DNA of 64,000 nucleotides from the NCBI RefSeq assembly GCF_934574045.1, contig NZ_CAKTMK010000004.1, one strand, 5' to 3'. Both the position numbers and the translations under genes were made by a program. The stretch comes from an uncultured Oscillibacter sp. Its GTDB lineage: Bacteria; Bacillota; Clostridia; Oscillospirales; Oscillospiraceae. The notes under the pieces were generated by a model. That model was given only the letters and a program-made list of their open reading frames with translations. It had not been told where the DNA came from and did no database searches. Position 1 is the stretch's first letter. Each line of letters starts with the position of its first letter. Positions 1 to 64,000 of this stretch are shown one piece after another.

Positions 1-159
1 TTGATGACCTGAAGCCACTCAAAATCGGACTCCTGAAACATCCGGATGCCGCCGGAGGAGCGCTCCACAAAGGGCAGCAGGCCCTCCTTGTCATAGTAGC
101 GCAGGGTGGAGGCGGGGACCTCCAGCAGCTTGGCCATCTCGCCCACGGTGTAGACCATT
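1..159 (-). CDS. MerR family transcriptional regulator (N-terminal HTH; 5' partial in window, start codon at 157-159)
   Basis: Manual reverse-complement translation gives MVYTVGEMAKLLEVPASTLRYYDKEGLLPFVERSSGGIRMFQESDFEWLQVI, a MerR-type HTH. RBS AGGAGGG lies 8 nt upstream on the minus strand. The gene is divergent from the downstream detox-like operon. Confidence 0.8.
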
Positions 160-211
160 TTGATCCCTCCTGAATTTTTTGAAAAAGCACTTGACTGAAA
201 GTAAACTTTAA

Positions 212-242
212 GTTGTAGAGTATACACGAACTTCAGATTTAT
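212..242 (+). promoter_or_regulatory. MerR-type promoter candidate with 19-bp spacer: -35 TTGACT (212-217), -10 TAGAGT (237-242)
   Basis: TTGACT, a 19-nt spacer containing the imperfect dyad TGAAAGT-AA-ACTTTAA, then TAGAGT/TATACA. Over-long spacers with a central dyad are typical of MerR-activated promoters. The site sits between the divergent MerR gene and the DHFR-like/cupin/CMD/AKR operon. Confidence 0.45.
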
Positions 243-289
243 GATACTGTCTGACGGCTCCACTGTCAAGCAGGACCAAGGAGGACAAA

Positions 290-967
290 ATGAAAAGACC
301 TTATATTATCTGCCACATGATGACCTCTGTGGACGGGCGCATCGACTGCGCCATGACCGAGCATCTGCCGGGCGTGGCGGAGTATTACGACACGCTGGAC
401 GCGCTGGACGCCCCCACCCGCGTCAGCGGACGGGTGACGGCCCAGCTGGAGATGGCCCGGCCGGGGACCTTCCGCAGTGAAACGGTCACACCGCTGGGCC
501 GGGAGGCTTTTTCCAAGGCGGTGGACGCGGGCGGCTACGAGGTGGTGACCGACACCCGGGGCACGCTGCTCTGGGAGAACGGCGCGGGCGAGCGTCCGCT
601 GCTGATCCTGACCTGCGAGCAGGTCAGCCGCGAGTATCTGGCGTATCTTGACGAGCGGAAGATCTCGTGGATCGCCTGCGGAAAGGAGCGGATCGACCTG
701 CCCCGGGCCTGCGGGATCCTGACCGGGGAGTTCGGCGTGGGACGGATGGCCGTGGTGGGCGGCGGACACGTCAACGCGGGCTTCCTTGCCGCGGGGCTGC
801 TGGACGAGGTCAGCGTGCTGGTGGGCGCGGGGATCGACGGCCGGGGCGGCCAGCCCGCCGTGTTCGACGGACTGCCGGAGGACCGGCCCGTGACGCGGCT
901 GAGGCTCTCCGGTGTGAAGCAGTACGGCAGCGGCGCGGTCTGGCTGCGCTACCGCGTGGAGCAGTAA
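290..967 (+). CDS. dihydrofolate reductase family protein (RibD C-terminal reductase domain-like)
   Basis: 225-aa ORF beginning MKRPYIICHMMTSVDGRID..., typical of the bacterial RibD_C/DHFR-like family. AAGGAGG RBS present. Confidence 0.75.
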   Translation: MKRPYIICHMMTSVDGRIDCAMTEHLPGVAEYYDTLDALDAPTRVSGRVTAQLEMARPGTFRSETVTPLGREAFSKAVDAGGYEVVTDTRGTLLWENGAGERPLLILTCEQVSREYLAYLDERKISWIACGKERIDLPRACGILTGEFGVGRMAVVGGGHVNAGFLAAGLLDEVSVLVGAGIDGRGGQPAVFDGLPEDRPVTRLRLSGVKQYGSGAVWLRYRVEQ

Positions 968-985
968 AAGGAGAGAAGCTTTCTG

Positions 986-1417
986 ATGAAGTACGAAGAT
1001 CGGGAAGCGTTTGAAAAGAGCAATCCGTTCGGCACCGGTGAGGCCAACACCGCCTATGCCAAGTTTTTCGTGGGGGATTCCTTCCTGAATCCCCTCACCG
1101 ACCCCAAGAGCGGCCTGTTCGCCGCCAACGTGACCTTTGAGCCGGGCTGCCGCAACAACTGGCACATCCACCACGCCGCAAAGGGCGGCGGGCAGCTCCT
1201 GCTCTGCACCGCAGGAGAGGGCTGGTATCAGGAGGCGGGAAAGCCCGCCGTCAGCCTGCACGAGGGCAGCGTGGTCATGATCCCCGCGGGCGTGAAGCAC
1301 TGGCACGGCGCGAAGAAGGACAGCTGGTTCTCCCACATCGCCGTGGAGGTCCCCGGCGAGGAATGCCGGAACGAGTGGTGCGAGCCGGTGTCCGACGAGA
1401 AATACGGAAAGCCGTAA
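986..1417 (+). CDS. cupin domain protein
   Basis: 143-aa ORF with the His-containing cupin motifs WHIHHAAKGGGQLL ... MIPAGVKHWHGA. Confidence 0.7.
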   Translation: MKYEDREAFEKSNPFGTGEANTAYAKFFVGDSFLNPLTDPKSGLFAANVTFEPGCRNNWHIHHAAKGGGQLLLCTAGEGWYQEAGKPAVSLHEGSVVMIPAGVKHWHGAKKDSWFSHIAVEVPGEECRNEWCEPVSDEKYGKP

Positions 1418-1437
1418 GACGGTAAGGAGGAATTTTC

Positions 1438-1770
1438 ATGGCTGTGAAACAGACCGCGGGGCGGGATGCGCTGGGCGGGTTTGCCCCGAAGTTCGCGGAG
1501 CTGAACGACGACGTGCTGTTCGGTCAGGTGTGGAGCCGGGAGGACAAGCTCTCGCTCCGGGACCGTTCGCTGGTGACGGTGGTGGCCCTGATGGCCCAGG
1601 GGCTGACGGACGAGAGCTTCCGCTATCATCTGCTCAGCGCCAAAAAGAACGGCATCACAAAAGACGAGATCGCGGAGATCGTCACCCATGCCGCGTTTTA
1701 CTGCGGCTGGCCCAAGACGTGGGCGGTGTTCCGCATGGCGAAGGAGATCTGGAAGGAGGAGGAAGCATGA
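1438..1770 (+). CDS. carboxymuconolactone decarboxylase (CMD/AhpD-like) family protein
   Basis: 110-aa ORF with a CMD-family signature (HAAFYCGWPK). RBS AAGGAGG. Its stop overlaps the next start (ATGA). Confidence 0.8.
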   Translation: MAVKQTAGRDALGGFAPKFAELNDDVLFGQVWSREDKLSLRDRSLVTVVALMAQGLTDESFRYHLLSAKKNGITKDEIAEIVTHAAFYCGWPKTWAVFRMAKEIWKEEEA

Positions 1771-2636
1771 TCCTGAAGGAGACGTATACGCTGGCCGGGG
1801 GCGCAAAGCTGCCCAAGCTGGGGCTTGGCACCTGGTTCATTGACGACGGTAAGGCGGCGGAGGGGGTCCGCGCGGCGGTGGAGCTGGGCTACCGGTTCCT
1901 CGACACCGCGCAGGCCTACGGCAACGAGCGGGGCGTGGGCGAGGGCGTGCGCACCTGCGGTCTGCCCCGGGAGGAGCTGTTCGTCGCCAGCAAGGTGGCG
2001 GCGGAGCACAAGTCCTATGACGCGGCGGCGAAGTCCATCGACGAGACGCTGGAAAAAATGGGGCTTTCCTATCTGGACCAGATGATGATTCACTCCCCCC
2101 AGCCGTGGGCGGAATTCCGGGCGGAGAAGCGGTATTTTGAGGAGAACCGGGAGGTCTGGCGGGCGCTGGAGGACGCGCAGGCGGCGGGGAAGGTCCGTGT
2201 CATCGGTGTGTCCAACTTCCTGCAGGACGATCTGGAGAGCCTGCTGCCCGCCTGCCGCGTGCGGCCCATGGTCAACCAGATCCTTCTGCACATCGGCCGT
2301 ACCGACCAGACGCTTCTGGACTTCTGCGAAGCGCAGGAGATCCGGGTGGAGGCGTATTCTCCCATCGCCCACGGCGAGGCGCTGAAGAACCCCGCCATTT
2401 CCAAAATGGCGGAGAAGTACGGCGTGACCGCTCCGCAGCTGTGCATCCGGTATGTGATCCAGCTTGGCGCGGCGGCTCTGCCCAAGACCGCCGACCCGGA
2501 CCATATGCGGGGGAACGCGGACATGGATTTCACGATTTCCGACGCGGATATGCAGACGCTTTCGAGCATGGAGCGGATGCGGGATTACGGGGAATTCAAT
2601 ATCTTCCCGGTGTTCAGCGGCAAGCCGCTGGCGTAA
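1767..2636 (+). CDS. aldo/keto reductase
   Basis: MILKETYTLAGGAKLPKLGLGTWF...DTAQAYGNE... is the classic AKR N-terminus. The start at 1767 overlaps the upstream stop. The six-frame ORF 1530..2636 is an upstream in-frame extension. Confidence 0.85.
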   Translation: MILKETYTLAGGAKLPKLGLGTWFIDDGKAAEGVRAAVELGYRFLDTAQAYGNERGVGEGVRTCGLPREELFVASKVAAEHKSYDAAAKSIDETLEKMGLSYLDQMMIHSPQPWAEFRAEKRYFEENREVWRALEDAQAAGKVRVIGVSNFLQDDLESLLPACRVRPMVNQILLHIGRTDQTLLDFCEAQEIRVEAYSPIAHGEALKNPAISKMAEKYGVTAPQLCIRYVIQLGAAALPKTADPDHMRGNADMDFTISDADMQTLSSMERMRDYGEFNIFPVFSGKPLA

Positions 2637-2651
2637 GGGAAACGGAAACAC

Positions 2652-2688
2652 GCCGGGGGCGCCGTCCAACTTGGACGGCGCCCCCGGC
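2652..2688 (+). terminator. GC-rich hairpin downstream of AKR gene (no clear U-tract)
   Basis: Perfect inverted repeat gccgggggcgccgtcc/ggacggcgcccccggc around the loop AACTTG. Confidence 0.4.
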
Positions 2689-2722
2689 GCATCAGCTCAC
2701 GGAAGATGGAGGTGTTGTAGTG

Positions 2723-3826
2723 ATTTCGATCCACGCGCCCTGCGGGGCGCGACAGGTGTGAATGAAATTATTTCCGTCCCAGTCAAAATTTCAATCCACG
2801 CGCCCCGTGAGGGGCGCGACCCCGCCAAGTTCGAGGCCATCAAGAGCATCATTGCATTTCAATCCACGCGCCCCGCGAGGCGCGACCGCCAATAGCTGAG
2901 CGGCCTTTGTTGGTTGCGTTATTTCGATCCACGCGCCCCGCGAGGGGCGCGACTGCGCCGAGGTCGGCAGGCCCAACGATCCGGGCGCTATTTCAATCCA
3001 CGCGCCCCGCGAGGGGCGCGACGTGGGCGTGTTTGCCAAGGGATACCTCCCGGTAGAATTTCAATCCACGCGCCCCGCGAGGGGCGCGACTCCAGATTTG
3101 CCGCCCACAGATCTTTGATTACCGGATTTCAATCCACGCGCCCCGCGAGGGGCGCGACTTTTCCGTGGGCCGCGCGAAATTATAGACCAGCAATTTCAAT
3201 CCACGCACCCTGCGGGGCGCGACGCAAGCATCCTGAAAATCAAGGAGTTTCTGGGGCTATTTCAATCCACGCGCCCCGCGAGGGGCGCGACCGGATTGGA
3301 CTGAGAAACATGGAGAATCCATGGAAATTTCAATCCACGCGCCCCGTGAGGGGCGCGACCCGCCGTACCGGCCTTAATGTAGATCTCAAAGGATTTCAAT
3401 CCACGCGCCCCGTGAGGGGCGCGACTGCCACCCATAAGAACAAGTCTAAAAAGCAACGTATTTCAATCCACGCGCCCCGTGAGGGGCGCGACCGTTTCAC
3501 AATATCGTCATAATGCGGTTTTACGCATTTCAATCCACGCGCCCCGTGAGGGGCGCGACCGCTTCGCGCATCGATCTGAAGCTCGTAATTGTAATTTCAA
3601 TCCACGCGCCCCGTGAGGGGCGCGACGGCAAGACCCACAAAGCCGTGGCGTAACGACAGTATTTCAATCCACGCGCCCCGTGAGGGGCGCGACGATCTGC
3701 GCCCGGACGCCCGTGCGCGGGTCGGGATTTCAATCCACGCGCCCCGTGAGGGGCGCGACCTCGTCGCGTCTGGTGTCAATTTTGCCATGATGTATTTCAA
3801 TCCACGCGCCCCGTGAGGGGCGCGAC
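2723..3826 (-). CRISPR. CRISPR array, type I-C-like repeat, 17 repeats / 16 spacers (33-36 bp)
   Basis: Repeat on the plus strand is ATTTCAATCCACGCGCCCCGTGAGGGGCGCGAC (33 bp). Its reverse complement GTCGCGCCCCTCACGGGGCGCGTGGATTGAAAT closely resembles the canonical I-C repeat GTCGCGCCCCGCACGGGCGCGTGGATTGAAAC. Repeats start at 2723, 2788, 2856, 2921, 2990, 3058, 3126, 3193, 3259, 3327, 3393, 3460, 3527, 3594, 3661, 3727 and 3794. The low-coordinate repeats are degenerate (2723 and 3193 are 31-32 bp; 2856 lacks GG), while 3327 onward are identical. This points to a leader at the high-coordinate end and transcription on the minus strand. Confidence 0.95.
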
Positions 3827-4228
3827 AGCAAACCTGCACAAAAAAGTGGTGCGGTTTGCAAAAAACATACAAGACCGCCCGCACATACCCAGCGGACCGC
3901 TCTGCACCGGGCGGCGTGCCGAGAAGATTACCACAAACACTGTGGTCTGCGCGGTGCGAACCCGCTGGGAAAACCTGCACGCTTTCGCTTCGCACGCAGG
4001 GCAGAATGTCCCTCCGGCGAAGCGCCGCTTCCCGCCGGGATGCCTGCCGGAAAGGGGGGCTGCTTCTTAATATGAATAGTATATCAGCCCGCGGAAAATG
4101 GCAAGGGAAAATTTGGATAGGCGGCGGCCGTGCGGTGGAATTTTCCAGTCCGGTCTTGCAAATCCAACAAAAATCAGTTATGATAAAAAATATAATGTTA
4201 TGAAATTTTACCACTTAGGGGAAATGAT
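3827..4228 (-). promoter_or_regulatory. putative CRISPR leader (AT-rich toward 4080-4228)
   Basis: This region is adjacent to the youngest, non-degenerate repeat. It carries no convincing ORF and has lower GC than its surroundings. On the plus strand it also holds a candidate promoter for the C11 peptidase gene (TTGCAA 4159-4164, 17 nt, TATGAT 4182-4187). Confidence 0.5.
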
Positions 4229-5698
4229 ATGGGTAAACTATTGGGAAGCCTTGCGCTGGTCCTCGCGGCGCTGTTTGTGCTGGTGCTTCTTCTGCCGGAC
4301 GATGAGGAGCCGGCTGACCCGCCGCAGTCCTCCGCCGTGCAGACGGAGCAGCTGAGCGCGGTGTCCTTTCCGGAGGACATGGTGCGGGAGAAGCAGACCG
4401 TCCTGCGGGGCGGGGGAGAGGACACGGTCACGGTCCTGATTTACATGAACGGCTCCGATCTGGAGTCGGATGGCGCCGGAGCGACGGCGGATCTGTGCGA
4501 GATGCTGGAGGCGGACATCAGCGATCAGGTGAATGTGCTGGTGGAGACGCTGGGCACGCGGCGCTGGTCGAAAAAACTGGGCATCGCCGCGGACCGTTCG
4601 CAGCGCTACCGCGCGGCGGACGGAAAGCTCACGCTGGTGGACGATTCACTGGGCCAGCTGGACGCCACCGCGCCGGAGACGCTGACGGACTTTATCCGCT
4701 GGGGCGCGGCCAATTACCCGGCGGACCGCTACTTCCTCCTGTTCTGGGACCACGGGGCGGGGCCGGTATACGGCTTCGGCTACGATGAGCACCAGCCCGA
4801 GGACGCGGAGCTGACGGTGGACGAGATCCAGACGGCGGTAAAGGACGGCGGCGTGTACTTCGACGTGATCGGCATGGACTGCTGCATCATGTCCTCGCTG
4901 GAGCTTTGCTGCGCGCTGTACAATTACTGCGATTACATGATCCTCTCCGAGGATTTTGAGTCGCAGTATGGCTGGGAATATACCGGCTGGCTGAACGCGC
5001 TGTCAGAAAACACCTCCATTCCCACGCCGGAGCTGGGCCGCATTCTGGTGGACGACATGGTGGAGGACAACGAGCGGCGGGACGGCGGCTCGTCCACGCT
5101 GGCGCTGATCGACGAATCGTACATGAAAGTGCTGTACACGGCGTGGGTGGACTTTGCCTACGCCAACGAGGACGCGCTGCTGGGCAAGAACTACAGCATG
5201 CCCGTCCGGGGCGGACGGCGCGCCCATCCCCGGCTGCGGATGGTGCGGGACGCTTCCAGTATGGCGGACTATTACATCACGGACATCATGGCGGTGGCGC
5301 AGAACATTGCCTCGCCGGAGGCGGAGGCGCTCTCCGCCGCGGTGAGTCTTGCGGTGAACTACTTCAACTGCTCGTATGACGAGATCGGCATGACGGGCCT
5401 GTCCGTCACGCTGCCATACGGCGACGAGGACTTTTACGATGCGCTTACCCGCGTGTTCACCGGCGCGGGCCTTGACGGGGATTATGTGACGTGGCTGGGG
5501 AAATTCACCGACGGCTGCGACAGCTATTACGACTACGACCCGTGGTACGAGGAGGACTGGCAGGGCTGGGACGATTACGAGGACGATTTCGACTGGCTGG
5601 ACTGGCTGTTCTTTGACGACGAGGACTATTGGGAGGATGATGACTGGGACGACTGGGACTGCTGGGAGTACGACTGGGACGACGGCTGCTACGCCTGA
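4229..5698 (+). CDS. peptidase C11 (clostripain family, clan CD) with N-terminal signal/anchor and a Trp/Asp/Glu/Tyr-rich C-terminal tail
   Basis: The hydrophobic N-terminus MGKLLGSLALVLAALFVLVLLL is followed by the C11 hallmarks FWDHGAG (catalytic His region) and VIGMDCCIMSSLE (catalytic Cys). The final ~55 aa read DYDPWYEEDWQGWDDYEDDFDWLDWLFFDDEDYWEDDDWDDWDCWEYDWDDGCYA. Confidence 0.8.
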   Translation: MGKLLGSLALVLAALFVLVLLLPDDEEPADPPQSSAVQTEQLSAVSFPEDMVREKQTVLRGGGEDTVTVLIYMNGSDLESDGAGATADLCEMLEADISDQVNVLVETLGTRRWSKKLGIAADRSQRYRAADGKLTLVDDSLGQLDATAPETLTDFIRWGAANYPADRYFLLFWDHGAGPVYGFGYDEHQPEDAELTVDEIQTAVKDGGVYFDVIGMDCCIMSSLELCCALYNYCDYMILSEDFESQYGWEYTGWLNALSENTSIPTPELGRILVDDMVEDNERRDGGSSTLALIDESYMKVLYTAWVDFAYANEDALLGKNYSMPVRGGRRAHPRLRMVRDASSMADYYITDIMAVAQNIASPEAEALSAAVSLAVNYFNCSYDEIGMTGLSVTLPYGDEDFYDALTRVFTGAGLDGDYVTWLGKFTDGCDSYYDYDPWYEEDWQGWDDYEDDFDWLDWLFFDDEDYWEDDDWDDWDCWEYDWDDGCYA

Positions 5699-5736
5699 CG
5701 GCGGAGCAAAATTCAAGTGTGAAGCGGGAGGAAGAA

Positions 5737-7161
5737 ATGAAACTGGTGTTTAAGCTGCTGGCGGCAGCCTGTCTGCTGCTGGGACTGGCGGGCACCGTGA
5801 TCGATCTGGTCGAGGGGAACTTCGGCGAGGATACGGTCACGGTCCTGATCGTGGCCGTGCTGGCCGCGGGAGTGTTCGGCTACCTTGCGTGGCTGTGGCG
5901 GGGCAAGTCGCCGGTCAAGCGGGCGGCGGAGCAGGCCGGACAGATCGCCGAGGACCTTCGGAGCAGACGGGAAGAGGAGCGGAAGATGTCCGCCGTGCTG
6001 AAGCGGCGCATGTGGAAGTACCGCATCGCGGGCGGCGCGCTGGTGGTGCTTGCGGTCTGGATGTTCATGAACTGGGCACACAGCAATCTGCGCATCGGGC
6101 TGACCACGGTGGTCCTGATCGCGGGCCTCGCCGTGTGGGCGCTCGGCTCTCCGGGCGATTACAACGCCTCCACGGATATGATGACCATGATCGGGATGGA
6201 CCGTCCGCGGAAGCTGGAGGAATTTTACGAGGCGTTCAAATCCGTCAAGACGCCCTTCGGCTCCGGCTGGCTGGGCCGCTTCTCCACCATGAAGCAGCCT
6301 GCCCTGATCTTCGGGCCGAACTACCGGGGCGACTATCTTTACTTCTGGCTGGGCAGCAAGGGGAATATCGGCTACCTCGGCTATCTGAACTACTCCATGT
6401 TCAAGGAGATGGAGAAGGGCGACCCGAAAGGCCCCATCGGGACGGTCAGCGGCCGTTTTCTGGACGGGATCATCAAGGAGCGCATCAACGAGCCGCTCTA
6501 CCCGGCGCAGGAGCCGGGAGCGGATCTGGCCGGCCACCTGTGCTACAGCTCGGACGCGCTGATGTTCCAGCAGCAGCTCAAGGACTGCATCGACCAGTTC
6601 GCCAAGACCGGGCATGTGCCGCCCATCCGGGAGAGCCTGCCCTCTCAGGTCTATACCTTCACCGAGCAGTTCAAGCTCACAGGCCAGCGCTTTGAGGTGA
6701 TGAACGCGGAAAAGCAGCCGGTCCTGCGCGTGGAGGGCACCGTGCCGCTGATGACGCTGCGGGTGCTGGACACGAAGGACGAGGAGATCTTCCGCATGAC
6801 CAAGGAGATCGGCCACGCGCTGGCGACTTACCGCTTCTATTACAAGGGCGAGCCTTATGGCACGCTGGAAAAGCAGTTCACGCTGATCCGGGATAAGTTC
6901 GCCATGGACGTGACCGAGGGCCGTCTGGAGCTGAGGGAGTACGCCGGGACCATCGGACACGACTTCTCCGTCACGCTCAACGGAAGAATGCTGGGCGCGA
7001 TCATGGACAACATGGACATCACGATCGGAAACCTTGTGTTCGACAACTCGTTCCTGATCGTGTATGAGGAGAAGTATCTGCCGCTGCTGACGGCCATGGC
7101 CGTGATGGTGGCCAGAGAGCTGGCCCGGGACGAGGACGGCGGAGTGAGCAACCGGATATAA
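5737..7161 (+). CDS. polytopic membrane protein with C-terminal LURP-one-related/tubby-like (YxjI-like, DUF567) domain
   Basis: At least four predicted TM helices lie in the first ~150 aa. The C-terminal ~170 aa shows the alternating beta pattern FEV.N....PVLRVEG...F.I.D..G... ...FSVTLNGRMLGAIMDN of LOR/YxjI proteins. The ATG at 5737 is preferred because GGGAGGAAG sits 7 nt upstream; the track start at 5719 is a GTG. Confidence 0.6.
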   Translation: MKLVFKLLAAACLLLGLAGTVIDLVEGNFGEDTVTVLIVAVLAAGVFGYLAWLWRGKSPVKRAAEQAGQIAEDLRSRREEERKMSAVLKRRMWKYRIAGGALVVLAVWMFMNWAHSNLRIGLTTVVLIAGLAVWALGSPGDYNASTDMMTMIGMDRPRKLEEFYEAFKSVKTPFGSGWLGRFSTMKQPALIFGPNYRGDYLYFWLGSKGNIGYLGYLNYSMFKEMEKGDPKGPIGTVSGRFLDGIIKERINEPLYPAQEPGADLAGHLCYSSDALMFQQQLKDCIDQFAKTGHVPPIRESLPSQVYTFTEQFKLTGQRFEVMNAEKQPVLRVEGTVPLMTLRVLDTKDEEIFRMTKEIGHALATYRFYYKGEPYGTLEKQFTLIRDKFAMDVTEGRLELREYAGTIGHDFSVTLNGRMLGAIMDNMDITIGNLVFDNSFLIVYEEKYLPLLTAMAVMVARELARDEDGGVSNRI

Positions 7162-7205
7162 GCGCCGCGCCGGACGGCGAGAGATCAAAGCTGTGGAGGA
7201 AAAAG

Positions 7206-7880
7206 ATGAACAAGAAACGGTATGTCCAGGCGCTGGCGGGCGCCATGAGCCTGCTCCTGCTGGGCGGATGCGGCACGGTGACCAGCGTGGACCCTTCCGA
7301 AAACGCCGCTGTGAAGGCGCTGGAGAGCGCCTCGGTCGTGACCTTTGGAGGCGACCTGTCCGAGGCATATCAGTACGGAAAGATCTTTGCCGGAGATCAG
7401 GACTGCGCCCGTCTGACGGAGGAGGGCCTTCTGGACACCAAGTGGAACATCATGATAGACGGCGACCTGTGGTTTTACGCCAAGATCGTCACGGACCAGC
7501 CGATCAACGAGGATTTTGACGACGTGGTCACCGGCTCGACCTACGGCTACTATGACGCCAGCGAGACCTGCCTTGGGTATACGCAGCTGCGGTGCATGAC
7601 GCTTCCGGACGGAGAGCGGAACTTCTGCCTGACGTTCCTGACCCCGGAGGGGGAGTACAAGGATTACTACGCGGCGGAAGACGGCTCATGGGCCGCCGAC
7701 TGGGACGACAACGTCATTGCCCACGGCACGGCGGAGCGGATATTCCTCGGCGATTCCTGCGAGGTCAAGATCGAGATGGAAGAGGGCTGCGATGTGCAGA
7801 TGGACTTTATGGATAAGCTGGGAATGTACATGTGGCTGTTCAAGGACCTGAGGGACGAGTACAAAATGCTGTATTCGTAA
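7206..7880 (+). CDS. lipoprotein, function unknown
   Basis: Signal peptide with lipobox LLLGGC (MNKKRYVQALAGAMSLLLLGGCGT). No recognisable domain. Contains the motif SWAADWDDN. RBS GGAGGA. Confidence 0.6.
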   Translation: MNKKRYVQALAGAMSLLLLGGCGTVTSVDPSENAAVKALESASVVTFGGDLSEAYQYGKIFAGDQDCARLTEEGLLDTKWNIMIDGDLWFYAKIVTDQPINEDFDDVVTGSTYGYYDASETCLGYTQLRCMTLPDGERNFCLTFLTPEGEYKDYYAAEDGSWAADWDDNVIAHGTAERIFLGDSCEVKIEMEEGCDVQMDFMDKLGMYMWLFKDLRDEYKMLYS

Positions 7881-8055
7881 GCGGCGCATTTCTCCGCGCG
7901 GGCGGCCGCCGCGGTTAGGAGCGCTCCCTGCGGCGAAAAGTGAAAAGGACGGCGGGGCCGGGAAAGCATCCTTTCCCGGTCCCGCCGTTTCGCTGCGCGC
8001 CGGGCCGCGGCTCACGCTGTGCGGCCCGGCCTGTTTTCTGCGTCCGGCGCGTTTG

Positions 8056-8457
8056 TCACGCGTCCAGCTTGGCGTTGCACTTGTTCAAAAAGCGCTCGTT
8101 GCTGATGATGGCGCGGGTGTGGGTCCCCTTGCCGATGGGCCCCTTTTCGTCGCTGGCTTCCACGGCGAAGTCCACCATCTTCCCGTTGGCGGACACGCCG
8201 GTGACGGTGGCCGTGGCGGTGACGGTCATGCCGACGGGCGTGGGCGCATCGTGGCTCACGTCCAGATGGGTGCCGACGCTGCCCTGACCCTCCTCCAAGA
8301 ACTGCTGGAGGCACTGGAGCGCGGCGTTTTCCATCATGCCCAGCATAAAGGGCGTTCCAAACACCGGCAGCGCGCCGGAGCCGACGGCGGCGGCGGTCAG
8401 CTCGTCGGTGACGGTCTTATGTACGGTGAAGGACGCGCCGATCTGTACAGTACTCAT
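8056..8457 (-). CDS. hotdog-fold thioesterase family protein
   Basis: 133-aa ORF with pattern MSTVQIGASFTVHKTVTDELTAAAVGSGALPVFGTPFMLGMMENAA, characteristic of the PaaI/FcoT-like thioesterase superfamily. Confidence 0.7.
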   Translation of the reverse strand: MSTVQIGASFTVHKTVTDELTAAAVGSGALPVFGTPFMLGMMENAALQCLQQFLEEGQGSVGTHLDVSHDAPTPVGMTVTATATVTGVSANGKMVDFAVEASDEKGPIGKGTHTRAIISNERFLNKCNAKLDA

Positions 8458-8589
8458 GGTGATTCCTCATTTCTTCGCGGGCGGACCCGCTGGATTTCCG
8501 CGCGTCTGCGCGGCACCGCCGGACGCACGGACGCGGCGGCTCTGGAGATATTATAGCGAATGGGGCGGGAGGATGCAAGAAAAATGAAA

Positions 8590-8622
8590 AGGGGACGGAG
8601 GGCCGCGGCCCTCCGTCCCGTG
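8590..8622 (-). terminator. rho-independent terminator of the pot operon
   Basis: Self-complementary gggacggagggccgcggccctccgtccc, followed on the minus strand by TTTTCATTTTTCTTGC immediately after the potD stop. Confidence 0.6.
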
Positions 8623-8625
8623 CGG

Positions 8626-9702
8626 TCACGCCTTGAGACGCAGCCACTCAGAGTCATAGAATTTCAGAGTCTCCTCGGGGAGATTCAGGAACGCCTCGCA
8701 GTTATTCAGCACGTCGTCGGCGGGATAGGCCACGGGGTCGGCGGTGATGTCCGGGTCCAGCGCGTCCATCACGCTCATCAGCGGCGTGGAATAGCCGATG
8801 GCCTCACAGTTGGCCGTGCCGATCTCGGTGGAGCACATGAAGTTGATGAACTTTTCGGCGTTGGCCTGATTGGCGGCCCCGGCGGGGATGCACATGGCGT
8901 CCGTGAAGATGTTGGAGCCTTCCGCGGGGACGACAAAGGCAAGGTCCGGATTGTTCTCGTACATAGTCAGGTAGTCGCCCGCGTAGTACACGCCCATGGC
9001 GGCCTCGCCGCCCTCCATCTTGTCAAAGATCTCATCCATGACATAGGCCTGCACGATGCCGCTCTGCTTCTGCTGGATCAGCAGGTCCACCGCCTCGGAG
9101 ATCTGGGCCTGATCGGTGGTGTTGTAGGAGTAGCCCAGATCCTTCAGCGCCACGCCGATGGCGTCCCGAGAGTTGTTGATCATCAGGACCTGACCGGCGT
9201 ATTTCGTGTCAAACAGGGAATCCCAGCTGGTGATCGCCTCGTCCACCAGCGTGGTGTTGTAGATAATGCCCACCGTGCCCCACATATAGGGGACGGAATA
9301 GGCGTTATCGGGGTCATAGGCCGGGTTCAGGAATTTGGGGTCCACGTCCTGCGCGTTGGGGATGTTGTCAAAATCCAGCTTCGTGAGCATACCCTCCGCG
9401 ATCAGGCGGGAGATCATGTAGTCCGAGGGGATGATGACGTCATAGGAGTCGCCCTGCTGAAGATTGGCGTAGAGCGTCTCGTTGTCGGGGCAGACGTTGT
9501 AATTGACCTTGATGCCCGTTTCCTTCTCAAATTGCGCGATCACATCCAGCGAACCGTCCTGACCGTCGGAGATATATTCGCCCCAGTTCAGGACATTCAC
9601 CTCGCCGTTGGGATACTGACCGCTGGAACCGCTGCCGCCGCAGGCGGTCAGCAGGGGGCAGACCATCAGGGCTGCCAGAATCAGAGAAAGAGCCTTTTTC
9701 AA
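8626..9702 (-). CDS. potD: spermidine/putrescine ABC transporter substrate-binding lipoprotein
   Basis: 358 aa with lipobox LLTACGG and PotD/PotF-family sequence along its whole length. TTG start at 9702 preceded by AAGGAG. Confidence 0.9.
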   Translation of the reverse strand: MKKALSLILAALMVCPLLTACGGSGSSGQYPNGEVNVLNWGEYISDGQDGSLDVIAQFEKETGIKVNYNVCPDNETLYANLQQGDSYDVIIPSDYMISRLIAEGMLTKLDFDNIPNAQDVDPKFLNPAYDPDNAYSVPYMWGTVGIIYNTTLVDEAITSWDSLFDTKYAGQVLMINNSRDAIGVALKDLGYSYNTTDQAQISEAVDLLIQQKQSGIVQAYVMDEIFDKMEGGEAAMGVYYAGDYLTMYENNPDLAFVVPAEGSNIFTDAMCIPAGAANQANAEKFINFMCSTEIGTANCEAIGYSTPLMSVMDALDPDITADPVAYPADDVLNNCEAFLNLPEETLKFYDSEWLRLKA

Positions 9703-9771
9703 TTCCTTGTGTTCTCCTTTACCATTTGAAATATTTTTTGCTATATAAACGGCGCGCCGCGCCAGAGCTTT

Positions 9772-10629
9772 TTACCGCTTGGGGGTCAGCGCGGCCCGCT
9801 GGCGCCGGGCGGCGGAGTCCTGCCGCGCCTGACGCAGGTTCACGATCACCAGCAGCACCAGCACCGAGCCAAACAGCAGCGTGGAGATGGCGTTGATCTC
9901 CGGGCTGATGCGACGCCGGGCCATGGAATAGACCTCCATGGCGAGGGTGGAGACCTTGTTTCCCGCGGTGAAATAGGAGATCACAAAGTCGTCCACCGAC
10001 ATGGTGAAGGCGATGATGGCGCCGTTGACGATGCCCGGCATCAGGTCGGGCAGGATCACCTTGCGGAAAGCGTAAAAGCCCGTCGCGCCGAGGTCCTGCG
10101 CCGCCTCGTAGATGTGGGGGTCCAGCTGGTGCAGCCGGGGCATGACGGAAAGGATCACATAGGGGATGTCGAACGTGACGTGGGCGATCAGCATGGTGCC
10201 GAAGCCCTTTGCCAGCGTGACGCCCATGGCGCCGCCCAGCGTGGCGTTGAACGCGTTGATGGCCAGCATGAAAAGCAGGGACAGGGACACGCCCGTCACA
10301 ATGTCCGCGTTGGTCAGGGGGATGTTGTTCACGGCCATCAGCGCGTGGCGGCTGCGCCGCTTCATGGCGGCAAAGCCGATGGAAGCGGCGGTCCCGGCCA
10401 CCATGGCGATCAGCGACGCCAGCACGCTGACCAGCAGCGTGGTCTGGAGGGCGCTGAGGATGGCGCTGTCCTGAAACAGGCGCACGTACCACTGGAGGGA
10501 GAAGCCGCCCCAGATGGTCCGGCTCTTGGTGGCGTTGAACGAGAAGAAGATCAGGACGAAGATGGGCGCGTACAGAAAGAGAAATACCAGCGCCAGCAGA
10601 AGGCGGTCGGCAAGGTTATTCTTCTTCAC
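9772..10629 (-). CDS. potC: spermidine/putrescine ABC transporter permease
   Basis: 285 aa, six-TM permease with the PotC-like EAA loop (EAAQDLGA). Confidence 0.9.
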   Translation of the reverse strand: MKKNNLADRLLLALVFLFLYAPIFVLIFFSFNATKSRTIWGGFSLQWYVRLFQDSAILSALQTTLLVSVLASLIAMVAGTAASIGFAAMKRRSRHALMAVNNIPLTNADIVTGVSLSLLFMLAINAFNATLGGAMGVTLAKGFGTMLIAHVTFDIPYVILSVMPRLHQLDPHIYEAAQDLGATGFYAFRKVILPDLMPGIVNGAIIAFTMSVDDFVISYFTAGNKVSTLAMEVYSMARRRISPEINAISTLLFGSVLVLLVIVNLRQARQDSAARRQRAALTPKR

Positions 10630-11460
10630 AGCAGCATCGCCTCCTCCTCGCCTTCGCCGAAGCGGTTCATCACGGCCATGCAGATCAGGACGATGACCAT
10701 CATCACAAGGGAGATGGCCGAGCCGAGGTAGGGATTGTACGCCCCGCCGAGGAACTGCGTTTCGATCAGGTCGCCCAGCAGCGTCACCATGCCGCCGCCC
10801 AGCAGGCGGGAGATGGCGAACGTGGCCACCGACGGGACGAACACCATCGTCACGCCGGAGAGGATGCCGGGGACGGACAGGGGGAAGATCAGCCGCCGGA
10901 ACACCACGGAGCTGTTGGCCCCCAGATCCTGTGCCGCCTCGATCAGCCGGGGGTCGATCTTCTCAATCACCGTGAAGATGGGCAGGATCATGAACGGCAG
11001 ATAGTTGTACACCATGCCCAGCACGATGGCCCCCTGCGTGTTGATGAGGGGGAAGTAGGTGTAATTCGTGCCGAACAGGCTGTTGACCAGAGAGATGAGG
11101 CCGATCTTCTGAAACAGCGTGTTCAGAAGGCCGGTGTTCTCCAGAATGGACATCCAGGAATAGGTCCGCAGCAGGAAGTTCATCCACATGGGCAGCATGA
11201 TGAGGATGGTGGCGATGCGCCGCATCCCCGGACCCTCTCTGGCCAGAAACCACGCAACGGGATAGCCGATCAGGATGCACACCAGCGTGGCCACCGCCGC
11301 CAGCAGGAACGACCGGCCGAACACGGCGGCATAGGTGCCCATCACCCGAAAGTTGTCCAGCGTGAAGCCGGTCCCGTTGTGGAACGCGTAAATGAGGATC
11401 AAGATCAGCGGCGCGACGACGAAGACCGCCATCCAGACCACATACGGCGCGGCAAGCCCC

Positions 11461-11471
<11 letters not shown>
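10626..11471 (-). CDS. potB: spermidine/putrescine ABC transporter permease
   Basis: 281-aa permease with EAAQDLGA. Overlaps potC by 4 bp. Confidence 0.9.
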
Positions 11472-12657
<1,186 letters not shown>

Positions 12658-12776
12658 GTATCCTCCCCCATTTCTTCAAATAATGATACAAAAAAGCGCC
12701 TCTTTTCTCTGTTGAGGGGGAACCTTTCTCGTTGAAATTCGGCAATTAAGAATGATATCGGAAATGTACGGAAAAG

Positions 12777-13736
12777 TCAAGGAAAATAGCGGTTTTTGAA
12801 GGGAATATTTTGCACGGAGAAAACCTTTCCCCGCAGATACTCCAGCGCGCCCGCGTTCGTCCGGTAATCGAAGGCCAGACGGTAGGACCAAAGGCACTGT
12901 TTCTGCTCGTGATAGCGCCGATTCGTCTCGCCCCGGCCATACTTCCCATCCCCCAGCAGGGGGCAGCCCAGCTCCGCCATGGACACGCGGATCTGGTGGG
13001 TCCGGCCGGTCAGCAGCTCGCACTCCACCAGCGCCAGCCCGTCCCGCTTCTGGAGCGTTTTATAATAGGTGACGGCGGTGCGCCCGCCGGGCACGGGACG
13101 GCGGTAAAAGGAGACTTCCTTTTTTTTCTCGTCCTTGAGAAGAAAGCCCTCGATCTTTCCTGCGGGCGGGTTGGGCGCGCCCACCGTCACGCAGAGATAG
13201 GACTTGCGCAGCTCGTGGGTGCGGATCTTGTCGTTGATGACGCGCAGCGTCTCGGCGTTTTTTGCCGCGATGACGATGCCGCCGGTGTTCCGGTCGATCC
13301 GGTTGCACAGGGCGGGGGCGAAGGAGTTCTCCGCCGCAGGGTCCCACTCCTTTTTTTGATAAAGGTACGCCTGAATGTGGTGGACCAGCGTGTTGACCTT
13401 CTCCGTCTCATCGGCGTGGACCACAAGGCCGGGGCGCTTATTCACCAGCAGGAGGTTTTCGTCCTCATACACAATGTCCAGCTGCGGGCGGAACGCGGCG
13501 AGGAATTTGTCCTCCCGCTCCTCCGGCTGGTCAAAAAACTCGTCGTTGATGTACATTTGCAGCACGTCGCCCTCGCACAGGCGGACCTCCCGCTTGGAGC
13601 CTTTTCCGTTCACCTTGACGCGCTTGAGACGGATGTATTTCTGCACCAGCGCGGGCGGCAGGAGCGGCGCGGCCTTCGCCACGAACCGGTCCAGCCGCTG
13701 CCCGGCGTCGTTGTGATTGATGGTAAATTCCCGCAT
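12777..13736 (-). CDS. RluA family pseudouridine synthase
   Basis: 319 aa with an S4-like N-terminus and the catalytic-core motif (HRLD-type context ...LVHRIDRNTGG...). Confidence 0.85.
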   Translation of the reverse strand: MREFTINHNDAGQRLDRFVAKAAPLLPPALVQKYIRLKRVKVNGKGSKREVRLCEGDVLQMYINDEFFDQPEEREDKFLAAFRPQLDIVYEDENLLLVNKRPGLVVHADETEKVNTLVHHIQAYLYQKKEWDPAAENSFAPALCNRIDRNTGGIVIAAKNAETLRVINDKIRTHELRKSYLCVTVGAPNPPAGKIEGFLLKDEKKKEVSFYRRPVPGGRTAVTYYKTLQKRDGLALVECELLTGRTHQIRVSMAELGCPLLGDGKYGRGETNRRYHEQKQCLWSYRLAFDYRTNAGALEYLRGKVFSVQNIPFKNRYFP

Positions 13737-13814
13737 AGGCCCCTCCGCACGATCAGTTGATATGGCTATTGTATCCGATTTTGAAAAAAATGCAAGGCGC
13801 AGGCAAAAAAGTGT

Positions 13815-13843
13815 TTGACAAGCCGGGGCTTATCCCTTATAAT
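13815..13843 (+). promoter_or_regulatory. sigma-A type promoter for yceD-rpmF
   Basis: TTGACA (13815-13820), 17 nt, TATAAT (13838-13843). Confidence 0.6.
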
Positions 13844-13870
13844 ACTACTCGTGTCATTGCGAGGTGTACT

Positions 13871-14377
13871 ATGCGTTTCGACGTAAAACCCATCCTGAAT
13901 TCCCCCGGCAGATCGCTGGACTTCCAGTTCACGCTGGACCTGTCCGACACGGAGCTGAACGGTCAGTATCCCGTGCAGGAGCCGGTGGAGGTCCGCGGCA
14001 GTGTGCGCAACACCGCCGGACTGCTGGAGCTTTCCATGACGGTGTCCGCTGTTCTGGACGCGGCGTGCGACCGCTGCGCAAAGCCCCTTCGGCTGCCCAA
14101 GCAGGTGGAGTTCCGCTGCATGCTGGCGGAGACGCTGGAAAACGGCGAGAACGACGAGATCGTTCTGCTGGAGGACGGCGAGGTGGACGTGGAGGACCTT
14201 GCCCGCACGGCGTTCATTCTGGACATGGACGCGAAGTTTTTGTGTTCGGAGGACTGCAAAGGCCTCTGCCCCCGCTGCGGCGCCGACCTGAACCTCGGCC
14301 CCTGCGGCTGCGGAAAGGAGACGGATCCCCGTCTGGCCGCCCTTGCAGCCCTTTTGGAGAACAACGCATCGACGTAA
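13871..14377 (+). CDS. yceD: YceD family protein (DUF177; large-subunit ribosome biogenesis, classically upstream of rpmF)
   Basis: Cys-rich C-terminus CPRCGADLNLGPCGCG and synteny with rpmF. Start 13871 (MRFDVKP) with GAGGTG RBS. Track ORF 13757 is an N-terminal extension reaching upstream of the promoter. Confidence 0.8.
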   Translation: MRFDVKPILNSPGRSLDFQFTLDLSDTELNGQYPVQEPVEVRGSVRNTAGLLELSMTVSAVLDAACDRCAKPLRLPKQVEFRCMLAETLENGENDEIVLLEDGEVDVEDLARTAFILDMDAKFLCSEDCKGLCPRCGADLNLGPCGCGKETDPRLAALAALLENNAST

Positions 14378-14425
14378 CCAAACGGTACGGCACGAGCCGC
14401 CCGTTGATCTGAAGGAGGTGTCATC

Positions 14426-14638
14426 ATGGCAGTACCCAAGGGAAAAGTATCCAAGGCAAGACGCGACAAGCGCCGCAGCTCCACGTGGAAGCTGGCGGTC
14501 CCCGGTCTCGTGGCCTGCTCCAAATGCGGTGCGCTGCACCTGCCTCACAGAATGTGCAAGGAGTGCGGCACTTACAACGGCCGGACGGTCAAGGTCGTCA
14601 AGTCTGTGGCCGCCAACGCCGCCAACGCTGCAAAATAA
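14426..14638 (+). CDS. rpmF: 50S ribosomal protein L32
   Basis: MAVPKGKVSKARRDKRRS... with zinc-ribbon cysteines CSKCG...CKECG. Confidence 0.9.
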   Translation: MAVPKGKVSKARRDKRRSSTWKLAVPGLVACSKCGALHLPHRMCKECGTYNGRTVKVVKSVAANAANAAK

Positions 14639-14656
14639 GATTTTGCATCCGTAATG

Positions 14657-14695
14657 AGGAGGAAAGAGTGCGCTCTTTCCTCCTTATTTTGTATT
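14657..14695 (+). terminator. rho-independent terminator after rpmF
   Basis: Stem aggaggaaagag/ctctttcctcct followed by TATTTTGTATT. Confidence 0.8.
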
Positions 14696-14716
14696 CGCTA
14701 AATTTTCCCCGCGCGG

Positions 14717-14744
14717 TTGCAATTCCATGACGCGCGGGTATAAT
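14717..14744 (+). promoter_or_regulatory. sigma-A type promoter for der
   Basis: TTGCAA (14717-14722), 16 nt, TATAAT (14739-14744). Confidence 0.5.
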
Positions 14745-14797
14745 AAAAGCTGAGACAAAAGCTGAGACGTGAATTACAGAGAAACGGGAGGAGACCC

Positions 14798-16123
14798 ATG
14801 AAACCCATCGTTGCCATTGTGGGCCGGCCCAATGTGGGCAAGTCCATGCTCTTCAATAAGCTGATCGGGCGGCGGCTGTCCATCGTGGAGGATACGCCGG
14901 GCGTGACCCGCGACCGCATCTACGGGGAGACGGACTGGAACGGCCGCCCCTTCACCCTGATCGACACCGGCGGCATCGAGCCGCGGACCGACGATCAGAT
15001 CCTGACCTTCATGCGCCAGCAGGCGCAGCTGGCCATCGAGAACGCCACGGTCATCATCTTCCTGACGGACATCCGCACCGGCCTGACCGCCGCGGATCAC
15101 GAGGTGGCGGGGATGCTGCTGCGCAGCGGAAAGCCCATCGTCCTCGCGGTGAATAAGATGGACTCCACCGGCCGGGTGGACCCGGACTTTTACGAGTTTT
15201 ACAATCTGGGCCTGGGCGATCCCATCGCCGTCTCCGCCGTCCACGGACACGGCACCGGCGACCTGCTGGACGCCTGCGTGAAGTATTTCCCGCCGGAGCA
15301 GGACGAGGAGGAGGAGAGCGACGCCATCCGCGTGGCCCTGATCGGCAAGCCCAACGTGGGCAAGTCCTCCCTCATCAACCGCATTTTGGGCGAGGAGCGC
15401 AGCATCGTCAGCGACGTGGCCGGGACCACGCGGGACGCCATCGACTCCCGCTTTTCCAACAGGCACGGCGACTTTGTGTTCATCGACACCGCCGGAATGC
15501 GCAAGAAGTCCAAGGTGGAGGAGGACATTGAGAAATACAGCGTCCTGCGGGCCACCATGGCCATCGAGCGCAGCGACGTGTGCCTGATCCTGATCGACGC
15601 GCGGGACGGCGTGACCGAGCAGGACACCAAGGTGGCCGGCCTTGCCCACGAGGCGGGAAAGGCCAGCATCATCGTGGTGAACAAGTGGGACCTGGTGGAC
15701 AAGGACGACAAGACCATGGACCGGCTCACCGCCGACATCCGGCGGGATCTGGGCTTTATGACCTATGCGCCCGTCCTGTTCATCTCCGCGCTGACGGGCC
15801 AGCGGGTGGAAAAGCTCTTTGAGCTGATCGTGGCCGTGAGCAATCAGGCGTCCCTGCGCATCACCACCGGAATGCTCAATAACGTCTTGGCCGACGCGCA
15901 GACCCGCGTCCAGCCCCCCTCTGACAAGGGCCGCAGGCTGAAGATCTACTATATGACGCAGGTCGGCATCCGCCCGCCCCACTTTGTGGTGTTCTGCAAC
16001 GACGCGCGGCTGTTCCATTTTTCCTATCAGCGGTATCTTGAAAACCAGATCCGCTCCGTGTTCGGGCTGACGGGAACGCCCATCATCCTGTCCATCCGGC
16101 AAAAGGGCGACAAGGAGGAGTGA
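14798..16123 (+). CDS. der: ribosome biogenesis GTPase Der (EngA), tandem GTPase domains + KH-like
   Basis: Two G-domains (GRPNVGKS; GKPNVGKSS) with DTGG/DTAG motifs, 441 aa in total. Confidence 0.95.
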   Translation: MKPIVAIVGRPNVGKSMLFNKLIGRRLSIVEDTPGVTRDRIYGETDWNGRPFTLIDTGGIEPRTDDQILTFMRQQAQLAIENATVIIFLTDIRTGLTAADHEVAGMLLRSGKPIVLAVNKMDSTGRVDPDFYEFYNLGLGDPIAVSAVHGHGTGDLLDACVKYFPPEQDEEEESDAIRVALIGKPNVGKSSLINRILGEERSIVSDVAGTTRDAIDSRFSNRHGDFVFIDTAGMRKKSKVEEDIEKYSVLRATMAIERSDVCLILIDARDGVTEQDTKVAGLAHEAGKASIIVVNKWDLVDKDDKTMDRLTADIRRDLGFMTYAPVLFISALTGQRVEKLFELIVAVSNQASLRITTGMLNNVLADAQTRVQPPSDKGRRLKIYYMTQVGIRPPHFVVFCNDARLFHFSYQRYLENQIRSVFGLTGTPIILSIRQKGDKEE

Positions 16124-16125
16124 GT

Positions 16126-16812
16126 ATGCAGCACCTGTTTCCGGACGGCGCGCCGCTGGCGCTGCTGCTGGCCGTGACGGCGGTGTTCTCCTACTTCTGC
16201 GGCTGCTTCAACGGCGCGGTCATCGTCTCCAAGTATATCCTGCGGGACGACGTGCGCACCCACGGCAGCGGCAACGCCGGTCTGACCAACTTCTTCCGCA
16301 CCTTCGGCGGGCCGCTGACTCTTGTGGTGATCCTGTGCGACGTATTTAAGGCGGTGGCGGCCCTGCTGGTGAGCGGGTACGTGATCGGCAGCGGCTATGC
16401 CGATTTTCTCTCCGCGGACGTTGCCACCGCGTACTGGCATACGTTCGCAAAGTACTGGGCGGGGATTTTCTGCCTGCTGGGGCATATGTTCCCCTGCATG
16501 TTCCAGTTCAAGGGCGGCAAGGGCATCCTCTCCGGCGGGACCATCGCCCTGATGCTGGACTGGCGCATCGCGCTGGTGGTGTGGGGCGGCTTTCTGCTGC
16601 TGGCCGCGGCCACGCGGTACGTCTCCCTCGGCTCCGTCTGGGCCGGGGCCAGCTTCCCGTTCGTTTCGTGGTACTGCTACCCGTACCCCGCGGTCGTCGC
16701 GCTGGCGTTTGTGATCGGGGGGCTGGTGGTGTGGCAGCACCGGACGAACATCCGGCGGCTGCTGGACGGGAATGAGAACAAATTCAGCTTCCATCACAAG
16801 ACGGATACATAA
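16126..16812 (+). CDS. plsY: glycerol-3-phosphate acyltransferase PlsY
   Basis: PlsY motifs GSGNAG and FKGGKG. ATG at 16126 sits 7 nt after AAGGAGGAG; the track start 16120 is a GTG inside the RBS. Confidence 0.9.
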   Translation: MQHLFPDGAPLALLLAVTAVFSYFCGCFNGAVIVSKYILRDDVRTHGSGNAGLTNFFRTFGGPLTLVVILCDVFKAVAALLVSGYVIGSGYADFLSADVATAYWHTFAKYWAGIFCLLGHMFPCMFQFKGGKGILSGGTIALMLDWRIALVVWGGFLLLAAATRYVSLGSVWAGASFPFVSWYCYPYPAVVALAFVIGGLVVWQHRTNIRRLLDGNENKFSFHHKTDT

Positions 16813-16842
16813 AGAAACGATCCGAAAGGACGGGGTAGACAT

Positions 16843-17844
16843 ATGAAAACAGTGGTGATCGGTTCCGGCGGCTGGGGAACGGCTCTGGCCATGGTGCTGT
16901 GCGACAACGGACACGAGGTGACGCTCTGGTCCCACGATCCGGAAAAAGCGGAGAAAATGACGCAGACCCGGCGCAATCCCCTCCTGCCGGATGTGGAGCT
17001 GCCGGAGGCGCTGAAGATCAGCGGCGACATCTCCTGCGTGGCCGGGGCGGAGCTGGTGGTTTCCGCTTCGCCGTCCTACGCGGTGCGCAGCAACATCCGC
17101 AGGGCGGCGCCGTTTCTGGACGCACGGACGGTGCTGGTGTCCGTGTCCAAGGGCGTGGAGCGGGACACCAATCTGCGCATGAGCCAGCTCCTGCAGGAGG
17201 AGACGAAGAATCTGTGCCGCGTGACGGCGCTCTCCGGCCCCTCCCACGCCGAGGAGGTCAGCATCCGCCAGCCCACCGGCTGCGTGGCGGCGGGGGAGGA
17301 CGGCGCGGCGGTCAAGCTGGTGCAGGACGCATTCATGAACCCCTATTTCCGGGTGTATACCAGTCCGGACATCGTGGGCGTGGAGCTGGGCGGCGCGCTG
17401 AAAAACGTGGTGGCTCTGAGCTGCGGCATCTGCGACGGCATGGGCTATCAGGACAACACCAAGGCTCTGCTGATGACCCGCGCCATGGCGGAGATCGCCC
17501 GGCTGGGCGAGACGCTGGGTGGGCGGCGGCAGACCTTCGCGGGCCTTGCCGGGATGGGCGACCTGATCGTCACCTGCACCTCCATGCACTCCCGCAACCG
17601 CCGGGCCGGCATCCTGATCGGTCAGGGGAAAACGGCCCAGCAGGCGATGGAGGAGGTCGGCGCGGTGGTGGAGGGCTACTACGCCGCCGAGAGCGTCTAT
17701 CAGCTCGGGCAGAAGGCGGGCGTGGAAATGCCCATCTGCACCTGCGCCTATCAGGTCCTCTATCAGGGCAAACAGGTCCGGGACGTGGTGACGGAGCTGA
17801 TGACCCGCTCGAAAAAGGACGAGCTGGGTTACGACTGGATGTGA
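16843..17844 (+). CDS. gpsA: NAD(P)H-dependent glycerol-3-phosphate dehydrogenase
   Basis: Rossmann N-terminus MKTVVIGSGGWGTALA, GpsA family throughout. Conserved der-plsY-gpsA synteny. Confidence 0.95.
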   Translation: MKTVVIGSGGWGTALAMVLCDNGHEVTLWSHDPEKAEKMTQTRRNPLLPDVELPEALKISGDISCVAGAELVVSASPSYAVRSNIRRAAPFLDARTVLVSVSKGVERDTNLRMSQLLQEETKNLCRVTALSGPSHAEEVSIRQPTGCVAAGEDGAAVKLVQDAFMNPYFRVYTSPDIVGVELGGALKNVVALSCGICDGMGYQDNTKALLMTRAMAEIARLGETLGGRRQTFAGLAGMGDLIVTCTSMHSRNRRAGILIGQGKTAQQAMEEVGAVVEGYYAAESVYQLGQKAGVEMPICTCAYQVLYQGKQVRDVVTELMTRSKKDELGYDWM

Positions 17845-17848
17845 AAAC

Positions 17849-17888
17849 AGCGCGCGGACGCAGATGCGTCCGCGCGCTGATTTTTTGT
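17849..17888 (+). terminator. rho-independent terminator after gpsA
   Basis: Stem agcgcgcggacgc/gcgtccgcgcgct followed by GATTTTTTGT. Confidence 0.85.
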
Positions 17889-18130
17889 ACGTAGGACGGC
17901 CGATTTCCCCGCGCCGTCTGATGTACGCCGCTTTTCGCCTGCAAGGACCGGAGACGGAATGGGACGGGGCCTTCTGCATGAACAGCCCCGGCCGGATGAT
18001 CCCGGCGTACAAGCTCAGCGGAATGAGACTGCGCGTCCGCTCATGCGGATGAACGCGGCCCCGGCCTGCGCCGTCTGGCGCGCACCGGAGAGAGATCTGC
18101 CGCCCTGCGGGGGAATGGGCTGAAAATCGG

Positions 18131-18166
18131 GCATGAAAAAGCGTCCGGGCCAAATGGCTCGGACGC
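18131..18166 (-). terminator. rho-independent terminator of rpmB
   Basis: Stem gcgtccgggcc/ggctcggacgc, followed on the minus strand by TTTTTCATGC, directly after the rpmB stop. Confidence 0.6.
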
Positions 18167-18180
18167 TGATCTTGCTTGCA

Positions 18181-18369
18181 TCAGATCGCTCTGGTGACTT
18201 TGCCGGAACGCAGGCACCGGGTACAAACATATACATGGCGCGGCGTACCATTGACGACTGCCTTGACACGCTTTACATTGGGCTTCCAGGGACGATTGGC
18301 ACGTCTGTGGGAGTGAGACACCTTGATGCCGAAGGTGATACCCTTATCGCAAAACTCGCACTTAGCCAT
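18181..18369 (-). CDS. rpmB: 50S ribosomal protein L28
   Basis: MAKCEFCDKGITFGIKVSHSHRRANRPWKPNVKRVKAVVNGTPRHVYVCTRCLRSGKV. Start at 18369, 8 nt after GAGGAGG; the MQRM extension would begin inside the RBS. Confidence 0.85.
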   Translation of the reverse strand: MAKCEFCDKGITFGIKVSHSHRRANRPWKPNVKRVKAVVNGTPRHVYVCTRCLRSGKVTRAI

Positions 18370-18507
18370 CCGTTGCACCTCCTCGCTGTTGCGGACTTGC
18401 GCCTCTTACTCATAGGCACAGCTGATATCATAACAGAAAAAGATGTAAAAAGCAAGTGGAAATTTCAAAAAATTCAAAAAATAAAAAACGGGCCAAAATG
18501 GAAACGG

Positions 18508-18536
18508 TTGCGTAAAAGCGGCCGATGGGCTATAAT
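18508..18536 (+). promoter_or_regulatory. sigma-A type promoter for hprK operon, followed by ~120-nt GC-rich leader
   Basis: TTGCGT (18508-18513), 17 nt, TATAAT (18531-18536). A divergent rpmB promoter candidate (TTGCTT-17-TATGAT) lies on the minus strand at about 18425-18455, with an A/T-rich UP-like tract. Confidence 0.6.
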
Positions 18537-18657
18537 ATCAGATGTGATCCGGAGACGGCCCGCACTCTGCGGCGGCTCCGGGCAGACGCGGGCGCGGAGC
18601 GCCCGGACGACTAGACCGCGGACGGGCGACGGCCCCCGCGGGGGAAGGCGGGCACTT

Positions 18658-19593
18658 ATGGCGGATAAAGGCTTGAAAATGAAGGAGTTCGTGTCTGCGT
18701 TCGATCTGCAGATCCTCAACCGGGGCGCGGATTTTGACGACGCGGTCCTCTCCATCACGGACGTGAACCGGCCCGGACTTCAGTTCATGGGCTTTTTTGA
18801 TTACTTCGACCCCCGCCGCCTTCAGGTGATCGGCAAGGCGGAGGTCACATATCTCAAGGGGCTGACCACGCAGGAGCGGAAAAAGGAATTTGATGACCTG
18901 TTTCTCTACGATATCCCGGCGCTGGTCATCGCCCGGAATCTGGACTGCTTCCCAGAGTGCCTGCAAAGTGCGCAGGAGCACGAGCGGACGCTGCTGCGCA
19001 CGGCGGAGACCACCGTGGACTTCACCGCCCACACCATCGAGTTCCTCAACCGGAAGCTGGCCCCCACCATCGGCCGCCACGGCGTCCTGCTGGACATTTA
19101 CGGCGAGGGCGTGATGATTACCGGCGACTCCGGCGTGGGCAAGAGCGAGACGGCCATCGAGCTTATCATGCGGGGCCACCGGCTGGTGGCGGACGATTCG
19201 GTGGACATCCAGCGGGTGTCCAACCAGCTTTACGGCGCGTCGCCTGAGATGATCCGGCACTATATCGAGCTGCGGGGCATCGGCGTGATCGACGTGCGGC
19301 AGCTTTTTGGGATGCGGGCTATCAAGACCGAGGCCCAGATCGACCTTGTGGTGCATCTGGAGCCGTGGGACAGCAAGAAGATCTACGACCGGCTGGGCAT
19401 CGAGGACCACTACACGGAAATTCTGGACCTTCAGGTCCCCTGCGTCACCATCCCGGTCCGGCCGGGGCGGAATCTGGCCAGCATCGTGGAGGTGGCGGCC
19501 ATGAACAACCGCCTGCGCCGCTTCGGCTTCAACGCGGCGGAGGAGCTGGTCCGCCGGGTGGACGAACAGGCCAGCCGGGGCGGCCCGGTCTGA
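18658..19593 (+). CDS. hprK: HPr kinase/phosphorylase
   Basis: Walker A GDSGVGKSE and the HprK family C-terminal kinase domain. Start MADKGLKMKEF at 18658. Track ORF 18133..19593 is an in-frame extension through the promoter and leader. Confidence 0.9.
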   Translation: MADKGLKMKEFVSAFDLQILNRGADFDDAVLSITDVNRPGLQFMGFFDYFDPRRLQVIGKAEVTYLKGLTTQERKKEFDDLFLYDIPALVIARNLDCFPECLQSAQEHERTLLRTAETTVDFTAHTIEFLNRKLAPTIGRHGVLLDIYGEGVMITGDSGVGKSETAIELIMRGHRLVADDSVDIQRVSNQLYGASPEMIRHYIELRGIGVIDVRQLFGMRAIKTEAQIDLVVHLEPWDSKKIYDRLGIEDHYTEILDLQVPCVTIPVRPGRNLASIVEVAAMNNRLRRFGFNAAEELVRRVDEQASRGGPV

Positions 19594-19611
19594 GGAAAGG
19601 AGACGGAGCGC

Positions 19612-20559
19612 GTGTACGTCGGCATCGACATCGGCGGAACGAATCTGAAGGCGGGGCTGGTGGACGGCGAGGGCCGTCTGCTGGCGGCGCGGCGGACGCC
19701 GCTGGGGCCGTTTCAGGGCGGGGAGTACTTCGTCCGACGGCTGGCGGAACTGACGGCGCAGGTGTGCCGGGACGGCGGCGTGCCGCCGGGAGAGCTGGAG
19801 TATGTGGGCATGGGCGTTCCCGGCGCGGTGGCCGGGAGCGAGATCGTGTACACCTGCAACATCCCGCTGAAAAACGTGCCGGTGGGGCGGCTGTTCAGCC
19901 AGTATCTGGACGTGCCGGTGCGGCTGGCCAACGACGCGGACTGCGCCGCCGTGGGCGAGTATTTCTGCGGCGCGGGCCGGGGCACGAAGCATTTCGCCGT
20001 GGTGACGCTGGGGACCGGCGTGGGCGGCGGCTTCATTCTGAACGGAAAGCTCTGCTCCGGCGGCGGCATGGCTGGCGAGGTGGGGCATATGGTGGTGGAG
20101 CGGGGCGGCGAGCCCTGCGCCTGCGGCCGCCGGGGCTGCTGGGAGGCATATGCCTCCGCCACGGCGCTGATCCGCATGACCAGAGAGACGATGGAACGGG
20201 AGCGGGACAGCCTTTTGTGGGAGGTCTCACAGGGCGGCGCCGCCGTCACCGGACGGACGGCCTTTGACGCGGCCCTGCGGGGCGACGGCGCGGCAAGGGC
20301 GCTCTGCCGCCGGTACGCGGAGTATGTGGCGGTGGGCGTCGTGAACCTGATGAACATTCTGCAGCCGGAGCGGCTGGCTCTCGGCGGCGGCGTGGGCGAG
20401 GCGGAGGACGAACTGCTGCTGACGCCGGTGCGGGAGATCGCGGCGCGGGAGAGCTACGCCGCCCGCTGCGGCGGCGCGCAGACCGAGGTGGTCCAGGCGG
20501 AGCTTGGAAACGACGCGGGCGTGATCGGCGCGGCGCTGCTGGGCCGCGCGGCGGAATAA
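19612..20559 (+). CDS. ROK family glucokinase
   Basis: MYVGIDIGGTNLKAGLVD... and the ROK zinc motif CACGRRGCWEAYAS. GTG start with AAAGGAGACGG RBS. Confidence 0.85.
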   Translation: MYVGIDIGGTNLKAGLVDGEGRLLAARRTPLGPFQGGEYFVRRLAELTAQVCRDGGVPPGELEYVGMGVPGAVAGSEIVYTCNIPLKNVPVGRLFSQYLDVPVRLANDADCAAVGEYFCGAGRGTKHFAVVTLGTGVGGGFILNGKLCSGGGMAGEVGHMVVERGGEPCACGRRGCWEAYASATALIRMTRETMERERDSLLWEVSQGGAAVTGRTAFDAALRGDGAARALCRRYAEYVAVGVVNLMNILQPERLALGGGVGEAEDELLLTPVREIAARESYAARCGGAQTEVVQAELGNDAGVIGAALLGRAAE

Positions 20560-20579
20560 CGGGAAATGGGAGGTCCTGC

Positions 20580-21500
20580 ATGGATTGGACGGAGGAGCTG
20601 GACAACTGGGCGGCGGAGTATCTGCCGGATCTGGAGCTGAGACGGGAGGAACCCATGAGCCGCCACACCTCGTTCCGCATCGGCGGACCGGCCCGGCGGA
20701 TGGCGTTCCCCAAAAGCGGTGAGCAGGTCGTGCTGCTGACGGACTTTGCCCGCCGGTGCGGTGCGCGGCCGCTGGTGATCGGGAACGGCACGAATCTGCT
20801 GGCCCCGGACGAGGGGCTGGACCGGCTGGTGATCGACGCTTCGGCGGGGCTGAACCGGCTGGAGCCGGGGCCGGAGCCGCGCTGCGTGACGGCGCAGGCG
20901 GGCGCTCCGCTGGCGCGGCTGGCGGACTTCGCCCAGAAGCGGGGCCTTGCCGGCCTTGCGTTTGCCCACGGCATTCCCGGCACGGTGGGCGGCGCGGTGT
21001 GCATGAACGCCGGGGCCTACGGCGGCGAGATGGCGCAGGTGATCCGCTCCGTGACGCTGCTGGACCCGGCGGAGGGCGTAAAGACCCTGACGGGGGAGCA
21101 GATGGACTTCGGCTACCGCCGCAGTGCGCTGACGGAGCATCCGGACTGGATCGTGCTGTCCGCTGTGTTCGCGCTGGAGGACGGCGACCCGGCGCAGATC
21201 CGGGCGGAGATGGACGCGCTGATGGCCCGGCGGCGGGCCAGCCAGCCGCTGGAGCTGCCCAGCGCGGGCAGCACCTTCAAGCGGCCGGAGGGCTATTTTG
21301 CCGGGACGCTGATCGACCAGTGCGGTCTCAAGGGACTGCGCGTGGGCGGCGCGCAGGTCAGCGAAAAGCACGCGGGCTTCGTCGTCAACCGCGGCGGGGC
21401 CACCTGCGCGGATGTGACGGCGCTGATCGCGCAGGTGCAGGCGCGGGTACTGGAAAAAACGGGCGTCCGGCTGGAGCCGGAGGTCAGGATCGTCCGGTAA
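20580..21500 (+). CDS. murB: UDP-N-acetylenolpyruvoylglucosamine reductase
   Basis: FAD-binding N-terminus (HTSFRIGGPA) and MurB C-terminal motifs (SAGSTFKRP, GGAQVSEKHAGFVVN). Confidence 0.9.
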   Translation: MDWTEELDNWAAEYLPDLELRREEPMSRHTSFRIGGPARRMAFPKSGEQVVLLTDFARRCGARPLVIGNGTNLLAPDEGLDRLVIDASAGLNRLEPGPEPRCVTAQAGAPLARLADFAQKRGLAGLAFAHGIPGTVGGAVCMNAGAYGGEMAQVIRSVTLLDPAEGVKTLTGEQMDFGYRRSALTEHPDWIVLSAVFALEDGDPAQIRAEMDALMARRRASQPLELPSAGSTFKRPEGYFAGTLIDQCGLKGLRVGGAQVSEKHAGFVVNRGGATCADVTALIAQVQARVLEKTGVRLEPEVRIVR

Positions 21501-21533
21501 GGCCGGACGGGGAGAGAGAAACGGAGCATTTGC

Positions 21534-22394
21534 ATGGAGATCTTGATTATTTCCGGGCTGTCCGGAGCGGGGAAGAGCAAGGCTGCCTCCTTTCTGGAGG
21601 ACATCGGCTTTTATATCGTGGACAATATGCCGGCGGCCATGATTTTGAAATTCGCGGAATTCTGTGCCGGGGGCAACGGACGCTACGACCGGGTGGCACT
21701 GGTGTACGACGTGCGCACGGCGGAGTCCTTCACAGAGCTGTTCGATGTGCTCGACAAGCTGCGGGGCATGGGCGGCGTGTGCCGGATGCTGTTTTTGCAG
21801 GCGTCGCCGGAGACCGTTATCAAGCGGTATAAGGAGACGCGGCGGCGCCACCCCCTCAGCGCCGGGGCCGACACGCTGGAGGAGGCCGTCCGCCGGGAGG
21901 CGGAGGTCATGCGCCCCGTGCGGGAGCGGGCGGACTATGTGATCGACACCAGCAGTCTGTCCACCGCCCAGCTCCGGGCGGAGATCCTGCGCCTGTTCAG
22001 CGGCAAGGACGAGAAGGCGGGCATGACCGTGGCGGTCACGTCCTTCGGTTTCAAGTACGGCCTGCCGCTGGAGGCGGATCTGGTGCTGGACGTGCGGTTC
22101 ATGCCCAATCCCTTTTACATCGAGACGCTGCGCCGCAAGACAGGGTTGGACAAGGCGGTGTCGGACTACGTATTTTCGTTCCAGCAGACGCGGGACTTTC
22201 TGGAAAAGCTGGAGGATCTTCTGAAGCTGACGCTGCCGCTGTACGCCGAGGAGGGCAAGACCAGCCTGACCATCGCCGTGGGCTGCACCGGCGGACAGCA
22301 CCGCTCCGTGGCCATCGCCCACGCGCTGACAGCGTTCGTGCAGGAGCAGGGCTATCCGGTGACGGAGTATCACCGAGATATGCCCCGCGGCTGA
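21534..22394 (+). CDS. rapZ: RNase adapter protein RapZ (YvcJ)
   Basis: MEILIISGLSGAGKS P-loop. Conserved rapZ-yvcK-whiA synteny. Confidence 0.9.
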   Translation: MEILIISGLSGAGKSKAASFLEDIGFYIVDNMPAAMILKFAEFCAGGNGRYDRVALVYDVRTAESFTELFDVLDKLRGMGGVCRMLFLQASPETVIKRYKETRRRHPLSAGADTLEEAVRREAEVMRPVRERADYVIDTSSLSTAQLRAEILRLFSGKDEKAGMTVAVTSFGFKYGLPLEADLVLDVRFMPNPFYIETLRRKTGLDKAVSDYVFSFQQTRDFLEKLEDLLKLTLPLYAEEGKTSLTIAVGCTGGQHRSVAIAHALTAFVQEQGYPVTEYHRDMPRG

Positions 22395-22413
22395 GAGCGC
22401 GGAAGGGAGGACC

Positions 22414-23484
22414 ATGGAACGTCAACGGGCATCCTATCGCCTGCCCCGGGCGCGGGGACCGCGGATCGCCGCCATCGGCGGCGGACACGGCCTTTCCACC
22501 ATGCTGCGGGGATTGAAGCAGTACACGGAAAATATCACCGCCATTGTCACGGTGGCGGACGACGGCGGCGGCTCCGGCATGCTGCGCCACGATCTTGGGA
22601 TGCCTCCGCCGGGGGACATCCGCAATTGTCTGGAGGCGCTGGCCAACACGGAGCCGCTGATGGCCGAACTGCTGCACTACCGCTTTTCCGACGGGACGCT
22701 GGCGGGCCAGAGCTTCGGCAACCTGTTCCTCGCGGCGCTCAACGGCATCTCGCCCTCCTTCGATCAGGCGGTGACCCGCATGAGCGAGGTGCTGGCCATC
22801 ACGGGGCGGGTCCTGCCCGTCACGAATGCCAACGTACAGCTGGAGGCCGAGTTTGAAAACGGCGTCCGGGTGGTGGGCGAGTCCAAGATCTTCTGCTGCA
22901 AAAAGGAGCAGGACTGCCGCATCCGGCAGGTCCGGCTCCTGCCGGAGCACCCCCGGGCGCTCCGCGCGGCGGCGGAGGCCATCGAGAACGCGGACATGGT
23001 GGTGCTGGGGCCGGGGAGCCTGTACACCAGCATCATCCCCAACCTGCTGGTGGACGGCATCGTGGAGGCTATTCAGGCGTCCGACGGGCTGAAGGTCTAC
23101 GTCTGCAACGTGATGACCCAGGAGGGGGAGACGGAGGGCTATACCGCCGCCGACCACATCGCGGCGCTGTTCAAGCACTCCGTGCCGGGGCTGTTCAGCC
23201 TGTGCCTGACCAATTCCTCGCCCATCCCCCGGGGCGTCGCCGCGCGGTACGCCGAGGAGGGCGCGGAGCTGATCCGCTGCGACCGGGAGCGGTGCGCCGA
23301 GCTGGGCGTGGAGATCGTGAACCGGCCGGTGGCCACAGTGGAAAACGGCTTTGTCCGCCACGAGCCGGGCCATCTCGCCCGGGAGCTGATCCTGCTCCAC
23401 GCGGAGCGCAGCGTCCGCATCGCGGGCGCCGGCTCGGCCGGGGACTTTTACCGGGTGGAGCAGCCCGGCGGCCGCGGCCGCTGA
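22414..23484 (+). CDS. yvcK: gluconeogenesis factor YvcK (UPF0052/CofD-like)
   Basis: IAAIGGGHGLSTMLRGLK..ITAIVTVADDGGGSG motifs. Confidence 0.9.
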   Translation: MERQRASYRLPRARGPRIAAIGGGHGLSTMLRGLKQYTENITAIVTVADDGGGSGMLRHDLGMPPPGDIRNCLEALANTEPLMAELLHYRFSDGTLAGQSFGNLFLAALNGISPSFDQAVTRMSEVLAITGRVLPVTNANVQLEAEFENGVRVVGESKIFCCKKEQDCRIRQVRLLPEHPRALRAAAEAIENADMVVLGPGSLYTSIIPNLLVDGIVEAIQASDGLKVYVCNVMTQEGETEGYTAADHIAALFKHSVPGLFSLCLTNSSPIPRGVAARYAEEGAELIRCDRERCAELGVEIVNRPVATVENGFVRHEPGHLARELILLHAERSVRIAGAGSAGDFYRVEQPGGRGR

Positions 23485-23538
23485 ATCGGTTTACATAAGA
23501 TATAGACCGCGCGCCGCGCGGAACGGAAGGAGAGCGGG

Positions 23539-24465
23539 ATGTCCTTTTCCTACGAAGTGAAAAACGAGCTTTGCCGTCTGGAGGTCCAGCGGCACTGCTG
23601 CGCCCGGGCGGAGGCTTACGGCATCCTGCTCTACTGCAACACCTTCAACTCCGGCGAGGTGCGCATCGTCACGGAAAATCCCAACTTTGCCACGCGTCTG
23701 CCCCGGCTGTTCCAGCGGGCGTTCCGCATCCAGTTCGACCGCCGTCCAGAGCCGGACACGCCGGGAAAGCTGGTCTTTCAGATCACGGAGCCGGAAAAGC
23801 TGGACCACATCATCGACGCGCTGGGCTACGCGCCGGAGCAGAATCTGGTGCTGCACATCAACTTCGGCCTGCTGGAGGAGGAGTGCTGCCGGGGGGCGTT
23901 CCTGCGGGGCGTATTCTTTGCAGGGGGCAGCGTCACGGACCCGCACAAGCGGTATCATCTGGAGCTGGCCACGTCCCATCTTCAGGTCAGCCGGGAGCTG
24001 GACTCCCTCCTGCGGGACAACGGCTTTCCGCCCAAGAGCGTGAGCCGGAACGGGAGCTGCATCACCTACTTCAAGCAGAGCGACCAGATCGAGGACTTCC
24101 TCACCCGCATCGGCGCGCCGGTGGCGGCGATGCACGTGATGGACGCGAAGATGGAAAAGGACCTGCGCAACAGCGTCAACCGCCGCCTGAACTGCGACAA
24201 CGCCAATCTGGACAAGGCGGTGGACGCGGCGCTGGAGCAGATCGACGCCATCCGGCGGTTGGAGCGCACGGGGCGGCTGGACAAGCTGCCCGAGCGCCTG
24301 CGCCAGACGGCGGCGGCCCGGCTGAAAAATCCGGAGCTGAGCCTTTCGGAGCTGGCGGCGGGCTTTACCCCGGAGATCACCAAGTCCTGTCTGAATCACC
24401 GGCTGCGCAAGCTGATGGAGCTGGCGAGGGCCGTTCCGCCGGAGGATGGGGAGCGCGAAGCATGA
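23539..24465 (+). CDS. whiA: DNA-binding protein WhiA
   Basis: MSFSYEVKNELCR... with LAGLIDG-like repeats and a C-terminal HTH, 308 aa. Confidence 0.9.
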   Translation: MSFSYEVKNELCRLEVQRHCCARAEAYGILLYCNTFNSGEVRIVTENPNFATRLPRLFQRAFRIQFDRRPEPDTPGKLVFQITEPEKLDHIIDALGYAPEQNLVLHINFGLLEEECCRGAFLRGVFFAGGSVTDPHKRYHLELATSHLQVSRELDSLLRDNGFPPKSVSRNGSCITYFKQSDQIEDFLTRIGAPVAAMHVMDAKMEKDLRNSVNRRLNCDNANLDKAVDAALEQIDAIRRLERTGRLDKLPERLRQTAAARLKNPELSLSELAAGFTPEITKSCLNHRLRKLMELARAVPPEDGEREA

Positions 24466-25082
24466 AAAAGCGGATCATCGACATGGAAAAGGACCCCCGG
24501 CGGGAGCAGTACGCTTACTTCGCGCCGCTGCGCGACCCCTATGTGGGCGTGACCTGCCGGGTGGACGCCGCCGGCTGGCAGAAGCGGCGGACGGCCTCCG
24601 GCGCGCCGGTCTTTCTGTCGCTGGCATATGAGATCCTTGCGGCGGCCAACTCCGTCCCGGAGCTTCGGCGGCGGATCGAAAACGGGCAGGTGGTGGAGTA
24701 CGACCGGTGCCGCTGCTCCTGCACCGTGGCAAAGCCGGACGGGGCCTACGCTTACTGCACACTGGACTGCACGCTGCCGTGGGACGCGTTCCTGAAGGAG
24801 GGGCGCGAACGGCTGGCGGAGGCCCGCAGCGGCGGGACCATGGGGGAGGACGGCGAGAGCGGCGAATACTTTTTCGTCTCCTGCGTTCCGTGGCTGGACT
24901 ATACGTCCATGGTCCAGCCCGTGCCGGAGCCGCCGGTCAGCAACGTGCGGCTGGCGTGGGGAAAATGCGTGACGGAAAACGGGAAAACCAGCCTGCCGGT
25001 GACGATCGTGGCGCATCACGCGCTGGCGGACGGCATCCATCTGGCGGCGTTTTTTGACGAACTGAAGCGGCGGCTGGGCTGA
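24462..25082 (+). CDS. chloramphenicol O-acetyltransferase (CAT type A) family protein
   Basis: C-terminal catalytic motif VTIVAHHALADGIHLAAFFDELK matches the CAT HHAVCDG region. The ATG overlaps the whiA stop (ATGA). Track ORF 23571..25082 is an artefactual long frame crossing whiA. Confidence 0.8.
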   Translation: MKKRIIDMEKDPRREQYAYFAPLRDPYVGVTCRVDAAGWQKRRTASGAPVFLSLAYEILAAANSVPELRRRIENGQVVEYDRCRCSCTVAKPDGAYAYCTLDCTLPWDAFLKEGRERLAEARSGGTMGEDGESGEYFFVSCVPWLDYTSMVQPVPEPPVSNVRLAWGKCVTENGKTSLPVTIVAHHALADGIHLAAFFDELKRRLG

Positions 25083-25116
25083 GCCGCGTAAGAACGAACG
25101 AAAGAGGGAGACGGAT

Positions 25117-25560
25117 ATGGACCGCTGCGAACGCGCGATCGAATATCACAAGCGGGGCTGCAACTGCAGCCAGTCGGTGCTGGCGGCCTTCGCCGACCTG
25201 ACGGGACTGGGCGAGGCGGGGAGCCTTGCCATTGCCGGGGGCTTCGGCGGCGGCTCGGGAACGGGCGAGCTGTGCGGCGCCATCGCCGGGGCGGTGATGA
25301 CGCTCTCCCAGCTCTATCCCGCCACCATCGAGGACCCGGTGAACGGCAAAAAGCGGGCGGTGGGCCTCGCGCGGGAGTTCCAGCGTCGGTTCGCCCGGCG
25401 CTTCGGCCATCTGCGCTGCGCCGACCTGCTGCCGGAGAAGTACCAGCCGGACGAAAACACGCCCGCCGCGCTGCGGCTGGGTCTGACGAATCACTGCGAG
25501 ATCATGATCGCCACCGCGGTGGAGATCGTGGAGGAGATGCTCTCGGAGCAGGCGGCCTGA
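25117..25560 (+). CDS. C_GCAxxG_C_C family (putative redox-active) protein
   Basis: HKRGCNCSQSVLAAF... fits the family motif C-GC(A/N)xxG... and ...HCEIM. Confidence 0.8.
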   Translation: MDRCERAIEYHKRGCNCSQSVLAAFADLTGLGEAGSLAIAGGFGGGSGTGELCGAIAGAVMTLSQLYPATIEDPVNGKKRAVGLAREFQRRFARRFGHLRCADLLPEKYQPDENTPAALRLGLTNHCEIMIATAVEIVEEMLSEQAA

Positions 25561-25591
25561 GGGCCGGAGATCACCCGAAAAGGAGCGAGCC

Positions 25592-28500
25592 ATGTCCTTT
25601 GTCCATTTACACGTGCATACGGAGTTCAGCCTGCTGGACGGCGCGTGCCGCATCAAGGAGCTGCCCGGCGTTCTGAAGGAGCTGGGGCAGGACGCCTGCG
25701 CCATCACCGACCACGGCGTGATGTACGGCGCGATCGACTTTTACCGCGCCTGCAAGGCGGAGGGGATCAAGCCCATTATCGGCTGCGAGGTTTACGTAAC
25801 GCCGCGGGGCCGCACCCGTTTTCAAAAGCAGCACGAGTTCGACGCGGAGAGCCGGCATCTGGTGCTGCTGTGCGAAAATGAGGAGGGCTACCGCAACCTC
25901 TCCTACATGGTCTCCATGGCGTGGACGGAGGGGTTTTACATCAAGCCCCGGGTGGACATAGAGCTGCTGCGGGCGCACCACGGCGGGCTGATTGCCCTGT
26001 CGGCCTGCCTTGCCGGGGAGATCCCCCGGCGGCTGCGCAACGGGGAGTATGAGACGGCCAAGGCCGCGGCGCTGGAGATGGCGGAGCTGTTCGGCCCGGA
26101 GCACTTCTATCTGGAGGTGCAGGACCACGGCATCCCGGACCAGCAGACGGTGAACCGGGGCATTCTGAAGCTCCATCAGGAGACGGGCCTGCCCATGGTC
26201 TGCACCAACGACGCACACTACCTGCGCGCCTCGGACGCGGAGGCCCACGACGTGCTGCTGTGCATCCAGACGGGCAGGCAGCTTGCCGACGAGAACCGGA
26301 TGCGGTACGAGCCGCGTAATTTCTACCTCCGGTCCGAGGAGGAGATGCGCCGCCTGTTCGCCGCTTATGAGGACGCGGTGGACAACACCGGGCGCATCGC
26401 CCAGCGGTGCAATGTGGAATTCGTGTTCGGCAAGTATCAGCTCCCGGAATTCAAGCTGCCGGAGGGGTACGACTCCTATACCTATCTGAAGGAGCTTTGC
26501 GCCGCGGGCTTTGACGAGCGGTACGGCGGCGCGCACCCGGAGTACCGGGAGCAGCTTCAATACGAGCTGGAAATGATCGAGAAAATGGGCTTTACGGACT
26601 ATTTCCTCATCGTCTCCGACTTCGTGCGCTACGCAAAGAGCGCGGGCATCCCCGTCGGCCCCGGCCGCGGCAGCGCCGCCGGGAGCATGGTGAGCTACTG
26701 TCTGCACATCACGGACATCGAGCCGATGCGCTTCGGGCTGTATTTCGAGCGGTTCCTGAACCCGGAGCGGGTCAGCATGCCGGATATCGACATGGACTTC
26801 GGCGACGTGCGCCGGGGCGAAGTGGTGGACTACGTCCGCCGGAAGTACGGCGACGACCACGTGGCCCAGATCGTCACCTTCGGCACCATGGCGGCCCGGG
26901 GCGTGATCCGGGACGTGGGCCGAGTAATGGGCATTCCGTACGCCGAGGTGGACGCCATCGCCAAGCAGGTCCCCGGCGGCCCCGGCGCGCTGCACATCAC
27001 GCTCAGCGACGCGCTGCGGCTGAGCAAGCCCCTGCGGGACCTCTACGAAAACGACGAGACGGTCAAAAAGCTGATCGACACGGCGCAGAAGCTGGAGGGG
27101 ATGCCCCGCAACGCCTCCACCCACGCCGCGGGCGTGGTCATCACGAAAAAGCCCGTGTACGAGTACGTTCCGCTGGCGAAAAACGACGACGCGGTGGTCT
27201 GCCAGTACATCATGACCACGCTGGAGGAGCTGGGGCTGCTCAAGATGGACTTCCTGGGCCTGCGGAACCTGACGGTGCTGGACGACGCGGTGAAGATGGT
27301 CCGGGCGGAGCATCCGGACTTCCGGCTGGAGGACATCCCGGAGGACGACGCGCCCACCTATGAGATGCTGGGGCAGGGCAAGACCGTGGGCGTGTTCCAG
27401 ATGGAGTCCGCCGGAATGACCGGCGTGTGCGTAGGGCTAAAGCCCCGCAGCATCGAGGACATCTCCTCCATCATCGCGCTCTACCGTCCCGGCCCCATGG
27501 ATTCCATCCCCAAATTCATCGCCTGCGCGCAGGACCCGAAGAAGATCACGTACCTCCACCCGTCGCTGGAGCCGATCCTCTCCATCACCTACGGCTGCAT
27601 CCTCTATCAGGAGCAGGTCATCGAGATCTTCCGCCGCCTCGCGGGCTATTCGCTGGGGCAGGCGGACATGGTGCGCCGCGCCATCTCCAAGAAAAAGGCT
27701 GCCCAGATCGAGCGGGAAAAGGACGCGTTCATCCACGGCGACCCGGCACGCAGCATCGCCGGCTGCGTGGCCAACGGCATCCCGGAGGCCACGGCGCAGG
27801 CCATCTATCAGGACATCTACGATTTTGCCAACTACGCTTTCAACAAGGCCCACTCGGTGGCTTACGCCGTGGTGGCCTATCAGACGGCGTACTTCAAGTG
27901 CCACTTCCCGAAGGAGTACATGGCGGCGCTGCTGACCAGCGTGCTGGAAAACTCCGCCAAGATCGCGGGGTATATCACCGAGTGCCGGGACTGCGGCATC
28001 CGGCTCCTGCCGCCGGACATCAACCGCTCCTGCGACGTGTTCACGGTGGAGGAGGGCGGCATCCGCTTCGGCCTTGCCGCCGTGAAGAATATCGGCAGAG
28101 GGTTCATTCAGGCCGTGATGCGGGAGCGGGAGGAGCGGCCCTTCGTCTCACTGAGCGACTTCTGCCGCCGGATGAACGGCGGGGACATCAACAAGCGGGC
28201 CGTGGAGAACCTGATCCGCTCCGGCGCGTTTGACGGCTTCGGCGCGAAGCGCTCCCAGCTCATCCGGGTGTATGAGACGGTGATGGACTCCATCGCCAGC
28301 GCCAGCCGCCAGAACGTGGAGGGCCAGATCGACTTTTTCTCCATGAACGCGTCCTCCGCGGCGGAGCCGCCGCAGGAGGTCGAGCTGCCGGACATCCCGG
28401 AGTATTCGCCCCAGGAGCTGATGAATATGGAGAAGGAAACCACGGGCCTCTATCTCTCCGGCCACCCCATGGACCAGTACCGGGAGGAGGTGCGGCGGCT

Positions 28501-29083
28501 GAACGTGCCGTCCATCGCCGCCATTCTGGACGATTTTGCGCAGGAGGGCGGCCCCGTCCGCTTCGCGGACGGGCAGCGCATCCAGATCGCGGGCGTTGTG
28601 ACCTCCAGCAAGACCAAGACCACGAAGAACAACTCCCTCATGGCCTACGTGACGGTGGAGGACGACACCGCCGCCATCGAGCTTTTGTGCTTTGCCCGGA
28701 CGCTGGACACCTGCGGCCCCTGCCTTCAGGAGAATCAGGCCGTGGCCGTGCGGGGAAAGCTGTCCGTCCGGGACGAAAAGGCACCCCAGATCCTGTGCGA
28801 CTACGCCGAGCCGCTGGGCGGCGCCACAGGCGCTCCGACCGCCCCATCCCGGCAGGCGGCGGCGCCCGCCGCGGGCAGCGTGCTGTATCTCAAGCTCCCC
28901 GGACTGGACAGCCCGGAGCTACGCCACATGAAGCTGGTGTTTCAGATGTTCCCCGGCGAAACGCCGGTAAAGCTGGTCATGGCGGACACCCGCAAGGTGT
29001 TCGGCACGCGGCTGCTGCTCCATCCCGCCCTGCTGCGGGAGGCCCGGGAGACGCTGGGCGAGGAGAACGTGGTCGTCAAGTGA
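25592..29083 (+). CDS. dnaE: DNA polymerase III subunit alpha (DnaE-type)
   Basis: 1163 aa. PHP N-terminus MSFVHLHVHTEFSLLDGA, polymerase core, C-terminal OB fold. Confidence 0.95.
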   Translation: MSFVHLHVHTEFSLLDGACRIKELPGVLKELGQDACAITDHGVMYGAIDFYRACKAEGIKPIIGCEVYVTPRGRTRFQKQHEFDAESRHLVLLCENEEGYRNLSYMVSMAWTEGFYIKPRVDIELLRAHHGGLIALSACLAGEIPRRLRNGEYETAKAAALEMAELFGPEHFYLEVQDHGIPDQQTVNRGILKLHQETGLPMVCTNDAHYLRASDAEAHDVLLCIQTGRQLADENRMRYEPRNFYLRSEEEMRRLFAAYEDAVDNTGRIAQRCNVEFVFGKYQLPEFKLPEGYDSYTYLKELCAAGFDERYGGAHPEYREQLQYELEMIEKMGFTDYFLIVSDFVRYAKSAGIPVGPGRGSAAGSMVSYCLHITDIEPMRFGLYFERFLNPERVSMPDIDMDFGDVRRGEVVDYVRRKYGDDHVAQIVTFGTMAARGVIRDVGRVMGIPYAEVDAIAKQVPGGPGALHITLSDALRLSKPLRDLYENDETVKKLIDTAQKLEGMPRNASTHAAGVVITKKPVYEYVPLAKNDDAVVCQYIMTTLEELGLLKMDFLGLRNLTVLDDAVKMVRAEHPDFRLEDIPEDDAPTYEMLGQGKTVGVFQMESAGMTGVCVGLKPRSIEDISSIIALYRPGPMDSIPKFIACAQDPKKITYLHPSLEPILSITYGCILYQEQVIEIFRRLAGYSLGQADMVRRAISKKKAAQIEREKDAFIHGDPARSIAGCVANGIPEATAQAIYQDIYDFANYAFNKAHSVAYAVVAYQTAYFKCHFPKEYMAALLTSVLENSAKIAGYITECRDCGIRLLPPDINRSCDVFTVEEGGIRFGLAAVKNIGRGFIQAVMREREERPFVSLSDFCRRMNGGDINKRAVENLIRSGAFDGFGAKRSQLIRVYETVMDSIASASRQNVEGQIDFFSMNASSAAEPPQEVELPDIPEYSPQELMNMEKETTGLYLSGHPMDQYREEVRRLNVPSIAAILDDFAQEGGPVRFADGQRIQIAGVVTSSKTKTTKNNSLMAYVTVEDDTAAIELLCFARTLDTCGPCLQENQAVAVRGKLSVRDEKAPQILCDYAEPLGGATGAPTAPSRQAAAPAAGSVLYLKLPGLDSPELRHMKLVFQMFPGETPVKLVMADTRKVFGTRLLLHPALLREARETLGEENVVVK

Positions 29084-29139
29084 AAAAAGCTCCCTCCGTG
29101 AGGACAGCGGCGCATGAGACAAGCTTCACATTTTAAGAG

Positions 29140-29180
29140 AGAACAGCGTGGCGGAAGTCACGCTGTTCTGCTTTTTGCTG
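29140..29180 (+). terminator. rho-independent terminator after dnaE
   Basis: Stem agaacagcgtg/acgctgttct followed by GCTTTTTGCTG. Confidence 0.85.
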
Positions 29181-29533
29181 CGTGGTTGGCCGTCTCGGAA
29201 AGAATGCCTTGGGGCGGAAAACCGATATAGGCGGGGCTGATATTCACATCCTGCGCCTGATGCCCGCTGCGCTTGCCGGGAGCACAGACATACATTTTGT
29301 TCACAAGATCATGCAGCACGGCGGGCGTCAGCGCCTGCAAATCAGGATAGCTGCATTGAAAGACCCAGTAAGACGCAAGCTGAAAACGGCGCTTATCTGC
29401 CTTATGAACCGCATTTGTGCAGAGACATGAACTCATACATTCTCGTCTTTTCGCACGATTTACAGGCAAAATGCTCCTTGATTTTCAACCTCGGATCATG
29501 TACAGGTCCATTGTAAAGACCAACACAAACGCA

Positions 29534-29570
29534 AAGGGTATGTGCCGTTAAGGCACATACCCTTTTGTCA
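29534..29570. terminator. strong hairpin with flanking T/A-rich runs; possible bidirectional terminator (metA on minus; unknown transcript on plus)
   Basis: Stem aagggtatgtgcc/ggcacataccctt around loop GTTAA, followed by TTTTGT on plus and preceded by a poly-A-containing tract. Confidence 0.5.
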
Positions 29571-29703
29571 GCGCCCCCTGTCCGGCAGCTGCCATAATAT
29601 TTGCTTCTGAAAACCTGTTTTATGGACAGCTGCCCGAGGAGGGAGCTTTTTGCGTCTAATTGCGGGAGGCGTCCGGTCATGGGGCGGCGGGCCGGGGAAC
29701 CGC

Positions 29704-30645
29704 TCAGGTCTGCTCGGTCCGCCTGCCGAACTGGATGTCCCGGATGTCATACGGCGCGGTCTGGTAGACGTTGTAGTTCAGCCAGTTGGAGTACAGCAGG
29801 TTGGCGCAGGAGCGCCATGTGACCACCGGCGTCTGGGCGGGGTCGTCGTTGGGGAAGTAGTGCTTCGGAAGCTGGATGTCCGCCCCGGCGGCCACGTCCC
29901 GCAGATACTCCTTTTTCAGCGTGTCCCGGTCGTATTCGGCGTGGCCCATCAGGAAGATCTGCCGTCCGCCGTCGGTTTTTACGGCGTAGACGCCCGCCTC
30001 CGGCGAGGAGGCGAGGACTTTCAGCTCCGGAACGGCCTCGATATCCGCCCGGTCCACCGTGGTGTGGCGGGAGTGGGGGACCTGAAACCGGTCGTCAAAG
30101 CCCCGGAACAGAATGAAATTCGGGTCCTCCACTGTGTGCTCGAACACGCCGAAGAGCTTCTGCGGGAGCGGGCGCTTTGGAATGCCGTAATGATGATAAA
30201 GGCCCGCCTGCGCGCCCCAGCAGATGTGGAGCGTGGAGTGGACGTGGGTTCGGCTCCAGTCCATGATGCGGCACAGCTCCGGCCAGTAGTCCACCTCCTC
30301 AAAGGGGAGGTTCTCCACCGGCGCGCCGGTGATGACCAGCCCGTCGAAGGTGCGTTCCTTCACCTCGTCAAAGGTCTTGTAAAATGCCAGCATATGCTCG
30401 GCGGAGGTGTTTTTCGAGACGTGGCCCGTGGGGGCGATCAGCTCCAGCTCGATCTGGAGGGGCGTGTTGCCCAGCACCCGGGCCAGCTGCGTCTCCGTGT
30501 CCACCTTGGTGGGCATCAGGTTCAGCAGCAGGATCTGGAGCGGGCGGATGTCCTGCGTGATGGCGCGGGTCTCCGTCATGACGAAGATGTTTTCCCGGGT
30601 CAGCGTCTCGGTGGCCGGGAGCTGGTTTGGGATCTTAATGGGCAT
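29704..30645 (-). CDS. metA: homoserine O-acyltransferase MetA (homoserine O-acetyl/succinyltransferase)
   Basis: [11 protein letters not shown]...LLNLMP... is the MetA family N-terminus, 313 aa. RBS GGAAAGGAAGG. Confidence 0.9.
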
Positions 30646-30682
30646 GAGCGGCCCTTCCTTTCCAATGTGTTAGGGGACGCGC

Positions 30683-31971
30683 TCAGGCCTCCGTCTGCTC
30701 CAATGCCTGAGCGATATCGGCGATGAGGTCCGCGCTGTCCTCCAGTCCGCAGCTCATGCGGACCAGTCCGGCGGGGATGCCGGCGGCCTGAAGCTGCTCG
30801 TCGGTCATCTGGCGGTGGGTGGAGGTGGCCGGATTCAGACAGCAGGTCCGCGCGTCCGCCACGTGGGTCTCGATGGCGGCCAGCTTCAGATGCTTCATGA
30901 AGCAGCCCGCGGCGTCCCGCCCGCCCTTGAGCTCAAAGGACACCACGCCGCAGGAGCCGTGGGGCAGGTACTTTTCCGCCAGCGCGTGGTACTTGTCGCC
31001 GGGCAGGCCGCAGTAGCTGACCTTGGCCACCTTGGGATGCTTTTCCAGAAACTCCGCCACGGCCTGCCCGTTTTCACAGTGGCGGGCCATGCGGATGTGC
31101 AGACTCTCCAGGCCCAGATTCAGATAGAACGCGTGCTGGGGGGACTGGATGGAGCCGAAGTCCCGCATGAGCTGGGCGGTGCACTTGGTAATGAACGCGC
31201 CCTCTTTTCCGAACTTCTCCGCGTAGGTGATGCCGTGATAGCTCTCGTCCGGGGTGCACAGGCCGGGGAACTTGTCGGCGTGGGCCATCCAGTCGAACTT
31301 CCCGGAATCCACGATGGCGCCGCCCACCGCCGCGCCGTGGCCGTCCATGTACTTGGTGGTGGAGTGGGTCACAATGTCCGCGCCCCACTCGAAGGGGCGG
31401 CAGTTGACGGGCGTTGCGAACGTGTTGTCCACGATCAGGGGCACGCCGTGGCTGTGGGCCGCCCGGGCGAACTTCTCAATGTCCAGAACGGTCAGCGCCG
31501 GGTTGGCGATGGTCTCGCCGAAAACGGCCTTTGTGTTCTCCTGAAACGCGGCGTTCAGCTCCTCGTCCGTGCAGTCCGGGGCCACAAAGGTGCAGGACAC
31601 GCCCATCTTCGCCATAGTGACGGAGATCAGATTGAAAGTCCCGCCGTAAATGGAGGAGGAGGCCACGATGTGGTCGCCGCAGGAGGCGATGTTGAACAGC
31701 GCGAAGAAGTTGGCCGCCTGACCGGAGGAGGTGAGCATGGCGGCGGAGCCGCCCTCTAGCGCGGCGATCTTCGCGGCCACGAAGTCGTTGGTGGGGTTCT
31801 GGAGCCGGGTGTAGAAATAGCCGCTGGCCTCCAGATCGAAGAGCTTGCCCATGTCCTCGCTGGTGGCGTATTTGAACGTGGTGGACTGGACGATGGGGAT
31901 CTGGCGCGGCTCGCCGTTTCCGGGGGTGTAGCCGCCCTGCACACATACGGTTCCGATGCTCTGAGTGTTCA
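30683..31971 (-). CDS. metY: O-acetylhomoserine aminocarboxypropyltransferase / sulfhydrylase (PLP-dependent)
   Basis: MNTQSIGTVCVQGGYTPGNGEP... is the Cys/Met-metabolism PLP enzyme family. Start at 31971, 9 nt after AAAGGAG. Track ORF 30683..32320 extends in frame through the upstream riboswitch leader. Confidence 0.9.
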
Positions 31972-31984
31972 TTTCAAAAAACTC

Positions 31985-32280
31985 CTTTCGTTTGTACGCT
32001 CCGGGCAAAAAGAAAAGACCCCCGCCCCAAAGCGTCTGCTTTGAGACGAAAGTCTGCCGACCTCCGCGGTACCACTCAAATTGCGCGCCGTGCGGCGCGC
32101 CCCTCACAGGCTCCATCAAGCCCTCTGCCTTAACGCGGCGACACGGGAGGGCCTGTCCCTGATCGGGTTCGCCCCTCCGGCTCGGGAGCCATAGGCACTG
32201 GAAACGCCTCTCCGCCGGCTCGCACCGCCCGCCGGCTCTCTGAAGGGCCCGCGTCTCCGCCCTCTCCGTCCTTGCCTTTT
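31985..32280 (-). ncRNA. putative SAM-I (S-box) riboswitch leader with terminator, controlling metY-metA
   Basis: Read on the minus strand: AUCAAAAGGCAAGGACGGAGAGGGCGGAGACGCGGGCCCUUCAGAGAGCC ... GGUGCGAGCCGGCGGAG ... GGCUUGAUGGAG. This resembles the S-box consensus AUCAAGAG..GAGGGA.UGGCCC..GA..CC ... GGUGC.AA.UCC.GCAG ... P1 closing AUCAAG/CUUGAU. It is followed by a GC stem plus UCUUUUCUUUUUG (plus coordinates about 32017-32039) before the RBS. metY-metA is the classic S-box regulon context. Confidence 0.5.
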
Positions 32281-32292
32281 GATATTGGTGAT

Positions 32293-32320
32293 ATTTTAGC
32301 ATGACAGGCGCAAATGTCAA
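32293..32320 (-). promoter_or_regulatory. promoter candidate for riboswitch-metYA transcript
   Basis: On the minus strand: TTGACA (32315-32320), 16 nt, TAAAAT (32293-32298). Confidence 0.5.
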
Positions 32321-32396
32321 GCGGTTTTTGCGCAGGGCGGGGCCGTAAAGACTGCGGCCCGTTCCGTTACGGTCCCGCCGGAAGTGAAATCCTTGA

Positions 32397-32426
32397 TTGA
32401 CGGGGCGGCAGGTCGTGCAGTATAAT
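32397..32426 (+). promoter_or_regulatory. promoter candidate for methyltransferase gene (divergent from riboswitch promoter)
   Basis: TTGACG (32397-32402), 18 nt, TATAAT (32421-32426). Confidence 0.5.
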
Positions 32427-32466
32427 GAAAAACTGTATCAGTATGAAACAAGATGGAGGAACCGTT

Positions 32467-33330
32467 ATGTGGATCGCGGATAAATGGCGGGATTATGAGC
32501 TGCTGGACTGCGGCGGCGGCGAAAAGCTGGAGCGCTGGGACTCCCAGCTCCTGGTCCGGCCGGACCCGCAGGCCATCTGGGAGACCGACCGGGACTATCC
32601 CGGCTGGAAGCGGGCCAACGGGCGGTATCTGCGCTCCCAGACCGGCGGCGGACACTGGGAAAAGGGAAAGCTGCCGGAGAGCTGGCAGGTGCGCTACGCG
32701 GACCTGACCTTTCAGGTCAAGCCCATGAACTTCAAGCACACGGGCCTGTTCCCCGAGCAGGCGGTCAACTGGGACTTCGCCATGGAGAAGATCCGCGGCG
32801 CGGGCCGGCCCATCCGGGTGCTGAACCTGTTCGCCTACACCGGAGGCGCCACGGTGGCCTGCGCCAAGGCGGGCGCCAGCGTGTGCCACGTGGACGCGGC
32901 CAAGGGCATGGTGGCATGGGCGAAGGAGAACGCCCGCCTGTCCGGACTGGGGGACGCACCCATCCGCTGGATCGTGGACGACTGCGCCAAGTTCGTGGAG
33001 CGGGAGATCCGGCGGGGCAAGACCTATGACGCCATCATCATGGACCCGCCCAGCTATGGGCGCGGCCCCGGCGGCGAGGTCTGGAAGCTGGAGGAGAACC
33101 TGTTCGGCTTTGTGAAGCTGTGCGCGGGCGTGCTGTCCGACCGGCCGCTGTTCGTGCTCATCAATTCCTACACCACCGGCCTCGCGCCGTCGGTGCTGGG
33201 GTATCTTCTGGGGCTTCTGGTAAAGGAAAAATACGGCGGCAAGTGCATGTGGGACGAGCTGGGCCTGCCGGTGACGCGGACGGGGATGTGCCTGCCCTGC
33301 GGCGCCACGGGCCGCTGGTTCAGCGAGTGA
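32467..33330 (+). CDS. class I SAM-dependent methyltransferase (RlmI/YccW-like catalytic domain, no PUA)
   Basis: MWIADKWRDYELLDCGGGEKLERW... with AdoMet motif LNLFAYTGGATVACA and downstream DPPSYGRG. Start 32467 with GGAGGA RBS; track ORF 32425 starts within the -10 box. Confidence 0.75.
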   Translation: MWIADKWRDYELLDCGGGEKLERWDSQLLVRPDPQAIWETDRDYPGWKRANGRYLRSQTGGGHWEKGKLPESWQVRYADLTFQVKPMNFKHTGLFPEQAVNWDFAMEKIRGAGRPIRVLNLFAYTGGATVACAKAGASVCHVDAAKGMVAWAKENARLSGLGDAPIRWIVDDCAKFVEREIRRGKTYDAIIMDPPSYGRGPGGEVWKLEENLFGFVKLCAGVLSDRPLFVLINSYTTGLAPSVLGYLLGLLVKEKYGGKCMWDELGLPVTRTGMCLPCGATGRWFSE

Positions 33331-33347
33331 GCGGAAAGCGGGACGTC

Positions 33348-34196
33348 ATGGAAGCGATACTGAAAACAAAAGACCTCCAGTTCCTCTACCCGGCGGTGGA
33401 GGAGGGGGAAAAGGCCACGGTGGCGCTGCGCGGCGTGGACCTCTCCATCGAGCGCGGCTCGTTCGTGGTGATCCTGGGCCACAACGGCTCTGGGAAATCC
33501 ACCCTGTCCAAGACCTTCAACGCGATCCTGCTGCCCTCGGCGGGGGCGGTGTACGTCAAGGGGATGGACACCGCCGACGAGGGCAGCCTGCTGGACATCC
33601 GGCGCAGCGTGGGCATGGTGTTCCAGAATCCGGACAACCAGATCGTGTCCAACGTGGTGGAGGAGGACGTGGCGTTCGCACCGGAGAATCTGGGCGTCCC
33701 CACGGAGGAGATCCGCCGCCGGGTGGACGGCGCGCTGGCCGCGGTGGGGATGTCGGAGTTCGCCCAGCACGCGCCCCATCTCCTCTCCGGCGGGCAGAAG
33801 CAGCGCATCGCCATCGCGGGCGTTCTGGCCATGGAGCCGGACTGCATCGTGCTGGACGAGGCCACGGCCATGCTGGACCCCGCCGGACGGCGGGAGGTGC
33901 TGTCCACCGTTCACCGGCTCAACCGGGAAAAGGGCATCACCGCGGTGCTCATCACCCACCACATGAACGAGGCGGAGGACGCCGACCGCGTGATCGTCAT
34001 GGACGACGGGCGGGTGGTCATGGATGGCCCGCCCCGGGAGATCTTCACCCGGGTGGAGGAGCTGCGCAGTCTGGGGCTGACGGTCCCGGACACGGTGGAC
34101 CTGCTGGACCGGCTGCGCCGGGACGGGCTGGCGCTTCCGCTGGACGCGCTGAGCGTGGACGAGTGCGCGGACGCGGTGGCGGCGGCGCTGGGATAA
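33348..34196 (+). CDS. ecfA1: energy-coupling factor transporter ATPase EcfA1
   Basis: Walker A GHNGSGKST, signature LSGGQKQRIAIAG, Walker B VLDEATAMLD. Followed by ecfA2-ecfT-truA. Confidence 0.9.
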   Translation: MEAILKTKDLQFLYPAVEEGEKATVALRGVDLSIERGSFVVILGHNGSGKSTLSKTFNAILLPSAGAVYVKGMDTADEGSLLDIRRSVGMVFQNPDNQIVSNVVEEDVAFAPENLGVPTEEIRRRVDGALAAVGMSEFAQHAPHLLSGGQKQRIAIAGVLAMEPDCIVLDEATAMLDPAGRREVLSTVHRLNREKGITAVLITHHMNEAEDADRVIVMDDGRVVMDGPPREIFTRVEELRSLGLTVPDTVDLLDRLRRDGLALPLDALSVDECADAVAAALG

Positions 34197-34217
34197 CGGA
34201 ACGGAGAGGACAGAGCA

Positions 34218-35084
34218 TTGAAACCGATTTTACAGGTCAGGAACCTGACCCATACCTACGGGATCGGCACGCCCTTTGAGCGCAGCGCCGTAGAGAATAT
34301 GAGCTTTGAGGTGGCGGAGGGCGAATTTCTGGGCGTGATCGGCCACACCGGGTCCGGAAAGTCCACGCTGCTCCAGCATCTCAACGGTCTGCTGCGCCCC
34401 ACGGCGGGGCAGATCCTGCTGGACGGGAAGGACATCTGGGCGGAGCCGAAGAAGATCCGGGACGTGCGCTTCAAGGTGGGGCTGGTGTTCCAATACCCGG
34501 AGTATCAGCTCTTTGAGGAGACGGTCTATAAGGACATCGCATACGGCCCCACCAACATGGGCCGGACCGGCGAGGAGCTGGACCGCTGCGTGCGGGAGGC
34601 CGCGCGGCTGGTGGGCATCCGGGACGACCAGCTTGAAAAGTCGCCCTTTGAGCTATCCGGCGGGCAGAAGCGCCGGGTGGCGCTGGCGGGCGTTCTGGCC
34701 ATGGAGCCGCAGGTGCTGATCCTGGACGAGCCGACGGCGGGTCTTGACCCGGCAGGGCGGGAGAACCTGCTGGCCAACATCCGGGACTATCACCGCAACA
34801 AAAACGGAACGGTCGTCATGGTCAGCCACAGCATGGAGGAGGTGGCCCGCTGCGCGGACCGCATTCTGGTGCTCAAGGGCGGCCATGTGCTGACGCAGGG
34901 AACGCCCAAGGAGGTCTTTTCCCGGGCGGACGAGCTGCTCTCCGCGGGGCTGGACGTGCCCCAGATCACCCGGGTGGCTATGGCGCTCAAGGCCCGGGGC
35001 CTTGCCGTGGACCCGGCGGTGTACACCGTGGAGGATCTGGAGCGCCAGCTTCTGGCGCTGCGAAAGGGGGCGGCGGGATGCTGA
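34218..35084 (+). CDS. ecfA2: energy-coupling factor transporter ATPase EcfA2
   Basis: GHTGSGKST, LSGGQKRRVALAG, ILDEPTAGLD. TTG start with GGAGAGGA RBS. Confidence 0.9.
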   Translation: MKPILQVRNLTHTYGIGTPFERSAVENMSFEVAEGEFLGVIGHTGSGKSTLLQHLNGLLRPTAGQILLDGKDIWAEPKKIRDVRFKVGLVFQYPEYQLFEETVYKDIAYGPTNMGRTGEELDRCVREAARLVGIRDDQLEKSPFELSGGQKRRVALAGVLAMEPQVLILDEPTAGLDPAGRENLLANIRDYHRNKNGTVVMVSHSMEEVARCADRILVLKGGHVLTQGTPKEVFSRADELLSAGLDVPQITRVAMALKARGLAVDPAVYTVEDLERQLLALRKGAAGC

Positions 35085-35881
35085 AGGATATCACGCTGGG
35101 GCAGTATTTCCCCGGCGACACCGTCGCCCACTGGCTGGACCCGCGGACCAAGCTGCTGCTGGTGGTGCTCTATATCGTGGGCCTGTTCTGCGCGGACTCC
35201 GTGCTGACCTACGCCATCATGGCCGCGGCCTTCGTGCTGTGTGCCAGAGTGTCGAAGGTGGGGGCCAAGGCGCTGGTGCGGGGGCTGAAGCCGGTGCTGG
35301 TCATCATCCTGTTCACCGGCGTGCTGAACCTCTTTTTCACGCCGGGGGACTACCTCTGGCAGTTCGGCTTTCTGCACATTTCCCGGCAGGGGCTTTTCAT
35401 GGCGGCGCGGATGGTGCTGCGCATCATGCTGCTCATCATGGGAACGTTCCTGCTGACCTACACCACCAGCCCCATCCGGCTGACGGACGGGCTGGAGCGC
35501 CTGCTGGGCGGGCTGAAGCGGCTTCACGTCCCCGTCCACGAACTGGCGATGATGATGTCCATCGCCCTGCGGTTCATCCCCACGCTGATCGAGGAGACGG
35601 ACAAGATCATGTCCGCCCAGAAGGCCCGGGGCGCGGACTTTGAGAGCGGAAATATCTTTCAGAAGGCAAAGGCGCTGGTGCCGGTGCTGGTGCCGCTGTT
35701 CATCAGCGCGTTCCGCCGGGCGGACGAGCTGGCGGTGGCCATGGAGTGCCGCTGCTACCACGGCGGCGAGGGCCGCACCAAGCTCAACCCCCTGCGCTAC
35801 GCGGCGCGGGACTATTGGGCGCTGGCCGGCGGCGCGGCCGTTACGGCGGGCGTGATCGTACTGGGGCGCATGGGCCTGTGA
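35078..35881 (+). CDS. ecfT: energy-coupling factor transporter transmembrane protein EcfT
   Basis: 267-aa polytopic protein with the EcfT/CbiQ signature ...ARGADFESG.... Overlaps the ecfA2 stop. Confidence 0.85.
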   Translation: MLKDITLGQYFPGDTVAHWLDPRTKLLLVVLYIVGLFCADSVLTYAIMAAAFVLCARVSKVGAKALVRGLKPVLVIILFTGVLNLFFTPGDYLWQFGFLHISRQGLFMAARMVLRIMLLIMGTFLLTYTTSPIRLTDGLERLLGGLKRLHVPVHELAMMMSIALRFIPTLIEETDKIMSAQKARGADFESGNIFQKAKALVPVLVPLFISAFRRADELAVAMECRCYHGGEGRTKLNPLRYAARDYWALAGGAAVTAGVIVLGRMGL

Positions 35882-35966
35882 CGCCGGAAAGATCATGAGG
35901 ACCGCGCGGCGGGAGGGGACGGAGTGCGCCCCGCGTCCCGCCCCAGCGGACGGAGGAGGAAGCGCC

Positions 35967-36722
35967 ATGCGCAATATCGCACTGAAGCTGATGTATAACG
36001 GGACCGCCTACCACGGCTGGCAGGTGCAGAAAAACGCCGTGTCCGTCTGCGGGACGCTGGAAAAGGCGCTGGCGGAGGTCTGCGGCGGGCCGGTGCATCT
36101 CACCGGCTGCGGCAGGACGGACGCGGGCGTTCACGCCGAGCGGTACGTGGCCAATTTCCGGACGGAGAGCCGCATCCCCGTGGAGCGGCTGCCCTTTGCC
36201 GTCAACACCCACACGCCGGAGGACATCGCCGTGAAGGCGGCGCTGGAGGTGGACCCGGACTTCAACGCCATCGGCTCCTGCGTCAAGAAGGAGTATACCT
36301 ACCGCATCTATAACTCCACGTTCAAGAATCCATTTTATGTCAACCGGGCGTACTTCTACCCCAAGAAGCTGGACGAGGCGTTTCTGGACCGGGCGGCGGG
36401 GATGTTCGTGGGGACCCACGACTTTGCGGCGGTGCGCAGCGTGGGGACGGAGACCAGAACCACCGTCCGCACGATCTATTACTGCGGCGTGGCCCGCCGG
36501 GGAGATCTTCTGGAGCTGAAGGTCTGCGCGGACGGGTTTTTGTATAATATGGTGCGTGCCATCACCGGCACGGTGCTCTACGCGGCGGAGGGCAAGTTCG
36601 CCCCGGAGGACATCCCGGCCATTCTGGAGAGCCGGGACCGCAGCGCCGCCGGCCCCACCGCGCCGCCGGGGGGACTGTATCTGACGCGACTTTGGTATGA
36701 GGATGAGCGGCTCAATGACTGA
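35967..36722 (+). CDS. truA: tRNA pseudouridine(38-40) synthase TruA
   Basis: MRNIALKLMYNGTAYHGWQ...GRTDAGVHA catalytic Asp motif. Start 35967 with GGAGGAGGA RBS. Track ORF 35895 is an extension. Confidence 0.9.
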   Translation: MRNIALKLMYNGTAYHGWQVQKNAVSVCGTLEKALAEVCGGPVHLTGCGRTDAGVHAERYVANFRTESRIPVERLPFAVNTHTPEDIAVKAALEVDPDFNAIGSCVKKEYTYRIYNSTFKNPFYVNRAYFYPKKLDEAFLDRAAGMFVGTHDFAAVRSVGTETRTTVRTIYYCGVARRGDLLELKVCADGFLYNMVRAITGTVLYAAEGKFAPEDIPAILESRDRSAAGPTAPPGGLYLTRLWYEDERLND

Positions 36723-37896
36723 CAAGCGAAACGACATCTGGAATGACGACGACGAGGAGGACCGCCCGAAAAAGCGGAGCCGCCTGCGCAGCGTGCTGCT
36801 GTTTTTCCTGCTGCTGGCGGCGGTTTTGCTGGTGGTGCTGGCCGCGGCGTGGCGGGACGGCACCGGGCTGGATGCGCTGCGCCGCTATTTTGCCTATGGC
36901 CGGAGCGAGGGCGGCGGCTCTGCCGACTACACCTACGATGCGTCCACGTCCAACCGCTTTGCAAAGCTGGGCGACACGCTGGTGATCCTCTCGGACACGA
37001 TGCTCACCCTGCGGGACGGCGGCAATACGGTCTGGTCCGCGCCCGTGAGCATGAGCGCACCCGCGCTCAGCGCGGCGGGGGACCGGGCGGTGGCCTATGA
37101 CGTGGGCGGGACGGAGCTTTACGTGGTGAGCGCGGAGGGCCTTGTCTACCAGCTCACGGCGGCGGAGACGGAGCCGTTCGTCTCCGCGTCGCTGAACGGA
37201 TCCGGAGAGCTGGCGGTGACGGCCCAGAAGCAGGGCTACAAGGCCGCCGCCGCCGTGTACGACGCGGCGGGCGGACTGCTCTACGAGTTCAAGTCCGCCA
37301 AGCGGTTTTTGTCCAATGCCTATGTCACCGACGACGGAAAGTATCTGGCTGCGGTGACGCTGGGCCAGTCCGGCGGGGCCTTTGCCTCCGGCGTGGCGCT
37401 CTACGCGCTGACCGACGAGCAGGAGCCGGCCGCGGAGTGGTCGGCGCCGGGGATGTGCTACGACGTCGGCTCGGTGGACGGCAGCCTTGCCCTTTTGTGC
37501 GGAGACGGCCTGTATTTCAGCGCCGACGGCCGGGAGCAGACCGCTTCCTATTCCTACGCAGGGTCCTATCTGCGGGAGTTCGACTTGCGGGGCGGGGAGG
37601 GATACGCGCTGCTGCTGCTGGGGCGCTATCAGTCCGGCAGCGTGGGCCGGCTCGTCACGGTGGGGCCGGACGGGCAGGAGCTGGCGTCCCTGAACGTCAG
37701 CGACGAGATCCTGAGCATCTCCGCCGCGGGACGGTACATCGCCGTGCTCTACGCCGACCGTCTGGCCATCTACACGCCCCAGCTGGAGCAGTACGCCGCC
37801 CTGAACGGGACGGATTACGCCCGGGAGGCGCTGGTCAGCGGAGACGGCTCGGCGCTGCTGCTGGCGGCGGAGCGGGCGGTCCGTTTTTTGCCGTGA
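36697..37896 (+). CDS. membrane-anchored hypothetical protein (acidic N-terminus, single TM, beta-rich extracytoplasmic domain)
   Basis: No recognised domain. TM segment VLLFFLLLAAVLLVVLAAAW. An alternative start at 36715 (MTDKRND) follows GAGGATGAG. Overlaps the truA 3' end. Confidence 0.6.
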   Translation: MRMSGSMTDKRNDIWNDDDEEDRPKKRSRLRSVLLFFLLLAAVLLVVLAAAWRDGTGLDALRRYFAYGRSEGGGSADYTYDASTSNRFAKLGDTLVILSDTMLTLRDGGNTVWSAPVSMSAPALSAAGDRAVAYDVGGTELYVVSAEGLVYQLTAAETEPFVSASLNGSGELAVTAQKQGYKAAAAVYDAAGGLLYEFKSAKRFLSNAYVTDDGKYLAAVTLGQSGGAFASGVALYALTDEQEPAAEWSAPGMCYDVGSVDGSLALLCGDGLYFSADGREQTASYSYAGSYLREFDLRGGEGYALLLLGRYQSGSVGRLVTVGPDGQELASLNVSDEILSISAAGRYIAVLYADRLAIYTPQLEQYAALNGTDYAREALVSGDGSALLLAAERAVRFLP

Positions 37897-37964
37897 ATGC
37901 ACAGATTTTCATGCGGTTTTTGACGGGATTCACGAAAAATTCATGAGCGGAGAGGTAGGCAAAC

Positions 37965-38708
37965 TTGAAAATAGCTGTTATAATAGACTGCACGATCGCC
38001 GCGGTGCTGCTGGGTTTTGTGATTTACGGCGCGTGGCGTGGCCTGTTCCGCGCCGTGGCGGGACTGCTGATCGCGGTTCTGTCGCTGACGGGGGCCATGT
38101 TCGCTGCCCGTGAGCTGACCCCGGCGGCGACGGAGCTGATCCGCCCGGTGATCCAGAGCGCGGTGACCCAGCGGGTGGACGACGCACTCCACGGGGACTC
38201 CTCTGAAAATGCGGAGGCCGGGGAGCCGGAGGAAGCACCGCAGGAAGCGCCCCAGGAGAGCGCCGCGCCGGACGGCGGGCCGTCCCGGCTTCAGGCCGAC
38301 CAGCTCCTGCGCCTGATGGGCTGGGACGAGGGAGCCGCGCAGGCGCTGGCCGAAAAAGCGGAGGACCGGGTCCGGCAGACCGGCGTGTCCCTTGCCATGG
38401 CGGTGGTGGACAGCGTGATGGAATCCTTTGTCTACATGGTGCTGCTGGTGGTGTCCTTCCTCGTCCTGTCGCTTTTGCTGCACCTTGCGGCCAAGGCGCT
38501 GGATCTGGCCGCGCGGCTGCCGGGCGTCAGCTTCCTCAACGGGCTGGGCGGCGCGCTGGCGGGCCTTGTGCAGGGCGGGCTGGTGATCTTTCTGGCGGTG
38601 TGGCTGCTGCGCTGCCTGAAGGCCGCGCCCGGGGCCGAGCTGGTGGAGCAGACGCACGTTCTGCGCTTTTTCATGACCAGCAGCCCGCTGGACCTGCTGT
38701 TTTACTGA
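37965..38708 (+). CDS. cvpA: CvpA family (colicin V production) membrane protein
   Basis: MKIAVIIDCTIAAVLLGFVIYGAWRGLFRAV... is CvpA-like, with 4 TM segments and an acidic central insert. TTG start. Confidence 0.75.
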   Translation: MKIAVIIDCTIAAVLLGFVIYGAWRGLFRAVAGLLIAVLSLTGAMFAARELTPAATELIRPVIQSAVTQRVDDALHGDSSENAEAGEPEEAPQEAPQESAAPDGGPSRLQADQLLRLMGWDEGAAQALAEKAEDRVRQTGVSLAMAVVDSVMESFVYMVLLVVSFLVLSLLLHLAAKALDLAARLPGVSFLNGLGGALAGLVQGGLVIFLAVWLLRCLKAAPGAELVEQTHVLRFFMTSSPLDLLFY

Positions 38709-38769
38709 TCTGCGCATTTTCCGGTGAGACGCTCCGCGTCCGCCGTGATTCTGGAGGTATACGAATACG

Positions 38770-41085
38770 ATGCAACCGAAGCTTTGCTCAAGATGCAAAA
38801 AGAACGTGGCCGTGGTCTTTATTTCCCGGCTGGACGGCGACCGCACGGTGAACGAGGGCCTGTGCCTGAAGTGCGCCAAGGAGCTGGGGCTGCCGCAGGT
38901 GGACGATATGATGAAGCGGATGGGCATATCCGACGACGATCTGGATACGCTCAACAGCGAGATGCTTCAGGCGTTTGACGGCGTGGAGAATGTGGAGGAC
39001 CTGCCCAAGGAGGAGAGCCCGGACGAGGAAGAGGAGGGCAAGACCGCCACTTTCCCGTTCCTGAACCGGCTCTTCAACGGCGGCGCGTCCGCTCAGAACG
39101 CCGAGCAGCCGGAGGACGGCTCCGCCCGCCCCGGCCGGGACAAGGACCGCAAGAGCGATAAGAAGCGCAAGTTTCTGGAGAGCTACTGCCTGAACCTGAC
39201 CCAGCGGGCCAAGGACGGAAAGCTGGACCCCGTGGTGGGCCGGGAGCAGGAGATCGAGCGGGTCATCCAGATCCTCAACCGCCGCCAGAAGAACAACCCC
39301 TGCCTGATCGGCGAGCCGGGTGTTGGCAAGACGGCCATCGCCGAGGGCCTTGCCCAGCGCATCGCCGACGGGGACGTGCCCTTCAAGCTGCGGGAGAAGG
39401 AGGTCTATCTTCTGGACCTGACGGCGCTGGTGGCGGGCACCCAGTTCCGCGGCCAGTTCGAGTCCCGGATGAAGGGGCTGATCGACGAGGTCAAGCGGCT
39501 GGGCAACGTGATCCTGATGATCGACGAGGTGCATACCATCGTGGGCGCGGGGGACGCCGAGGGCAGCATGAACGCCGCCAACATCCTCAAGCCCGCCCTC
39601 TCCCGAGGCGAGATCCAGGTCATCGGCGCCACCACGTTCACCGAGTACCGCAAGTCCATCGAAAAGGACACCGCGCTGGAGCGCCGCTTCCAGCCCGTGA
39701 CGGTCAGCGAGCCGTCGGTGGAGGACTCCATCCGCATCCTCAAGGGCCTTGCGCCCAAGTACGAGGCGTTTCACGGCGTCCGCATTTCGGACGGCATCCT
39801 GCGTCAGGCGGTGCTGCTGTCGGAGCGGTATATCACCGACAGGTTTCTGCCGGACAAGGCCATCGACCTGATCGACGAGGCCTGCTCCGACCTGAACCTG
39901 AAGGACCCGGATATCTCCCGGCGCATGGAGATCCAGCGGGAGCTGGACGACTATGACAAGGAGACGGCCATGCTGGAGGAGCTGGCCGCGGGCGAGGACG
40001 CGGAGCCGGACTATGAGCGCATGGCCCTGCTCAAGAGCAAGCAGGCCAAGCTGCGCGCGGAGCTTTCCATGCTGCTGGAAAAGGGCGACCCCCAGCTCTC
40101 CATGGAGAACCTGGCCCACGTCATCGAGCTTTGGACCAAGATCCCGGCCTCCCGCATCCGGGAGGAGGAGTTCCAGCGGCTCAGCCGGCTGGACGAGCGG
40201 CTCAAGCGCCACATCGTGGGACAGGACGAGGCCGTGGACGCGGTGACCGCCGCCGTGCGGCGCAGCCGGGTGGGCATCAGCCCCAAGCACAAGCCCGTCA
40301 GCTTCATTTTCGTCGGCCCCACCGGCGTGGGCAAGACCGAGCTGGTCAAGCAGCTGGCGTCCGACCTTTTCAACACGCCGGACAGCCTGATCCGGCTGGA
40401 TATGTCCGAATTTATGGAGAAGCACTCCGTCTCCCGCATCGTGGGCTCCCCGCCGGGCTACGTGGGCTATGACGAGGCGGGCCAGCTGACGGAGAAGATC
40501 CGCCGCAAGCCCTACGCCGTGATCCTGTTCGACGAGATCGAAAAGGCCCACCCCGATGTGCTGAACATCCTGCTCCAGATCCTGGACGACGGCGAGATCA
40601 CCGATTCCCACGGGCGCAAGGTGAACTTTGAAAACACCGTTATCGTCATGACCTCCAACGCCGGAAGCTCCGCGCGGGAGGGCATGGTGGGCTTTGACCG
40701 CACCGCCGGGCAGCAGGACCGGGCCAAGGCCATGAAGGGGCTGGAGCAGTTCCTGCGGCCGGAATTCATCAACCGGGTGGACGAGGTGATCTGCTTCAAC
40801 CGCCTGAGCGAGGAGAACTTCCGGTCCATCGCCCGGATCATGCTGGGCGAGCTGGAGGCGTCCCTGAAGGACAAGGGCGTGACTCTGACCTGCGACGACG
40901 CGCTGGCGGCGTACCTCACTCACAAGTCCTATTCTGAGGTCTACGGAGCCAGAAACCTGCGCCGCACCATCCAGAAGGAGCTGGAGGACCCCATGGCGGC
41001 GCTGATGATCGACAGCTACGAGCACCCCGTCTCCCAGATCCGGGCCACGGCGGAGGACGGAAAGGTGAAGCTCAGCGCCCTGTGA
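38770..41085 (+). CDS. clpE: ATP-dependent Clp protease ATP-binding subunit ClpE-type (N-terminal Cys4 zinc ribbon + two AAA+ modules + VGF ClpP-docking motif)
   Basis: N-terminal CSRCKK...CLKC zinc finger (ClpX/ClpE-like). D1 [15 protein letters not shown] and D2 [19 protein letters not shown] Walker A motifs. GMVGFD loop. Confidence 0.85.
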
Positions 41086-41110
41086 GCGCTGAAAAGGAGG
41101 GAGAGGGACC

Positions 41111-41320
41111 GTGCTGTTCCGAAAGAACATCGACCCGCGGTGCGCCTACTGTCGGCGGGGCGCGCAGATCAGCGAGCGGGAGGTGGCCTGCGTGAAGCGG
41201 GGCATCATGCCCGTGGAGGGGAGCTGCCGCCGGTTCCGGTACGACCCGCTCAAGCGGGTGCCTCCCCGGCCCGCGCCGCTGGAAACGGCGCAGCTGAAGG
41301 AGTCGGATTTCTCGCTGTGA
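41111..41320 (+). CDS. small Cys-rich (zinc-ribbon-like) hypothetical protein
   Basis: 69-aa ORF with CAYC...C...C pattern. GTG start 25 nt after the clpE stop. No strong RBS, so low confidence. Confidence 0.4.
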   Translation: MLFRKNIDPRCAYCRRGAQISEREVACVKRGIMPVEGSCRRFRYDPLKRVPPRPAPLETAQLKESDFSL

Positions 41321-41358
41321 GGGGCGGGAATGAGGAGATAAACAGAGACGAGGAGACG

Positions 41359-42186
41359 ATGGAAATGGAGATCAGACGGGTCTGCGCCGTTTATTACAGC
41401 GCAACCGGGACCACGGAGCGGGTCGTTCTGACGGCGGCGAGGACGCTGGCAGACCGGCTGGGCGCTCCGCTGGAGACCCTGAATATTTCGACCCCCGCGG
41501 CCCGGGAGCCGGAGCAACGCTTTTCCGCCGGCGATCTGGTGGTGGCGGGAACGCCCACCTACGCCGGAAAGGTCCCCAACAAGCTGCTGCCGTACTTTCA
41601 GACGAAACTGACCGGCGGCGGGGCGCTGGCGGTCCCGGTGGTGCTGTTCGGCAACCGGAGCTATGATAACTCCCTTGCGGAGCTTTGCGCGGAGCTGGAG
41701 GCCCACGGCTTCCACACGGTCAGCGCCGCAGCCTTCGTGGGCCAGCACGCCTTTGCCGCCAAGCTGGCGACCGGGCGGCCGGACGCGCAGGATCTGGCGC
41801 TGGCGGAGCAGTTCGCCCAGCGGACTGCCGAGAAGGTGCGCGGGCTGGCGGAGCCGCCCGCGCCGGTGCAGGTGCCGGGAGACGCCGCTGCGCCCTACTA
41901 CACTCCGCTGGGGCTGGACGGCCAGCCCGCCAAGTTCCTGAAAGCCAAGCCCCAGACCGACCCCGCCAAGTGCACGAACTGCGGCCTGTGCGCCGCCGTC
42001 TGCCCCATGGGGTCCATCGACCCGGCGGACGCGGCCAGCGTTCCGGGCGTGTGCATCAAGTGTCAGGCGTGCGTGGTGAAGTGCCCCGCCGGAGCGAAGT
42101 ATTTCGACGATCCGGCGTTCCTCTCCCACAAGGCCATGCTGGAGCAGAACTATACCCGCCGCGCGGAGGCGGAGCTGTTTTTCTGA
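41359..42186 (+). CDS. flavodoxin-like domain protein fused to 2x[4Fe-4S] ferredoxin domain
   Basis: N-terminal flavodoxin fold (VYYSATGTTERV) and C-terminal CTNCGLCAAVCP ... CIKCQACVVKCP clusters. Start at 41359 with GAGGAGACG RBS. Confidence 0.8.
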   Translation: MEMEIRRVCAVYYSATGTTERVVLTAARTLADRLGAPLETLNISTPAAREPEQRFSAGDLVVAGTPTYAGKVPNKLLPYFQTKLTGGGALAVPVVLFGNRSYDNSLAELCAELEAHGFHTVSAAAFVGQHAFAAKLATGRPDAQDLALAEQFAQRTAEKVRGLAEPPAPVQVPGDAAAPYYTPLGLDGQPAKFLKAKPQTDPAKCTNCGLCAAVCPMGSIDPADAASVPGVCIKCQACVVKCPAGAKYFDDPAFLSHKAMLEQNYTRRAEAELFF

Positions 42187-42202
42187 GCGTTGTACATCTC
42201 CT

Positions 42203-42238
42203 GCCGGGTCCCGGTTTTCCGGGACCCGGCGTTTTTTT
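42203..42238 (+). terminator. rho-independent terminator
   Basis: Stem gccgggtcccgg/ccgggacccggc with a UUUU loop, followed by GTTTTTTT. Confidence 0.85.
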
Positions 42239-42339
42239 GCCTGCGGGCGGACTTTTTCCGGCCGGACAGGGCGGTTTTGTGTCGGGTCAGGCTGTCTGCG
42301 CATATTCTGAGATTGAAAACGGAGCTTGGAGGGAGCAGT

Positions 42340-43422
42340 ATGGCAGACGCGGTGCATTTTTTCCTCGGCGCGAACAGCGGCGACGGCTTTCAGAGCCTGT
42401 TCCATGAGCTGGAGCAGGCGGGTACATACGACCTGATGATCCTCAAGGGCGGCCCCGGCTCGGGGAAGTCCACCTTCCTCCGCGCGCTGGGCGCGGCCAT
42501 GGAGGAGGCGGGCGAGCGGGTGGAATACCTGCCGTGCAGCGGCGACCCGGACTCGCTGGACGGCGTGGCGCTGCCGGGGATGGGCTGCGCCGCCGCGGAC
42601 GGCACGCCGCCTCACATTTTGGAGCCGCGGTATCCGGCGGCGGTGGACCGGATCGTGGATCTGGGGCGGTTTTACGACCTGACGGCGGCGAAGGCCGCGC
42701 GGGATGAGATCGTGGCGCTGACGGAGGAGGGCCGCGCCGCTGCCCTCCGGGCGCGGCGGTGCCTGAAAGGGGCGCGGCAGGCGGAGCTGGAGGCGCTGGA
42801 GCCGGGACGGGCAGGCTTCGACCTTGCCCGCGCCCTGCGGCGCATGGACGGCGTGATCGCCCGGGAGCTGCGCCGCCGCTCCGGCGGCGGGCCGGGGCGG
42901 ACGCAGCGGCGCTTTCTGGGCGGGATCACCTGCGCGGGGACCGTCTGGCGGTTTGACAGCGTGGACGCCCTGTGTCCCCGGGTCTACGAGCTGGCGGACC
43001 GCTGGGAGCTGGCCGGGCCGCTGCTGGAGCGGCTGCGGGCCGCGGCGGTGGAGCGGGGCTGGGACGTGACCGCCTGCCCCGCACCGGAGGAGCCGGAGCG
43101 GCTGGAGCATCTGCTGATCCCGGAGCTGGGGCTGGCGTTCGTCTCCACCCGGCCGGGGATGGAGTACGGCAAAAAGCCATTCCGCCGCATCCGGCTGGAC
43201 GCCATGACCTCCGCCCGGGAGCGGGGGCGGGAGCGCTTCCTCCGCCGGATGGCCGGGGCGCTGCGGGAGGAAGCTGCCGCCGCTCTGCGGGACGCCAAGT
43301 CCGCCCACGACCGGCTGGAGGCGGTCTATAATCCCTATGTGGACTTCGACGGCGTGCGCGCGCTGGCGGCCATCGAGACGGGACGGCTGCTGAGCTGGCA
43401 GGGGCGGACGCTTTCCCATTGA
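42340..43422 (+). CDS. uncharacterized P-loop NTPase
   Basis: MADAVHFFLGANSGDGFQSLFHEL...ILKGGPGSGKST Walker A. The remainder is Arg/Ala-rich with no recognised catalytic motif. Confidence 0.7.
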   Translation: MADAVHFFLGANSGDGFQSLFHELEQAGTYDLMILKGGPGSGKSTFLRALGAAMEEAGERVEYLPCSGDPDSLDGVALPGMGCAAADGTPPHILEPRYPAAVDRIVDLGRFYDLTAAKAARDEIVALTEEGRAAALRARRCLKGARQAELEALEPGRAGFDLARALRRMDGVIARELRRRSGGGPGRTQRRFLGGITCAGTVWRFDSVDALCPRVYELADRWELAGPLLERLRAAAVERGWDVTACPAPEEPERLEHLLIPELGLAFVSTRPGMEYGKKPFRRIRLDAMTSARERGRERFLRRMAGALREEAAAALRDAKSAHDRLEAVYNPYVDFDGVRALAAIETGRLLSWQGRTLSH

Positions 43423-43497
43423 AAAAACGGCCCGCCTGCGGTATACTGCGGAGTGCGGCCCCGCGCCGCACTTTACGGAGGAAAGGGGAGAGGCTGG

Positions 43498-44184
43498 ATG
43501 GAAAACGGCTTTTCCGTGAAATTCATCGCCCGGGTCCGCAGCGACTTTCAGACGAAGTTCGGCATCCCGCGCCAGAGCGGCCTTGTGGAGGAGCTGGAGA
43601 GCCGGGTGGTGTTCGAGCCGGAGTTCCGCAATCCGGACGCCCTGCGGGGCATCGAGGGCTTTTCCCACCTGTGGCTGATCTGGCAGTTCTCCGCCGCGGT
43701 GCGCGGCGGCTGGTCGCCCACGGTGCGCCCGCCCCGGCTGGGGGGCAACGCCCGCATGGGCGTGTTCGCCACGCGCTCACCCTTCCGGCCCAATCCCATC
43801 GGCCTGTCCTGCGTGCGGCTGCTGGGCGTGGAGCACGGGGCGGAGGGGCCGGTCCTGCGGGTGGCGGGCGCGGACCTGATGGACGGCACGCCCATTTTGG
43901 ACATCAAGCCCTATCTCCCCTATGTGGACTGCCGCCCGGAGGCCGTCGGCGGCTTTGCCCCCGCCGCGCCGGAGCGGAGGCTGACGGTGGAGTGCCCGCC
44001 GGAGCTGCTGGCGGCCCTGCCGGAGGGGAGTCGGGCGGCGCTGCTGGGCGTTCTGGCCGAGGACCCGCGTCCGGCGTATCAGAACGATCCGGAGCGGGTG
44101 TACGGCTTCGGCTTCGCCGGGGCGGAAGTGCGCTTCCGCGTGGAGGGGGAGCGGCTGATCGTCCTCTCCGTGATAAAAAATTAA
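43498..44184 (+). CDS. trmO: tRNA (N6-threonylcarbamoyladenosine(37)-N6)-methyltransferase TrmO (YaeB family)
   Basis: MENGFSVKFIARVRSDFQTKFGIPRQSGLV...GFSHLWLIWQF motif region. Confidence 0.85.
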   Translation: MENGFSVKFIARVRSDFQTKFGIPRQSGLVEELESRVVFEPEFRNPDALRGIEGFSHLWLIWQFSAAVRGGWSPTVRPPRLGGNARMGVFATRSPFRPNPIGLSCVRLLGVEHGAEGPVLRVAGADLMDGTPILDIKPYLPYVDCRPEAVGGFAPAAPERRLTVECPPELLAALPEGSRAALLGVLAEDPRPAYQNDPERVYGFGFAGAEVRFRVEGERLIVLSVIKN

Positions 44185-44199
44185 CAGCAGACGGACCCC

Positions 44200-44228
44200 T
44201 TGACAGGGCAATTCCCGCGTGTTATAAA
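44200..44228 (+). promoter_or_regulatory. promoter candidate for T-box/thrS transcript
   Basis: TTGACA (44200-44205), 17 nt, TATAAA (44223-44228). Confidence 0.5.
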
Positions 44229-44235
44229 TAGAGTA

Positions 44236-44493
44236 TTCATAGGAAAAGGCATGGAAAAGGACACCGTCCGGGGAAGACGCCAGAGAGGGGCCGCGGTTTG
44301 CTGCGAGCGGTCCCCGCCGGAATCGGAACGGCACCGCCTTGGAGCCGCCCGCCGAAAGGGGAGACCTGAGTAGAACGGGACGGGACCTCCCGTTACAGAG
44401 GACACGAGCGGCGCTCTGCGGAGCGCAAGCAGGGTGGAACCGTGGAATACGACTTTCGTATCTCACCCCTGACCGGTCAGGGGTGAGTTTTTT
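44236..44493 (+). ncRNA. T-box riboswitch leader upstream of thrS
   Basis: Conserved T-box sequence AGGGTGGAACCGTGG (about 44430-44444), immediately followed by the terminator stem tcacccctgacc/ggtcaggggtga plus TTTTTT (44463-44493). Confidence 0.7.
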
Positions 44494-44658
44494 GTTATGC
44501 AAAAGCATAACAAAATACGAAATGCGCCATTTTCTCGCCCCTGAGGGGCAGCCGGAAATGATGCGCAAAAACTTTGTACACCGGCATCTGCGCTTTTTCG
44601 CGGCGCGGTGCTCACGCAGGAAGTTTTATGCCTGCCCCAATACAAGGAGGAACGAACA

Positions 44659-46416
<1,758 letters not shown>

Positions 46417-46671
46417 AAACCGGAAGAACGCCGCGCCCGCAGACGAGGGCGCGGCGTTCTGGGAAGTACCGGCGGTCGGCGCGGTTGTGAAAACTGACGG
46501 CGGCGGACGCAAAAATTACGCAAGCGCTGCTGCATTTTCCTGAATACGCGGATTTTGGTTGCGCCGGAGCCGTCCGCCGCGGTATACTGGCGGGGATGAT
46601 GCGGCGCGGGACCGTGCGCCGATAGAGAGACAGTTGGCTTTTCCGGAAAGACAGGTAAAGGGAGGAAGACC

Positions 46672-49600
46672 ATGAGCAAAGAGTTCAAAAAGGTGCTGGT
46701 GGCGAACCGCGGCGAGATCGCCATGCGCGTGTTCCGCGCGTGCCACGATCTGGGCGTGCAGACCATCGCCATCTATTCCAACGAGGATATGTACGGGCTG
46801 TTCCGCACGGCGGCGGACGAATCCTATCTGATCGGCGAGAACGAAAGCCCGCTGGGCGCGTATCTGGACATCCCGCGGATCATCGAGCTGGCGAAAAAGC
46901 ACGGCGCGGACGCCATCCACCCCGGATACGGCTTTTTGAGCGAGAACGGCGACTTTGCCCGCGCCTGCGAGGCGGCGGGGATCAAGTTCATCGGCCCCAG
47001 CAGCGACGTGCTGGACCGGATGGGCGACAAGCTCAGCGCCAAGGCGCTGGCCATCGAGTGCGGCGTTCCCACAACCCCCGGCACCAAGGACCCCATCCCC
47101 GACCGCCAGACCGCCCAGAAGCTGGCCATGGACTTCGGCTTCCCCGTGATCCTGAAGGCGGCGGCCGGCGGCGGCGGGCGCGGTATGCGCCGGTGCGACA
47201 CCGTGGAGGAGGTCGGCATCAATTATGATCTGGTGAAGGCCGAGGCGAAAAAGGCCTTCGGAAACGACGACATCTTCATGGAGAAGTTCCTCGTGGAGCC
47301 GAAGCACATCGAGGTGCAGGTCCTTGCCGACGAGCACGGCAACGTGGTCCATCTCTATGAGCGGGACTGCTCGCTCCAGCGGCGGTATCAGAAGGTGGTG
47401 GAGTTCACCCCGGCGTTCTCCGTGCCCAAGAAGATCCGTGAGGAGCTGTATGAGGACGCGGTGAAGATCACCAAAAAGGTGGGCTACACCAACGCCGGAA
47501 CGCTGGAATTTCTGGTGGATGGCGAGGGCCATCACTACTTTATTGAGATGAACCCCCGCATTCAGGTGGAGCACACGGTGACGGAGATGGTCACCGGCGT
47601 GGATCTGGTGCGTTCTCAGATCCTGATCGCGCAGGGCTGCCCCCTCAGCGACCCGCGCATCGGCATCAAAAAGCAGTCCGACGTGCATCAGAACGGCTAC
47701 GCCATCCAGTGCCGCGTGACCACCGAGGACCCGGCCAACGGCTTCGCGCCGGACACCGGAAAGATCACTGCCTACCGCTCCGGCGGTGGCTTCGGCGTCC
47801 GTCTGGACGGCAACGCCTATACCGGCGCGGTGATCTCGCCGTATTACGACTCGCTGCTGGTCAAGGTCACCACGTGGGACTCCACCTTTGACGGCGTGTG
47901 CCGCAAGGCCATCCGCGCCGTGCGGGAGGTCCATGTCCGCGGCGTAAAGACCAATATCGCCTTCATCCTCAACATTCTGCACGACGAGACGTTCCGCGCC
48001 GGAAAGTGCCACACCAAATACATCGACCAGACGCCCAGCCTGTTCCAGCTGGACGAGGGGCAGGACCGCGCCACCAAGATGCTCAAGTACATCGGCAACA
48101 TCGTGGTCCGGGAGCGGGGGCCCCAGAAGCTCTATGACGAGCCGCGGTTCCCGCCCGTTACCGGCAGCCGCCCCGCGGGTCTCAAGCAGATGCTGGACGA
48201 AAAGGGGCCGGAGGCCGTCGCCAAGTGGGTGCTGGATCAGAAAAAGCTGCTGATCTGCGACACCACCTCCCGGGACGCCCACCAGTCCCTGCTGGCCACC
48301 CGCGTGCGGACCCGGGACATCGTCAAGTGCATGGAGGCCACCTCCGAGATCGAGGCGGACGCGTTCTCTCTGGAGTGCTGGGGCGGCGCGACCTTCGACG
48401 TGGCGTACCGCTTCCTGCACGAGTCTCCGTGGGAGCGGCTGGACCTGATCCGGGAGAAGGCGCCCAACCTGCTGCTGCAGATGCTGCTGCGGGGCGCCAA
48501 CGCCGTGGGCTACACCAACTATCCGGACAATGTGATCCGGGAGTTCGTCCGTCAGGCCGCCAAGAGCGGCATCGACGTGTTCCGCGTGTTCGACTCGCTC
48601 AACTGGCTGCCCGGCATGGAGGTGGCCATGGACGAGGTCCTCAAGCAGGGGAAGATCTGTCAGGCCACCGTCTGCTACACCGGCGATATCATGGACCCTG
48701 CCCGGGATAAGTACACGCTCCAGTATTATGTCAATATGGCCAAGGAGCTGGAGAAGCGGGGCGCCCATATGCTGGCCATCAAGGACATGGCCGGCCTGCT
48801 CAAGCCCTACGCCGCGAAGAAGCTGGTCTCCGCGCTCAAGCAGGAGGTCGGCATCCCCATCCAGCTCCACACCCACAACACCTCCGGCAATCAGGTGGCG
48901 GCGCTGCTGTTGGCCGCGGAGGCGGGCGTGGACGTGGTGGACTGCGCCATCTCGTCCATGAGCTCGCTGACCAGCCAGCCCTCGCTCAACGCGGTAGTGG
49001 CTGCCCTTCAGGGTACGGAGCGGGACACCGGCATGGATCTGGACCGGCTCCAGATGCTGACGGACTACTGGGAGGACGTGCGCAAGCGGTACGACTCCTT
49101 CGAGGCGGGCATCAAGTGCCCCGCCACCGACATCTACCGCTATGAGATCCCCGGCGGGCAGTACACCAATCTGAAGCCGCAGGTGGAGTCTCTGGGCCTT
49201 GGCGAGCGCTTTCAGGATGTGAAGGAGAACTACCGCAAGGTCAACGCCATGCTGGGCGACATCGTGAAGGTGACGCCTTCCAGCAAAATGGTGGGCGATC
49301 TGGCCATCTTCATGACCCAGAACGACCTGACGCCGGAGAACATTGTGGAAAAGGGCGCGGATCTGGCGTTCCCGGACAGCGCCGTGAGCTACTTCTCCGG
49401 CATGATGGGCCAGCCCGCGTGGGGCTTCCCCAAGGAGCTGCAGAAGGTGGTCCTGAAGGGGAAGGAGGCCGTTGCCTGCCGCCCCGGCGAGCTGTTGAAG
49501 CCGGTGGACTTCGCGGCGGTGAAGCGGGAGATGCAGGAGTTCGACCCAGACCCGTCCGACCGGGCCGTGATCTCCTACTGCCTGTATCCCAAGGTCTACC

Positions 49601-50085
49601 GCGACTATAAGCGGGACCAGAAGGAGTACGGCTACGTGACCCGGCTTGGCAGCCATGTGTTCTTCCACGGTCTTGCGGTGGGGGAGACCAACAAGGTCAA
49701 CATCGCCGACGGCAAAACGCTGGTCATCAAGTATCTGGGCCTCGGCGAGGTGGACGCCGAAGGGATGCGCACCGTCAGCTTTGAGCTTAACGGCATCCGC
49801 CGGGACGTGCAGGTGCCCGACGCGGAGGCTCAGAAGAACATCGTCAAGGTCCCCATGGCCGACCCGGAGGACAAGAGCCAGGTGGGCGCGTCCATCCCCG
49901 GCGCGGTGAGCAAGGTGCAGGTCAAGGTGGGCGACGCGGTGGAGCTGAACCAGACCCTCATCACCATCGAGGCCATGAAGATGGAGACCGCCGTCACCGC
50001 CCGCATGGCCGGCACGGTGGAGAGCATTCAGGTGGCCGAGGGAGACACCGTTAAGGGCGGCCAGCTGCTGCTGACGATCCGTTAA
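46672..50085 (+). CDS. pyc: pyruvate carboxylase
   Basis: 1137 aa. Biotin carboxylase N-terminus (MSKEFKKVLVANRGEIAMRVFRA), carboxyltransferase domain, and C-terminal biotinyl domain with AMKM. Confidence 0.95.
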   Translation: MSKEFKKVLVANRGEIAMRVFRACHDLGVQTIAIYSNEDMYGLFRTAADESYLIGENESPLGAYLDIPRIIELAKKHGADAIHPGYGFLSENGDFARACEAAGIKFIGPSSDVLDRMGDKLSAKALAIECGVPTTPGTKDPIPDRQTAQKLAMDFGFPVILKAAAGGGGRGMRRCDTVEEVGINYDLVKAEAKKAFGNDDIFMEKFLVEPKHIEVQVLADEHGNVVHLYERDCSLQRRYQKVVEFTPAFSVPKKIREELYEDAVKITKKVGYTNAGTLEFLVDGEGHHYFIEMNPRIQVEHTVTEMVTGVDLVRSQILIAQGCPLSDPRIGIKKQSDVHQNGYAIQCRVTTEDPANGFAPDTGKITAYRSGGGFGVRLDGNAYTGAVISPYYDSLLVKVTTWDSTFDGVCRKAIRAVREVHVRGVKTNIAFILNILHDETFRAGKCHTKYIDQTPSLFQLDEGQDRATKMLKYIGNIVVRERGPQKLYDEPRFPPVTGSRPAGLKQMLDEKGPEAVAKWVLDQKKLLICDTTSRDAHQSLLATRVRTRDIVKCMEATSEIEADAFSLECWGGATFDVAYRFLHESPWERLDLIREKAPNLLLQMLLRGANAVGYTNYPDNVIREFVRQAAKSGIDVFRVFDSLNWLPGMEVAMDEVLKQGKICQATVCYTGDIMDPARDKYTLQYYVNMAKELEKRGAHMLAIKDMAGLLKPYAAKKLVSALKQEVGIPIQLHTHNTSGNQVAALLLAAEAGVDVVDCAISSMSSLTSQPSLNAVVAALQGTERDTGMDLDRLQMLTDYWEDVRKRYDSFEAGIKCPATDIYRYEIPGGQYTNLKPQVESLGLGERFQDVKENYRKVNAMLGDIVKVTPSSKMVGDLAIFMTQNDLTPENIVEKGADLAFPDSAVSYFSGMMGQPAWGFPKELQKVVLKGKEAVACRPGELLKPVDFAAVKREMQEFDPDPSDRAVISYCLYPKVYRDYKRDQKEYGYVTRLGSHVFFHGLAVGETNKVNIADGKTLVIKYLGLGEVDAEGMRTVSFELNGIRRDVQVPDAEAQKNIVKVPMADPEDKSQVGASIPGAVSKVQVKVGDAVELNQTLITIEAMKMETAVTARMAGTVESIQVAEGDTVKGGQLLLTIR

Positions 50086-50193
50086 GAATTTGCCAAAAAC
50101 TGTCGAATATCACAAACAGACAGCCGCATGGGAACATTTGTCCTTGACATGGGGACGCAACTTTAACAGTTTGTTCACAAAAACGCTGTATTT

Positions 50194-50238
50194 GCAAGGG
50201 TTCGTGCAATTTATGCAGGAACCCTTGCTCTTTTTAGC
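50194..50238 (+). terminator. rho-independent terminator after pyc
   Basis: Stem gcaagggttc/gaacccttgc followed by TCTTTTTAGC. Confidence 0.75.
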
Positions 50239-50268
50239 AAGAAATTATGCAAAAAGGATATAAAACTC

Positions 50269-50297
50269 TTGAAATTTGAAGGAGGGTGCGATATAAT
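50269..50297 (+). promoter_or_regulatory. promoter candidate for TRAP-TAXI operon
   Basis: TTGAAA (50269-50274), 17 nt, TATAAT (50292-50297). Confidence 0.55.
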
Positions 50298-50342
50298 ACA
50301 CCTAGCGCAAAATCCCAAAAACGAAGAAAGAAGGAATTTGAG

Positions 50343-51395
50343 ATGAAAAAGTTTCTGTCCCTGTCTCTGGCGATGCTCATGATGGCGTCCGTTCTGGCAG
50401 GCTGCGGCGGCTCCGGCAGCGCTCCCGCTGCTTCCAGCGCCAGCTCTGCGGCTGCTTCCAGCGCCAGCTCTGCGGCTGCTCCTGTTGCCACCAACAAGGG
50501 CGGCATGGAGGGCGGCACCAGCCTGAACTTCACCACCGGCGGCGATCAGGGTACTTACTACGGCTTCGGCGGCGTTCTGGCCGGCAAGGTCGGTGAGTCC
50601 ACCAGCACCACCGTCACCGCCATCACCTCCGGCGGCTCTCAGGCCAACATCGAGGCCATGGAGGCCGGCGACGCTCAGCTGGGCTTCGTCCAGTCCGACG
50701 TTATGGCTTACGCCTATAACGGCACCAACCTGTTCGACGGCAGCAAGATCGACACCTTCTCCACCGTGGCCGACCTGTACATGGAGCAGGTCCAGATCGT
50801 CACTCTGGACGCCAACATCAAGTCCGTTGCCGACCTGAAGGGCAAGAACGTCTCCATCGGCGCTGCCGGTTCCGGCGTGTACTACAACGCTATCGACGTT
50901 CTGGGCGCTTACGGCCTGACCGAGAACGACATTAAGCCCACCTTCCAGTCCTTCGGCGATTCTACCGAGGCTCTGCAGGACGGCAAGATCGACGCGGCCT
51001 TCGTGGTCGCCGGCGCTCCTACCACCGCTGTGACCTCTCTGGCCGCCACCAAGCCGGTCTATCTGGTCAGCCTGGACGACGAGCATATCGACGCTCTGAT
51101 CGCCGAGTCTCCCTACTACAGCAAGAACATCATCTCCAAGGATGCTTACGGCACTCCCGAGGATGTGACCACCGTGGCTGTGGGCGCTGTTGTCATCGCC
51201 CGCGACGACGTTTCCGAGGCTGACGTGTACAACTTCCTGTACGGCATCTTCGAGAATCTGGACGCCATCACCGCCGCTCACGCCAAGGGCGCTGAGCTGA
51301 ACCTCGAGTTCGCGGCTTCCGTGACGGCCGTTCCCTATCATCCCGGCGCTGCCAAGTACTTCGCTGAGAAGGGCATCACCGTTCCCACGAAGTAA
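50343..51395 (+). CDS. TAXI family TRAP transporter solute receptor lipoprotein
   Basis: Lipobox VLAGCGG, a Ser/Ala linker, and a TAXI-type periplasmic binding fold. Track ORF 50286 is an extension. Confidence 0.85.
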   Translation: MKKFLSLSLAMLMMASVLAGCGGSGSAPAASSASSAAASSASSAAAPVATNKGGMEGGTSLNFTTGGDQGTYYGFGGVLAGKVGESTSTTVTAITSGGSQANIEAMEAGDAQLGFVQSDVMAYAYNGTNLFDGSKIDTFSTVADLYMEQVQIVTLDANIKSVADLKGKNVSIGAAGSGVYYNAIDVLGAYGLTENDIKPTFQSFGDSTEALQDGKIDAAFVVAGAPTTAVTSLAATKPVYLVSLDDEHIDALIAESPYYSKNIISKDAYGTPEDVTTVAVGAVVIARDDVSEADVYNFLYGIFENLDAITAAHAKGAELNLEFAASVTAVPYHPGAAKYFAEKGITVPTK

Positions 51396-51588
51396 GCAGA
51401 AACACTGAATTTACCGTTTTGCGCCGAGCGGCTGCGGTGGGCTTCCCACCGCAGCCGCGGCGGGAACGGCGGAAAATGCGGCTACGCGATAGATGAGTCC
51501 GTATCCGGCGAGGGAAGGGATGCAGATTGATCTATTCCGTAGCAATGAGAAAAGAGGCGGAATTTTACCAGAAGAAAGGAGACAGTTT

Positions 51589-53574
51589 ATGCAGTCCAAG
51601 GAGAACGGAAAAACACAGGCGTCTGAGCTGGAAGTGGATACCAGCGTAGGCACCGCAGCCGACGTAGAGGAGGTAATGAAAAAATACGACCGCGAGTCGA
51701 ACACCCGCATTTGGGAGGGCCGTCCCAAGCAGATCGTTCGCGCGCTGTCGATCATCTTCTCTCTTTACAGCATTTTCGTCACGCTGTTCAGCACGGCGAT
51801 GCCCGAGGTCCGTCTGAACATCTTCCTGGGTATGGTGCTGATTCTGGGTTACCTGCACTATCCCATCAAAAAGGGCGATCCCCATGTCAATCGGCTTCCC
51901 TGGTATGATATCCTCATCATGATCGTGGGCGCCGGACCCCTGTTCTATTTCGCCGCCAACGCACAGGATATCATCAAGCTGGCGACCAAGGTGACCAAGA
52001 ACCCCGTCATGGTCGTTATCGCCGTGTTCTCCGTGCTGGCGTTCATGGAGCTGTGCCGCCGCTGCGTGGGCATTCCCATTCTCTGCGTGCTGGGCGCCCT
52101 GCTGGTGTACACCTTCTCCACGGTCCGTTTCGGTAAGGTCATCTATGACCTGTTCTACACCACCACCGGCCTGATGAACACCCCCATCAACGTCTGCGCC
52201 AAGTACATCGTCGTGTTCATCATCTTCGGTGCGTTCCTTGAGCGGACGGGCATTTCCGCTTTCTTCATCAACCTGGCCAACGCCATCTGCGGCGCTGCCG
52301 CCGGCGGTCCCGCCAAGGTGGCCGTTATCTCCTCCGCTCTGTGCGGCATGGTGTCCGGCTCCTCCGTGGGCAACACCGTGACCACCGGCTCCGTCACCAT
52401 TCCCATGATGAAGAAGACCGGCTATCAGCCCGAGTTCGCCGGCGCGGTCGAGGCCGCGTCCTCCACCGGCGGCCAGATCATGCCTCCCATCATGGGCGCT
52501 GCGGCGTTCCTGATGGCCGAGTACATGGGCATTCCTTACGGCGAAGTGGCTCTGAAGGCCATCCTCCCCGCCGTTCTGTACTTCGCCGGCATTTACATCG
52601 CCGTTCACCTCGAGGCTAAGAAGCTGGGCCTGAAGGGCATTCCCAAGGACGAGCTGCCCAAGATGCGCGAGCTGCTGCCCAAGATCTACCTGCTGCTGCC
52701 TCTGATTATCCTGATCGTGATGGTGTCCACGAATATGTTCACCATGCAGTTCTGCGCCACCATCGCCATCGGCATCACCATTCTGGTCGGCATCATCAAC
52801 AAGGATGACCGCATCACCCTCACCAAGTTCTTCGACGCGCTGGAAGCCGGCGGCAAGGGCACGATCACCGTGGCCGTGGCCTGCGCGATGGCCGGTCTGG
52901 TTGCCGGCTGCATCACCTCCACCGGTCTGGCCTCCAAGCTCATCACGCTGGTGGTCAACGTCTCCGGCGGCGTGACGATCATCGCTCTGGCGCTGACCAT
53001 GCTGTGCTGCATCGTTCTGGGCATGGGCGTTCCCACCACCGCGAACTACTGCATCATGGCCGCTACCTGCGCGCCCATCCTGATGAGCCCCGAGATCGGC
53101 ATCCCCCGTATCTGCGCGCACTTCTTCGTGTTCTACTTCGGCATCGTCGCCGACATCACCCCGCCCGTGGCGCTGGCCGCTTACGCCGGTTCCGCCATTG
53201 CAAAGGCTCCTCCCATGAAGACCGCGTTCAACGCCACCCGTCTGGCCATCGCGGCGTTCATCGTGCCTTACATCTTTGCGTTCAGCCCCGCCATGCTGTT
53301 TGAGTTTGAGGCGGGCCTGTCCGGTGCGATGATCGCGCTGCAGGTGGTCCAGATCTGCGCCACCTCTCTGCTGGGCATCTTCGGCGTGGCCGCCGCGCTC
53401 AACGGCTTCCTGTTCCGCAAGATGAACATTCTGTTCCGCATCATCATGGCGGCCGGCGGCCTGTGCATGATGTACCCCGGTACCGTGACCGATCTGATCG
53501 GTCTGGTTGCTGTGGGCGGCATCTACTTCCTCCTGCGCATGAGCACCAAGAAGTCCGCCGCTGCCGCGCAGTAA
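51589..53574 (+). CDS. TRAP transporter fused permease subunit (TAXI-associated 4TM/12TM)
   Basis: 661-aa polytopic protein adjacent to the TAXI receptor gene. Start 51589 after AAAGGAGAC; track ORF 51493 is an extension. Confidence 0.85.
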   Translation: MQSKENGKTQASELEVDTSVGTAADVEEVMKKYDRESNTRIWEGRPKQIVRALSIIFSLYSIFVTLFSTAMPEVRLNIFLGMVLILGYLHYPIKKGDPHVNRLPWYDILIMIVGAGPLFYFAANAQDIIKLATKVTKNPVMVVIAVFSVLAFMELCRRCVGIPILCVLGALLVYTFSTVRFGKVIYDLFYTTTGLMNTPINVCAKYIVVFIIFGAFLERTGISAFFINLANAICGAAAGGPAKVAVISSALCGMVSGSSVGNTVTTGSVTIPMMKKTGYQPEFAGAVEAASSTGGQIMPPIMGAAAFLMAEYMGIPYGEVALKAILPAVLYFAGIYIAVHLEAKKLGLKGIPKDELPKMRELLPKIYLLLPLIILIVMVSTNMFTMQFCATIAIGITILVGIINKDDRITLTKFFDALEAGGKGTITVAVACAMAGLVAGCITSTGLASKLITLVVNVSGGVTIIALALTMLCCIVLGMGVPTTANYCIMAATCAPILMSPEIGIPRICAHFFVFYFGIVADITPPVALAAYAGSAIAKAPPMKTAFNATRLAIAAFIVPYIFAFSPAMLFEFEAGLSGAMIALQVVQICATSLLGIFGVAAALNGFLFRKMNILFRIIMAAGGLCMMYPGTVTDLIGLVAVGGIYFLLRMSTKKSAAAAQ

Positions 53575-53597
53575 AATTCCGCTATCTCATTCCTTCT

Positions 53598-53638
53598 GGG
53601 CCGTCCCCTGCCGAATGGCGGGGGACGGCCTCTTTCTG
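53598..53638 (+). terminator. rho-independent terminator
   Basis: Stem gggccgtcccc/ggggacggcc followed by TCTTTCTG. Confidence 0.8.
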
Positions 53639-53924
53639 CGGAAAGGTTCCTTTCGTGGACAGCACGGAGCGCCGGAGGGCGGTTCTCCGGTGCTTCAAGG
53701 CGCTTTGGCGGAGGCCGTCGGGCAGGGGCGGTTTTCCGATATTGCGGCACGCTAAAAATATTTTCCGAGTGGAACTATTTTCCCGTCTGCGCCGTCTTAT
53801 CTGATACCCGAGGAAGGTAAAAATCTGTTACCGCTTTGTTGTTGCTTTTCTGTATGAACCGTATTATTATAATTCATACAGTTATGCGCACAAGGGAAAA
53901 CTCTGTGGGAAAGGATACAGAAAC

Positions 53925-55607
53925 ATGGCAGAAGTGAAAGACCCCGCCCTGAGCGGGCAGGCGGCCGAGACCGCGCCGGAGACGGCGGCGCTCCCGGCGG
54001 ACGGCGGAAAGAAGCCCAAGCGTCCGCCCATGTCCCCCAAGAAGAAAAAGAAGCTGATCCGCCTGTGCATCGCCGGAGCGGTGGTGCTTGTGGCGGCGGT
54101 GGGCCTGTCCAAGCTGCTGGGCGGCAGCGAGGATACAGTGCAGGTGGTGGAGGACACCGTGCAGTATAACTCCATCACCTCTACGGTAGAGGGCAGCGGC
54201 ATCACCAAGGCCAAGGAGAGCAAGACCATCACTCTCACCACCTCCGGCACGGTGCAGGAGGTCTACGTTACCGAGGGCCAGCAGGTCACAGCCGGAACGC
54301 CGCTGTTCGTGATCGACTCCGAGACGGCCCGCTCCGCTGTGGAAAAGGCCCGCAAGGACGTGGACGGCTACCAAAAGCAGCTCAACTCCATGAATAAGGA
54401 CATCGCGGGCCTGAATCTGGCCCCGCCCTTTGCCGGAAAGCTGATGGAGACGGAAAAGCTGAATGTGGGCGAGGAGATCGGCAAGGGCGTGAAGGTCGCC
54501 ACGCTGGTGGATGACCGCACCATGAAGCTCCAGCAGTATTACAGCTACGCCTATGAGGGCGACATCCGGGTGGGCCAGACCGCGGAGGTCTCGCTGCCCG
54601 CGCTGATGAGCAGCGTGACCGGAACGGTCTCGGCGGTACATATGGTGGACCGCATTTCACCGGAGGGCGCGCGGCTGTTCGAGGTGGAGTTTGCCATCAA
54701 GAACCCCGGCACGCTGACCAAGGACATGGTGGCCTCCGCCGTTCTCACGGTGAACGGCGAGCAGGTCTATCCTTACGAGTCCGGAAAGCTGGAGTATAAC
54801 CGCGTGATCGACCTGAAGACCACCGTCAGCGGCACGATCCTCTCCACGAGCCTGTTGGACTACATGGACGTGACGCCCGGGCAGGTGCTGGTGCAGATCG
54901 ATGGAGAGGACAGCGAGTCGGAGCTGTTCACGCTGGAGCAGAATCTGGCGGACGCGCAAAAGACGCTGAAGACCGCTCAGGAGAATCTGGACAACTGCAC
55001 CGCCGTCGCCCCCATCGACGGAACGGTGATGGGCCTTGCGCTCACACCGGGCGAGGAGGTCGCAGCCAACACCACCGTCATCTCCATTGCCGATACCACC
55101 ACCATCCTGATCGACGCTACGGTGGACGAGCGCAACATCGGCTATGTGCAGGCGGGCATGATGGTGGATCTGGATCAGTGGGGCACCTCGTTCATGGGCA
55201 CGGTGGAATCCGTCAGTCTGAACAGCAAGGTGGAAAACGGCGTGGCGGCCTATCCCATGACCATCTCCGTGGACAATTCGGACGGGTCGATGATGAGCGG
55301 CAGCAACGTGACCTATTCTCTGGTGGCCAGCGAGAACGACAACTGCCTGACGCTGCCGATCCAGAGCGTGAAAAACGCCCAGTTTGAGGACGGCAGCTCC
55401 GGCTACGTGGTGTTCCTGAAGGCCGACCGGGAGCCGGAGAATGTGGCGCAGCTGGCAGTGCCGGTGGATGGCGTGCCGGACGGCTACTATCCCGTGCCGG
55501 TGGAGATCGGTATTTCCGACAACTACAACGTGGAGATCAAGTCCGGCGTGGAGGAGGGAGACGTGGTATTCACCACCACGCAGATGGAAAACTCCTATGG
55601 ATGGTAA
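53925..55607 (+). CDS. efflux transporter periplasmic adaptor (HlyD/MacA-like membrane fusion protein)
   Basis: Lys-rich N-terminus, single TM, coiled-coil and beta-barrel/lipoyl-like segments. Immediately followed by MacB-like ATPase and FtsX permease genes. Confidence 0.8.
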   Translation: MAEVKDPALSGQAAETAPETAALPADGGKKPKRPPMSPKKKKKLIRLCIAGAVVLVAAVGLSKLLGGSEDTVQVVEDTVQYNSITSTVEGSGITKAKESKTITLTTSGTVQEVYVTEGQQVTAGTPLFVIDSETARSAVEKARKDVDGYQKQLNSMNKDIAGLNLAPPFAGKLMETEKLNVGEEIGKGVKVATLVDDRTMKLQQYYSYAYEGDIRVGQTAEVSLPALMSSVTGTVSAVHMVDRISPEGARLFEVEFAIKNPGTLTKDMVASAVLTVNGEQVYPYESGKLEYNRVIDLKTTVSGTILSTSLLDYMDVTPGQVLVQIDGEDSESELFTLEQNLADAQKTLKTAQENLDNCTAVAPIDGTVMGLALTPGEEVAANTTVISIADTTTILIDATVDERNIGYVQAGMMVDLDQWGTSFMGTVESVSLNSKVENGVAAYPMTISVDNSDGSMMSGSNVTYSLVASENDNCLTLPIQSVKNAQFEDGSSGYVVFLKADREPENVAQLAVPVDGVPDGYYPVPVEIGISDNYNVEIKSGVEEGDVVFTTTQMENSYGW

Positions 55608-56307
55608 GCATATGCTGATCGAGTTAAAGGATATCTATAAGATCTACGGCGAGGGACTGGAGAGTGAGGTCCGGGCACTGGACGGCGTTTCACTGGAGAT
55701 CCGGCGGGGCGAGTTCGTGGCCATCGTGGGCCAGTCCGGCTCCGGAAAGTCCACCATGATGAACGTGCTGGGCTGTCTGGACATCCCCACCCGGGGCGAG
55801 TATCTGCTGGACGGGGTGAACGTCCGGGAGCTGAGCGACCGGGAGCTGAGCCGCATCCGCAACAAGCAGATCGGCTTCATCTTCCAGCAGTACAACCTGA
55901 TCCAGAACCTGAACGTGCTGGAAAACGTGGAGCTGCCGCTGATCTATCAGGGCGTGGGAATGGAGAAGCGGCGGGAGATGGCGCTGGAGGCGCTGGAGCG
56001 CGTGGGCCTTGCCAACCGCGTCAAGCACAAGCCCACGGAGATGTCCGGCGGCCAGCAGCAGCGGGTGGCCATCGCCCGGGCCATCGCCACCAAGCCGCCC
56101 ATTATCATGGCGGACGAGCCGACCGGCGCGCTGGATTCCCACACGGGCCACGACGTGCTCAAGTTTCTTCAGCAGCTCAACAAGGATGGCAGCACCGTGA
56201 TCCTCATCACGCACGACAACGGCATCGCCGCCACGGCGCCCCGCGTGGTGCGTCTGGCGGACGGAAAAAAGATCGAGGACCACGAGCAGGAGGTGGATTG
56301 GCTTTGA
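55597..56307 (+). CDS. ABC transporter ATP-binding protein (MacB/LolD-like)
   Basis: Walker [10 protein letters not shown], signature [14 protein letters not shown], Walker [12 protein letters not shown]. An alternative start at 55612 exists. Overlaps the adaptor 3' end. Confidence 0.9.
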
Positions 56308-57578
56308 AGATCGGACAGGCGCTGAAAATGGCGCTCAAATCCATTCTGGGAAACAAAGGCCGGTCCATGCTGACCATGCTGGGCATCATCATCGGCATCG
56401 CCTCGGTCATGACCATCGTTTCCGTTATCAACGGCTCCAACAAAAAGAGCATGGAGTTGATGGCGGCCATGGGCACCAACAAGATCACCGTTTACGCCAA
56501 CTACTACAACGGGCAGGATGTGTTTCAGGACCTGTACGACTACTGCCAGAAGCTCACCGACTATGTGGACGGCGTGACGCCCAACAGCCAGTTCAGCGCC
56601 ACCGTGGTATACGGCACGAAGAACAGCAGCAAAATGGGCGGCAACGGCGGCTATTCCTACATGGGCGGCGGCATGGCCATGGTGGACGACGGCGGCGGCG
56701 GCAGCCAGAACACCGAAATGCCGCCGGACCTGTACTTCGGCAGCGACCAATATTCCGCCTGCAACAATTTCCAGATCGAGCGGGGACGTGATCTCTCGCT
56801 GCTGGACATTCAGGACTACAAGCAGGTCTGCGTGCTGGGCGCGCGGGCGGCGCAGACGTTCTTCAACTATGCCGACCCGGTGGGGAAGGAGATCCAGGTG
56901 AACGGCATCCCCTTTACCGTGGTGGGCGTCTACAAGGAAAAGGACCCGGACAGCATGTGGTCTATGGACAACATCATCGTCTTTCCGTATACGGACAGCC
57001 GCACGCTAAGCCCCGGAGGACAGATGTCCGAGTTCTCCGTCCGGGCCAAGGACGCCGACGCGGCGGTGGAGGCCACCTCCCGCATCATCGGCTTTCTCAC
57101 CGGCCTGATGGGCCAGAATCAGGAGAAGGGCTGGTACTCCGTCCAGAGCGAGAACCAGTGGCAGCAGAGCAACAACGAATACGCCACCATGATGAGTCTG
57201 GTCATGGGCGGCATCGCCGCCATCAGCCTTCTGGTGGGCGGTATCGGCATTATGAACATCATGCTGGTGACGGTGACGGAGCGGACGCGGGAGATCGGCA
57301 TCCGCCGCGCCATCGGCGCGGAGCGTATCTCCATCGTCACGCAGTTTCTGATCGAGGCTGCCATGATCTGCGGCATCGGCGGCGTGATCGGCATTCTCAT
57401 CGGCACGCTGGGCAGCCGGGTGGCCGGTCAGATGCTGATGCAGATGGAGATCTGGCCGTCTGTGAACATCACGGTGGGCGCGTTTGTGCTGTCCGTGGCG
57501 CTGGGGATTCTGTTCGGCATCTACCCGGCGGCGAAGGCATCCAAGCTCCAGCCGGTGGAAGCGCTGCGGGCGGAGTGA
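56298..57578 (+). CDS. ABC transporter permease (FtsX/MacB-type, 4 TM with large extracytoplasmic domain)
   Basis: N-terminal TM, extracytoplasmic domain, and C-terminal FtsX 3-TM bundle (ERTREIGIRRAIGA... PAAKASKLQPVEALRAE). TTG start. Confidence 0.85.
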   Translation: MALKIGQALKMALKSILGNKGRSMLTMLGIIIGIASVMTIVSVINGSNKKSMELMAAMGTNKITVYANYYNGQDVFQDLYDYCQKLTDYVDGVTPNSQFSATVVYGTKNSSKMGGNGGYSYMGGGMAMVDDGGGGSQNTEMPPDLYFGSDQYSACNNFQIERGRDLSLLDIQDYKQVCVLGARAAQTFFNYADPVGKEIQVNGIPFTVVGVYKEKDPDSMWSMDNIIVFPYTDSRTLSPGGQMSEFSVRAKDADAAVEATSRIIGFLTGLMGQNQEKGWYSVQSENQWQQSNNEYATMMSLVMGGIAAISLLVGGIGIMNIMLVTVTERTREIGIRRAIGAERISIVTQFLIEAAMICGIGGVIGILIGTLGSRVAGQMLMQMEIWPSVNITVGAFVLSVALGILFGIYPAAKASKLQPVEALRAE

Positions 57579-57594
57579 AATGAGGGAGAACAAC

Positions 57595-59925
57595 ATGAAA
57601 AAAAGAATCGTATCCTTTCTGATGGCGGTTTGTCTGGCCGCGTCGGCGCTGGCGCTGCCCGCCGGGGCGAAAACGGCGGCGGTCACCGGCTTTACCGACA
57701 TCAGCGACCACTCCACCGCCGTGGCGGCGGAGTGCCTGCGGCTGCTGGGCGCCATGACCGGCTACGCCGGCGGCGCGTTCCGCCCGGATGGGCAGGTGAC
57801 CCGGGCGCAGTTCTGCAAGATGGCCACCTATCTCATCAAGGACGGCGAGAGCCAGCTCAGCCGCTACCGCACGGTGACGGTGTTCCCGGACGTGAAGCCG
57901 TCCCACTGGGCGGCGGCGTACATCAACCTTGCGTCCGACTCCGGCCGCGGCGCGGCCGGAAGCGAGGACAAGACAGACCGCTCCATCATCAAGGGCTATG
58001 TGGACGGAAAGTTCCACCCGGAGCGGGTGGTGACGGTGGGACAGGCCGTGACCATCCTGATGCGCCTGCTGGGGTACAGCGACGCGGATATGGGCGGCAT
58101 CTGGCCGGACGGCTACATGGCCGCCGCGGCCTCCTGCGGACTGACGGACGGCGTGTCCGCGCCCGCGTCCGACCCGCTGACCCGCGGCCTTGCCGCGCGG
58201 CTGCTGGTGAATCTGCTGCGGTGCGACAGCAAGGGCGGCGCGAATTACGGCGAGTCCATCGCCGCCAGCTCCGTGGAGGGGATGCTGACCACCTCCACGG
58301 CCACCGCTGCCGACGGCAGCGACACCGCCATGCAGCTTGGCAGCTCCACCGCCTATTCCATGGCGGGCGGAAAGGTCTCCACCGGCGCGATGAACGGCAT
58401 GAAGGGCACCCTCCTGCTGAACAAGGCCGGAAAGGTCATGACCTTCGTTCCGGAGATCACCGGCGTCAGCCGCACCGTGACCTTTGCCTCCGGCACCACG
58501 GTGAAGCTCACCACCGCCTCCGGTGAATCCTTCAACATCAAGAGCGACACCGCCATGGTGGTCAACGGCGAGCAGAAAACGTGGGCCACCGGCTACACAT
58601 GGCTCAATCCGGGCATGTCGCTGACGCTGTACATCGGCGAGAGCGGCACGGTGGAGTATATCTTCGCCGGAGCCAGCGCCACCTCCAGCGCGGCGGTCGT
58701 GGTCTATACCAGAGCGTCCGCGGCCGGCTTCAGTGAGCTGGCCGGCGGCAGCACCCGCTATTCCATCTATAAGAACGGCGCGGCGGCCTCGGTGAGCGAC
58801 CTGCGGCCCTACGACGTGGCGATCTACAGCCCCGGGACCAACTCCATCCGCGTGTGCGACACCCGCATCACCGGCGTGTATGAAAACGCCTCGCCCAATC
58901 TGGACAATCCCACGGAGATCACCGTGATGGGGACGAAGTTCCCCGTCCTGTCTACCGCGGCGGACACCATGAGCAAGCTCAAGCTGGGACAGACCATCAC
59001 CCTCCTGCTGACGGAGGACAATCAGGTGGCCGGCGCCATCGAGGCCGGGTCCGTCAACGGCATCAACGGCAACGCGCTGGGCATCGTGAAGGAGGTCAGC
59101 AACTCCAAAGCCACGGTGAACCTGCTGTGCGGTGTCACGATCAGCGGCAGCGTGTCGCTGTCGGATGCGGAGGTCAGCCGCCTGAAAAACCACATGGCGT
59201 ACGTCAGCTCCAGCTTTAAGGGCCGTCTGGCGCTGGCGCGCATGGACGGCGGCGTTCCCGGCGCGCTGGACGTCTCGGCCAGACGGATGGGCAGCCAGCT
59301 TCTGGCGGACAACGTGATGATCTACCAGACGACCTCCTCCGGCATGGAGCCGATCAGCCTGCAGGAGATCTCCAGCGCCAGCATCCCGGCCTCCGCCGCG
59401 GTGTACGCCAGAACGAACTGGGCGGGCCGGATCGACCTGATCGTTTTCAACAGCATCACCGGCAGCGACTATCAGTTTGGCCGCCTGCATTACAGCATGG
59501 GCGGCACGGAGCCGGATTATGACGATGACGGCAAGGTCATCGGTTCCAAGCCGGTCTATGAAACGCTGTCCGTCATCACCGGAAACGGAACGCAGATCGG
59601 TCCCTTCAGCATCGGCCACTATACGGTGGTGGATGACCGGGAGGTCCACGACGGTGATTACGTCGGCGTGATCCTGAACAAGCAGGAGAACCTGATCGAG
59701 ACGATCCTGCTGCTCAACAAGTGCGAAAACGTTTTGAACAGCGCGTGGAGCAGCGCGGCCTCCGTCACCATCGGCGGCCAGACCTATACGGTCCCCTCCG
59801 ACGTTCTGTGCTACAACCGGTCCAGCGGGAAATGGGTCACTCTGGACGAGGCCCGCGCCTTCGCGTCCACCTCCACGGTCTATACGGATCAGTCCGGATA
59901 CGTCCGCGTGGTGGAGGTCCGATAA
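57595..59925 (+). CDS. S-layer homology (SLH) domain cell-wall protein
   Basis: Signal peptide MKKRIVSFLMAVCLAASALALPAGA, then three SLH repeats (FTDISDH..., FPDVKPSHWAA..., ...), then a long beta-rich region. Confidence 0.8.
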   Translation: MKKRIVSFLMAVCLAASALALPAGAKTAAVTGFTDISDHSTAVAAECLRLLGAMTGYAGGAFRPDGQVTRAQFCKMATYLIKDGESQLSRYRTVTVFPDVKPSHWAAAYINLASDSGRGAAGSEDKTDRSIIKGYVDGKFHPERVVTVGQAVTILMRLLGYSDADMGGIWPDGYMAAAASCGLTDGVSAPASDPLTRGLAARLLVNLLRCDSKGGANYGESIAASSVEGMLTTSTATAADGSDTAMQLGSSTAYSMAGGKVSTGAMNGMKGTLLLNKAGKVMTFVPEITGVSRTVTFASGTTVKLTTASGESFNIKSDTAMVVNGEQKTWATGYTWLNPGMSLTLYIGESGTVEYIFAGASATSSAAVVVYTRASAAGFSELAGGSTRYSIYKNGAAASVSDLRPYDVAIYSPGTNSIRVCDTRITGVYENASPNLDNPTEITVMGTKFPVLSTAADTMSKLKLGQTITLLLTEDNQVAGAIEAGSVNGINGNALGIVKEVSNSKATVNLLCGVTISGSVSLSDAEVSRLKNHMAYVSSSFKGRLALARMDGGVPGALDVSARRMGSQLLADNVMIYQTTSSGMEPISLQEISSASIPASAAVYARTNWAGRIDLIVFNSITGSDYQFGRLHYSMGGTEPDYDDDGKVIGSKPVYETLSVITGNGTQIGPFSIGHYTVVDDREVHDGDYVGVILNKQENLIETILLLNKCENVLNSAWSSAASVTIGGQTYTVPSDVLCYNRSSGKWVTLDEARAFASTSTVYTDQSGYVRVVEVR

Positions 59926-59943
59926 GGAAACGATCCATGCCGC

Positions 59944-59972
59944 AAAAGGGGGCCGTCGGCCCCCTTTTGCGC
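59944..59972 (+). terminator. rho-independent terminator
   Basis: Stem aaagggggccg/cggccccctttt followed by GCGCGGTTTT. Confidence 0.85.
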
Positions 59973-60057
59973 GGTTTTCCCGGCCCAGGAAGAAGCTGCG
60001 CCCCAGCAGAGCGGGCCGCGCCGCTCTCATTGGCAGAGTTTACATAAAAAGTTAGGA

Positions 60058-60086
60058 TTGACCGCGGCGCGGCAAGTTGCTATAAT
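60058..60086 (+). promoter_or_regulatory. promoter candidate for SLH-GH25 gene
   Basis: TTGACC (60058-60063), 17 nt, TATAAT (60081-60086). Confidence 0.55.
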
Positions 60087-60142
60087 CAAAGCGTCAGCGG
60101 ACTGGGGTTTCCGGCCGGTCCGCCCGGACTTGAACGGACGAA

Positions 60143-60189
60143 AGCGGCCCCGGCAGGGGGATCTTCCCGCGGGGGCCGCTTTTTTACGC
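60143..60189 (+). terminator. intrinsic terminator-like hairpin inside the 5' leader of the SLH-GH25 gene (attenuator candidate)
   Basis: Stem agcggccccg/cgggggccgct with a structured loop, followed by TTTTTTACG. It lies between the -10 at 60081-86 and the RBS GGAGGAATACC at 60218-60228. Confidence 0.6.
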
Positions 60190-60230
60190 AGAGGATATCG
60201 ACCGATTTCGACAGAATTTGGAGGAATACC

Positions 60231-61862
60231 ATGGCAGGCTTTTGCAGATTCCGCGCCGCCGCCGCGCTGGCGCTGGCGGCGGCTTCGCTGGTCCAGAGCG
60301 CAGCCGGCGCGCCGTTTTCCGACACGGAGGGCCACTGGGCGCAGAGCGCCGTTGAGAAATGGAGCGGGGAGTACGGCGTGCTCAACGGCTATGAGGACGG
60401 CTCGTTCCACCCGGACGATCCCATCACCCGCGGCGCGTTCGCGGGCATCCTGAACCGCTTTCTGCGGTATCAGACGGCGTCGCCCGCCGGGACGTTCAGC
60501 GACACGGACGGCGCGTACTGGGAGGACGCCATCCTCCGGCTCCACGCCGCGGGCGTGTATCTGGGCACGGACGGCGCGGCGCGGCTGACCGCAAACATCA
60601 CCCGCCAGCAGGCGGTGACGATGGTGGGTCGGGCGTTTCAGCTCCCGCAGGCGGACGCCGTTCCGGCCTATGCCGACGCGGAGCAGATCGAAAGCTACGC
60701 CGCCGGGTACATCGGCACGCTGGCGGAGCGGGGCTGCATCACCGACGTGGGCGCGGACAACCGCTTCCGGCCCACGGACCCCATCACCCGGGCGGAGTTT
60801 GTGAACCTGCTGAACAACATGATCGGCAGTCTCATCCAGACCACCGGCGAGTATTCCGGCGACAGGACGGGGACGCTGATGGTGAACGCCGCCGACGGCG
60901 CGACCCTGCGGGACATGAAGATCGACGGTGATCTGATCGTGGCGCCCGGCGTCATTGGCGGCATCGTGCTTCAGGACGTGACGCTGACGGGCAGCATCCT
61001 GAATCTGGGCAATGCCCCCATCGACCAGTTTGCCACGCCGCCCAAGGAGGACACCGGCGGCTCCGGCACGGCGGCGCCCGTTCCGGACCTGAACTGGACC
61101 TATATCACCCTGCCGGACGGCAAGCAGATCCCGTATTACGAGGGCGTGCCGGTGAGCACTTTCGGCGAGGGCAGCTTTTACTGGAACGAGGCCGGGCGGC
61201 TGGTGTACGCCGGGAAGGACTTTTCCACCCGCTTCGGCATCGACGTGTCCGCCTACCAGAACCGGGCCATCCCGGATAAGACCATCGACTGGAACGCCGC
61301 GAAGGCCGACGGCGTGGAATACGCTTTCGTCCGCATCGGCCTGCGGGGGACCAGCACCGGCGGTCTGAACGCCGACGCGTTCTACGCCCAGAATCTGGAC
61401 GGCGCCGCCGCCGCGGGCATCGACACGGGCGTGTACTTCTTCTCGCAGGCCATCACGGTGGAGGAAGCCGTGGAGGAGGCCAATTACGTGCTCTCCCTGC
61501 TGGGCGGGCGGCAGCTTGCCTGCCCGGTGGCCTACGACTGGGAGATGCACGACAGCAGCTACCGCGTGTACGGCATCAGCGCCGCCATGGCCACCGCCTG
61601 CGCCAAGGCGTTCTGTGAGACCATCGAGGCGGCGGGCTACCGCGCCATGGTCTATACCAGCAGCTACGTGGCTTATAACAAATTCGATCTGTCGGCACTC
61701 TCCGCTTACCCCATCTGGTACCCGGAGTACAAGTCCGCCGACTCCACCGTGCTGTATCCCCAGCTCTACTACCGGCCCAACTACTGGCAGTACACCAGCA
61801 AGGGCAGCGTGGCCGGACTGAGCGGCAGCGTGGATTGCAGCCTGCAATTCATTCCCAACTGA
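60231..61862 (+). CDS. SLH-domain glycoside hydrolase family 25 (lysozyme/muramidase) cell-wall hydrolase
   Basis: Signal peptide. SLH repeats (FSDTEGHWAQSAVEKW, FSDTDGAYWEDAI, YADAEQIESYAAGYI). C-terminal GH25 domain (GIDVSAYQNRAIPDKTIDWNAAKADGVEYAFVRIG ... DTGVYFFS). Confidence 0.85.
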   Translation: MAGFCRFRAAAALALAAASLVQSAAGAPFSDTEGHWAQSAVEKWSGEYGVLNGYEDGSFHPDDPITRGAFAGILNRFLRYQTASPAGTFSDTDGAYWEDAILRLHAAGVYLGTDGAARLTANITRQQAVTMVGRAFQLPQADAVPAYADAEQIESYAAGYIGTLAERGCITDVGADNRFRPTDPITRAEFVNLLNNMIGSLIQTTGEYSGDRTGTLMVNAADGATLRDMKIDGDLIVAPGVIGGIVLQDVTLTGSILNLGNAPIDQFATPPKEDTGGSGTAAPVPDLNWTYITLPDGKQIPYYEGVPVSTFGEGSFYWNEAGRLVYAGKDFSTRFGIDVSAYQNRAIPDKTIDWNAAKADGVEYAFVRIGLRGTSTGGLNADAFYAQNLDGAAAAGIDTGVYFFSQAITVEEAVEEANYVLSLLGGRQLACPVAYDWEMHDSSYRVYGISAAMATACAKAFCETIEAAGYRAMVYTSSYVAYNKFDLSALSAYPIWYPEYKSADSTVLYPQLYYRPNYWQYTSKGSVAGLSGSVDCSLQFIPN

Positions 61863-61930
61863 GCGGACGGAGCTTCCCGAAGCGCGGCGCGCTCCGCCGC
61901 CCGGTCCGCGAAAAGCAGAAACGATGGAAA

Positions 61931-61976
61931 CCGCCCCCGGACGCAGCGCGCGCTGCGTCCGGGGGCGGCTTTGGTG
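61931..61976 (+). terminator. GC-rich terminator hairpin after GH25 gene
   Basis: Stem ccgcccccggacgcagcg/cgctgcgtccgggggcgg followed by CTTTGGTG. Confidence 0.6.
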
Positions 61977-62087
61977 CGGCGGGGGAACGGGCGCTCGGAC
62001 AGGTGGGCGGAGAAAAAGACCGCCGGGGAATGAGGTCTTCCGGGGGCGGACAGCTGCGGTGGGCGCGGCGGAGCGGGGAGCGCCCCG

Positions 62088-62128
62088 CCAAAAGCCGGAG
62101 CGGCGCCGCATCGGCAGCGCCGCTCCGG
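62088..62128 (-). terminator. terminator of glyA (minus strand)
   Basis: Stem ccggagcggcgc/gcgccgctccgg, followed by CTTTTGG on the minus strand. Confidence 0.55.
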
Positions 62129-62178
62129 TTGAAGCACGACCGTTCCCGCCCGGGCGGCTCTAGACCGGCGGGCAGAAA

Positions 62179-63426
62179 TTACTGATAGAGGGGGAACGCC
62201 TCGCACAGGGCGTTGACCTCCGCCTTGACCTGTGCGGCGGTCCCGTCGAAGTCCCGGGCGACCTCGCCCAGCCAGTGGGCGATCTTCGCCATCTCCGGCT
62301 CCTTGAAGCCCCGGGAGGTGACGGCGGGGGTGCCCACCCGGATGCCGGAGGTGACGAAGGGCTTTTCCGGGTCGTTGGGGATGGCGTTTTTGTTGACGGT
62401 GATCTGGACCTCGTCCAGCCGGCGCTCAAACTCTTTACCGGTGATGTGGAAGTTGCGCACATCCACCAGCATCAGGTGGTTGTCCGTGCCGCCGGAGACG
62501 AGCTGGAAGCCCTCCTTCACAAGACCCTCCGCCAGCGCGGCAGCGTTTTTCACCACCTGCTGCTGGTAGGTCTTGAATTCCGGCTTGAGCGCCTCGCCGA
62601 AGCAGACGGCCTTGGCGGCGATGATGTGCTCCAGCGGGCCGCCCTGCGTGCCGGGGAACACGGCGGAGTTGATTTTCTTGAACAGATCGTCGTCGTTGCA
62701 CAGGATCATGCCGCCCCGGGGGCCGCGCAGGGTCTTGTGGGTGGTGGTGGTGACCACGTCGGCGTAGGGAATGGGGGAGGGGTGGACGCCCGCGGCCACA
62801 AGGCCCGCGATGTGGGCCATGTCTACCATCAAATACGCGCCCACTGCGTCGGCCACCTCGCGGAACTTGGCAAAGTCGATGATCCGGGGATAGGCGGACG
62901 CGCCCGCCACGATCAGCTTCGGGCGGCACTCCTGCGCGGTCTTCATCAGCGCGTCGTAGTCGATGCGCTCCGTCTCGTCGTCCAGCCCGTAGGGGACGAT
63001 GTTGAAGTATTTTCCGGAGATGTTCACGGGGCTGCCGTGGCTGAGGTGGCCGCCGTGGGCCAGATTCATGCCCATCACGGTGTCGCCGGGCTTGACCAGC
63101 GCGAAGAACGCGGCCAGATTGGCGTTGGCCCCGGAGTGGGGCTGGACGTTGGCATGCTTGCAGCCGAACAGCTCACAGGCCCGGTTCCGGGCAATCTCCT
63201 CCGTCACGTCCACGGCGTAGCATCCGCCGTAGTACCGGTGGCCGGGATAGCCCTCGGCGTACTTGTTGGTCAGGCAGGTGCCCATCGTCATCATCACGGC
63301 CTCGCTGACGATGTTCTCGCTGGCGATCAGCTCGATGTTGCGGCACTCCCGGGCGAACTCCTCCCGAATGGACGCGCCGACCTCCGGATCATACCGGGAA
63401 ATAAAATCCATGGATTCACGCAGCAT
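62179..63426 (-). CDS. glyA: serine hydroxymethyltransferase
   Basis: 415 aa. PLP-lysine region [20 protein letters not shown] family along its whole length. AAGGAG RBS 8 nt upstream. Confidence 0.95.
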
Positions 63427-63623
63427 AGCAAATACTCCTTATTTTATGAGATCCCCGCGGGGGCGGGCGCTCCGGCGGACGCCGGAAAAATCATGATTTT
63501 CTAGTATAGCACGGCCCGTCCCGTTTGGAAAGGCCGCGGCGCGGTTTTTGCGGAGTTTTTTGCGGAAAACGGGCAAAATATGGGCCGAACCGCGGAAAAT
63601 CGCGGCGGTTCGGCCCTCCGGCC

Positions 63624-63652
63624 TTGACAAACGGGGCGGCGGCGGTTATACT
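63624..63652 (+). promoter_or_regulatory. promoter candidate for second T-box leader
   Basis: TTGACA (63624-63629), 17 nt, TATACT (63647-63652). Confidence 0.5.
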
Positions 63653-63659
63653 AAACTGT

Positions 63660-63914
63660 AAATATCGCAAACGCGATGATGGAGAGCAGTACCCGCGTGC
63701 GGACGCGCAGAGAGAGGGCGGTCGGTGCAAGCCCCCGGGAAGTCCGCGGAGAAGTCGCTCCGGAGCCTTGCGCCGAAGGACAGTAGGCGTCAACGGGTCC
63801 TCCCGTTACAGAGGAGCGGCGCGGCTGCGCCGCATGAGCGCGGGTTTTCCCGAATGCAGGTGGTACCACGGACTTTTGTTCGCCCTGAGCCGAGACGGCT
63901 CGGGGCGTTTTTTT
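63660..63914 (+). ncRNA. T-box riboswitch leader (controls gene starting at 63950, identity unknown)
   Basis: T-box sequence AGGTGGTACCACGG at about 63858-63871. Terminator stem cgccctgagccg/cggctcggggcg plus TTTTTTT (63881-63914). Shares the block CGGG(A/T)CCTCCCGTTACAGAGGA with the thrS T-box. Confidence 0.65.
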
Positions 63915-63949
63915 GTCCGTCCCGAAAACAGAAAAAGAATGGAGAGCTT

Positions 63950-64000
63950 ATGGAACGGTTTGTGTTTGATACGACGCAGGGCGCCGTGCTGGATGCGGCG
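63950..64000 (+). CDS. 5' end of unidentified T-box-regulated gene (MERFVFDTTQGAVLDAA...), truncated by window edge
   Basis: ATG at 63950, 11 nt after the GGAGAG-containing tract, immediately downstream of a T-box terminator. Too short to identify. Confidence 0.3.
   Translation, partial: MERFVFDTTQGAVLDAA

Follow-up and report, generated by a model that had tools for sequence, protein, structure and literature searches.

The window analysed here, a 64,000-nucleotide stretch of DNA, contains at positions 2723-3995 a complete leader and array unit of CRISPR type I-C, which lies in the core chromosome of an Oscillibacter species from the human gut. The array is an orphan by position, yet it is demonstrably written to by type I-C adaptation machinery within the species. 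The best explanation, which we regard as likely, is that the I-C array is functional and supplied by a cas operon located at another site in the genome. The initial annotation had described a once-active, I-C-like orphan array that might be served in trans by a distant cas locus, be a stranded remnant or have been co-opted for another function. The G+C content of the window is 63.6%, and the RefSeq entries that exactly match its proteins (WP_295865541, WP_295865548, WP_295865565, WP_295865583 and WP_295865615) are named "uncultured Oscillibacter sp."

The array, its leader and its surroundings comprise the following features:

1767-2636, plus strand: aldo-keto reductase (AKR) gene, the trailer-side flank, outside the system (PF00248 on the corresponding gene of contig L005)
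2648-2692: GC-rich hairpin with a 20-bp stem, between the AKR stop codon and the array trailer (consensus scan only)
2723-3826, minus strand: type I-C CRISPR array, running from the trailer (2723) to the leader-proximal repeat (3794-3826) (repeat and spacer parse)
3827-3995, minus strand: complete I-C-type leader of 169 nt (alignment with the leaders of cas-adjacent arrays)
4076-4104, minus strand: promoter-like site TTGCCA-17-TACTAT, about 250 nt upstream of the first repeat, a candidate array promoter (consensus match only)
4156-4184, plus strand: promoter-like site before the peptidase gene (consensus match only)
4229-5698, plus strand: clostripain-like peptidase C11 gene, the leader-side flank, outside the system (PF03415; WP_295865548.1)

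Parsing of 2723-3826 yielded 17 direct repeats and 16 unique spacers, each spacer being 33-36 nt long, as the initial annotation had reported. Fourteen of the 17 repeats are 33 nt in length, and the other three (at 2723, 2856 and 3193) are 31 nt. The exact sequence ATTTCAATCCACGCGCCCCGTGAGGGGCGCGAC accounts for nine of the 17, eight of them contiguous at 3327-3826 and one at 2788, and not for the ten identical leader-proximal CGTGAGG copies originally counted. The reverse complement of this commonest repeat is GTCGCGCCCCTCACGGGGCGCGTGGATTGAAAT, as originally given. Six repeats of the array contain CGCGAGG in place of CGTGAGG. No further repeat copies were found outside the array on either strand of the 64-kb window. 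No Rfam CRISPR repeat family matched the window at the gathering threshold, the sole match in the window being a T-box. The low-coordinate repeats had been considered decayed, and 31-nt repeats are indeed found there, at 2723 and 2856, but the third one (3193) is situated mid-array. The CGCGAGG form is not decay, since it is the standard repeat in the leader-proximal repeats of another strain (L017) and in the cas-adjacent arrays L090-L097. The repeat RNA in the minus sense is predicted to fold into an 8-bp stem with a 4-nt loop and an 11-nt 3' tail (-18 kcal/mol), which is the architecture expected for processing by Cas5c, and the 31-nt variants are predicted to retain a 7-bp stem. Type I-C repeats are about 32-33 nt long, with a GC-rich stem-loop and a 3' tail ...GGATTGAAA(C/T), and the window repeat fits this description.

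Type I-C corresponds to the Dvulg or CASS1 group, examples of which are found in Desulfovibrio vulgaris and Bacillus halodurans. We scanned species-representative genomes and, separately, metagenomes for the exact repeat. Among the species-representative genomes, the identical 33-nt repeat was found in two Synergistaceae MAGs, one Anaerovibrio and one Oscillospiraceae MAG, and at one of the loci, L002, it lies directly downstream of cas3-cas5c-cas8c-cas7-cas4-cas1c-cas2. The cas genes of L002 were identified by NCBIfam models, including Cas1c (TIGR03640, 441 bits), Cas8c (TIGR01863, 289 bits) and Cas5c (TIGR01876, 243 bits). The metagenome scan produced 45 more exact-repeat loci, many of which are beside I-C operons in the same orientation; the window's own locus was absent among the 45. 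In the cas-adjacent loci, the cas genes are always on the "...GCGCGAC" / "...GGGGCGCGAC" side of the repeat, and therefore the leader of the window array extends from 3827 on and the crRNA strand is the minus strand, which confirms the polarity proposed initially. These results, together with the I-C-homologous leader and the TTC-flanked protospacers described below, bear out the original description of the repeat as I-C-like. By its repeat, its leader homology, its TTC PAM and its spacer addition at the leader end, the window array is a genuine type I-C array.

The window leader aligns end to end with the ~175-nt leaders that separate the cas2 stop codon from the first repeat in cas-adjacent arrays. 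In common they have a TTTGCT|GTCGCG junction, a TTTTTTGCAAA block and, distally, the inverted repeat GTGCGAAG...GTTCGCAC. This inverted repeat occupies plus-strand coordinates 3954-3995 in the window, and in cas-adjacent loci it begins a few bases at most from the cas2 stop. In the window, the place that cas2 occupies in a canonical locus is taken by the peptidase C11 gene, and a search for a cas2 relic upstream of the leader (3986-4228) was negative, the best protein alignment score being 26 against a shuffle mean of 30.1. Since the leader homology ends at the position of the cas2 stop and there is no relic, the unit consists of the whole leader and the array and ends where cas2 would begin. 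The leader had been placed at 3827-4228; its start at 3827 holds, but the conserved part reaches only to 3995, and from there to 4228 the sequence is the peptidase gene's promoter region. The AKR and protease genes named as flanks were verified by their Pfam domains. The hairpin at 2648-2692 is terminator-like on the minus strand and is thus a candidate end of the pre-crRNA and also of AKR transcripts.

We examined the window for cas genes by tblastn of the full I-C Cas set of L002 against its six frames, which returned nothing (best E = 0.046). Pfam and precomputed annotation, which covered most genes, identified housekeeping and transport functions only and no cas domain. The annotated genes encode a spermidine-type ABC transporter, metA, an ECF transporter, truA, a clpB-like protein, a TRAP transporter, a MacB-type ABC transporter, SLH proteins and glyA. 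The block at ~14.8-29 kb was read by eye from translations and contains der, plsY, gpsA, hprK, murB, rapZ, whiA and dnaE; thrS and pyc were also assigned by eye from translations, and der, dnaE and pyc were confirmed by the RefSeq names of the exact sequences. No recombinase or mobilisation genes were found in the window. The initial annotation was therefore right that the 64-kb window is free of cas genes, and it had noted that an I-C operon immediately outside would make the array non-orphan. In same-species contigs, no cas genes were found within ~10 kb of either edge of the window. The genes to the left are ThiF, rotamase, D-Glu cyclase, a CT_A_B/CT_C_D/LamB_YcsF cluster, a chemoreceptor, TetR, HD and MerR, and those to the right are valS, LprI, a Y-family polymerase, 5-FTHF cyclo-ligase and SMC. 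The cas-free span thus amounts to ~84 kb in all (about -9.7 kb to +73 kb). There is no adjacent cas3-cas5c-cas8c-cas7-cas4-cas1-cas2 operon such as a complete I-C locus has, and the feature is therefore classed as an I-C array and not as a complete I-C locus. The lack of any cas gene in ~84 kb would also fit a very recent loss of the cas operon from this genome, which would have left the array as a frozen, non-functional record. We consider such a loss unlikely on the strain comparison that follows.

Same-species contigs were gathered from human-gut metagenomes by exact look-ups of the flanking proteins. Over the sequence right of the array, they are 98.2-99.95% identical to the window. All of them have the array between the AKR and peptidase genes, as in the window, with no cas genes at that site. 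An alignment of six strains showed 100% identity over the 402 bp from the first repeat to the start codon of the peptidase gene, and array size ranges from 2 to 47 repeats across strains. The arrays compare with that of the window as follows:

L019: window spacers 1-12 only, without 13-16; flanks 99.95% identical
L006: one internal spacer missing
L005: four internal spacers missing
L009: collapsed to 2 repeats
L017: 47 repeats, with only the trailer spacer in common with the window
L016: spacers entirely different
L007, L008/L010 and L086-L089: different spacers; mostly contigs that end inside the array, with only the leader-proximal part seen

Since L019 contains exactly window spacers 1-12, the window lineage has gained four spacers at the leader end, and spacer gain at this locus is polarised and recent. 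The description of the array as once-active was correct as to activity but understated it, given that the four spacers were gained relative to a strain with 99.95% identical flanks. At the level of the species, the rapid turnover of spacers at the leader end between near-identical strains contradicts the idea of a stranded remnant and argues against a genome-wide absence of cas genes in the species. In some strains the arrays show signs of decay: L009 is collapsed, and L008 and L010 contain substitutions in their leader-proximal repeats. The collapse and the substitutions indicate that some lineages, possibly including this one, may have lost cas recently. Against a loss in this lineage, the leader and the eight newest repeats of the window array are free of mutations, and, as detailed below, its three newest spacers match an extant phage perfectly, each with the correct PAM. 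These observations, with the spacer gain, mean that any loss of cas would be extremely recent.

To find the targets of the array, 70 unique spacers pooled from this locus were compared with 50,697 phage records at a cut-off of <=5 mismatches, a search against phage databases that the initial annotation had proposed. Phage protospacers were found for 20 of the 70 spacers. The type I-C PAM is 5'-TTC, and 5'-TTC precedes 18 of the 20 protospacers in the minus-strand sense, against a background of 1.6% of phage trinucleotides (P = 1.4e-30). Fifteen of the 20 spacers target Mushuvirus mushu (BK063464.1, MG711460.1). The spacers of the window array at its two ends are:

2754-2787, minus strand: oldest (trailer) spacer, common to L005, L006, L009, L017 and L019
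3627-3660, 3694-3726 and 3760-3793, minus strand: three newest spacers, nos. 14-16, each with 0 mismatches to Mushuvirus mushu and with 5'-TTC

For the trailer spacer, the match is to MT835543, an unverified phage scaffold from human faeces, with 3 mismatches and a TTC PAM. The other pooled Mushuvirus spacers are the leader-proximal one of L008/L010, one of L016 and ten distinct ones of L017. In L017, seven Mushuvirus spacers fill its seven leader-proximal positions, and one of these recurs at position 10. Outside the pooled parse, the second leader-proximal spacer of L008/L010 is a perfect Mushuvirus match with a TTC PAM, and two further spacers, in L086/L087, match Mushuvirus mushu. The phage genome is 36.6 kb long, and the ten protospacers of L017 all fall in one 6-kb part of it (P <= 5e-6), a priming-like distribution that resembles primed adaptation. 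In type I systems, primed adaptation needs Cascade and Cas3 besides the integrase, so a priming-like cluster in L017 would need both.

Mushuvirus mushu is a Mu-like temperate phage, and the host of an ancient genome of it was independently assigned to the Oscillospiraceae genus ER4 by its flanking sequence (PMC10805732). A 2026 preprint ranks Mushuvirus first among the phage genera of the human gut for cosmopolitan distribution and reports its prophages from MAGs of ER4 and Faecalibacterium (10.64898/2026.05.08.723808). CRISPR is mentioned in neither of these two reports. The spacer evidence is consistent with the published Mushuvirus host range and adds to it.

The searches against plasmids and for self-targets that had been proposed were both negative: none of the spacers matched a plasmid, and no self-target with up to 6 mismatches was detected elsewhere in the window or in related loci. 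The spacer data also bear on the proposal that the array has been co-opted, in which the repeats would serve regulation or some other function, or would not be CRISPR at all. The absence of adjacent cas genes is the only observation in its favor. The phage-matching spacers with a subtype-specific PAM (P ~ 1e-30) effectively refute it, no self-targets exist in the window or related loci, and from strain to strain the spacers are hypervariable, contrary to what a conserved regulatory RNA would show. Co-option is hence without support in these data, and we regard it as extremely improbable.

It is also conceivable that the locus itself never acquires spacers, its array segments having been recombined or transferred from cas-positive strains or species with the same repeat. 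Several gut taxa have I-C systems with the exact repeat, some of which lie on mobile islands, and repeat variants occur in blocks along the arrays of this locus, which suggests some recombination. However, none of the 70 spacers is in common with the 920 spacers of same-repeat arrays from other taxa, which argues against wholesale import of arrays. Moreover, close strains differ in an order that starts at the leader end, with L019 equivalent to window spacers 1-12, and the leader is identical in the six strains aligned. These results make import a very unlikely source of the spacers and favor acquisition at the locus itself by a cas operon encoded elsewhere.

We searched for this operon with Cas2, Cas8c and Cas1 homologs. 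The searches recovered thousands of gut I-C proteins, none named Oscillibacter, and no cas operon lies beside the array in any same-species contig examined. Several candidates were rejected. The Cas2 homologs (thousands, ~80% identity) include none that ends like the Oscillospiraceae MAG fragment L003, and the Cas8c candidates P0199 and P0262 are from organisms of 51-58% GC with different repeats. The commonest exact-repeat operon (L090-L097) is in an island of low GC that has a large serine recombinase next to a truncated cotJC at its boundary, and exact look-ups of Cas and host-flank proteins point to a different, extremely prevalent Oscillospiraceae species ("Dysosmobacter sp." / "Firmicutes bacterium") as its host. 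The chromosomal I-C locus L098/L099 has the closest leader, but its repeat is the ...GGGTTGAAAT variant, and it has no shared or Mushuvirus spacers. The flank GC of the cas-adjacent loci was too heterogeneous for host assignment.

Service in trans by a distant cas locus, one of the possibilities raised initially, is the reading favored by the evidence, although homolog searches did not find the operon. That these searches gave no cas operon attributable to the species would agree with its recent loss from this genome, as would the presence, in a related Oscillospiraceae species, of a same-repeat I-C operon on an apparent mobile island that could easily be lost. From the PAM-correct, polarised and priming-like gain of spacers, we infer that a trans-acting I-C cas operon is present in this genome, at a site away from the array. 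In this arrangement, the array would be transcribed on the minus strand from the leader side, and I-C Cas5c, cutting at the 3' base of the 8-bp hairpin in every repeat, would release crRNAs that are predicted to carry the 11-nt 5' handle UGGAUUGAAAU. Cas1-Cas2-Cas4 encoded elsewhere would insert TTC-flanked spacers at the leader-repeat junction 3826/3827. The array would then be a running record of the temperate phages that the species has encountered, chiefly the Mu-like Mushuvirus mushu.

The window array resembles the cas-linked type I-C arrays (L002, L047-L051 and L090-L099) in its 33-nt repeat ending GGATTGAAAT with a GC-rich 8-bp hairpin and an 11-nt tail, its spacers of 33-36 nt, its 5'-TTC PAM, its polarised growth at the leader end, and its conserved leader of ~170 nt with an identical leader-repeat junction. 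Unlike them, it has no operon upstream of the leader, and an opposite-strand peptidase gene is found at the place of cas2. Stand-alone arrays with the repeat of a distant cas-linked array are well documented in many bacteria and archaea. The window array is like these remote arrays in lying apart from cas genes, in its intact leader, in its repeats of a recognisable subtype and in its continued acquisition, which implies that Cas proteins are supplied in trans. It differs from them in that no partner cas locus was found, any such locus being at a distance of 10 kb or more on one side and of 70 kb or more on the other, and in that the remote array is the only array seen in the same-species contigs examined.

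The I-C islands L090-L097, apparently integrative and mobile elements of a related, highly prevalent Oscillospiraceae species, have the exact repeat (in its CGCGAGG variant) and the leader architecture in common with the window, and loci of the same operon family (L048, L058 and L074) also target Mushuvirus with a TTC PAM. In contrast to the window array, which is situated between core genes, these islands hold a full cas operon in a low-GC setting with a large serine recombinase. By analogy, memory and machinery might be decoupled in the Oscillibacter species, a cas-less leader and array being fixed at a core site and serviced by an I-C module on a mobile island. This is a speculative proposal, to which we assign a rather low probability. 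If it were true, the cas module might be gained and lost or pass from one species to another, while the array on the chromosome would persist and be re-used.

These findings leave the knowledge of CRISPR mechanism unchanged, and the arrangement is one already known; their value is the population-level evidence of activity and the link between host and phage. An array that is orphan by position is not necessarily inactive, since the comparison of strains revealed spacer gain where a single genome suggests a remnant. As independent evidence from CRISPR spacers, the array connects Mushuvirus mushu with a gut species of Oscillibacter. Several gut Oscillospiraceae have this I-C repeat and target this phage, in one instance from an apparent mobile island, and the recurrence suggests that immunity modules are shared or exchanged.

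We examined the leader of the window's CRISPR array, which has no cas genes nearby, and found that its distal end keeps an inverted repeat of conserved sequence (GTGCGAAG-N(25-30)-(G/C)TTCGCAC). In I-C loci of unrelated hosts, this inverted repeat begins no more than a few bases from the cas2 stop codon. It was located at the following positions:

Inverted repeats at the distal end of I-C leaders
3954-3995, minus sense, window leader
~170-215, locus L004
~38-85, locus L003
14624-14670, locus L026
14600-14645, locus L033
11335-11380, L099, a chromosomal I-C locus with a variant repeat

Conservation extended beyond mere complementarity to the sequence itself in both arms. Possible roles of the inverted repeat include transcription termination, binding of a regulator or a function within the leader.

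Repeat variants were grouped in blocks both in the window array (2723-3826) and in the array of L017 (12435-15542), a same-species contig with its array at the same site. From trailer to leader, the L017 array contained ~8 CGCGAGG repeats, ~13 CGTGAGG/CGTAAGG repeats and ~25 CGCGAGG repeats, and one of its spacers was present twice, at positions 5 and 10 counted from the leader. If new repeats arose simply as copies of the first one, the block pattern and the duplicated spacer would require back-mutation or recombination between arrays. In two further strains with the array at this site (L008, 177-209; L010, 155-187), CCTAGCG or CCAAGCG replaced CCACGCG in the leader-proximal repeat, and the second repeat carried a T-to-G change. 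These substitutions could represent early array decay in these strains or low-coverage sequencing error.

A I-C cas operon with an array whose repeat is exactly that of the window was found in a related Oscillospiraceae species (L090-L097; for example L092, GCA_018376155.1, JAHABV010000001.1, 126196-147227), on an island of 45-55% GC in a host of ~60% GC, which is a very prevalent gut species. The island also encodes MobC/NikA-like, Fic, toxin-type nucleotidyltransferase, AAA_14 and DUF6076 proteins, together with a 545-aa large serine recombinase whose gene lies directly against a truncated cotJC. It appears to be an integrative mobile element that bears CRISPR-Cas genes.

Other features were noted in the window:

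5520-5698, plus strand, C terminus of the C11 peptidase, a ~60-residue tail (…DYYDYDPWYEEDWQGWDDYEDDFDWLDWLFFDDEDYWEDDDWDDWDCWEYDWDD…) in which nearly every residue is D, E, W or Y
5615-5684, tandem DNA repeat overlapping this tail
5719-7161, plus strand, ORF whose sole annotation is a weak, precomputed LOR-family flag
42190-43422, plus strand, ORF
63667-63890, plus strand, T-box leader (Rfam RF00230, 98.8 bits)

Both ORFs are sizeable and have GC3 of coding type, and neither had a Pfam match at E <= 1e-5. The T-box leader lies upstream of a gene located just past the window end, which same-species contigs identify as valS.

Finally, three cas-adjacent arrays with the window repeat from other gut organisms (L048, L058 and L074) contained runs of 5-7 consecutive spacers against the phage Mushuvirus mushu, almost all with a TTC PAM, and in L058 and L074 the runs were located at the leader end. 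These results indicate that several lineages use closely related I-C systems against Mushuvirus mushu.
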